NCBI RefSeq assembly: GCF_001194135.2
Contig: NC_069008.1
Span: 12,324,215 to 12,374,428 of the forward strand
Reading direction: 5' to 3'
Source: Octopus bimaculoides
Lineage: Eukaryota
Length of the DNA stretch: 50,214 nucleotides
This document shows, piece by piece, positions 1-50,214 of this stretch (its first letter is position 1; every line of letters starts with the position of its first letter). Made by a program: the position numbers and the translations under genes. The notes under the pieces were generated by a model. It was not told the DNA's origin. It worked only from the letters and a program-made list of their open reading frames with translations, and searched no databases.

Positions 1-734
1 AAGTGATTTGGTCATCTTCCTTTGACCTACGACCTCAGCCATGTCAGGCGAAGTTCAAATGGACAGGAGCTGACCTATTTAGGTACAAACTCTGCTGCAG
101 TATGTCTGTCCTTCTAGCTGCCACTATTATTATAAATACCGGTTGTCAACAGACAGATGGGAGAGAAGGCCCCAGCAGCCAAACGAGGAAGCTCTACGAC
201 ACAACAGGTTTTGGCGACAGCAGAGACCAGAGCAATGTTTGAAGTTCCACGGTAGACTACTGTCTCAGATGAACTACGTACACACACACACACAAACATA
301 TATGAATTTCTGACATATCATTTCCACAGATGTACCCTGTTTCTATTTCTAGCAACTCGTAGCAGTTGTCAACATTTTGCATGTAGTGAAGAATTATGTG
401 TACCAACGACAAATTAAGTCCAGTGAATAAATTATTTTTAATTATGAATCGATTCACTCATTTGTTTACTTAAAAGGCATCTATTTACCATGATACACAT
501 TTAACCACTAACTACAGATGTACACAGCTACATGACAGGTATACATAATACTGATTTACGCATGAAGTAAACACATGCAGACAAATATATCAATATAACA
601 AATTTTAAAAAACAATCAATGAAGAGACAAAAGAAACAGTAAGAGGATACATGTTGATTTTATTAGGTATTTCTGTTTATTTAGAAACCTACAATGAAAT
701 TAGATGTTTCTGTTTATTTAGAAACCTATAGTGA

Positions 735-1698
735 ACAGGTCATCCGCTGGGGAGCTAATTTCCACAACTCTACAGTTTCTCTTCTCCATCCCAAATCATT
801 ATATCAGGTTTGTTGTGCTTACATTTTATTGAGGTCTTCACTGGGACATTCCACCAGTACCCCTTTTTACTGCGGGTTCTTATTTCTTTGTCCTTGGGGT
901 TTTCCTTCCGATGGATTTCATTATAGAGTGTCCTTGAGAGTCTCATCGGTAGATAATACAGTGATGACATTTTCGGACAACTGCTTATGATGTGGGTGAT
1001 ATCTTCAGTGTGAACTCGACGAAGTCTGCATCTGTTGTCACATTTGATTGCTTTTCCTGCATCTCTATCCCTTTTGTGCATCAGGTATTTGGTTGATATT
1101 TCTTGTCCCTGGACTGCAAACACATACTCTTCGAGGTGGGAGGTAGTAATCTGGCTATTAGTCCATGATAGACTGCTTTGATGATCAATGTTACTATCAT
1201 CTCGGAGCTTTCTATTAACATATCCATGCATAGTCTTCTGCTCATAAAGGCTCATCCTTTCATCTGATGATACGTTGCAGTAGAATCGTGTGACTTCGTT
1301 GGGCATGTATTCTAGGTTATCAGACAAGGAATGTTGCTCAAGGAGCTGCCTTCTAAGTCTTATGATGCTAACAGAATCATGTATGGAAACTTGGTCAAGG
1401 GATGCACTTCGACACTTGGTGGTTAAAAGATGTTGCCGAAGGGATATGATACGACATTCAAAGGCATTTTGGATCGATGTTAAACATCTACTGCCAAGTT
1501 TTCGTTTTAGGTAGAGGCGATCAATGTCATTGTTTATGTGGAAATTATGTGTGCTTGTTAGTATTTTTCGGGTTTTCACATCAATGGCTCTGATCTCATC
1601 AAGCATCCAGTCAAGCAGCGCAAATGTTGGTACGAGTACTGACACTGCAAGCACATTGCGGTTCACTGTTTTATTGAATGCAGAGAGTCTTGTGTATT
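735..1698 (-). mobile_element. Non-LTR retrotransposon fragment of an RLE-bearing clade (R4/Dong/Hero-like): RT thumb, degenerate CCHC knuckle, start of restriction-like endonuclease
   Basis: Translation contains LLDW..EIRAIDVKTRKILT..IDRLYLKRKLGSRCL (RT C-terminus), CRLRRVHTEDITHIISSC (CCHC with C>R) and HNKPDIMIWD. A frameshift then precedes RVVEISSPAD (PD..E motif). Confidence 0.8.
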
Positions 1699-3511
<1,813 letters not shown>

Positions 3512-3897
3512 ATCTTCAGGAAAAACTCAGTTCCTTAGGTTTCTGACATTTTTGCAATATTTTTCTTCTCAAATTAAAATATTTCTATATATTTTTTGTT
3601 TTTGTTTGCAAAGTTTATTCCTTACCAAATTTTTCATCTGCTGTATTTCTATCCATCGTTATCTTCATCTAACAGTTCAAATGAAAATTTATCCACGTTT
3701 AATTAGCACACAAACTCATTTTGTACACACTCCAGATTACAACACAGAAATTTTGCTAACAGTCTCAGTTCAAAGCAAATATTTCACAGGAATTCTACCA
3801 TGAATTTATTAAAAGAGGCTTAAATATCTGTTCTAGAGTCTATAAAGGATAATAAATTGATGATGCATCTTTTGCTATGCTAATGTCATCTGATATT

Positions 3898-3920
3898 CTG
3901 AAATAATAAAGAAACACCAG
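3898..3920 (-). promoter_or_regulatory. Splice acceptor of the ZNF-A terminal exon (exon starts 3897)
   Basis: gtttctttattatttcAG|aatatcagatgac; same acceptor and following sequence at 26497 (-), 43207 (+) and 50043 (+). Confidence 0.7.
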
Positions 3921-4541
3921 TTAAAATATACAGACTACTTAAAACAGAGAGATTCAACAATAGAAAATTTACATTTCTATAGAGATTAATTGCAGAAACA
4001 AATATTTACCTTAACAACTGAACATTTTAATTTACTAAAATTTACATAGCAGAATTTTGTGCGAAGCATACATATTTGCTAACTATAGCTACACCTTCAC
4101 ATTGTGTTAAGATTATATGTATATCAAACTACAAAATAGTAGACAAAAACCTTCTCTCTCCAGAAATATAACTTGACATGGTTATTTAGTCCCAGGTCAG
4201 CTTTGACTGAGTAAATATGATTAAAGACATTCCATCCATGAATTTCCTATCTTTTTCATTAGTACTATATATATCTAGGACTATATTGTCCAATATAGAT
4301 CTCAATTTTTAAGAATGAAATGAATTTGAGGGAAATGTAGCTGCTATTTTTATTATGTTGTGCAGCTACATAGAGCTCCTAGATGGTTCACAGTTGCTAT
4401 TTAGCCCAAGGTTAACCCTGATTACGCTACTTTATGATCAAAATAAGATGTTTTTCACAGATCTTATGACTATTATGACAGATCAATCAAACATAAACAT
4501 TGATGAATAAAGAAAAGGCAACCAAAAAAGAGAAAAAGTGA

Positions 4542-4810
4542 AAAGCTTTCTTGTTACGTGTGGGTGGAACACACAGGTCGGGGGCTAGCAGATAGCAATA
4601 ATACAGTGAAACAGGGCATGTGGGAGGAACACAAAGGTCTGGGGCTAGTGGAGAGCAATGATACAGTGGCACAGGGCCAAGAGGATAGGATTGAGGCATG
4701 AGAGGTAAGCATAATGCATGAAACGGAAACGTGAGGAAGAGATGCAGAGATGTAGTTTGGTTTGTTGTGGTAGAGCATATGAAAAGTTTCTTTGTTAAGT
4801 GTGGGTGGGA
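4542..4810. repeat. Unclassified insertion with about 60-bp diverged tandem duplication
   Basis: 4558-4617 resembles 4618-4677 (gtgggtggaacac...cagggc). aaagctttcttgttacgtgtgggtgg recurs at about 4782-4808. Absent from the ZNF-B paralog. Confidence 0.5.
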
Positions 4811-5380
4811 CACAGTACTTTTAGAACTCAGTTTCACTGACATAGGGTGGGTCTTGAATAAATAAGCCTTACTTTTGAAAAAATAGTCTGAATGCTAAAG
4901 AGTTAAATGCTATTATTTTGTCAATTTTTCATATATTTTTGTGTAAAATGAATTATGCATTATTAGTCTCATTATTTAATACTAAACCTTCGTGGATGTA
5001 TGTATATAAATTTCAATTAATTTCACTTTAAATATGATGACAATGCTTTGTATTTGTGTTTACCAATCCTGGCAATCAGAATTTTGGAACAGAAGCTCTA
5101 TACCTCATGGGAAAGAAAGGAAAAATTAGTTTGTTTCATTTGTTCTTCAATTTCCATTTAAAAAAATATTTCTGTGTTTTATGTCACAGAAATTTCGTTT
5201 TGTACCCTTCAATGCAAATAAGCACTGTACCCAACTTCCACATGTTTTACGTTTCATATTTAGGGAGCTCTATACCAAAACCCCACTTCCTGTTAACCCT
5301 ATACATGGCCCTTTAACTAATATCTCTTCTCCACTTTAAAGCTTATTTACTTCATATTAACTTTTAAATGTTTCAATCAT

Positions 5381-6780
5381 TAAATCATCATCATTTGAAA
5401 GTTGTCTTCTATGCTGGTACAGGTAGGATTTTTTACAGGACCTCTCCAGACTCCAATTGTCCATTGTGGGATGGTTTCTATGGCCTGATGCCCTTCCTAA
5501 TGCCAACCACTTTACAATATGTGCTGGGTGCTTTTCATGTATCACCAGCATGGGTGCATTTACACAGCACCAGCACATGTGCATCTTATGTAGCACCAGC
5601 ACCTGTAATGGACAAGCATGTATGTATGGATGACAGTGATTTTACTTAGCTTCTCAAGTACAGCAAATCACATCTTCTGGTCCCTTGTCATTTCATCAGT
5701 GAGGTTCAGCATCCAAAGATCTTTTCTCACCACTTTGTCTGTCTTCCTGGGTACCCTCCACAGTTAGAGCTCAGCACTTCTTTATGCAGCTGTCCTTATC
5801 CATGCACATCACATGACCAGACCAGTGTAGTCTTCTCTCTTGCACACATCTGATGCCTACTTACACCCAGTTTTCCTCTTAAATCATTTACATACTGTCA
5901 TACAGGCACACTGACATTACCCGTCCAGCAGAGCATGCTAACTTCATTTCTTTTAAGCCTTCACAAGTCTTCTGTAATCAAAGCCTATATTTCACTGCTA
6001 TGTAGCATAGTTGTATGTACACAGGCATCATACAATCTGCCTTTCACTCTGAGGAAGAGGTCCTTAGTTACCAACAAAAGTAGAAGCTCTCCGATCTTTG
6101 CCCAGCCTGTTTCTATTCTGGCAACTACACTTTCAGAATTTCACCCACCACTGCTAACTTGATTGCCTAGGTAATGAAAACTGTCTACTTCTTCTAATGA
6201 TCCCCCTGAACATTTGAGGGCGTCTATTGTCTGCACATTTTTGGTGCTTATTGCACCCGCACATGTGCCACACACAAAGACTATTCTTTGTTAACCTCCT
6301 CGATACTGCTACACCTCTTATGTGTTCAAAGCTTACACTGAATATAACGTATGGAATTTCTACCAACACCCATCTGACATATTGAACAGGTCCATCTCCC
6401 TACTTACTAGGACTTTGGTTTTTGCTAAATTAACTCTAACGCCCTTTGATTCCAGGCCTTGCTTCTACATTTGAAATGTCTTCTCTACGTCAGATAGTGC
6501 TTCAGCTAATAAGAACAAGGTCATTAGCTAGGGGTAGCCAGTCTTGAATTTCTCTGTTAAGCTCTGAATGACTAAAATAAACAAGAGGGGGCTGAGAAAT
6601 GATCTTTGGTGAACTCCTAACTGTACACTGAATTCATTGTTATACTCGTTGCCAACCTTCACCTTCCTGGCAGCAACAATAATAGAAGTTATGGTCTTTA
6701 CACACACAGGAATACGGTAAAGGTGCTGAATATGCACACAAGCAATGACCTCCAGGACAAAAGAGAGGTGGCTGCACACA
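5381..6780 (-). mobile_element. RTE-clade LINE, 5'-truncated, with (ATG)n/gat tail
   Basis: RT remnants (VQLGVHQRSFLSPLLFILV; LLPLLVTK.L.LRVKG.LYDACV). 3' UTR ggatgcccttcctaatgccaacc and atcatcatc tail on +. Confidence 0.85.
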
Positions 6781-7354
6781 GACGACGAGATATAACTACA
6801 ATTTAGTACCCCATGCGAGACTATTTTATCATAACTTTCCGGAAGAATGCATTTTGTTGCATTAAATTTTGCAGAGATACGGTTATTGTGGGTGTAGAGT
6901 AAGATGAAGTTGGTAAAATTTAAGAAAAAAATATTTGGAGGAATTTCTAATAACCTTTGTTATCAATTTCTGTGACTTTAACATTTCTCACATAAGTTTT
7001 AAAGATTTATGTTTGAAATATCAAAATACCAATAATATAGGCACAGGCTGTGTGGCAAGAAGCTTGTTTCCCAACCACATGGTTCCAGGTTCAGTCCCAC
7101 TGTGTAGCACCTTGGACAAGTGTCTTCTACTATAGCCACAGGCTAACCAAAGCCTTGAGTGGATTTGGTAGCTGGAAACTGAAAGAAGCTCATTGTACAT
7201 ATATATATATACTGGAGCCTGGTGTTGCCATCTGGTTTCACCAGTCCTCAGTCAAATCGTCCAACCCATACTAGCATGGAAAGCGGACGTTAAACGATGA
7301 TGATGACGATGATGATAAATAATGAGAAGATGGATTTGTTATAAATCTTAATTT

Positions 7355-7460
7355 TGTACAACGACCGTTTCGACCCATCCTGCTACAGTCCTTTATGCAC
7401 AGAACTCTGTTCAACATGTTATGTTGCATTAATTTTGCAGTCTGGGTCTCATCAGGTACA
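7355..7460 (-). ncRNA. Type I hammerhead ribozyme motif HHR-1 (minimal stem III, long stem II insertion)
   Basis: UGUAC-CUGAUGA-GACCCA...UGGGUC-GAAA-CGGUCG-UU-GUACA. Stem I 5 bp, stem II 6 bp, intact core. Predicted cleavage after GUU (7360). Confidence 0.75.
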
Positions 7461-7601
7461 TCCCTAGTGTTTGCAACTCTCATTGAAGAAAGATAATAGT
7501 AACTGAAAACTGTAGCAATGTTTCATTCCCTAACCAGACGGGCACATAACAACACGACAGCGAAAACTCAGGATCTTTAGCAAGACATGACTTTATGTAT
7601 A

Positions 7602-7651
7602 GATGTACCTGATGAGAGCCAAACTACAAAATTGATGCAACACATGTTCAA
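7602..7651 (+). repeat. Inverted partial copy of the HHR-1 5' half (no GAAA half)
   Basis: gatgtacctgatgagagccaaactacaaaattgatgcaac vs minus-strand gatgtacctgatgagacccagactgcaaaattaatgcaac. Confidence 0.65.
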
Positions 7652-7936
7652 CGATGTCACACTCATAAGGAACAGTACAAAGTAAAGATTAATACCAAAT
7701 CCATTTTCTCATTACTTAAGAAATTATTATTATTATCTCAACCAACACTGCGGAGTTCCTGAAGTAGATCCAACTGAAATATACCCCGATTGCGGATGAC
7801 ACCAAGTCACCCAAACTGTGCCAGTGCTCTACTCAACACTTCAACTCCCTAAATGACATATACCCATTAGTGCAAAATATTAAAATATATATATAAATTG
7901 TAATTGCAAAAATAAAAACAAAAACACAAAGGATTC

Positions 7937-8012
7937 TGCGGTACACGTGTTTCAAGCTTTATAGTTGTTACATCAGTGTATAATTGACAGTATAAAGCTA
8001 TCTTCAGCCGCA
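7937..8012 (-). ncRNA. Type I hammerhead ribozyme motif HHR-2 (palindromic stem III, dimer type)
   Basis: UGCGG-CUGAAGA-UAGCUUUAUA...UAUAAAGCUU-GAAA-CACGUG-UA-CCGCA. Perfect ACACGUGU palindrome and GUA cleavage triplet. U.U mismatch at 10.1/11.1 followed by a 9-bp stem II. Confidence 0.7.
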
Positions 8013-8914
8013 AATGTATTCTCTCCCAAGAATTATATCACATAGAAGTTAAAGGAGGAAGAAAGATGAGATATAAGAGGTGAGGTTCCGTTTGGTATTT
8101 TGCGTTGTACTATACCTCGTAGAATTCTTAATTTGATATATTTATACACAATTTTCTCGGTACTCCGGAATCTGTCCTTACCTTGCCACAGCCCTGCCAT
8201 CACTTGATAACTGATGCTGGCATATTTATGTCCCCCGTAACTAAGCAGTTTGGCAAAAGAGACTGATAGAATAAGTACTAGGCTTACAAAGAATAAATCT
8301 AGGGGTCGATTTCTTCGACTAACACCCTTTAAGGTGGTGCTCCAGCATGGCCATGGTCAAATGACTGAAACAGATAAAAGAATAATATCTACTCTACATC
8401 CATGAATATCTATTTCTACAAAATGTTATTTAAAAATATGGTGTTTTAAAGAGTGGTATGAGGAACAAAATCAGGGGTAAGGCACCAAAGTGTAGTTATA
8501 TACAAAACAGAAGGGATCACATAGAAAACGATATGCTACGTTCCCCTGAATTTATAAATAGATGATGATTTTAGAGAAATGACTATGAATTAAAATTTTA
8601 TGGTATATTCTATAAAAATATAAACAGCACATCTTAGAATTTTGTAGACATTCAGATTCCACACATTTTGTGTAAATAAATACTTTAAGAGACAATCAGG
8701 GAACCTGTGATTAATAAAACTAATTAAAAAGAATTACTACTTTATAGTATTTTATAATCAATAGAATACCTTAGTTTAGAATTTTTATAGACTTTTAGGG
8801 TGTGCAGCATGCTGTTTCTAAGTGGTCTTTCTCTTTTGTACCACAGGTTGTTGCTTACATATTCAACAACCTTAATGCGTATATACATTATGTGTGTGTG
8901 CATGTATGTATATA

Positions 8915-9577
8915 CAAGGGGGTGCTGAAAAGTTCCTGGTTTTGCGTAAAACAAAATACAGGAGGATCAGTTAATTATGATTTTATTGAACATATTCCCT
9001 TCTCAGATTCACACACTTCTTCCAGAGGTCCTTCAGTTTTGCTATTTGGCACCCATTTTGCAGAATGCTGTCTCATGTCCAGAATGTTGTGGATGATGTG
9101 GCCAACTCTTTCGCGGGAAATCCCCAGTGTCTCAGCTATGACTTTAGCTGAAATCCAACGGTCCTTCAGAATCATGAAATGCACAATGTCCGCTTTGTCC
9201 TCTGTCGTCGCAGAAGTTGGCCGTCCTGACCTCGGTTCATCTGTGACTTCAAAATGACCAGTCCGAAACCTTGACACCCAGATTTTCACTGTGGAGTAAG
9301 ATGGGCAGCCCTCCTTCAAGACTTTCTTCATCTCGCCATGGATTTCTGCTGCTCCTTTGCCTTGCAAAAAGAGGAACTTCATGACCGCTCGCGCTTCAAT
9401 TTTACCAAAATACACTGTAGGAGCTGCCATCATGCGTTAAATCTGCAAAAAAGAGAAAGATATATTTCATACCATCACGATATTTTTGCATATCTTCTTC
9501 TAAACAGTCGTCCTATCTCCCCTGTAAAGGTAACTGCTCTACCTTTTCGCAATGCCCTTAAATACAGTACCCCCTTG
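8915..9577 (-). mobile_element. Mariner element, internally deleted (HTH region joined to extreme C-terminus), both TIRs and TA TSD
   Basis: TA|CAAGGGGGTGCTG...CAGTACCCCCTTG|TA. ORF has EARAVMKFL, DEPRSGRP and AKWVP, then jumps to KLKDLWKKCV; the DDD domain is missing. Confidence 0.9.
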
Positions 9578-9612
9578 TATACGAATGTATGTATGTGCAT
9601 ATGTGTATGTAC

Positions 9613-9645
<33 letters not shown>

Positions 9646-10084
9646 CAACAAATGCAAGTGAATGTTGTTATGTATGTGTATTTAGCTTAAAAAAAAAAAA
9701 AGGATTCTGAAATGGTGCATCCTTAAATACGAATCTGATTTTTGAATTCTGCATCTCACAGACAATGTCATTCACAAATGATAATAGAAAATATATAATT
9801 TTCTCAGCAAAATAACTCAACTTTTAGATTGACGACTCTCCCACTCTATCACCATCAATCTATCTTCCCCTATACATTTACTGTAATCTTTGACACTCAC
9901 TCTCTTTGTATGTGTATTAATTCTCACACATTGCTTTCATTTTGTTTCAAACCTTGTCTTGAAATGTTTACTTTCATTTTATCACAGCTATCACATGCAA
10001 AACTCCTGAGTGAAGTCGTAGTTTTTTCAGCCTCTCCTCGTAGCTCATCTGCTGCACTGTTGCCATCTTTTTAGTGTAGTGATG

Positions 10085-11240
10085 TTGGACTGCTTCAAAC
10101 TCTGCTGTTAGTTTGGCACTATGTGGTGACTACGGCTGAGAGCAGTAGTCCAGGTGGCTGAGAACAAAGGTCCTCCACAGGGTCAGCATAACCTCTTGGT
10201 CTCGTCTTGAAGTACCTTAGCATCCATCCTGCCAGTTGTCTGCACTTTCCAGCTGTCTTGGTAACATGCATATGAAATGATGTATCATTGCACATACTGA
10301 TCCCCAAATCTTTCACTGCCTGTGACTCTGGGATTGTGGTTGTGGTGCCTTCAGGTCCTGTATATGCAGGCTGCAGTGTACTTGTGAGTTGATAGTGCAA
10401 TGCTTGAAATTTTCCAGCATTAAACTGCATATTGTTTACTTCAGCCCGCTTGTATATTGCATTCAGGTCTTGCTGTAAGCTTGTGATGTCATCTGGATTT
10501 TTTATTGCCTGTGATAATTTTGTATCATCAGCATAGCTAGTGACAATGGCTAACCAAATGACCATGGACATGTCTAAGAGGGCTATTATAAACAGTAATG
10601 GCCCCAAGACAGTTCCCTAGGGGACATCACTTAGAATTTGAGTATCCTCAGAAAGGGCAACACTGGGTGCAGCTGCCTGACTTCTGTCTTTAAGGAAGCC
10701 ATGCAGCCACTCCCCCAGTTTACCAGCAATGCAAAGGACTCACTACTTCTGACATATCATGCCACGATCTAACTCATCAAAAACCTTTGCGAAGTCAAGA
10801 TATATCACACTGACATCTGCATGATCAAGTAGCTGTTTGAAAACCCATTCATAGTGTTGTAAGAGCTTTGGAAGGCAGCTTCTTCCTAGATGAGAGCCAT
10901 GCTGTTTAGTAAGCAATTTTCTTCTAGGAAATTATCAGTTTCTTTCTAATGATTCGTTCCATGACTTTACTGATATGTGAAGTCAGAGAGAACAGCCTGT
11001 AGTTTCTGGCCTCTGCCTTTGTGGATAGGGCATATAATGCCTTCTTTTCGTTCTTAGGAAGTTTACCACTTGCAAGGAAACTCTAGAAAAGTATCTAAAG
11101 TGGTTTCACTAAAGCCTGCTAACATAAGTTCAGGAGAATAGCTGGGAAGCGATTGGGACCAGTTGCTGAGCTTGAGCTCATCTCATCTATGGCTGTTGTT
11201 ATATCTGCAACCTCAATGTCAATGTAATTGATGGTTGCCA
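10085..11240 (-). mobile_element. CR1/L2-like LINE RT fragment
   Basis: DVP*GTVLGPLLFII, SYADDTKL, LQQDLNAI, MQFNAGKF, VKDLGI; upstream IYLDFAKGFDE motif. Confidence 0.85.
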
Positions 11241-11395
11241 CTTTCTTTTGTGGGACTGCAATATTAAAAAATTCAATTTAATAGGAACATGGATGCCATA
11301 TCTGGGTAGGTGTTACTGGTGGCCATCCTGCGTCCATCCCGAGGTGGTCTTATGCATTGAAATGCACGGCTTTGAGTATGCATCCTTTTCATATG

Positions 11396-11598
11396 CAGTA
11401 ACCCCTTGCAATATCGCGGTTCACCTATCGCAGTTTATTATTTAAGCTTACATCGATTTCTCTGTGGCGTTGTTTTGCATTCATAATAAAATAAACATAT
11501 ACAAATTATAAAAATAATTTTAAAAAATATACAACACAGTACTGTTTCTACTTCGTGGATTTTTACCTATCGCGGGAGGGGGGGAATGTAACACCTGT
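11396..11598. mobile_element. Tigger/pogo-like MITE remnant
   Basis: cagtaaccccttgcaatatcgcggttcacctatcgc start with repeated cctatcgc subterminal motifs. Confidence 0.4.
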
Positions 11599-11715
11599 GA
11601 AAATTGTTGGCTATTTTGGTTTTATAATGAATTTTTTTAATGTTATATTATATTATATTATATTCATAGTGATAGGAGAGTATTGTAGTTTGCTTGAAGC
11701 ATTGTGTATTGTTTG

Positions 11716-11895
11716 TAAAGAATAAAAAATTTAGAATGGTACAACAATGCCCTATAAAACAAAAAATGGACTATACACCTATTGTAATTTGGTTATCTAT
11801 AGTCTGATGATATTTCAGAATTACAATTCCTTCTTCAGATCTTCTTAGCTGGAGTCTCAGCTATAAACTCTATATTGTATATATATATATAACAT

Positions 11896-11937
<42 letters not shown>

Positions 11938-12116
11938 NNNNNNNNNNTATATATGTAATATTGTTTATAGCAGAGACTCCAGCTAAGAAGATCTGAAGAA
12001 GGAATTCTAATTCCGAAATATCATCGGACTATAGATAACCAAATTACAACAGGTATATAGTCCATTTTTTGTTTTATAGTGCATTGTTGTACCATTCTAA
12101 ACATTTTTATTCTTTA
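11716..12116. repeat. About 150-bp imperfect inverted repeat around an (AT)n tract and a 10-N gap; each arm carries a minimal hammerhead-like motif
   Basis: 11716-11870 is the reverse complement of about 11964-12116 with a few substitutions. Motif GAU-CUGAAGA-A-GGAAUU(nn)AAUUCY-GAA-AUAU-C-AUC at 11841-11806 (-) and 11990-12025 (+). Confidence 0.7.
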
Positions 12117-12456
12117 TATTCATAGAATATTATGCTATATTATAATATAAATAAATAATTGGATTGTCGATTGTACCTCTCTATTTAAATTATCGTTTAT
12201 GTATTTACACATACAAGCATACCTGTGTCAGCAAAAAATGCAGACAGTTTTATTAGTGATAGAAAATGGCACATCAACAATGGGGAAAACTATTATTAAT
12301 TGTCAGCAATCTAGTAAATATATTTACATACACAGAACTGAAACACTTGAAGAATAAGATGTAAGATTTTGGTTGAAAATATCACCCACATAATGCATGT
12401 TTGTGTGTATACATACACATGTACAAATACATACATACATACAAATACATACATAC

Positions 12457-12858
12457 AGGCGTAAAGAGTGGCTGTGTGGTAAGTACCTTGCTTACCAAAC
12501 ACATGGTTCCGGGTTCAGTCCCACTGCGTGGCACCTTGGGCAAGTGTCTTCTACTACAGTGTCAGGCCGACCAAATCCTTGTGAGTGGATTTGGTAGACA
12601 GAAACTGAAAGAAGCCCGTCGTATATATGTATATATATATATATGTGTGTGTATGTTTGTGTGTCTGTGTTTGTCCCCCAGCATCACTTGACAACCGATG
12701 CTGGTGTGTTTACGTCCCTGTAACTTAGCGGTTTGGCAAAAGTGACCGATAGAATAAGTACTAGGCTTACAAAGAATAAGTTCTGGAGTCGATTTGCTCG
12801 ATTAAAGGTGGTGCTCCAGCATGGCCGCAGTAAAATGACAAACAAGTAAAAGAATAAA
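12457..12858 (+). mobile_element. Full-length tRNA-derived SINE (ggctgtgtggtaag family) with central (AT/GT)n and CR1-like tail
   Basis: Pol III A/B-box-like head (gtggtaag; ggttcagtccc), body ggcaccttgggcaagtgtcttctac, tail gctccagcatggccgcag...aaaagaataaaaga. Confidence 0.9.
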
Positions 12859-13102
12859 AGAGTATGCATACACATACACACATGTATATATGTACATATA
12901 TATGCTATTACGAAGTATATATACATACATACATACATACATATATACATATATATATACATATATATACACACACACATATACAAATACATTTATTTAT
13001 ATATAGATAGGTAGATACATATATATCTATACACACATATACATATTTATCTTATAGACATATCTTCCCCTTCCTCTCTCTCTATATATATGTGTGTGTG
13101 TA

Positions 13103-14539
13103 TGTGTGATCCGAAAGTAACTCCCTATTCTAAAATAACTATAATATATTTTTGAAGTATAATTTCTCCAATTAATGAATATGAGAAGAAAGTATATTAC
13201 ATGGACTTTTATTTAAAATTCAATATGGGCACCATCATTCGCCACCAGCTTTTCAAGTCGACCATGAACCGCATCAACTGATTTCACAAGGAACTCTTGC
13301 GGGATGGAACTAATAACTTCACATANNNNNNNNNNNNNNNNNNNNNNNNNNNNNNNNNNNNNNNNNNNNNNNNNNNNNNNNNNNNNNNNNNNNNNNNNNN
13401 NNNNNNNNNNNNNNNNNNNNNNNNNNNNNNNNNNNNNNNNNNNNNNNNNNNNNNNNNNNNNNNNNNNNNNNNNNNNNNNNNNNNNNNGTTAAGTCAGGGC
13501 TTCTGGCTGGCCATTCGTGTGAACCACAACGACCCATCCATTTTCCAGGAAATTGGGCATTCAGCCATTCATGAACAACAATAGCAAAGTGTGGAGGAGC
13601 ACCATCTTGCATGAAAATTAAATCTTCAATATTGTCCCAAGCACTGATAGTTGGCCAAACTTCATCTCTCAACATAGTGAGGTACCTTTCGGCGTTCATG
13701 GTATCATGAAGGATGAAGGGGCCCACAATCCTGTCCAAAGTCATTCCACACCATACCGTTATCTTGGGTCCATTCTGCATTTTTTCACTGGTAACACGAG
13801 GATCTTCTCCTGCCCAGTGGCAGTTATGATGGTTTACAAACCCACCTATGTGGAATACAGCTTCATCACTCCAGAGAATATTTTTTAAGAGATTGGGCCA
13901 ATCTCTAAACCAAGCCAACATCATCTCTCCAAACTCAATACGAATGTCGCAGTTTTTGGCAGAGAGTGCTTGGCAGTAGTGTGGCTTCTAAGCACACCAT
14001 TTAAGCTCATTTTTAAGCACATTACGTACACAGGGAAACAAGAACCCACTTTCTCTTGCTGCTTGTCGAATTGACTTTTGCGGGCTATGGGTAAACATTT
14101 TTTGAACAACTTGCACTACCTCAGGGTCTCTGAATTTGGAAGGGCGACTGCTTCTTTGAGTATCAGTCACAGATCCTGTAGTCATGAGTTTTGCATGACA
14201 ATTCTTGATTGTCTTTGGGTCAATTTGAGCATGTCTTCCCTTAATGGTTCTCCACCATCTTTGCACTAGAACAATGGATCGCCCAACTTCATAACGTGCA
14301 GCTATCTGGGCGCGTTCCTGTACAGTAAGACGTCCAGCCATTTTTGTAGGGCTTTGAAATTTCAAACAAATTAACAAGATTAAAAACCAAATTCATATAA
14401 CAGATCTGAAAAGAAAACAAAAGCATAGATTTAATTGCCACACATTAAGTAACATACACACAAAAATTGAGAAACATATTACAGCATTTGAATAAATTAT
14501 AGTTATTTTAGAATAGGGAGTTACTTACGAATCACCCTG
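13103..14539 (-). mobile_element. Near full-length Tc1/mariner element, DD41D (rosa-like) type
   Basis: TIR core gtaactccctattctaaaataactataat at both ends; right end cagggtgattcg|TA. Transposase has WSDE, QDGAPPH and WPARSPDL. Confidence 0.9.
13213..14341 (-). pseudogene. DD41D-like transposase with one visible in-frame TAG (13988-13990); part hidden in gap
   Basis: ORFs 13988-14377 and 13319-13924 are in the same frame. C-terminus ...NDGAHIEF* at 13213. Spacing from the QDG aspartate to SPDL implies D41D; the third D lies in the N-gap. Confidence 0.8.
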
Positions 14540-14553
14540 TATATATATATTCA

Positions 14554-15116
14554 CAGTAATACCTCAGTAAGACCAGCTTGTAAAGACACTGGGTTTACGA
14601 GTTTTATTTTATAACAAATATAAAAAGCTTAAAGCAAAAGATCCAAATTTTGAATGAAGCACAAAAGTTTCTACTACCATAACGAATGCTTCTGAGAAAT
14701 TTATAGTGAAAAAATGCTTCTTCTAAGCAAACAGCTCTAGACCTGTTTTCTAAAAAGAAATCTACAAGTCTGTCTATGAGTGCTTGCAAATTGGCGATCA
14801 CGTCTACAAGTGATGGTGTGCACGAATATAATGCGAGTGAAAGTGATGAAGAAAATGATTATAATAATAATAATACTTTTTATTATATATGATCTTGGCA
14901 TTCTTTTTACTTTACATAAAATATTCATAAGATTCTACTGTTGTTTTATTGCCATTTATTTATAAGTATTATAAATTTTAAAGGTAAAATATTTTCCTGA
15001 GAACAAATTATGATTTATAACATTGCTACTATGGGAAATTATTGCTCTGCTTTATGAGTTTTTGCTTAATGAGCAGTCTCTGAGAACAAATTAACTCGTA
15101 TGTCGAGGCATTACTG
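14554..15116. mobile_element. Tigger/pogo-like non-autonomous DNA element
   Basis: Imperfect TIRs CAGTAATACCTCAG / TCGAGGCATTACTG|TA. Confidence 0.6.
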
Positions 15117-15119
15117 TAT

Positions 15120-15945
15120 CAAGTAGATGGCCCTGCTCAATCTGTAGGAAAGGCATTGGTAGAAACTCCATAAGAAGTAGCCAGTGCAAGCTATAGACAC
15201 ATAAGAGGAGCAGCAATATCAGAGGAAGGTTAACCGGGTGTATAGTTTTTGTGTGTGGAAGGTGCATGGGTACAATAAACACAAAAAATGTACAGAAAAT
15301 AGACTCCAGTAACTGCCAGTGGGGTAAGCTAGGGGTAGTAGATGGCTTCCGTTATCTAAGTGACCAAGTTAGTAGTGGAGGTGGATGCTCTGAGAGCATA
15401 GCTGCAAGAATAAGAATAGATCAGGTAAAGTTCAGAGAGCTCCTACCTCTGCTGGTAATAAAGGGTTGCTCTCTCAAAGTGAAAGGTAGACTGCATGATA
15501 CCTGTGTGTGAACAGCTATGCTAAATGGCAGTGAAACATGGGCTGTGACCATCAATGTCATGCGTAGGCTTGAAAGAAATGAAGCTAGTATGCTTCTCTG
15601 GATGTGTAATGTCAGTGTGCATGTTTGACAGAGTGTAAGCATCTTGAGAGAAAAGCTGGGCATAAGAGGCATCAGATGTGGTGTGCAAGAGAGACAACTG
15701 TGCTGGTATGGTCATGTGTTACATATGGATGAGGACAGCTGTGTAAAGAAGTGCCGATCTCTAACTGTGAAGGGAACCTGTGATAGAGGTAGACTCAGGA
15801 AAACATGGGACGAGTGGTGAAGCATGACCTTCAAACTTTGGGCCTTACAGAGGCAATGACTAGTGATCGAGACCTTTGGTGATATGCTGTGCTTGAGAAG
15901 ACGAGTCAAGCCAAGTGAAATCATAGCTGTGGCCAATGCTTTTTT
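15120..15945 (+). mobile_element. RTE-clade LINE fragment (RT C-terminal region)
   Basis: FRYLSDQVSSGGGCSESIAARIRI..KFRELLPLLVIKG..LKVKGRLHDTCV; matches the copies at 5640-6200 (-) and 42180-42750 (+). Confidence 0.85.
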
Positions 15946-15959
15946 GGTTCAAATTAGTC

Positions 15960-16320
15960 AGCTGACAACAGTACACATCAGAATTAATGGTCTAGTTTTG
16001 TTGGTGAAGCTCATAATAAATAATGCCTTTATGATCCAACCTAACACAAAGCATAGCTGTTTTAGCAAGAAAATTCATCTTTGGTTGCTGTTTTGGGGGA
16101 TCCTTACGTAAACTCCAGGATTTTTTCACATACAATCCATTTTACATCTCCAGTCACAAGTTGTTTCAAAGAAAGGCATGTTTTCACTCTGTTTCAAAAG
16201 CAAATCAAAAACGGAATACCAGTGCAAGCAATTCTTTTCTGAGAGTTTGTGAGGGACCCATACATTATAACAAATGTATCCTAGCTTCACTAGATGTTCA
16301 AACAACATAAATTACGATAA
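15960..16320 (-). mobile_element. Mariner transposase fragment
   Basis: HLVKLGY..VWVPHKLSEKN..LLKQSENMPFF (WVPHEL motif), with frameshifts. Confidence 0.75.
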
Positions 16321-16433
16321 TAAACAACATAAATTATGATAATAAAGAAATTTGTGGGAAAAATGTTTTCCGAAGGAGTGGGGAGAGAGGACTGTTGGAA
16401 AATTCACACAATCCAATTTTTTCTCTCATTTCA

Positions 16434-17681
16434 GGATCTAGTTTAGCACCTGGTCACCAAAACAAAACAGTTTAATAGGTGTAAAAAATGTGTAGAAAAC
16501 GAATACAAAAACAAAAGTTTGCACAAACGAACGTGGGGGGGGGGGTACTTTCGGAAAATTCACACAATCCAATTTTTTCTCTCATTTCAGGATCTAGTTT
16601 AGCACCTGGTCACCAAAACAAAACAGTTTAATAGGTGTAAAAAATGTGTANNNNNNNNNNCAGGAAAATGGATATTAATTAAATTTTACAGAAACACCTT
16701 TCAAACAGCATATATTAGGATTATAAAGAAATTTGTGGGGAAAATGTTTTCCAAAGTGTGGGAAGAGGACTGGCGGAAAATTCACTCTTTCATACTTTCC
16801 TGATAGAAAATATTTTTTCCTACACACACACACGGCTTCCTTTTTTTTTTATTTCTTATATTCCACAAATTTCTTTATCATCGTAATCTATGTCGTTTGA
16901 AAGGCCATGGAGAGGTTTACTTGAAATCTATCCTTCCCTCCATTTTCCATATCATCACATTTGAAAACTAGTGTTGGAGAACAAGGAATTTCAATATTTG
17001 TGAAAATTATAATTTTGATTTCTATGAATGCATCAGCACTTTTCACCGTAACGATCTAAAGTCGGTTGAGTTCCTTCGTTCACACGGAGTATTAACAAAC
17101 GTAGTGATATGCCCACAGTGAAACACCGATGGGAAAATGCCTCACTCTAACGATTTTGGAGATAGCACACATAGAAGCATACACACACAAAACATTGAAA
17201 GACTTTGGAGAGACATAAAAGAATTAATCCAAAAGCCAGGTATTCGATCAAAATATCTGCAACAATATCTTGCAAGATATTATTCATAACTTTTGAACAT
17301 GAAGAAATCTGTTGCACAAGTTCTTCATAGAGGCAGCCAAGTTATACCTTCCTCTCTCGGATCGTTGCCGTCAAATAATTACCAAGACGAAGATATGTAT
17401 ATGTATGTATATGTGTGTGTGTGTGTGTGTATTTTTCCCCCACAAATTTCTTTATAATCATAATCTATGCCGTTTGAAAGGTATTTCTTTAAAATTTCCT
17501 TAAAGTTATGAGGGAAAAAAATAGGGTCGTGTGAATTCCATGAAAGCCCTCTCCCCCATCCACCACGCTCCGTTTGCGCAAATTTTTGTTTTTATATTCG
17601 TTTTCTATCAATTTTTTATACCTGTTAGACTGTTTTTTTTTTGTTTGTTTTTGTGACCAGGTGTTAAACTATATATTAACC
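16434..17681 (+). mobile_element. Merlin (IS1016/ISXO2-type) DNA transposon, internally deleted
   Basis: N-terminal VEFLRSHGVLTNVVICPQ (17065-17120) close to C-terminal HTQNIERLWRDIK (17183-17222). About 110-bp imperfect TIRs (16440-16545 vs 17560-17681); right terminus reads GGTTAATATATAGTTTAACACC. Confidence 0.75.
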
Positions 17682-17874
17682 AAAATTTCTTTTTGTTTTG
17701 GTTTTTGCATAGTCGTATGAATTCCAGTATGTAGAATACAAATTCGCAAAAATTTTGTGAAAATTCCAAAAAATAAAAAGTTATGAGGGATTATATGGCG
17801 TGCTTAAAACAGGATTCCGCCAATTTTTGTATTTCACTGGTACGTTTTGGTTTCATTGTTAAATATACAGATGG

Positions 17875-18066
17875 CAGGCAATTGGCAAAACAGTTTGAAC
17901 TTCAGACACAAAGCTTACCATTTCTTCCGGATCTTTGCGTTCTAAGCTGAAATCCAACAGGGGGCCAGGAATCGGTAAAATAGAACCAGCCAAGTGTTAA
18001 TGTCGACGTAATAGACTTCCCCAACCCCTCAAAGATGCCAGCTTTATGCCGAAATTTGAAGCAATT
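17875..18066 (+). mobile_element. Degenerate tRNA-SINE (gtcgataaaataagtaccag family, Nin/Deu-domain-like)
   Basis: Similar to the 22652-22865 copy, ending gaaatttgaagcaa. Confidence 0.55.
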
Positions 18067-18770
18067 AATCCACCAGTACATATGTAACTAAAACTGTATA
18101 TTAGCCACATTTTATTCAAAATTAAAACGTATAAGGAAACAAAAGTCGACGTGTGTGAAATACCCGCACTCCCCCATTGTTTTTATGTTAAATTTCAATG
18201 TAATCGTAATCTTCACCTTTTGAAATGCATTTGCAGAAAATTTCACTAAAAAAATCTCGGTTTCTTTCGTGGTATTCTGGTTCCACAAAGTTATGAGGAA
18301 ACAAATAATGTGGGTGGAGGAGGGAGACACATTAGTAGTCATACCATAAAACAAACATTCGATATATTATACTAAAGTATTGGTTTCTGAACATTTAAGT
18401 AGTTGAAGAACTAAAACACACAACAAACTAACGGGGTAACGATGGAAAGTCAAAAGAAAGTTAACTTTCATAGCAAGAAATAGCAGCCAAACCTAGCACA
18501 AATCATAAACAAGTTTCATCTATAAAAAATACGTAATGCAAGAAACAGCTAGATTTCTTTCTCGACCGTTTTACCTATGTTAAAGTGCAAAAAAAAAACA
18601 TAATAGGAATTTTGAAAGAAGCATCTATAAAACTAATTATCAAACATCGAACGGCTATGGTGGTCCACCCCCAAAAATAGTAATTAAAGGGGCCTATAAT
18701 AGACAAAAAAAAAATGGTTGAGAACCCCTGGTCTACAGTATTAAAAGATTAAATATTTTCATTATTTGAT

Positions 18771-18975
18771 ACTCACGGAAATGTCTGATAAAGGATAGTG
18801 TTGTTATGACAGAGGGTGGAGGTTGAGAAAAGTATTAATGGTCGAGATGTGTATTATTAGTGTAAGCGGAAGTTGGAGAAAAGTATTACAATTTGGGTGA
18901 TTACGAGAAATTATGCGGGAAATATTTCTGATGTAAATAAAGGTAACAACGGGGTAATGTTTACTGCGCATGCGT
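18771..18975 (-). promoter_or_regulatory. Predicted promoter, non-coding exon 1 and splice donor of ZNF-A
   Basis: ACGCATGCGCA (NRF-1-like, 18975-18965), 12 nt, CCGTT. Exon end acaacactatcctttatcagacatttcc|GTGAGT (donor 18776). Homologous to 45257-45495 on the + strand. Confidence 0.6.
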
Positions 18976-19084
18976 ATCTTTCTCTCTTGCTTTTTCTCTC
19001 ATCAAATGTTTACAGTAGCTAACTCACGTTGTAGCATTTTGTCTTTCAGCACCTTGCAATCGAAGGGTCTTGTACTTTGCTATT

Positions 19085-19395
19085 GGGCTAATTATCAAGC
19101 CGTTAATCGTTAATCAACGAAGTAAACATTTTCGTTAATGATTTAACTTTTAAGTTAATTTTGGAAATCATCATCGGACCATTTAAAACTCAAGTCAACT
19201 TCAATTCTATTAACGAATTTTATAGTTCTGGCACTAAGAGCAAAAACTGATTTTTGTTTTCTTTTGTATAATAAAAATTAACGTTAACGGTTTATCGATA
19301 ACTTCCGTTACATTAGGAAACAATTAACGGTTATCGAAGTTAACTTTTTGGTTAACGGTTAACAAAATTAACTTTTCGATTAACTGTGCCCACCT
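19085..19395. mobile_element. MITE-like remnant with multiple ttaacg/cgttaa subterminal repeats (hAT-like?)
   Basis: Dense GTTAAC/TTAACG motifs; ends gtgcccacctttg; only a loose TIR match. Confidence 0.35.
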
Positions 19396-19809
19396 TTGCT
19401 AATTACTGTGTTGTTCCATACGTAGCCTCTCCAGGTTATATAATAAATCAATCAATTGGTCTATTTATCTGCATATATATATANNNNNNNNNNNNNNNNN
19501 NNNNNNNNNNNNNNNNNNNNNNNNNNNNNNNNNNNNNNNNNNNNNNNNNNNNNNNNNNNNNNNNNNNNNNNNNNNNNNNNNNNNNNNNNNNNNNNNNNNN
19601 NNNNNNNNNNNNNNNNNNNNNNNNNNNNNNNNNNNNNNNNNNNNNNNNNNNNNNNNNNNNNNNNNNNNNNNNNNNNNNNNNNNNNNNNNNNNNNNNNNNN
19701 NNNNNNNNNNATATATATATTATATATACTTTATTTAAAAGCAGCAGAAATATAACACCTTGTTGCACATTTCATGTGCTTACTCCGGTATATATTATAT
19801 ATATATATG

Positions 19810-19841
<32 letters not shown>

Positions 19842-19864
19842 TCTTTACAAATAGATTTGTAAAG

Positions 19865-20700
19865 ATATTCAACAAAGAATATTCCAGCACCACCGAACGA
19901 TCTCGATACAAACTCTGGAGAAAATAATTAAACTGAACAGGAAGATGAGGTGGAAGGCTTTTTCATTTGATCATCCCAAACTACCAACAGAAACCGAACA
20001 TTTGGGGCTTAAATCTAGGAAGTTTCCACCCAAGATCAAGGAACTAGAGGCGTTTGAAAACGACCTGTTGAACTTAATATCCCACCTCGAACCCTTTCCA
20101 ACGTAAACTTAGAACAGACACCTGCAAGTTTAAATTTTCTGATAGAATCATTCTCTTCTCCGAGGAAACCAAAAATTTATATAGAGTATTTAGTGACACA
20201 TACGCACAGCTCTTTAACAACAGCATTACACAGAAGTACAGGAGGGTTCCCCACCCCCCAGTGTATGATAGTATTAACCAGGAGGCCAGAGATATAGCTT
20301 TTAAACTAGGCATAGAAGACAGGGTAGAGATACTAGCGAAGAAAGAGTCCTAACATAACTAACGATCAAGGATCATAACCCTAACCCTAACCCTAACCCT
20401 GAATGCAGTCTGATAAACCCGGCGAAGTCTGAGATCGGACAGGTGAGCAAACGGCTCATCAGGAAGATCACTTACAGCATTAGAACGCCTCTAACCTCGC
20501 CCTACGGTGCAACACCAACAAGGTCTGCATGGTTTAAGGCCAATAGTGATTATGGTAGAGCTAAGTTTATCCAATTTGATATAGTAGATTTCTACTTTTC
20601 TATATCAAGGGAGCTCCTGTTAAAGCACTGACCTTTGCTAGGGCCCATACTGGAGTAAACAACGAGGACATATGCATTATCATGCACACCAGAAAAACCC
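19865..20700 (+). mobile_element. Penelope-like element RT fragment
   Basis: KNIP...RKMRWKAF, LEAFENDL, INQEARDIAFKLGIEDRVE, KDH...LINPAKSEIGQVSK, KFIQFDIVDFY.SISRELL; several frameshifts. Confidence 0.8.
20376..20400 (+). repeat. (TAACCC)4 telomeric-type repeat inside the PLE RT frame
   Basis: cat aac cct aac cct aac cct aac cct gaa tgc. Confidence 0.9.
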
Positions 20701-21024
20701 GACCATTCACCCCATCCGGATTCTCAGAAGAGAACTTGCTACGCTGAACCGAACTCAGAAGATCAAGCAACATAACCAAACAGTTTGAGTTGACGCTTCT
20801 GATTCATACTAAATAACCGGACGCATCTTATTTTTCTGAGAATATTCGTTGGTTCGATACAAAATCCGACCGATGATAACCATAATCCTGCGAAGTGTCC
20901 TGGTACCAAAGGAACTCAAGCGACCCCTAAAGGTCCCGGACAGTGTTTAAGTCTTGCAATTGTAAAACAAGACAAAGAGAGCCAGAGACCTGAAGACCCG
21001 AAATTTTATCCTCTGGCTCAAACA

Positions 21025-21875
21025 TCAGTAGTTGCAAACCTCCTTGTCAAGTGAGTCCACAACTCCAACAACATGTCCAAGTCTTTTTAAGACTTTGCAC
21101 TCATAGCTAATCCTATTATGGACCACATTGCCGAGATAAGTGAAGCAGTCAGCAACAAAAGACTCAGCAAGAATAGCCACATCATCTATAATATCCAAGT
21201 CAGTCATCCGAGTTTCACAAATGAGTGCTTCTTCAATTCAATCGAGTTATCATCTGATCAAGTATCAAGTCTATTCATACATCAAACAGAGTGGGAACCA
21301 AAATAGAATTCTGACAGACCTCAAATCTAACTAGAAAAAGTCATATGTTGAGCCCTCAATCCGAACTACGTTCACTTTTCTAGTATACAAAGCCACCTTT
21401 GACTCAATCAGCTCCAGAGAATATCCCTATTTACTGAGTTGAATGCCTTGCAGAGGTCGACATAATTTGCAAGCAAAAGCCAAAACTTCTGCATACGCTC
21501 AAAGTGCACTCAGAAAGCCAGAATACTGTTGATAGTTGACTTCTATGGCGTGAACACTGGCTGCTGAGAGGCAAACAGATGATTTTGCACTCTGTTTAGA
21601 AAATCCTTAGCAAAGACCAGTTGCTGAGGGAAGAGTAAGAGCCCTATTGATGTTGTAGTCGTGGCGGTCACATGTACTTTTACAGAAAGAAATAATTACA
21701 CCCCTCTCCCAGTCAGGATCCATATTGAGTAGATGACCTGACATGAACAAAACCACAGCATACCCACCTTTCGTAATCATCTCCCCATAAATTCCACAAA
21801 CACCCAACTGCCTTTCTGCCGATTGTCTGCTGTATGAACCACGTCTACGTGTGGCAGATCATATCTGACTGGCAA
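21025..21875 (-). mobile_element. Degenerate RTE-like LINE RT fragment with internal deletions
   Basis: PDWERGVII...DRHDYN.RALTL, YVDLCKAFNSVNRDILW, TDLDIIDDVAILAES, FTYLGNVV. Confidence 0.8.
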
Positions 21876-22651
21876 GTTGGTCACCGGTGCTGAAGACATC
21901 GTGGTATTCAAAACAGTACAAGATGATTATTCTCAAAGAACTTGGAGCATCCCTAACTTTTCTCCCCACTCCTGTCTACTCAGACCTTTACTCCAATTTA
22001 CACAATTTCTCTCCACCCTGTCTACTCAGCCCCCTATACTACCCACACTTTTACCTCACTTCTCACAACATCCCTTAACCTGTCTAATCATTCTTTCGCT
22101 GCTCTCCTCACATTTTGCTCCGCGCTACCTACACTTCTCAGTTCTATTCACACTTTTGTCTGATTCAGTTTACAATATTTTCCGTTCTATCCACCTCCCT
22201 CCATTATACCCATACTTTTACCATATCTGGCCACAATTTTCTTGAAATATGTAGCTGAGAGTGATATAAAATACAAAAAATGCATATTTGTACACTGAAA
22301 GAAGACAGAAGCAGTGGCTTTTATGGGTCATGTTTTGATAAATTCTGAGAGTGATCACACTTTACCTATCATATTTGAAGTCTTGTCAGGTAGATTCCTG
22401 ATAGTCGACTTTATAAACGATACCATTAGTCGACATAACTCCTCACCAAGATGGAGAAAATTAATTATAATGAGTTGTTCTTAATCCTTATTTTAGAAAC
22501 ATAACTAATGAGTTCGTATCGGTTCCATTTTGTCAAAATTTTGTAACATGTAATTGTAATTAGTACCCTTTAAACAACCACCTAATGATAGCAGTTTTAA
22601 CAGTTTAGTCTTCTAATTATGTCTTTTAAACAAATGATACTCTATGCAATG

Positions 22652-22865
22652 TTGGTTTCAAATTTTTGCACAAGGCCTGCAATTTCAAAAGAGGATGTTT
22701 GTCGATTGCATCGACCCCAGTGTTCAACTGATATTTATTTTATCGACCCCCAAAAAGATGAAAGGCGAAGTCGACCTTGGCAGAATTCGAACTCAGAATG
22801 AAAAGATGGGCGAAATGTTGCTAAGCATTTTACCCGGTGTGCTAACGATTCTGCCAGCTTGCCAT
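22652..22865 (-). mobile_element. tRNA-derived SINE (Nin/Deu-domain-like family)
   Basis: tggcagaatcgttagca (A box), gagttcgaattc (B box), gtcgacttcgcctttcatc..gggtcgataaaataa, tail caaaaatttgaaaccaa. Confidence 0.8.
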
Positions 22866-23486
22866 TTATGCAATATTGATTGATGTTTGATATCCAGGCA
22901 TGCCACACACTGGACAATATTAACAACATCCGAAATATCATTTTGGCAGACAGATAAACTTCTCTCACAAGACTGAGACCTCCTTTTATACAGTTACTAC
23001 AAACAGCATCTGTTGCACTCGCAAACTATGTCCCACCCCAACAGGACATACTCTGTAAAACTGCGTGATACGTTCAGTACTCGCTTGTTGCTTGTGTATC
23101 TTCCCTCCTTGCTGCTACAGCAGTCTTTGGCTATGACCACTTCCTAATTAACTTTATTTAAGTTTGAAAGTGTTTAGTTACAAAAAAATTAATTCTCAAT
23201 CTGCCGTTCAAAGGGAAAAGATCTGTTTTCAGTATCTAATAAAAAAAATTTCTTTTTTGTGAAATTTCACTTCTTATAACCTTATTTTAACTTTGTTAAA
23301 GTGATTAATTATGCTTAATCATAATTTTTTCTTTTTTTTTTTGTCCCCAGTAAATATTTTTCACATCATTCAGAAGGTCACTGATTGGTATAGCAAAAAA
23401 TAATTCTGGAGACATAAACAAACAGCAAATGCTTTGAAAATAAAAAGTAAAATATAGACAAGCAACAGATGAATGTGTTGAAAGGC

Positions 23487-23572
23487 TTTATTAATTATGA
23501 CTCTTCCCAAATATAATATTGGTTTCAAAAGACAGTAAACAAATTCAAAATCTGGAGGAAATTACTTTTATT
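23487..23572 (-). terminator. Two AATAAA polyadenylation signals in the ZNF-B 3' UTR
   Basis: AATAAA at 23572-23567 and 23492-23487; both conserved in paralog C (43638, 43712). Confidence 0.6.
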
Positions 23573-23899
23573 AAAAATATCACAGAAATAAGTAATCACA
23601 ACAGTGTTTAGTTATGTTAATATAAAATACGGTGTGAGGAGGCTTACAGTTATGTCTCCTTTCTATTGTGAATATATTTAGTTATAGATGGTGTTTTTTT
23701 TTTTATTTTCACAGAAAAGGTAACTAGAAGAGGTTGGCATCATTAGAAGTTCAACCAGCTGTAAAAGACTACCTTAGAAAGAGAGCCATGACGAATGGCT
23801 TCGTTGTTGCATGGATAAAGTCCACAAAGCTAAGCCCACCTCACATCAGGAGGAACTTAAAATGTTTGATGATGTGTTAAGAATTTTCACTGATACAGT

Positions 23900-24132
<233 letters not shown>

Positions 24133-26085
24133 CTATCCTGTGTGAACACGTTTATGTATTCTTAACTTACTACTTTCAGAGAATGATTTACTGCAAATAT
24201 CACAATGATAAGGTTTTTCTCCTGTATGAATACGTTTATGTATTATTAAGGTACTTTTTACAGAGAATGATTTACTACAGATATCACACTGGTATGGCTT
24301 CTCTCCTGTGTGAATACGTTTGTGGTAAATTAAGGTACTATTTACAGTAAATGATTTACCACAGATATCACACTGATATGGCTTCTCCCCTGAATGAATG
24401 CGTTTGTGTGTTATTAAATTACTACTTTGAGAGAATGATTTACTACAAACATTACAGTGAAATGGCTTCTTTCCTGTATGAATACGTTTATGTATAGTTA
24501 ACTCACTACCTCCAGAGAATGATTTACCACAGATATCACATTGGTATGGCTTCTCTCCTGTATGAGTACGTTTGTGTAGAGTTAACTCACCACTTCCACA
24601 GAATGATTTACCACAGAAAATACACTGATATGGCTTCTCTCCGGTATGAATACGTTTGTGCTTAGTAACATTACGAATTTGAGAGAATGACTTACCACAG
24701 ATATCACATTGGTATGTCTCTCCTCTTACATGAACCTGTTTGTGTGCTGTTAAGTGAATACTTTCAGAAAATGATTTGCCACAGATAACACAGCGATATG
24801 GTTTTTCTCCTGTATGAATACGTCTATGTGTCGTTAAGCTACTACGTACAGAGAATGATTTACCACAGATATCACACTGATATGGCTTCTCTCCTGTATG
24901 GATACGTTTGTGTCGTTTTAAGTTAAGACTTGCAATAAATGATTTACCACAGATATCACATTGATATGGCTTCTCTCCTGTATGAATACGTTTGTGTAGT
25001 TTTAAGCTATGAATTACAGAAAATGATTTACCGCAGATATCACACCGATACGGCTTCTCTCCTGTATGGATACGCTTGTGTACAGTCAAGTTAACAATTT
25101 GGGAGAATGATTTATTACAGATATCACACTGATATGGCTTATCTCCTGTATGAATTCGTTTGTGAGTAGTTAAGGTTGTATTTCGAGTAAATGATTTACC
25201 ACAGATATCACAACGATACCGCTTCTCTCCTGTATGAAGACGTTTGTGGCCAGTTAATTCACTACTTCCATAGAATGATTTACCACAGATTTCACAGTGA
25301 TAAGGCTTCTCTCCTGTATGAATACGATGGTGTTTAGTTAAGTCATTACCTTGACTGAATGATTTACCACAAATATCACAGTGATATGGCTTCTCTCCTG
25401 TATGAATACGCTTGTGAGCAGTTAAGTAACCTTTTTGAGAGAATGATTTACCACAGACATCACAATGAAATGGCTTCTCTCCTGTATGTACACTTTGGTG
25501 AGAAGTTAAAGTACATTTTGCAGAAAATGATTTACCACAGATACCACAATGATATGGCTTCTCTCCTGTATGACTACGTTTATGTGTAATTAAGTCACCA
25601 CTGCCAGGGAATGATTTACCACAGATATTACAGTGATATGGCTTCTCTCCTGTATGAATTCGCTTGTGTTTTGTTAGGTTACCGTTCCGAGAGAATGATT
25701 TACCACAGACATCACAGCAATATGGTTTCTCTCCTGTATGAACACGTTTGTGTACTGTTAAGTGACCAGTTTCAGTGAATGATTTGCCACAGATATCACA
25801 CTGATGTGGCTTCTCTCCTGTATGTACATGTTTATGCGTGGTTAAGCTACTACGTACAGAGAATGATTTGCCACAGATATCACACTGATATGGCTTCTCT
25901 CCTGTATGTACACGTACATGTGTTGTTAGGCTACTACGTACAGAGAATGATTTGCCACAGATATCACAGCGATATGGCTTCTCACCTGTGTGAATAAGTT
26001 TATGGTTAGCTAGATTGCCCTTTTGAGAGAATGACTTTTTACAGATATCACAGTTGTGTGATAGTTTTCTTGTATCTTTAGGCAT
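24133..26085 (-). CDS. Intact C2H2 zinc-finger protein ZNF-B, 650 aa, 23 tandem Kruppel-type fingers, no effector domain in this exon
   Basis: ATG at 26085 (MPKDTRK), homologous to the ZNF-A start; the ORF track begins at an upstream TTG. 23 C-x2-C-x12-H-x3-H units with TGEKP linkers and no internal stop. In-frame TAA at 26112-26110 upstream. Confidence 0.95.
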
Positions 26086-26496
26086 GGCTTCAGGCAAAGA
26101 ATCAATTCCTTAATTTTCTTACTGTTTTACAAAATTTTTCTCCTCAAATCCCAATATGTGTATACATATTTCTCTCTCTATATATATATATTTGTTGCAA
26201 TTTTTGCTTTTATAATTTATTCATTACAAAGTTTTTCAACTTCAATATTTCTCTCCAGTGTTATCTTTATCTAACAATGCTTGAAAATTTGCCCAAGTTC
26301 AATTTGCACACACATTTTGTACACATTCCAGATTATAATGTACAGAAATGTTGCTAATAATCTCAGTTCACAGCAAATATGTAACTGGAACTCTATGATA
26401 AATTTATAGACACAGTGTTAAATATCTGTCCCATAAAGTATTTTCATTCAGTCTTCAAAAGATGCATCTTCTGCTATGCCAGTGTCATCTGATATT

Positions 26497-26520
26497 CTGA
26501 AATAACAAATAAACAACACT
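26497..26520 (-). promoter_or_regulatory. Splice acceptor of the ZNF-B terminal exon (exon starts 26496; 411-nt leader before ATG)
   Basis: gttgtttatttgttatttcAG|aatatcagatgac, conserved in four paralogs. Confidence 0.7.
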
Positions 26521-26710
26521 TTAAGATACAGAGGCTACTTAAAGAATAGATTCAAATTTATAACATTTCTATAAAGATAAATTGAAGAAATAAAGATTTA
26601 TGATAACTGAATGTTTTAATTCACTAAAATTTACATCACAAAACTCTCTGTGAAGCTTACATATTAGCAAACAAGAGCTACACCTTCACATTGTGCAAGC
26701 ATTATATATA

Positions 26711-26853
26711 TTGGTTTCAAATTTTGGTACAAGGCCTGCAATTTCGAGGTGTGGGGGGGGCAAGTTGATTACATAGACCCCAGTACTCAAATAATACTTA
26801 TTTTATCAACCCTGAAAGGATGACAGGCACAGTTGACCTCAGCAGAATTTACT
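26711..26853 (-). mobile_element. Nin/Deu-like SINE fragment, present only in the ZNF-B intron
   Basis: Matches the 22652 family; the flanks join directly in paralog A (about 4120-4130). Confidence 0.7.
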
Positions 26854-27281
26854 AACATTATAATAAACAATAGAATTGTAGACAATAGCCTTCTCTCTCC
26901 AGAAATATAACTTGACATAGTTATTTAGCCCTAGGTCAGCTCTGATTGAGCAAACCTGATTAAAAACATTCTGTCCATGAACATCCAATCTTTTTCACTA
27001 GCATTATCCAATATAGATCTCAATTTTTAAGAATGAAATGTGTAATTTGAGGGAAATGTAGCTGCTATTTTTATTATGTTGTGCAGCTACATAGAGCTTC
27101 TGGATGGTTCATAGTTGCTATTTAGCCCAAGGTTAATCTTGAATACGTTACTTTATGATCAAAATAAGATTTTTTCACAGATCTTATGAATATTATGACA
27201 GATCAGTCAAACATAAAAACATTGATGAATAAAGAAAAGACAACCAAAAAAGAGAAAACAACATTAACAATAAATATGACA

Positions 27282-27745
27282 GGCATGGCTGTGCAGTTAA
27301 GAAGTTTGTTCATTTAGTTTCAGGTTCAGTCCCACTGTGCAGTACCTTCAGGAAGGCTTTTCTCCAATAACCCCAGGTCAAGCAAAAACATCTGAGTAGT
27401 ACAAGTAATAGGTAAAGCCTAAAAGAAGACCACCTTATATGAATGTGCCTCTGTGTGTATGTGTGTGTTCGTTTTGGTCTTCATATCACATGACAGTTGT
27501 AAACAATTACCACAATGTTGTTTGTTTCCAACTGTCCAGACAGATAAGAAATATTGACTTCCTTGGAGACAGAAGGTTAATATATACACACACACACATG
27601 CATATACATATGCCCATGATGGGCTTCTATCTACCAAATCTGCTCATGGAGTTTCAGTTGGCCCAGGGTCACAGTGTAAGACATTTCTCCAAGATGCCAT
27701 GCAGTGGGACTGAGTAAAGAACCACATGATAACTACACAGTCATG
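27282..27745. mobile_element. SINE fragments (ggctgtg family): + piece 27282-27420 and - piece 27620-27745
   Basis: ggcatggctgtgcagttaagaag, caggttcagtcccactg; reverse piece ccaagatgccatgcagtgggactga. Confidence 0.55.
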
Positions 27746-27944
27746 TAAGCTACTCAAATGGTATTATTCTGTTTATCAATTTTTCATATAAAATGAATTA
27801 TTTATTACTAATCTCATTATTATTTAATACTAAATTTACTTAGGTATGTATATATTTATTGAATTCAGTTCACTTGAAATATGATGATAATGCCCTGTAT
27901 TTGTGTTGGCCACTCCTGACAGCCAGAATTTCCAAATAGTATAT

Positions 27945-28660
27945 GCCATGTACAGGAATGCTATTAATAAAGTAAGAGTTAGCAATGAGTACAGAGACGA
28001 ATTTAGCGTACAAGTAAGTCTTCAGCAAGGCCCAGTCCTCATCCCCTCCTAGTCATCATTGTCCTCCTGGCCATAACAGACAAATTTAAGACTGGAAGCC
28101 CATAGGAAATACTATATTCTAATGGTTTGCTCTCATAGCTGAATCTGTAACAGAACTAGAAAAGAAATTCAAGGTGTGGAATCAAAGGGTCTTAAAATTA
28201 ATGTGACAAAGACCAAGGTATTAGAAAGCAAGAAATCAGACAGGACCCTACTCACTTAAAGTAAGAGGCCCTGCTCGATACATAGCAAAGATATGGGCAA
28301 AAATTCCATTTGGTGTACCCAGTACAAGTTATGGACACAGAAGAGGTGCAGTGAAATAGTAGGAAGGTTAACACAGAAAGTAGTTTGTATGTGGAAGATG
28401 CACAGGAGACATAAGGTCTACAGATATATAGAAAATTAGTTTCCTCAAATGCCCCAGAGGCTCTAAAGAAAGTGGATAATTTCTGCTACCTAGGTGACCT
28501 AATTAGCAGTGAAGGACATACCAAAATTGTAGTAGTTAGATTAAGAATAGGATGGAGAAAGTTCAGACAGTTTTTACCTCTGTTGGTCTCTCTCTCTCTC
28601 TAAGTGAAAAGACAATTGTATGATGCATGTGTAGAAACAGCAATGTTACAGTGTCCCACA
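27945..28660 (+). mobile_element. RTE-clade LINE fragment
   Basis: VQVSLQQGPVL.PLL, FCYLGDLIS, RIGWRKFRQFLPLL; same family as 40955-42925. Confidence 0.8.
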
Positions 28661-29879
28661 TGAGACTTTTATGACAACTTTCTAGAAGAATGCAACTTGC
28701 TTCATTAAACTTCAAAGAGATATTTTGAGGGTTTAGATTATGATCATGTAGATTAAAGTTCAAGGAAAATTTTTAGGAGGATTTTCTGATCCTTCTCAAT
28801 CTCACCTCATCTTTGTTATCAATTTCCCTGTCTCTACTATTTCACTTTTTTCTTTTCTTAAGATTTATATTTGAAACACCAACACTTCATCTTTGAAAAT
28901 GCATTTTTACAAAACGTCATTTTTAAATGAGTGTTATAAGGAAAGAAAGTCAGGGTGTGACACCAAAATGTAGATGTGCCTAAAGCAGAAGGGACTACAT
29001 GAAAACGCTACACTCTCCCAAATTTATAAATAAATCATTATTGTTATACAAATGATTAATTAACCCTTCAGGATACTGTCAGATGTAATGCTTATTTATT
29101 AACATTGTTTTGAATTAAATCATGCATCACATGGTAGCTTTGAAATTTCAATGATCTAATTGTTTATATTTAGAATGACATTGTAGGATAGGTGTGAGAG
29201 ACTGAATCTGGCTGGTTTGATCAGAGAACAGGTAGAATATTTGGACCAGATATGACTGGTTTAGATGCTGAAGGATTAAACTGATTTAATAAACGTTTTC
29301 TGGTATATTCTAGACATGAAACAGCAAACCTTAGAATTTTTGAAAACATTCAGAGATTCCACATACATGGTGTAAATAATACTTTTATGAGACAATGAAG
29401 TAAGTGTCTTCTGCTATAGCCTTGGGCCGACTGAAGGCATGTGACTGAATGTGGTAGGCGGAAGTTATCATGTGGGATACATTTAAATTTTTTTCCTCAA
29501 AAACAATTTCCTGCATAATATTTAGATGAGCTTTTATGCATAAGTAACTAAAGTGAACTCACTTTTATCTATCTTTAAAAACGTTCACCCATGAATCCAT
29601 TTGTATTCTTATGCAAAATTTGTTTAAATATGGGCAAGGTTGCATAGCAATCTTGGTTTTCAATAAATTCTTAGCATTTATAAGACTTCGGTGGTGAATA
29701 GATTGTAATGCTGAGTCATTATGCTTAGTCATGAAGCAAATAATTAAGTTCTTCTTTTACTTTCACCCTTGTTGTTTTTGTTTTAGTGCGAGTTCTGCAT
29801 GACTGCTAGTGGTATGTCATTCAAGAAAAGCTTCAAAGTTGTTCAGAAAAACAAGGAGAAATGGAGGAAAAATTTGGTG

Positions 29880-30200
29880 CAGTTCCAGCCCCATTCATCT
29901 ACAGGTCATGTGCCTGTAGAAAAAGCCTCACTGGCCGGCAGAAGCTGAATGCCACTCAAGGAACAGATTGCTGGTTAGTACCAGTTTCTTGGGAAATCAA
30001 TTAAAGGCAGAAAGGAGAGAGTGGCAGAATTATCAGGAGAGGTGACACTACTGTGGAGAGATAAACTGAATTTTCCAATCATTTCCAAGCAAGCAATACA
30101 GTCCAAGCTTGAAAATGTGCTTTATTTGTATGACAAATGCTCCAAGAAAGGAAAATTTGAGCCATTAGAAGAACTGTTCGATATCACCAAAGTCCACACG
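29880..30200 (+). mobile_element. Possible DNA-transposase N-terminal fragment (Sola2-like, family uncertain)
   Basis: ELSGEVTLLWRDKLNFPIISKQAIQSKLENVLYLYDKC...EELFDITK resembles the W..a.iP...LFDI pattern. Confidence 0.35.
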
Positions 30201-30421
30201 CAAGCAATACAAATGTTATAAATATTGTAGGTCTGTAAAATAAAGCTTATAAACGAGTTTGGTTCAGAAGGTGGACTTTTAATGATTTTTTGAAATTTGA
30301 CAGTGAAAAAATGTGTTTTAGCCTTTGTGGTAAAATATCATTCCATATGTTAATACTGTTATAAATAAAGCTTTTCTGACAAATTGATACTCGACAAAAA
30401 TGCATTTCATATATATATATC

Positions 30422-30525
30422 TAGGTGCAGGCTAGGCTGTGTGGTAAGAAGCTTGCCTCCCAACCACATGGAACTTTGGGCAAGTGTTTTCTACTACAGC
30501 CTCAAGTTGACCAATGCTTTGTATA
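30422..30525 (+). mobile_element. Deleted SINE copy (ggctgtgtggtaagaag family)
   Basis: ggctgtgtggtaagaagcttgcctcccaaccacatgg...gggcaagtgttttctactacagcc. Confidence 0.65.
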
Positions 30526-30619
30526 TTGAGAACCACTGCTTTAGATTATGATTATGTTGATGACATTTAGGAAAAAACTTCCTCGGTGGCATTCTCAACC
30601 CTGCCTTGGTTTTGTTGTT

Positions 30620-32130
30620 ATCCGTTTCTGTAACTTTTTGTTTTTGTATAATCGTATGAATTCCTATGTTAGAACTTAAATTTGCAAGAATTTTCTGAAA
30701 ATTTCAAAAGTAAAAAGTTATGAGAGTTTATATGGGGTGATCAAACCAGAATTCCACAGATAGTCTATTTTAATAGCATACTTGTCTGTTGGTAAATGTG
30801 TTTTCTCTTACACACGCACACACATGGACTTGCTTGGTGCAGAGAGAGAAGGGATTGAAAATTACAATCTTTTTTTTTGTTACTTAAAACCCAATAAACC
30901 ATCACACCATAAAATGTGTTTCTGGAGAGAAAAATATTGAAAAACATCAATACATGTCAGAGCGACTATGAAACGAGGAAGGTACCAAGTGATCGTGGGA
31001 TGTGCTAGAAACGGCAGCTAAGTCTTCTTAAAATCACATACCTTTTCTTTTGAAAATATGTTCAAAATTATTTTATGTTTATTTATTTGTTTTACCGAAA
31101 AGACTTCTCCCATCGTAGTGCAAAAAAAAAAAAAAACAATGGCCAAAATCGGTCTGGAGTGATGGAGGTTAAAATAAAAATTTAAACTTTTTTCACCATT
31201 CATCATTTCGAAGGCCGCAGTGAAAGAAAAACGGGCGGCGGGGGGGAAGACCATCAAAATAGAGAAACCGCAATTTATGCAAGCATCTTAGTTTGAAACT
31301 CCACCGACTTCCTTTCTACTGCATTGTCAAAAGGTAGAATCACAATTTTCACGCAAAGACATCTCGACTGAATTTAGTGTATCACACATGTCAAGTAAAA
31401 TTAATTGAATATTTAAATCTCTCTCTCATCCATCCAATAGAAATGGCTCTGTCTGTATCCGTATCTCTCTCTCTCTCTCTCTAATATTATTAAAACTGCC
31501 CTTCTACTGCATATGGTAATTTCGTTGCTTTTCAAATCACATGAGTATCCTCTAAGGCCCACCCAGCAGCCACATTTAATTAAAACACGAATCATTACCA
31601 ACTACTTCAAAGACCAAATTCATTGATGACACACGAAATATATATATATATATATCGTAAAGAAAATAGAGGAAGGGGGTCCGAATATTCCTCGCTGCTC
31701 CGACCCACAAAAACTATAAAAAAGGTCGGTTGCAGCGTGTTTGGAAGTCAGGTACCTTGATAACTCACGCAAAAAACAAGAAACTGACAAAAACATTATT
31801 TCCCAACAAAGGCAAGCGAGGTGTAAGGTCTATAAAACTCCGATGGCTTTCTGTCTCCTTTCTCTATACAGCTAGTCGTTTCCGACTGGTTTGGAGATCA
31901 TTACCGAGCGGAATTCTGCTTTTTTAATTCGGGGAATTTTCAGAAAAATCTTGCGAATTTGTATTTCACACAAAGAATTCACATGACTAGGAAAAAAATT
32001 TTTTTTAATTTTTCAGAATCTTTTACACGTTTTTTCTTTTTTAATTTTAGCAAACATTTTCCGAAAATTCTAAAAAATGAAAAAATTATGAGTTACAAGA
32101 AAACTTAAAGCAGAGTTCCAACCATATTCG
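30620..32130. repeat. Inverted copies of an AT-rich DNA-transposon subterminal repeat (gaattc...gaaaatt...aaagttatgag)
   Basis: 30650-30710 is roughly the reverse complement of 31935-31990; a related block lies at 17700-17820. Confidence 0.4.
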
Positions 32131-32515
32131 CTGATAATGTAAAAAAAAAAAAAACTCCAGGGATGGAAGTAATCGAGGCCCTCTCCCAAATTTCCCTCTG
32201 CTTTCCGGGGAATAAAAAGTCATTTGCGATATGTTCGGAGATCAGATTATTTAACACAAAAAAAGAAAAAGAGAAACGAGGAAAGCTGATTCATTTCCAC
32301 GAGAAATGTTCTAAAAATTGACTCCATTTACAAATACATCATTCTTTTAACGTGATTGATTAAGATTGATTGAAGATTGACAATTAAATGCGATTAAAGT
32401 ACCGTTATGTTGTAGCGGCGATCGTTGACCACAAACGTGTTTCACAACTTAAATGTATGAATACGTGTGTGTACATATATGCATGTATACACACAATTAT
32501 ACACATGTATGTATA

Positions 32516-32645
32516 TCTTACCTTTTGTGGCATATAAATCTATAGTTAGTGCAAAATAGGTTTAATCACCCCAAATCTTCCGAAGATAATACAAAAGGTT
32601 TCGGCAGCATCAAGCAATATGGCTGCAGCAGAAACGGAAGTACTA
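32516..32645 (-). promoter_or_regulatory. Candidate first exon and donor for ZNF-B
   Basis: ACTTCCG (ETS-like) and GCAGCCATATT (YY1-like), then strong donor AAG|GTAAGA at 32521. Not homologous to the exon 1 of A or D. Confidence 0.3.
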
Positions 32646-32928
32646 ACTGTCATGTGACAAACCTACAGCCGCAGTTATCTGACAAAAACAAAATAAAGTG
32701 CAATAAAATTAAAAAAATGTAATAGGTTTATGTAAATCACTATGGTTACCATCTGGCTATGGTATAATAGTAGTAGTGGGAGTTGTGTTGCTGTTTGTAG
32801 TTTTGACAGTTGTGGTAAGAGTCGTGATGGAGGTAGTTGTATTGTTTATAATAGTCGTAGTAGCCAATGTTGTTGTTCAGGCTATATTATTATCATTATT
32901 CTGCGATTGAGAACTTAAAATCACTTCT

Positions 32929-32962
<34 letters not shown>

Positions 32963-33352
32963 NNNNNNNNNNNNNNNNNNNNNNNNNNNNNNNNNNNNNN
33001 NNNNNNNNNNNNNNNNNNNNNNNNNNNNNNNNNNNNNNNNNNNNNNNNNNNNNNNNNNNNNNNNNNNNNNNNNNNNNNNNNNNNNNNNNNNNNNNNNNNN
33101 NNNNNNNNNNNNNNNNNNNNNNNNNNNNNNNNNNNNNNNNNNNNNNNNNNNNNNNNNNNNNNNNNNNNNNNNNNNNNNNNNNNNNNNNNNNNNNNNNNNN
33201 NNNNNNNNNNNNNNNNNNNNNNNNNNNNNNNNNNNNNNNNNNNNNNNNNNNNNNNNNNNNNNNNNNNNNNNNNNNNNNNNNNNNNNNNNNNNNNNNNNNN
33301 NNNNNNNNNNNNNNNNNNNNNNNNNNNNNNNNNNNNNATATATATATATATC

Positions 33353-33600
33353 ATCATCATTGTCATTTAGCATCCATTTTCCATGCTCGCATGGGTTAGA
33401 TGATTTGAGTGGAATTGGTAAGCGAGAGAGTTGTAACAAGCTCCAGTCTGTGTCTGACATGGTTTCGACAGCTGGATGCACTTTCTAACACTGCCCACCC
33501 CAAGAGTGTAGTGGGTGCCTTTTACATGTCACCAGCATGGGTGCCCCTTACGTGTCCCTGGCATAATATTTTCTATGTGTCCCCATCATGTGTTACCTAA
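33353..33600 (-). mobile_element. RTE 3'-UTR/tail fragment
   Basis: atcatcatc...ttttccatgctcgcatgggttagat...gctggatgcactttctaacac. Confidence 0.7.
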
Positions 33601-34169
33601 TTACTGATTTATTGTGGACAGTCTAAAAGTAGGAATTTATGCTATGGATTGATATTTTGAATTTTTTTTTATAAAAGTGGAGCAAATACTACTAAGTAAA
33701 AGATAGCTTTTGTTCATAAAACATACATCCTTGATACACAGTGATATAAACCCTTGATAGGTAAAATACAGGGACATTTCACCTAGGTAGGCAAGAGCAA
33801 CATTTTCATCTCATGGCAAAATATGCACCTAATTCAATAAAATTATAAAGGTTCATCTGATTACTATTCATAAAATGCAAATGTTTTATTTTTTTGTAGA
33901 TTAGGTAGGCATAATTTGCCCCTGCTTTTCAATACCAGTATTTAAGCTATGCATAGTAATGCTGTAGTACACACATTGCATACATTATGTGCTATAAAGG
34001 CAGAAATAGATCTGCCTTCAACTCAGTCACGTGCCTGAGCTTTGTTTGTTTTTTGTGTGTTTTACTACATAACTGTCGCCAATGACACATGTACACCCAC
34101 AAGTTTTTATGCCTGTACTATAATCCACTGAACTTTGAAGCTGTTCTGGAAATACGAGGGCCTATTTCT

Positions 34170-34385
34170 TTTCTTTTATTTTTTTATTTGTTTCAGTCAT
34201 TTGACTCAGCCATGCTGGAGCACCGCCTTTAGTCAAACAAATCAACCCCAGGACTTATTCTTTGTAAGCCTAGTACTTACTCTATCAGTCTCTTTTCCCA
34301 AACTGCTAAGTTATGGGGACATAAACACACCAATATGGGTTGTCAAGTGATGGTGGGGGAGATAAACACAGCTACAAAAACATAT

Positions 34386-34432
<47 letters not shown>

Positions 34433-34552
34433 ACAGGCTTCTTTCTGTTTCCATCTACCAAATCCATTCACAAGGCTTTGGCAGCCTGAGGCTTTAGTGG
34501 AAGACACTTGTCCAAGGTGCCATGCAATCTTCTTACCACACAGCCACACCTG
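34170..34552 (-). mobile_element. SINE (ggctgtgtggtaagaag family) with internal head deletion
   Basis: Reverse complement of the 12457-12858 consensus, including the CR1-like tail. Confidence 0.85.
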
Positions 34553-34714
34553 TTTGTCAATAATTTTTTTTTAGTTTTTTGTAGATTTGACTTATCAACC
34601 TTTTTACCTAAAGTTTCAGTCTTTGAAATTGTTGCACTTGGAAATCTGAAGTCTTGTAATTCAGAGATTTTCATAATAATTTCTGATCCATATTCAAGGG
34701 GCACAAATTAAAGA

Positions 34715-34900
34715 TTAGGATCATGTCCATGCTGGAATGGGTTGGACAGTGTGACCAGAGTTGGCAAGCCAGGGGGTTGCACCAGACACCAACCTTATTT
34801 GGCATGGTTTCCACAGCTAGATGCCCTTCCTAACACCAAATACTTTACAGTGTGTGCCGAATGCTTTTACATGACACCACATGAGCACTTTTATGTGGAA
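34715..34900 (-). mobile_element. RTE 3'-UTR fragment
   Basis: tccatgctggaatgggttggacag...gctagatgcccttcctaacacc. Confidence 0.65.
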
Positions 34901-35144
34901 CCACCATGGGTATTTTCCACAATTAGAAGGATTGGTGTTAACACTTCTGCTGTGGGGTACAAGTTTTTCTTGAGTACAGCCAGGCACCAGGTATCAATAA
35001 ATATTTTATTTTTAAAAATCTAGGCTTTATATTCTTAAAGTACATCTACCTGCAGACGTACTTTAAGCTTATGTTAACATGCTGCAACAAAGATATTTTG
35101 AACCAAAAAAAGGACCAATCCCATAGTCAAACATAGTGTATTAC

Positions 35145-35525
35145 TGTTGTTGTTGGCACTCCGCCACTTACGATGTCGAGGGTTCCAGTTGATCCGATCA
35201 ACGGAACAGCCTGCTCGTGAAATTAACGTGCAAGTGGCTGAGCACTCCACAGACACGTGTACCCTTAATGTAGTTCTCGGGGATATTCAGCGTGACACAG
35301 TGTGACAATGCTGACCCTTTGAATTACAGGCACAACAGGAACAGGAAGTAAGAGTGAGAGAAAGTTGTGGTGAAAGAGTACAACAGGGTTCGCCACCATC
35401 CCCTGCCGGAGCCTTGTGGAGCTTTAGGTGTTTTCGCTCAATAAACACTCACAATGCCCGGTCTGGGAATCGGATCCTATGACCGCGAGTCCGCTGCCCT
35501 AACCACTGGGCCATTGCGCCTCCAC
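35145..35525 (-). mobile_element. Full-length tRNA-derived SINE of a third family, (AAC)n tail
   Basis: gtggaggcgcaatggcccagtggttagggcagcggactcgcggtc head; B-box-like cgattcc; tail gccaacaacaac. Confidence 0.85.
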
Positions 35526-35609
35526 AGTTGCTGTTAGTGTATTACTAGTGGAGTTGATATGAGCAACGATGCATTGTTTAATGTATATATCCCCATGAAG
35601 GTAGCAATG

Positions 35610-36243
35610 TGCAGGTGAGAACAAAAGATCAGGAAACTATGCTGGTCTTCTGGAGGACATCTGTCCTCAGTCATCTGGACTACAGCTATCAATGATGGTC
35701 ATCCTAGTGTCAATTTCATAGCAGGATTCCAGGGTGTACAACAGTGTTACACCAAGAAGACTACCTCAATGAAACCGAAAGAATTACAATTCCATTCCCT
35801 GGAATGAAGATGGTAGAGTATGCAAGAGATATACATATGGAAGATCCTAGAGGGGCTGGCAGCAAACTTTTGGCACCAGAGTTGTACCAGCCCCCAAGCA
35901 GGATGCCATTGCACTGCTCTAAATGGCTGAACCATCATGTCTAGTGTAAGAAACAGGTACTGAAATAGCTTTGGATTCAAAGGCCCACAGCTTTTTAATA
36001 TCTTGCCCAAAAAACATGGGAGATGTACAAGGAATGAGAGTAGATGTTTTAAAGAAACCGCTTGACATTCTCCTGTCCAAGATCCTCAATGAAACTACAT
36101 CTCAGTCAGAAACTCAAACAAGGACAACAATGTCAAACTCATTCATTCACCAAAAAGACAACCACATAGGAATGACTATTCAAAAGGTGATGTTACTGAC
36201 AGTGCCCCAGCATGGCCACTGCCTTCAGGTTGAAACATAAAAG
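35610..36243 (+). mobile_element. CR1-like LINE 3' fragment including 3' end
   Basis: TKDQETMLVFWRT.VLSHLDY; IYIWKILEGL; ends gtgccccagcatggccactgccttcaggttgaaacataaaaga. Confidence 0.8.
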
Positions 36244-36279
36244 AATACGCACCCACACACACACACATTGTTCAAATAT

Positions 36280-36430
36280 ACAGAAAACAAAAGACAAAGA
36301 CCACTGTAGGAACAACAAGCATATGTATTAGTTTAACACTTGGGAAGAATAGAAAGTCTTCTACATTTTGAGCCTATGCCCTTTGAGAGAAAGGATTAAG
36401 AGGAAAAAAAAGGAAAGAGTGAGAAAAAAA
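36280..36430 (-). mobile_element. Penelope pLTR-like fragment, same family as 48180-48320
   Basis: cagaaaacaaaagac...aacaacaagc...attagttt...gaaagtctt shared by both loci. Confidence 0.45.
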
Positions 36431-36989
36431 TTGTTTTGAAGGGATTAACAGTTCAACATTATATATATATGTATATATATATATATNNNNNNNNNNNNNN
36501 NNNNNNNNNNNNNNNNNNNNNNNNNNNNNNNNNNNNNNNNNNNNNNNNNNNNNNNNNNNNNNNNNNNNNNNNNNNNNNNNNNNNNNNNNNNNNNNNNNNN
36601 NNNNNNNNNNNNNNNNNNNNNNNNNNNNNNNNNNNNNNNNNNNNNNNNNNNNNNNNNNNNNNNNNNNNNNNNNNNNNNNNNNNNNNNNNNNNNNNNNNNN
36701 NNNNNNNNNNNNNNNNNNNNNNNNNNNNNNNNNNNNNNNNNNNNNNNNNNNNNNNNNNNNNNNNNNNNNNNNNNNNNNNNNNNNNNNNNNNNNNNNNNNN
36801 NNNNNNNNNNNNNNNNNNNNNNNNNNNNNNNNNNNNNNNNNNNNNNNNNNNNNNNNNNNNNNNNNNNNNNNNNNNNNNNNNNNNNNNNNNNNNNNNNNNN
36901 NNNNNNNNNNTATATATATATATATATATATATATATTACACATATATCCATTGGATTGAGATCTGGTGTACGAGGAGGTCATGTGTCT

Positions 36990-37395
36990 GTGTGAACATG
37001 ATCATGGAGATTGGCAGGCATCACATAAGTTATAGGATGTCACAGAATCTTGTCAGAAGGTGTTTGGCAGCTCAGTATACAGTAAAGTTTTGTGGTGCCT
37101 TGCTGTACTCAAGATAACCTGTACTCCACAGCAGAAATGTTAAGGCTGTTCCCCTGGTGGTGAAGATTGATCAGCAAGAGTCCTGCGCCAGTATCACATA
37201 AAAAGCACTCGTGCCAGTGTCACATAGCAGCACTCAGTACACTCTGTAAAGTGGGTGGCATTCGAAAGGCCATCCAGCCATAGAAATCAAGCCAAATCAG
37301 ACTGGAATCTAGTGCTGCTCTCCAGTTAGCCAGCTCTGGTCAAACTGTCCAACACATGCCAGCATAGACAATAGACATTAAAAGATGACGATGAT
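36990..37395 (+). mobile_element. RTE 3'-UTR/tail fragment
   Basis: gaaaggcatccagccatagaaa...ccagcatagacaatagacattaaaagatgacgatgatg. Confidence 0.65.
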
Positions 37396-37459
37396 GTAGT
37401 GTACCCTCGAGTGAAATTCCTCTCCCCTTTATTATATATTCGTGCATACAAACATAGCA

Positions 37460-38011
37460 GATAACAGCTAACCTTTGGCTGCTAATATATATGGGAATTG
37501 GACAATAAGCATATGCCAGTGTTAATGGTGGTTCCAGAAATTTCGAGCTGGAAACTACAGCCTAGAAGACAAGCCTCGTTCTTGAAAATCTGTAGAGCTT
37601 ATCAAGGATGTCCTGCAAACCCTGGTGGAACAAAATCCCATCATAGCTGTTGAGGAACTAACAGAGAAGCTTGGATTTGGTCATTCAACCAGTCATTCAG
37701 GTCAGCTCTAGAAGAAAAACGACTATCTTTGGTTTCAAGACGGAAGGTGCTTTTCCATCAAGATAACACTTGGCCACATACAGTGAGGATGACATTCCAA
37801 AGGCTGGAACAGTTTGAAAGGGAAATGATGCACCACCCACCATATTTGCCAGCCATTAATCCATCTGATAATCATTTATTCTGCAGTCTTCAAAATCATT
37901 TGGATGGAAAAAATATGAATTCTGTAGATGAGGTCAGAACAGTAATGGAGGAGTACCTTTCATCATGGTCAAGTGAATTTTGGAAGAGGAGCCTTACGCA
38001 CCTACCAGATA

Positions 38012-38012
<1 letters not shown>
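37460..38012 (+). mobile_element. Mariner (DD34D) transposase fragment with internal deletion
   Basis: CQCWFQKFRAGNYSLEDKPRS; [10 protein letters not shown]; [22 protein letters not shown]. Confidence 0.8.
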
Positions 38013-38083
<71 letters not shown>

Positions 38084-38102
38084 TATACACACCTAACACT
38101 CT

Positions 38103-38145
<43 letters not shown>

Positions 38146-38149
38146 CACA

Positions 38150-38440
38150 GCAGAAGTGTAAATGCTGCTCCCCCTGCTGAACAGGATGGGCGTTCTAGAG
38201 CCCCGTGCCAGTGCCATGTAAAAAGCACCTGCGCTGGCGCCACGTATAGGCACTCATGCCAGTACCACGAAAAAGTACTCAGCACACTCTGTACGGTGAT
38301 TGGCGTTAGGAAGGGCATCCAGCCTTAGAAACGAAGTCAAATCAGACTAGAACCTTGTGCAGCTCTCCTGCTTGCCAGTTATGGTCAAACTGTCCAACCC
38401 AAGTCAGTATGGAAAACAAACTTAAAGGATGATTATGATA
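38150..38440 (+). mobile_element. RTE 3'-UTR/tail fragment
   Basis: ggcgttaggaagggcatccagcc...cagtatggaaaacaaacttaaaggatgattatgat. Confidence 0.7.
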
Positions 38441-39016
38441 CTTTGTAAACATGTTTGTCAATGGTGTAGATTAAGTAATGTTTATGTTTCAAATGTAATC
38501 TTGAAAATACTTGTGAAAGTATCACAGTTATGGAAATTGATAACAAAGCTTGGGTGGGGTTGAGAAGGATTAGAAATACCTCAAAAATTATTTTGTTCTC
38601 AATCTAGTGATGATAATCATAATCTAGACCCTCGAAAAGTTTACCTCCACAAAGATTGATTAAAAAATATCTATTCTTCAGAAATTTACAACAAAACAGT
38701 CTGGTGCAGGGCACTAAAATATAATAATGCTTCATATCATTTCTATACAGTCCCCTCTATTCTGTACTGTTTCTGTACAAATTATACAACTTTACTGTAT
38801 TCCTCTGTATGGAAAAGCCAAAATTTGTAACTTAACATATTTAATGAGTGAAACATTTAAAAGTTAATAAGGAATAAATACACAACAAATTGGGGAAGTG
38901 ATATTCAACGGAAAACCATGTGTCGGATTATCAGGAAGAGGAGTTTCTTTATCAAAGGAAATGTGAAGGGCAAAGAAGTTGGAAGTGAAAGTGTAAAAAC
39001 TGAAATTTCTGGAAAT

Positions 39017-39965
39017 AGGCACCGGCATGGCTGTGTGGTACGAAGGAGGCCCCAACCCCCGAAACCTCTAAAAGGAAGAAGAAAAGAAAGAGAGATGGGA
39101 AGTGGCCGGTGGACGTTTATGTGCCGCCGACCGAACCAGTCACCCCTCCGGAAGGAAATGTACCATCGGAGAGGGAGGTCCTGNNNNNNNNNNNNNNNNN
39201 NNNNNNNNNNNNNNNNNNNNNNNNNNNNNNNNNNNNNNNNNNNNNNNNNNNNNNNNNNNNNNNNNNNNNNNNNNNNNNNNNNNNNNNNNNNNNNNNNNNN
39301 NNNNNNNNNNNNNNNNNNNNNNNNNNNNNNNNNNNNNNNNNNNNNNNNNNNNNNNNNNNNNNNNNNNNNNNNNNNNNNNNNNNNNNNNNNNNNNNNNNNN
39401 NNNNNNNNNNNNNNNNNNNNNNNNNNNNNNNNNNNNNNNNNNNNNNNNNNNNNNNNNNNNNNNNNNNNNNNNNNNNNNNNNNNNNNNNNNNNNNNNNNNN
39501 NNNNNNNNNNNNNNNNNNNNNNNNNNNNNNNNNNNNNNNNNNNNNNNNNNNNNNNNNNNNNNNNNNNNNNNNNNNNNNNNNNNNNNNNNNNNNNNNNNNN
39601 NNNNNNNNNNNNNNNNNNNNNNNNNNNNNNNNNNNNNNNNNNNNNNNNNNNNNNNNNNNNNNNNNNNNNNNNNNNNNNNNNNNNNNNNNNNNNNNNNNNN
39701 NNNNNNNNNNNNNNNNNNNNNNNNNNNNNNNNNNNNNNNNNNNNNNNNNNNNNNNNNNNNNNNNNNNNNNNNNNNNNNNNNNNNNNNNNNNNNNNNNNNN
39801 NNNNNNNNNNNNNNNNNNNNNNNNNNNNNNNNNNNNNNNNNNNNNNNNNNNNNNNNNNNNNNNNNTATATATATATATATATGTGTGTATGTCTGTGTGT
39901 GTGTGCATCTTTGTGCCTGTGTTTGTCCCCCCATCATCTCTTAACAAGTGTTGGTGTGTTTATGT
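39017..39965 (+). mobile_element. SINE head (39017-39040) and 3' part (39885-39965) separated by a GC-rich insert and a 682-N gap
   Basis: ggcatggctgtgtggta is abruptly followed by unrelated sequence; tgtgtttgtccccc...gttggtgtgtttatg lies after the gap. Confidence 0.55.
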
Positions 39966-40954
39966 TCTGATTAAATGAAGCAATATTCAAGTAATTTCCA
40001 TCATGTGAATATTGAAAAAGAAATAAAAGATTAAATGATTTCGGTGGTGACTATGGCAGCTGATTTATATCCCTGCTAGCGATATAAACAAGAGTGCATT
40101 TTGCTCCCAAAAGCCTAAATGAGAGTTTCTTCCGAGGTTACTTCCACAGTATTCTGTGCACTAGTACAACATCCACTTTTAAATGGGGATAAAACTTAAC
40201 TTTTGGTATTAACACTACTTCTGTTGCTAATAATTGTGTGTGTGCACGCGTGCACGTGCCTTTTTGCATTCGCATGTTTCAATTGATAATGAGTGTCACC
40301 ATTTGAACAGCCACTTTTTCAGGTTTGCCTGGGTCAGACAGAATCCACAGAGGTGGAATTTTACCAAATGCTCTTCCTGTTCTTCTTACAACAAGATGCT
40401 CTTCCTGTTTCCAAGCAAGATAATTTTTCCTCATGTCTCGACATGTTTTCATAGCATGTTGGAAACAAATGATGTGATGATGCTTATTTGCTACTATCAT
40501 GTGATATCAAGACAAGATGACACAAAAACACAGCAGTCTTCTTTTGCTTTGCGTCAATCAAAATTCACTTGCATTTCTTTGGCTGGCCTTTGGATGTGGA
40601 AGGAAAGACTTGCCCAAGATTCAACACAGTAGTACTAAACTTGAAATCATGTGGTTGGGAAGCAAATCCCTTAAACATACAGTCATGCCAGTTATAATTA
40701 TTGTTTATGTTATTTTCTCCTCAATGTTTTTTGCTTGTCATGAAAACTGTAGGAGCTTTGAAAACGGCTTGATTTTGATCCTCGCTTGCTATCTGGTCAA
40801 ATAACATACCAGCAGCTACATTAGTCTTAAAAATTAAAAATTGTATTTAAGGATCCCATGAATAGTCAGAGATTTAGAGACATTTTAACAGAAGCATTTA
40901 ATGAAAAGGAGGAGGAGGAGTTACAGACTTGTAATATAGAGCATAACTGGAAGT

Positions 40955-42925
40955 TCTTACGGGACAACTTGTTGAGAGCCGCGGACCAAATTTGTGGTTA
41001 GTGCAAAGTCCCAACCAGGCCTATTGTGATGTGATAGAACAATGTAGTTGATAAGGCCATTAGAGAAAAGAAATGGGCTTTGAAGGACTGGAAGGGTAGC
41101 AGTAGCTAGAAGGGAAGCTAGGAAGCAGGTATACTTAGCCAGAGATGAAGCAGAAAGGAAGAAGTTTGCCAATGTTGTGCAGTTTGAGGACCAGCGGTTT
41201 GAAGTGTTTCAATTTGCAAGACAGTGTGCCAAGGAAAACTATGATGTTGGAGAGAACTGTGTTCGCATGGATGATGGTTCACTTGCAATTAGTGACACTG
41301 CAAAGAAAGGGGCTTGGAAGTGCCAATATGAAAGGCTACTAAATGTACAGAACTCATGGGAGAAGGTGAGTCTGTCCACTGTGGATCCAATAGAGGGACC
41401 AGCAATCCGAATAGACAGCAGCATGGTAGATAAAACCATGAAGGATATGAAAACCAGGAAATTCCCCGGCCCATCAGGGATCACCGCTGAGATGCTTAAA
41501 ATATCAGGCAGTGTGAGTTATGCTCTAGTTACCCATATAGTTAATCAGATTGTACACGAAGGAGTCATACCCAATGACTAGTGTAGCAATATCATCGTTA
41601 ACTGCTACAAAGGTAAAGGTGATGCCGTAGTCAGAAATAATTACTGAAATATCAAATGATGAAAGTTACGGAGAAGGCCATAGCCCAACTAATTTGGAAG
41701 AGTTAGTCTAGATGAGATGCAGTTTGTTTTTGCGCCGGGGAGAAGCACCACTGATGCTATATTTCTGATAAAGCAGCCTTTGATAGGGTACCCTGCTTCC
41801 TTATTTGGTGGTCAATGCGGACACTAGGAATAGACGAGTGGTCAGTGAGAGCTGTACAAGGATACTGTCAGCAAGGTGAGGGTGGGCAACGAGTATAGCA
41901 ATGAATTCAGAGTACAAGTAGGAGTTCTCCAAGGATCAGTCTTCAGCCCCCCACCCTTGTTCATCATAGTCCTCCAGGCGATAACATAGAAATTTAAAAC
42001 ATGTTGCCCCTGGAACCTCCTCTGTGCTGATGACCGTGTTCTTATAGCCGAATCACTTCAGAGGAAGGTGAACAGGGAAAATAGTTTTTGTGTATGGAAG
42101 GCGCACAGGTACAATAAACACTAAAAATGTACAGAAAATAGACTCCATCAAATTCTAGGCAGGAAAGCTTGAAGTAGCTGATAGCTTCCATTATCTAAGT
42201 GACCAAGTCAGTAGCAGAGGTAGATGCTCTGAGAGCATAGCTATTAGAATACGATTAGGCTGGTCAAAGTTCAGAGAACTCCTACCTCTATTGGTAATAA
42301 AGGGTCTCTCCCTCAGAGTGAAAGGCAGATTGTATGATACCTGTGTGTGAACAGCCATGCTACACAGTAGTGTAACGTGAGCTGTGACCACTGAGGAAAT
42401 ATGTAGGCTTGAAAGAAATTAAGCTAGTATACTTTGCTGGATGTGCAATATCAGTGTGCATGTACGACAGAGTGTCGATGTCTTGAGAGAAAAGCTGGAC
42501 ATAAGAGACATCAGATGTGATGTGCAAGAGAGATGACTGTGCTGATATGGGCATGTGATGCATGTGGGTGAGGACAGCTGTGTAACAAAAGTGCTGATCT
42601 CTTATTGTAGAGGAAACTTGAGGAAGAGTTATATCCAGGAACATATGGGGTGATGTGGTGAAACATGATCTTTGAACGTTGCCCCTCACAGAAGAAATGA
42701 TAAGTGGCTGAGACTTTTGTAGTATGCCATGCTTGAAAAAACTCAAGTTAAGTGAAACCGTAGTTGTGGCTGATGCCGGTGTCATGTAACAGGTACCCAT
42801 GTTGGTGGCTCATAAAAAGCACCCAGCCGTAGAAACCATACTAAATTAGATTGGAACCTGGTGCAGCTCTCCGATTTATCAGTTTCAATCAAATCGCTTA
42901 ACCCATGCCAGCATTGAAAGCAGAC
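40955..42925 (+). mobile_element. RTE-clade LINE, longest copy in the window, frameshifted, with 3' tail
   Basis: PGPSGITAEMLK, YKGKGDA, QVGVLQGSVFSP, RIGWSKFRELLPLL, tail gatgatgatg. Confidence 0.9.
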
Positions 42926-43021
42926 ACTAAATGATGATGATGTAGTCCTAGATATACAATACTAGAGAGAAAGAATGGGTGTTCATGGATGTTATTGTCC
43001 ACTATTCTGGAATCTAAGCTT

Positions 43022-43757
43022 TATACAAGATTCTGTAATGTAAATTTAATAAACTGAAAAGTTGTTCAAGAAAATGTTTGTTTCTGCAGTTTAGCTCTGT
43101 AGACATGCTATAAAGTTTCCACGATTGAATCTATATTTTCTAAGTATATCTATACCTTATAGAGATAGTTTCTATATCTTACACTGTTATTTTTTTTACT
43201 ATTTCAGAATATCAGAGGACATGACATAAGAGAAGATGCATCTTCAAAACATACCATATTTTAAAGACTGCAGAATAGATATTCAAAACTATTTTCATAA
43301 ATCTATAGTAGAATTCCTATAAAATACTTGCTCTGAATTGAGACTATTAGCAAAACAAAATTTCTAGAGTGTGTACAAAATGAGCATGTATGTCCTAATA
43401 AAGCTTGGATAAATTTTCTTAGGATTTGTTGGATAAAAGTAACATTAGACAGAAAGAGAGCAGCTGAAACGATTGGTTCGGAATAAACGAAAATTTGAAA
43501 ATTCGCCCCAATCTGAAGCGTAAATGTATTCAGATTGGAAAGGAGATATAACAGTGTGTAATAACAGGCTTCCCACACTCTGCTTTATATCAACACAACT
43601 AAACACTGTTACAATAACTTACTTCTGTGATATTTGTAATAAAAGCAATTTCCTCCAAATTTTGAATTTGTTGACTGTGTTGAGAAAAGTATTATATTTG
43701 GGAAGAATCATAATAAAGCCTATAAACACATTCACCGGTTGTTGTTTGTCTATATTT
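43022..43757 (+). pseudogene. ZNF-C: finger-less paralog (intron end, acceptor 43207, leader to 43488, 32-nt filler, 3' UTR 43521-43757)
   Basis: 43022-43488 matches the ZNF-A/B intron and leader. 43521-43757 matches the ZNF-B 3' UTR (23680-23453 minus). No ATG-finger region lies between. Confidence 0.8.
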
Positions 43758-43964
43758 CCCTTAAATCTTAAGTATTTATGCGTCACGACTATGATCGTTC
43801 ATGGCTTTGGCACAACTTGATAAGCTTTCTCAATACTGGTCGCTTTCTCGCTTGGGTTTGCTATTTATTATGGTCATTTCTTTTCCACTTCATGTTCCTT
43901 TTGGCAGTATCTTCGAATCTTAACCTGCATTCTTTTCCCCCTAACATAGTTGGGAGTAAATGAC

Positions 43965-44420
43965 TTGTCTGGGGAGTTTCTTGTTGTCCATCCTGCGTAC
44001 ATGGCCAAACTAACGTAAATTTCTGTCAATGAGGATTTCCATCATAAGAGGCAGGCCAGCAGGCAAAATTTTTATTCCCACGAGAGTTCCAGATCCCAGC
44101 AATGAACTCATCTGGATACAGTCAATCAAGAGATCACCTCGAAAATCCACATACTTTGTACTACTACAGTACAGCCAGTCAGGCATAAAATGGTGTATGC
44201 TGCTCTGTGAGTACAGCATAGTATATCTCACATAAGCACCACATCCCCACCACCATCCTCATAGATCAATTCAGCACTATCTCTATATGAAGCTAACATT
44301 AGGTACTTATGCTCAGACTGACATTAGTGACATTGCATGTACCTACTGATATAGGCAAGGAGGGCGCAATACGTCACAATGCCATATTGATCACGATATT
44401 TCCAGATCAACACCAACATT
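43965..44420 (-). mobile_element. Old RTE/BovB-like LINE RT C-terminal fragment
   Basis: AGLPLMMEILIDRNLR*FGHVRRMDNKKLPR (RW.GHV.RM motif). Confidence 0.6.
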
Positions 44421-44459
44421 TCAAATTAAGCATGTAGAAAATAAGTTCAAAAATTAGAA

Positions 44460-44646
44460 GGTAATTTTTCAGATTAACACCCGCACGATCTTCACTAGGG
44501 TGTTAGGGTTAGGGTTTTAGGGTCAGGGTTAGGGTCTTAGGGTTAGTTNNNNNNNNNNCCCTAAACACTAACCCTAACCCTGACCCTAAAACCCTAACCC
44601 TAACACCCTAGTGAAGATCGTGCGGGTGTTAATCTGAAAAATTACC
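44460..44646. mobile_element. Foldback MITE, Merlin-like, with TTAGGG-type repeats; 76-bp perfect TIR; 8-bp TSD AATTAGAA
   Basis: 44460-44535 is the exact reverse complement of 44571-44646. TSD at 44452-44459 and 44647-44654. Terminus GGTAA fits the Merlin GGNRM consensus. 10-N gap in the centre. Confidence 0.75.
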
Positions 44647-44719
44647 AATTAGAAAACTACACTCATTTACACTTTCTAGAAAATTACGCAAATTGGCAAC
44701 CCATTGCATCACCGGTGAG

Positions 44720-45150
44720 CAGCCCTCCATTCACTTTATACACTAAATTTCACATTTGTCACTCCTGTTAAATCGTTTAGTACAGTTTGATTTTGGTATA
44801 ATGCACATTTCCCCCTGAACTCAGTCAGAGTATTTTCTTGACTAGGTGGACACTAGTTTGATAGTTGAGCTCTGATTGACTGTATGCAAATGAGTTCATA
44901 ACTGAGGTCCGGAACCCCCGTGAGAAAAAAAAATTCCGCGGTCAGCACACCGTAGGATCTCTTCCTTCTCGATCTTCTCAAAGATAGTAATATTCATAAT
45001 TTGTCGTAGCTGTCTCATCGTATAAGCATGAAACGTATCTACTTGAGCTTTATAGATTGTTCAGTTATCACTCCACACAGCACGGAAGAAAGCACTGTAG
45101 CTTGGTACACCTTACAAAGCTTGGTAATGGTTTACCAAGTACACTATCGT
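44720..45150 (-). mobile_element. Highly degenerate RTE-like LINE fragment
   Basis: KATVLSSVLCG...DTFH...LRQIMNITIFEKIEKEEILRCAD resembles the LINE RT thumb. Confidence 0.4.
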
Positions 45151-45256
45151 TTGCAATAAACTGAGAGAAAAGGGGTCTGCAAAGAGTTATCTCCCGTTAA
45201 TTGTTAATGGAAAGAAAACAAAAACGTTCTGTCTTTAAATTGTACATGAAAATGTG

Positions 45257-45495
45257 ACGCATGCGCACTAAGCGGTTTTCCGTTTCTTTCGTTACTTCTA
45301 AATTTTAGTTTATTGAATGAATTTCATATAACCAAGTACCGTTCTTTGTTATTAAATATTTCTCGTCCACCACACACACACATACACACTCTGTTATAAT
45401 ACTTTTTCAACAATTCTACATAGTTCGAGAACATTTCTCAACTACCACACACACAGTTATGACAACACTATCCTTTATAAAACATTTTCGTAAGT
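45257..45495 (+). promoter_or_regulatory. Predicted promoter, non-coding exon 1 and donor of ZNF-D
   Basis: ACGCATGCGCA (45257-45267), 12 nt, CCGTT. Exon end acaacactatcctttataaaacattttc|GTAAGT (45490). Homologous to 18975-18771 (-). Confidence 0.6.
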
Positions 45496-45693
45496 ATTAA
45501 ACAATGAAAATGTTTAATCTTTTAATGCTGTTAATGTTCTTCGTTTTTGACATGTCGATTGTTTGTGTCTCTCGCATCTTTTATACATGAAACATGTCTG
45601 ATTTGTGCGTGATCCGGGTGCTGTTTCTTGCTATGAAACCTACTTTGTTGACTGCCCATCGTTGTCATGTTAGTTTGTTGTGTGATTTTTATT

Positions 45694-46426
45694 TGGTTTC
45701 AAATTTTGTCACAAGGCCAGCAATTTGATTACATCGACTCCAGTGCTTAACTAGTACTTACTTCGGTTAATGTTTACAATATTACCCAGAAACGAAATAA
45801 AAAAATATTTTTTAAAATAGTGCAACGGGTTTTTAAAAAAATGTGTAGGAAATGAATATGGAAACAAAAGTGCGTAGAAAGCAATGGGGGTGGGGTCAGA
45901 GGACTTCGGAAAATTCACAAGATCCGAGTTTTTTTCCTCATAACTNNNNNNNNNNNNNNNNNNNNNNNNNNNNNNNNNNNNNNNNNNNNNNNNNNNNNNN
46001 NNNNNNNNNNNNNNNNNNNNNNNNNNNNNNNNNNNNNNNNNNNNNNNNNNNNNNNNNNNNNNNNNNNNNNNNNNNNNNNNNNNNNNNNNNNNNNNNNNNN
46101 NNNNNNNNNNNNNNNNNNNNNNNNNNNNNNNNNNNNNNNNNNNNNNNNNNNNNNNNNNNNNNNNNNNNNNNNNNNNNNNNNNNNNNNNNNNNNNNNNNNN
46201 NNNNNNNNNNNNNNNNNNNNNNNNNNNNNNNNNNNNNNNNNNNNNNNNNNNNNNNNNNNNNNNNNNNNNNNNNNNNNNNNNNNNNNNNNNNNNNNNNNNN
46301 NNNNNNNNNNNNNNNNNNNNNNNNNNNNNNNNNNNNNNNNNNNNNNNNNNNNNNNNNNNNNNNNNNNNNNNNNNNNNNNNNNNNNNNNNNNNNNNNNNNN
46401 NNNNNNNNNNNNNNNNNNNNNNNNNN

Positions 46427-46476
<50 letters not shown>

Positions 46477-47068
46477 GGAGAAAATAATGATGAAGGGTTA
46501 AAAAAGCGTAAAAATAATTGAAAATGAAACAAAATTAAAGCCAAAACACTAAAAATTATTGAAAGTGGGTAAAAATAAACACTACATAGTGTAGTAGTAC
46601 TACGGTAGGGTATCTGTAGAAAGTTGAATATGATTTCGGAATATAACGGGGGAAAAATTCGGATCCTGGGAATTTTCCGGAAGTCCTCTCTATACCATTT
46701 GAAAGGTATTTATATAAAATTTCATTTAAAAAAAAACCTGTTTTACTCAAAGTTACGATGGAAAAAAATTGGATCTTGTGAATTTTCCAAAGTCCTCTCC
46801 CCACCCTACTCCACCCACCCCGTTACTTTCTGCGCATTTTTGTCTTCATATTCATTTCCTACACATTTTTCTTACACCCATTGCACTATGTTTTTTTATA
46901 TTTTGTTTCCAGGTAATATTGTAAGCATTAACCCTTATTTTATTGACCTCAAAAAATGAAAGGCAAATTCAAACTCGGTTGGGTTTTGAACTAGGGACAT
47001 AAGGATGGTCGAAGTGCAACTAAGCATTTTGCCTGACATGCTAACGATTCTGCCAGTTCGCTGCCTTA
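45694..47068 (-). mobile_element. Nin/Deu-like SINE split by a Merlin-like insertion
   Basis: 3' half at 45694-45764 and 5' half at 46934-47068 join into the 22652-type consensus. Confidence 0.7.
45765..46933. mobile_element. Merlin-like non-autonomous element, about 170-bp TIRs starting GGTTAAT
   Basis: ggttaatgtttacaatattacc...gaaaattcacaagatcc mirrored at 46770-46933. Degenerate 8-bp TSD cttacttc/cttatttt corresponds to the SINE consensus cttatttt. Confidence 0.75.
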
Positions 47069-47529
47069 ATTCTTTACTGTAAGTCATCTAATGTTTTGTT
47101 TTTATTTTTTCCATGGTAGAACTGCAGATATTCCCCCACCAACATTGCTAGAACCACCTCATTTGTTTCCTCATAACATTATGAAAGATGAAGATATTTA
47201 GTGAAATTTTCTATAAATGTGTTTCAGATAGTGAAGTTTCCAATTATGTTGTAATTAGATCTGAAAAAAAAAAATGGTCCAGCAGAGAGGTGTGGGAGAG
47301 TGATTTCAGGCATCTTGACTTTGTTTCCTCATGCATTTTGATGATGCCTCTTAAAATTACGTTGAAGAAAAAATATATAGTGATCATTAGTTTTAGGCAC
47401 ATATATTGTCAGGGTTAATAATTGTTTCAAGTGTTGACACAAGGCCAGGAGTTTTGAGGGGAGAGGGAAGTTGATTACCTCGACCCCAGTACTTGATGGG
47501 TACTGCTTTATCACCTTGTGTCTATAACT

Positions 47530-47800
47530 GAGGTGCAAGCGTGGCTGTGTGGTAAGAAGTTTCCTTTCCAACCATATGGTTCTGTGTTCAATCCCACTAT
47601 GTGACACTTTGGGCAAGTCCCTTCTACTAGACCAACCAAAGCCTTGTGGGTGGATTTAGTGAAAGAAACTGAAAGAAGCCCATTGTATATATGTTTGTAT
47701 GTTTCACACCACTACTTGACAACTAGTGTCGGTTTGTTTACATCCTCATTCCTTAGCAGTTTGGCAAAAGACCAATAAAATACATATTGGGGTCAAGTTG
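47530..47800 (+). mobile_element. SINE (ggctgtgtggtaagaag family)
   Basis: gcgtggctgtgtggtaagaag...gggcaagtcccttctac...aaactgaaagaagccc. Confidence 0.8.
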
Positions 47801-47901
47801 TTTTACTAACCCTATCAGAGCAATACCATAACTCGGGCTGTAGCCTAAAGACTGGTACCAAGTAAAATGTGTGTGTATGAATGTATAAATATTTATATAT
47901 A

Positions 47902-48132
47902 CAGGGCTGGCCAAAAGTCACCCGACAGCAAATAAAAATTCCATAAGCACTTAAGATTCAATTTTATATACTCATTTGGAAAAATGATGTCACTCAAGGA
48001 GGACTTCAGTTTGAATAATTTTCATGATGTTTCATATTTAGATGCTTTTATTAAATTCATTCAGTTGTTAAACATAAATAAATCTTGGCATTAAATGCTT
48101 TTGATTTACTGTCAGGTGACTTTTGGCCATCC

Positions 48133-48135
<3 letters not shown>
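47902..48135. mobile_element. Tc1/mariner-type MITE (234 bp), TA TSD
   Basis: TA|CAGGGCTGGCCAAAAGTCACCCGACAG...CTGTCAGGTGACTTTTGGCCATCCCTG|TA. Confidence 0.85.
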
Positions 48136-48178
<43 letters not shown>

Positions 48179-48179
48179 G

Positions 48180-49090
48180 AAATTTACAGAAAAAACAAAA
48201 GACAAAACAGGTGTATGAACAACAAGCAGGTATATTAGTTTGAAACTCTGAAAAATGAGGAAGTCTTTTACGTTTCAAGCCTACACTCTTCAACAGAAAA
48301 TAAACAGAGAGAGAATTAAAAAACTTGTGAATTTAGTGATCAAGCATAGCAACTGGTTTGGAAAAAAATATAGTTTGACAGGAGAGCTAGAAAGAAGGGG
48401 AGATAAAGTACTGGTGATCCCAAAACGAAGGTGCATGTGCATATGTGTATGTGAGAATGTGTAAGCATGTGTGTGTGGATAGGGGCTAGTGATTTTGACA
48501 TGTGGATGTGTAGATAATGGTATGGGTACTGGGAAGTACTCAATGTTAGTGTGTGTGGAGTGGTATAGGGATGTAAGGGTGGGGGTGGAGGTATGATGAT
48601 AGGGTTAGGGTTAGGTGAAGATGCAGAGGGTATCAATGAAGAGAGAAGGTGGGTAGGAGTGAAGAGAGGAGGGGAGTTGAGCCCATGTAGCACAAAGGAG
48701 CAAAGAGAGAAGATTAATTCCTGTTCATGGCGAAGGTGGGAATCCAGATGGCCCCTGTGCAAAGACAATCCAAACACAGACAAGTGTTGTAATGAATGGC
48801 CAGTAGAGCAGAAATAGTGTAAGACTGGGGTGTCATTGCTGAGTCTGATATCTCAGAGGTGCTCCATGAACCAGTCAGCTAAGCAGCATCCCCTTTGACT
48901 GATGTACAGAGAAGAGCAGAAAGAGCAGGAGATGCAATAAATGATGTTGCTAGAAGTGCAGGTAGAGGAGTCAGTGATATGACAGAGATGATGATGGGTG
49001 CCTGTGAGGATGGTGGTGTGGGAGAGATGGGGCAAGTGCAGCAGCATGGGTGGGAGCACGGGAATGAGCCAGGTTGTGAGGTGGAATTAG
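48180..49090 (-). mobile_element. Penelope-like element 3' part: GIY-YIG endonuclease remnant, pyrimidine-rich 3' region, pLTR
   Basis: STCTSSNIIYCISCSFCSSLYISQRGCCLADWFMEHL resembles FTC.S.NVIY..C..C...YIGQT.R.L..RF.EH. Confidence 0.75.
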
Positions 49091-49094
49091 GGAA

Positions 49095-49262
49095 GAAACT
49101 TATTTGTTTATTGCCCACAAGGGGCTAAACATAGAGGGGACAAACAAGGACAGACAAAGGGATTAAGTCGATTACAACAACCCCAGTGCATAACTGGTAC
49201 TTAATTTATCAACCCTGAAAGGATGAAAGGCAAAGTCGACCTTGGCGGAATTTGAACCCAGA
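49095..49262 (-). mobile_element. Nin/Deu-like SINE fragment
   Basis: ggttcaaattccgccaaggtcgactttgcctttcatcctttcagggttgataaattaagtaccag. Confidence 0.8.
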
Positions 49263-49994
49263 TTAGGGAAGAAACTGTGGACCAGGAGGTCACAGGTTGT
49301 AAGCTCATTTGAAGGAGGGAAGGAGTAGGCTGGTAAATATGTGTGAAGTGGAGAGGTCAGACGAGTTGCCAGAAGGCTTGGGGACTCTGGGTGGTTTTCA
49401 GCTAGTCCCTTGATAATATTTTCACATACCCAATTCTAATAATTTTTATATTTTACATCTAATTATTTTTTGTATAATAGTACTCATTTGCTTAGTAAAT
49501 ATTGCTTTCATAATTTTATCACAGTCATAATCTTTCTTTTTTAAACAAACATCACGTTAGTCCAACAACAGAGGGAGAAGCAGTTTGTCAAGTTTTACCT
49601 TCCCCTCAAAGCAACATAGAGATTTCAATTCAGCAGCCTATCTGTAAGCTTTGCAGTGTGTGTGAGAGAGTGGGGAGAGAACTTTGCAAACAATGAATGA
49701 ATTAAACATGAAATGAAAAAAAATTGTATAAAGAAAAGGGCATTATTACAGATGTATACACCCCTGACTTTGTTGCCTCATAACATCCAGAAAAATGGAT
49801 ACTTTTTAACAAGATTGTCTACAAATACCACTTAGATGTTGTGGCTTCAGAGTTTATCTGCCTCTGGGCCTGCATTAGGCAAGAAGTTGAAAATATTTTT
49901 AGCCCATGACACTCTTTGGGCCCTATGTACTGCGTGTGTAAAATTTCATTAAAACCAGCTGGGTGGATCTCGAGTTTTAATGACTTGACAAGCA

Positions 49995-50214
49995 CACTGA
50001 CAAGTAGTCTATATTTTAAACTGATGTTTCTTCCTTATTTCAGAATCATAGATGATATTGAACTAACAGAAGATGCACCTTCAAAACTTTCCATCGTTTG
50101 GTTAAGAACTTAATTAGTGACAAGCTCTGAAATGTGCTGTTTGTGAGTAAATTGCGGCCTTAAGAATATTATTCAACTACTACAGTAGTTGAGTGATATA
50201 TATATACATGTATA
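49995..50214 (+). other. Intron end, acceptor (50043) and start of the terminal exon of a fourth ZNF paralog (ZNF-D), truncated by the window end
   Basis: aagtagtctatattttaaactgatgtttcttccttatttcAG|aatcatagatgatattgaactaacagaagatgcaccttcaaaac matches the A/B/C acceptor region. Fingers are not visible in the window. Confidence 0.65.

Follow-up and report, generated by a model that had tools for sequence, protein, structure and literature searches.

The question raised by this locus is how a unit of an octopus C2H2 zinc-finger (ZNF) family came to consist of a leader joined almost directly to a 3' UTR, with the coding region between them gone, and whether such a unit, here called the cassette, is a dead remnant, the source of a functional RNA or a product of faulty assembly. 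Octopus genomes hold a very large and recently expanded C2H2 ZNF family, and the loss of ZNF copies in these genomes has, to our knowledge, been little described. The window, i.e. the whole stretch of 50,214 nucleotides of Octopus bimaculoides DNA analysed here, is AT-rich, contains nine runs of N and carries a cluster of decaying ZNF units. Four ZNF-related units are present in all, with the cassette and a partial unit at the window end (unit D) on the plus strand, and with ZNF-A and ZNF-B on the minus strand (Table 1).

The cassette and its relatives in the window

Self-BLAST of the window aligned positions 43012-43488 (plus strand) with ZNF-A 4073-3613 (minus; 71% with gaps, E 1e-63), positions 43171-43487 with ZNF-B 26532-26216 (minus; 69%, E 5e-29) and positions 43521-43757 with the ZNF-B 3' UTR at 23680-23450 (minus; 79% with gaps, E 5e-55). 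These three matches cannot be due to chance. Positions 43012-43488 were also paired by alignment with ZNF-B 26662-26216, and they correspond to the intron end, AG acceptor and 281-nt leader of the two minus-strand C2H2 units, with identities of 77% to ZNF-A and 70% to ZNF-B. For ZNF-B 26215-23681 (2535 nt) there is no counterpart in the cassette, which lacks the rest of the leader (its last ~130 nt), the ATG, all coding fingers and the first part of the post-stop region, and neither a finger ORF nor a Pfam match was found in it. The fusion of leader to 3' UTR with the coding region gone, as claimed in an earlier sequence-only reading of this DNA, was confirmed at each coordinate by self-BLAST, alignments and direct reading. 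The extent given in that reading was also exact with the exception of its start at 43022, which proved too short, as homology reaches ~42947 and then continues in colinear blocks to 40538. The 3' segment matches the 3' UTR of ZNF-B, the reference paralog of that reading, and the leader is nearer to ZNF-A than to ZNF-B.

Upon direct reading of the cassette, its acceptor AG was found to be preceded by a T-rich tract, and the acceptor core TTATTTCAG/AAT is common to all four units in the window, with the cassette differing at the first base only. The 3' end of the cassette leader is itself an AATAAA (43482-43487), which is kept in ZNF-A and ZNF-B. The stretch 42947-43025 carries on the intron sequence of ZNF-A and ZNF-B, interrupted by a deletion of ~135 nt between 42991 and 43012 that, relative to these two units, is found only in the cassette, and an equally cassette-specific insertion of 21 nt is located at ~43161-43181, in the branch-point zone. 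No poly(A) or A-rich tract was found 3' of the second AATAAA and past 43757.

Table 1. Positions of the cassette, its parts and related features within the window
Feature	Position	Strand	Basis or remark
Upstream region colinear with ZNF-A upstream	40538-42991	+	sensitive blastn, 69-78% identity
Upstream block	40538-40715		colinear with ZNF-A side 7188-7016; sensitive blastn
Upstream block	41865-42067		colinear with ZNF-A side 6673-6485; sensitive blastn
Upstream block	42061-42739		colinear with ZNF-A side 6301-5651; sensitive blastn
Upstream block	42778-42827		colinear with ZNF-A side 5571-5523; sensitive blastn
Upstream block	42940-42991		colinear with ZNF-A side 4286-4233; sensitive blastn
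SINE-like repeat ending in (GAT)n	42800-42946		inserted in upstream intron of the cassette; absent here in ZNF-A and ZNF-B
Intron-end remnant	42947-43207	+	alignment to ZNF-A and ZNF-B; polypyrimidine tract, then AG acceptor 43206-43207
Leader, non-coding (5' UTR part of large ZNF exon), 281 nt	43208-43488	+	direct reading, alignments
Junction filler, 32 nt	43489-43520	+	direct reading, repeat analysis
Perfect 10-bp inverted repeat, 11-nt loop	43508-43538	+	spans boundary of filler and 3' segment; absent from ZNF-B
ZNF-B 3' UTR homolog	43521-43757	+	84.9% ungapped vs 23680-23450, K2P 0.17
First AATAAA	43638-43643	+	within TGT AAT AAA AGC
Second AATAAA	43712-43717	+	likeness to ZNF-B fades 40-70 nt beyond
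ZNF-A intron end and leader, nearest relative of cassette 5' half	3613-4073	-	self-BLAST, K2P
ZNF-B, intact reference paralog	23450-26662	-	exon start 26496, ATG 26085, stop 24133, two AATAAA in 3' UTR
Unit D, fourth acceptor core and first ~55 nt of leader	50002-50096	+	E 4e-14; runs off window end

ZNF-B has an intact ORF of 650 aa at 24136-26085 (minus strand) with 23 fingers and a leader of ~410 nt, and is the sole annotated gene within 14136-36085; its protein has a single record, in O. bimaculoides GCA_001194135.2, chromosome CM046628.1. Past its stop, at 23900-24133, three to four decayed finger units are seen out of frame, the array having been shortened from the 3' end by a premature stop. 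In ZNF-A (~770-4100, minus strand) the finger ORFs are fragmented, with non-finger sequence between two finger blocks (2032-2739); a 375-aa ORF has two fingers fused to a long non-finger stretch, and the 3' end of the unit is missing. The non-finger sequence in its 3' part is probably an insertion, and ZNF-A is itself a pseudogene, so that gene death is common in this cluster. Unit D comprises ~45 nt of intron end and ~55 nt of exon, with a GTGAGT at 50143-50148, i.e. 99 nt after the acceptor, and in this paralog the leader start may form a short internal exon within the 5' UTR. The acceptor 12-mer also matched at 11811 and 32009, which was attributed to chance for both sites, their surroundings being devoid of similarity. 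Fragments of transposons, mariner-like as well as of reverse transcriptase, were also seen in the window at 8975-9433, 10119-10607 and 13319-13924, with matches to a Mos1-type HTH domain, a reverse transcriptase and a DDE_3 transposase.

With regards to relatives outside the window, a homolog search with ZNF-B gave vertebrate and other non-cephalopod ZNFs only, among the 120 matches listed, while a search with its N-terminal 43 aa gave no candidate and exact-product look-ups with the two longest ORFs of the cassette found nothing on record. Five metagenome matches to a pattern of the leader core were rejected as chance, as beyond this pattern they resembled neither the leader nor the 3' UTR nor the finger profiles. 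The literature on cephalopod C2H2 expansion that was searched is silent on exon structure, UTRs and pseudogenes.

Duplication, deletion and the junction filler

Homology with ZNF-A runs ~2.5 kb beyond the intron end of the cassette, with order and relative orientation preserved. Some of the upstream blocks are also dispersed repeats, the order and strand of which nonetheless match ZNF-A. Because homology is kept in the intron (~260 nt of intron end) as well as in the colinear upstream region, and no A-rich tract is present, the cassette can be identified as a DNA-level segmental duplicate of a whole gene, and an origin as a retrocopy or processed pseudogene was ruled out on the same grounds. 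Homology of intron and flank, in blocks to 2.5 kb, together with lost coding capacity, is what characterizes a non-processed pseudogene, and in place of the finger-encoding ORF of a C2H2 gene we found only sub-significant relics of ~1.5 decayed finger units.

Other copies of the SINE-like repeat found upstream of the cassette acceptor are located at 37271-37400, 38315-38437 and 7198-7305. A dispersed repeat of ~0.7 kb, with at least four copies in the window in both orientations (42058-42776, 15121-15939, 5651-6397 and 28259-28650), is found close to each of the three ZNF units. Upstream of the ZNF-A and ZNF-B introns, positions 4120-4536 and 26859-27258 are 85% identical to each other, compared with ~77% in the adjoining intron and leader, and inside this block an identical 37-nt hairpin, ATGTAGCTGC-loop-GCAGCTACAT, is found at 4335-4371 and 27056-27092. 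The block, which is mostly missing from the cassette, may represent a regulatory element, a first exon or a tract of gene conversion.

The 32 nt between leader and 3' segment are made up of, in order, GAAAATTT, GAAAATTC, GCC, CCAATCTGAA and GCG. The first of these pieces, the reverse complement of 43411-43418, is followed by a near-tandem copy of itself, GAAAATTC, and CCAATCTGAA is a perfect reverse complement of 43529-43538, 11 nt away, whereby direct or inverted copies of nearby sequence account for 26 of the 32 nt, with GCC and GCG lacking a source. In the filler, 18 of 32 nt are accounted for by exact matches of at least 8 nt to flanking sequence (p 0.0055 against shuffled filler; p 0.04 against other 32-nt windows, 3.9% of which reached this figure), and neither the deleted part of ZNF-B nor the remainder of the two leaders matched the filler significantly. 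From this pattern, with its modest statistic (p 0.005-0.04), we take the filler for a scar left by error-prone end joining with templated insertion. End-joining deletion scars of the Polymerase-theta type carry templated insertions, and the insert in the cassette resembles them in having direct and inverted copies taken from within 100 nt, one of the inverted copies being snap-back-like at 11 nt from its template. It differs in that the mechanism is here inferred from one old germline junction at p 0.005-0.04, with an enzyme that cannot be identified from sequence. There may alternatively be no filler at all, if the 32 nt are a diverged form of ZNF-B 23712-23681 (~58% identical by eye, in A-rich sequence) and the deletion occurred via AATAAA microhomology at both breakpoints.

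The copied filler pieces are still perfect, whereas the cassette lineage has accumulated ~0.2 substitutions per site. The duplication therefore seems clearly to predate the deletion, with the caveat that only intact copies are recognisable as such.

The 3' segment probably begins in ~1.5 decayed finger units. A profile made from the two 3' UTRs gave ~24 weak hits in the window, ~20 of which coincide with finger arrays in both strand and phase (best E 4.7e-4). Positions 43521-43559 align with finger codons over a stretch of 13 residues, and positions 43625-43643 align with the finger codons of C-D-I-C-G-K. The reverse test was marginal, as a finger profile run against the array-masked window placed the cassette first at E 0.054. 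The first AATAAA (43638) was probably derived from the finger codons TGT GGT AAA TCA (Cys-Gly-Lys-Ser). Provided that these relics are genuine, the 3' breakpoint falls within the eroded end of an array that was once present here, with TGT-GGT-AAA as the source of this AATAAA, and part of the ZNF 3' UTR, including a poly(A) signal, was probably recycled from decayed fingers. A never-filled 'empty site' predating insertion of the array was rejected on account of these probable relics 3' of the junction. The view that all fingers had been deleted accordingly needs some modification, in that the coding fingers are gone while ~1.5 long-decayed units probably remain in the 3' segment. Likewise, of the two breakpoints that had been placed outside the array, the one in the leader indeed lacks finger similarity, but the 3' one probably falls within the eroded array tail.

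A finger array present in the animal could also have been dropped in contig building. The nine runs of N could be taken in favor of such an error, as could the placement of the 3' breakpoint in finger-derived sequence and the palindromes around 10-N gaps (44460-44646, which is perfect, and 11716-12116), which suggest local errors. The first of these palindromes, ~0.8 kb downstream of the cassette, is a 76-nt stretch of 100% complementarity with telomere-like repeats (TTAGGG-type and CCCTAA-type), and is either an assembly artefact of a contig join or an interstitial head-to-head telomeric repeat; the second, with 87% over ~400 nt, is centred on the gap at 11938-11947 and suggests a systematic artefact at 10-N joins. 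The cassette junction, however, lies mid-contig in a stretch (39866-44548) that was found to contain no Ns, within unique sequence that differs by ~15-30% from all paralogs. What is gone also includes unique sequence (the N-terminus and the ATG with 130 nt of leader) that would have survived a repeat collapse, the leader breakpoint is not finger-like, and the filler has a repair-like structure of its own. We hence regard an assembly artefact as highly improbable, and the earlier judgement that a simple collapse is unlikely was upheld.

Divergence, processing signals and RNA features

K2P distances in the leader region were 0.27 between the cassette and ZNF-A, 0.395 between the cassette and ZNF-B, and 0.27 between ZNF-A and ZNF-B, from which branches of 0.20 were obtained for ZNF-B as well as for the cassette, compared with ~0.07 for ZNF-A. 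When intron and exon parts were compared, the distances of the cassette were 0.25 and 0.28, respectively, to ZNF-A, and 0.40 for both parts to ZNF-B. The leader thus evolves like the intron, and with a branch equal to that of ZNF-B the empty copy has not diverged differently from an intact gene. In the 3' UTR alignment 30% of all hexamers were fully conserved, with a chance of ~0.1 or more of keeping two AATAAA, so that retention of these two signals is unremarkable. As the junction scar looks young, retention of the signals may furthermore date from a time when the gene was intact. The retained acceptor and poly(A) signals had initially been taken as a hint of constraint, an idea not supported by the equal rates of intron and exon or by hexamer retention at chance level.

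A mini-uORF of four codons (ATG-NNN-NNN-NNN-stop), ~10 nt into the exon, is found in the leader starts of ZNF-A (3897-3850), ZNF-B (26496-26450) and unit D (50044-50090), and is broken in the cassette alone, by a change of ATG to AGG and a 1-nt deletion. A second upstream ATG, within AGAAGATGCA, is seen in all four units. It is possible that the mini-uORF or the shared upstream ATG is a translational control element of the family. Folding of the leader RNA revealed nothing unusual compared with shuffles (z +0.47). The 3' part of the cassette had z -3.0 (-2.1 without the junction hairpin) as compared to z +0.97 for its ZNF-B counterpart, and since this signal is seen in the cassette but not in ZNF-B, the structure is not a conserved feature. 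No Rfam family was found in the whole window. In the 113-nt acceptor core, using unit D as outgroup, private changes numbered 8 in the cassette versus 19 in ZNF-B (p 0.05), and the cassette was the unit most similar to D. These two units, both on the plus strand, may be sisters, which would explain the few private changes.

It was also clear that the two halves of the cassette differ in their distance to ZNF-B, with 69.7% identity and K2P 0.395 for the leader as compared to 84.9% (ungapped) and 0.17 for the 3' segment (Fisher p 1.6e-5), the latter being more than twice as near. This low divergence has three possible explanations: constraint acting on the 3' UTR of ZNF-B, and on that of the cassette before it ceased to be a gene; a chimeric remnant formed by a deletion across two neighbouring genes; or gene conversion towards ZNF-B. 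By the latter two, the leader and 3' UTR would derive from different ancestral copies, either through a deletion from an A-like leader to an adjacent B-like 3' UTR or through later conversion of the 3' part by ZNF-B, with the cassette still being a dead remnant. That the 5' half is nearest to ZNF-A and the 3' half to ZNF-B, with the heterogeneity given above, is in line with such a mixed origin, but the same numbers would result from constraint on the 3' UTR along the living ZNF-B lineage and, prior to the deletion, in the cassette. The comparison moreover has ZNF-B as the one other 3' UTR in the window, with no third or outgroup 3' UTR, since the 3' end of ZNF-A is missing and the unit there reads into unrelated non-finger sequence. 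We consider a mixed origin unlikely, and see it as a variant of the explanation preferred below.

A functional RNA consisting of UTRs only would be spliced via the cassette acceptor, maybe from an exon shared with unit D, and polyadenylated, whereupon it could act as a decoy for UTR-binding factors or miRNAs, or the cassette could serve as a terminal 'trap' exon. The acceptor core and the block AGAAGATGCA kept in four of four units, both AATAAA, the low 3' UTR divergence, the few private changes in the acceptor core and the folding of the 3' part beyond shuffles would all agree with such a function. Each of these features must however be set against the findings that signal retention fits chance, that intron and exon evolve equally fast and that the fold signal is specific to the cassette and partly due to the junction hairpin. 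In addition, the upstream conserved block is mostly lost with a SINE-like repeat inserted there, the mini-uORF is broken, and the deletion looks recent, which would have left little time under any new constraint. A UTR-only RNA with function hence seems very unlikely to us. The decoy or regulator role suggested in the sequence-only reading found no support, considering the equal K2P of intron and exon, the branch no different from that of ZNF-B, the broken mini-uORF, and the SINE-like insertion and ~135-nt deletion upstream of the acceptor.

An even bolder version would have the cassette as an exon in use, with a plus-strand upstream promoter, possibly shared with unit D 6 kb downstream, from which transcripts would splice into 43208 and end at the cassette poly(A) signals. 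The resulting UTR-only RNA would titrate regulators of sibling mRNAs or prematurely end cluster transcripts, and empty cassettes would be recurrent in octopus ZNF clusters; we give this version hardly any credence. A cassette RNA would, if transcribed, share UTR sequence with sibling mRNAs in the manner of PTENP1-type competing RNAs and UTR-derived RNAs. PTENP1 is, in contrast, a processed pseudogene whose expression has been demonstrated, along with shared miRNA sites, whereas the cassette is known from its sequence alone.

Origin of the cassette and its bearing on the ZNF family

Taking these results together, we find it likely that the cassette is what remains of an octopus C2H2 gene, a non-processed pseudogene that was duplicated at the DNA level and lost its coding part by a deletion of ~2.5 kb. 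The first step would have been a duplication, within the cluster, of an entire gene unit together with several kb lying upstream of it, the copy being inverted with respect to ZNF-A and ZNF-B. The loss of ~2.5 kb would have followed much later, through a double-strand break or an error of replication, upon which error-prone end joining would have rejoined the ends and left the 32 nt of templated filler. The copy has further acquired the SINE-like insertion, the 135-nt intron deletion and the 21-nt insertion near the branch point. Most likely the remnant is without function and any RNA made from it would be a by-product. Counting against a dead remnant are the intact acceptor, polypyrimidine tract and poly(A) signals, the K2P of 0.17 in the 3' segment versus 0.395 in the leader, for which past or present constraint on the 3' UTR may be responsible, and the 8 versus 19 private changes in the acceptor core.

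The cassette is similar to the non-processed pseudogenes and relics known from tandem C2H2/KRAB clusters in being duplicated at the DNA level within a cluster, in retaining intron and flank homology, in having lost its coding capacity and in lying among decaying neighbours. ZNF genes usually die through frameshifts, stops and partial array loss. The cassette differs in having died by one clean deletion of the whole coding region that spared the acceptor and the poly(A) signals, for which no published octopus example was found in the literature searched. As such, the locus would provide a clean example of one route of ZNF loss, in which a single end-joining deletion leaves the RNA-processing signals behind, and it would have a bearing on regulation of the family only if such remnants prove to be both expressed and recurrent.
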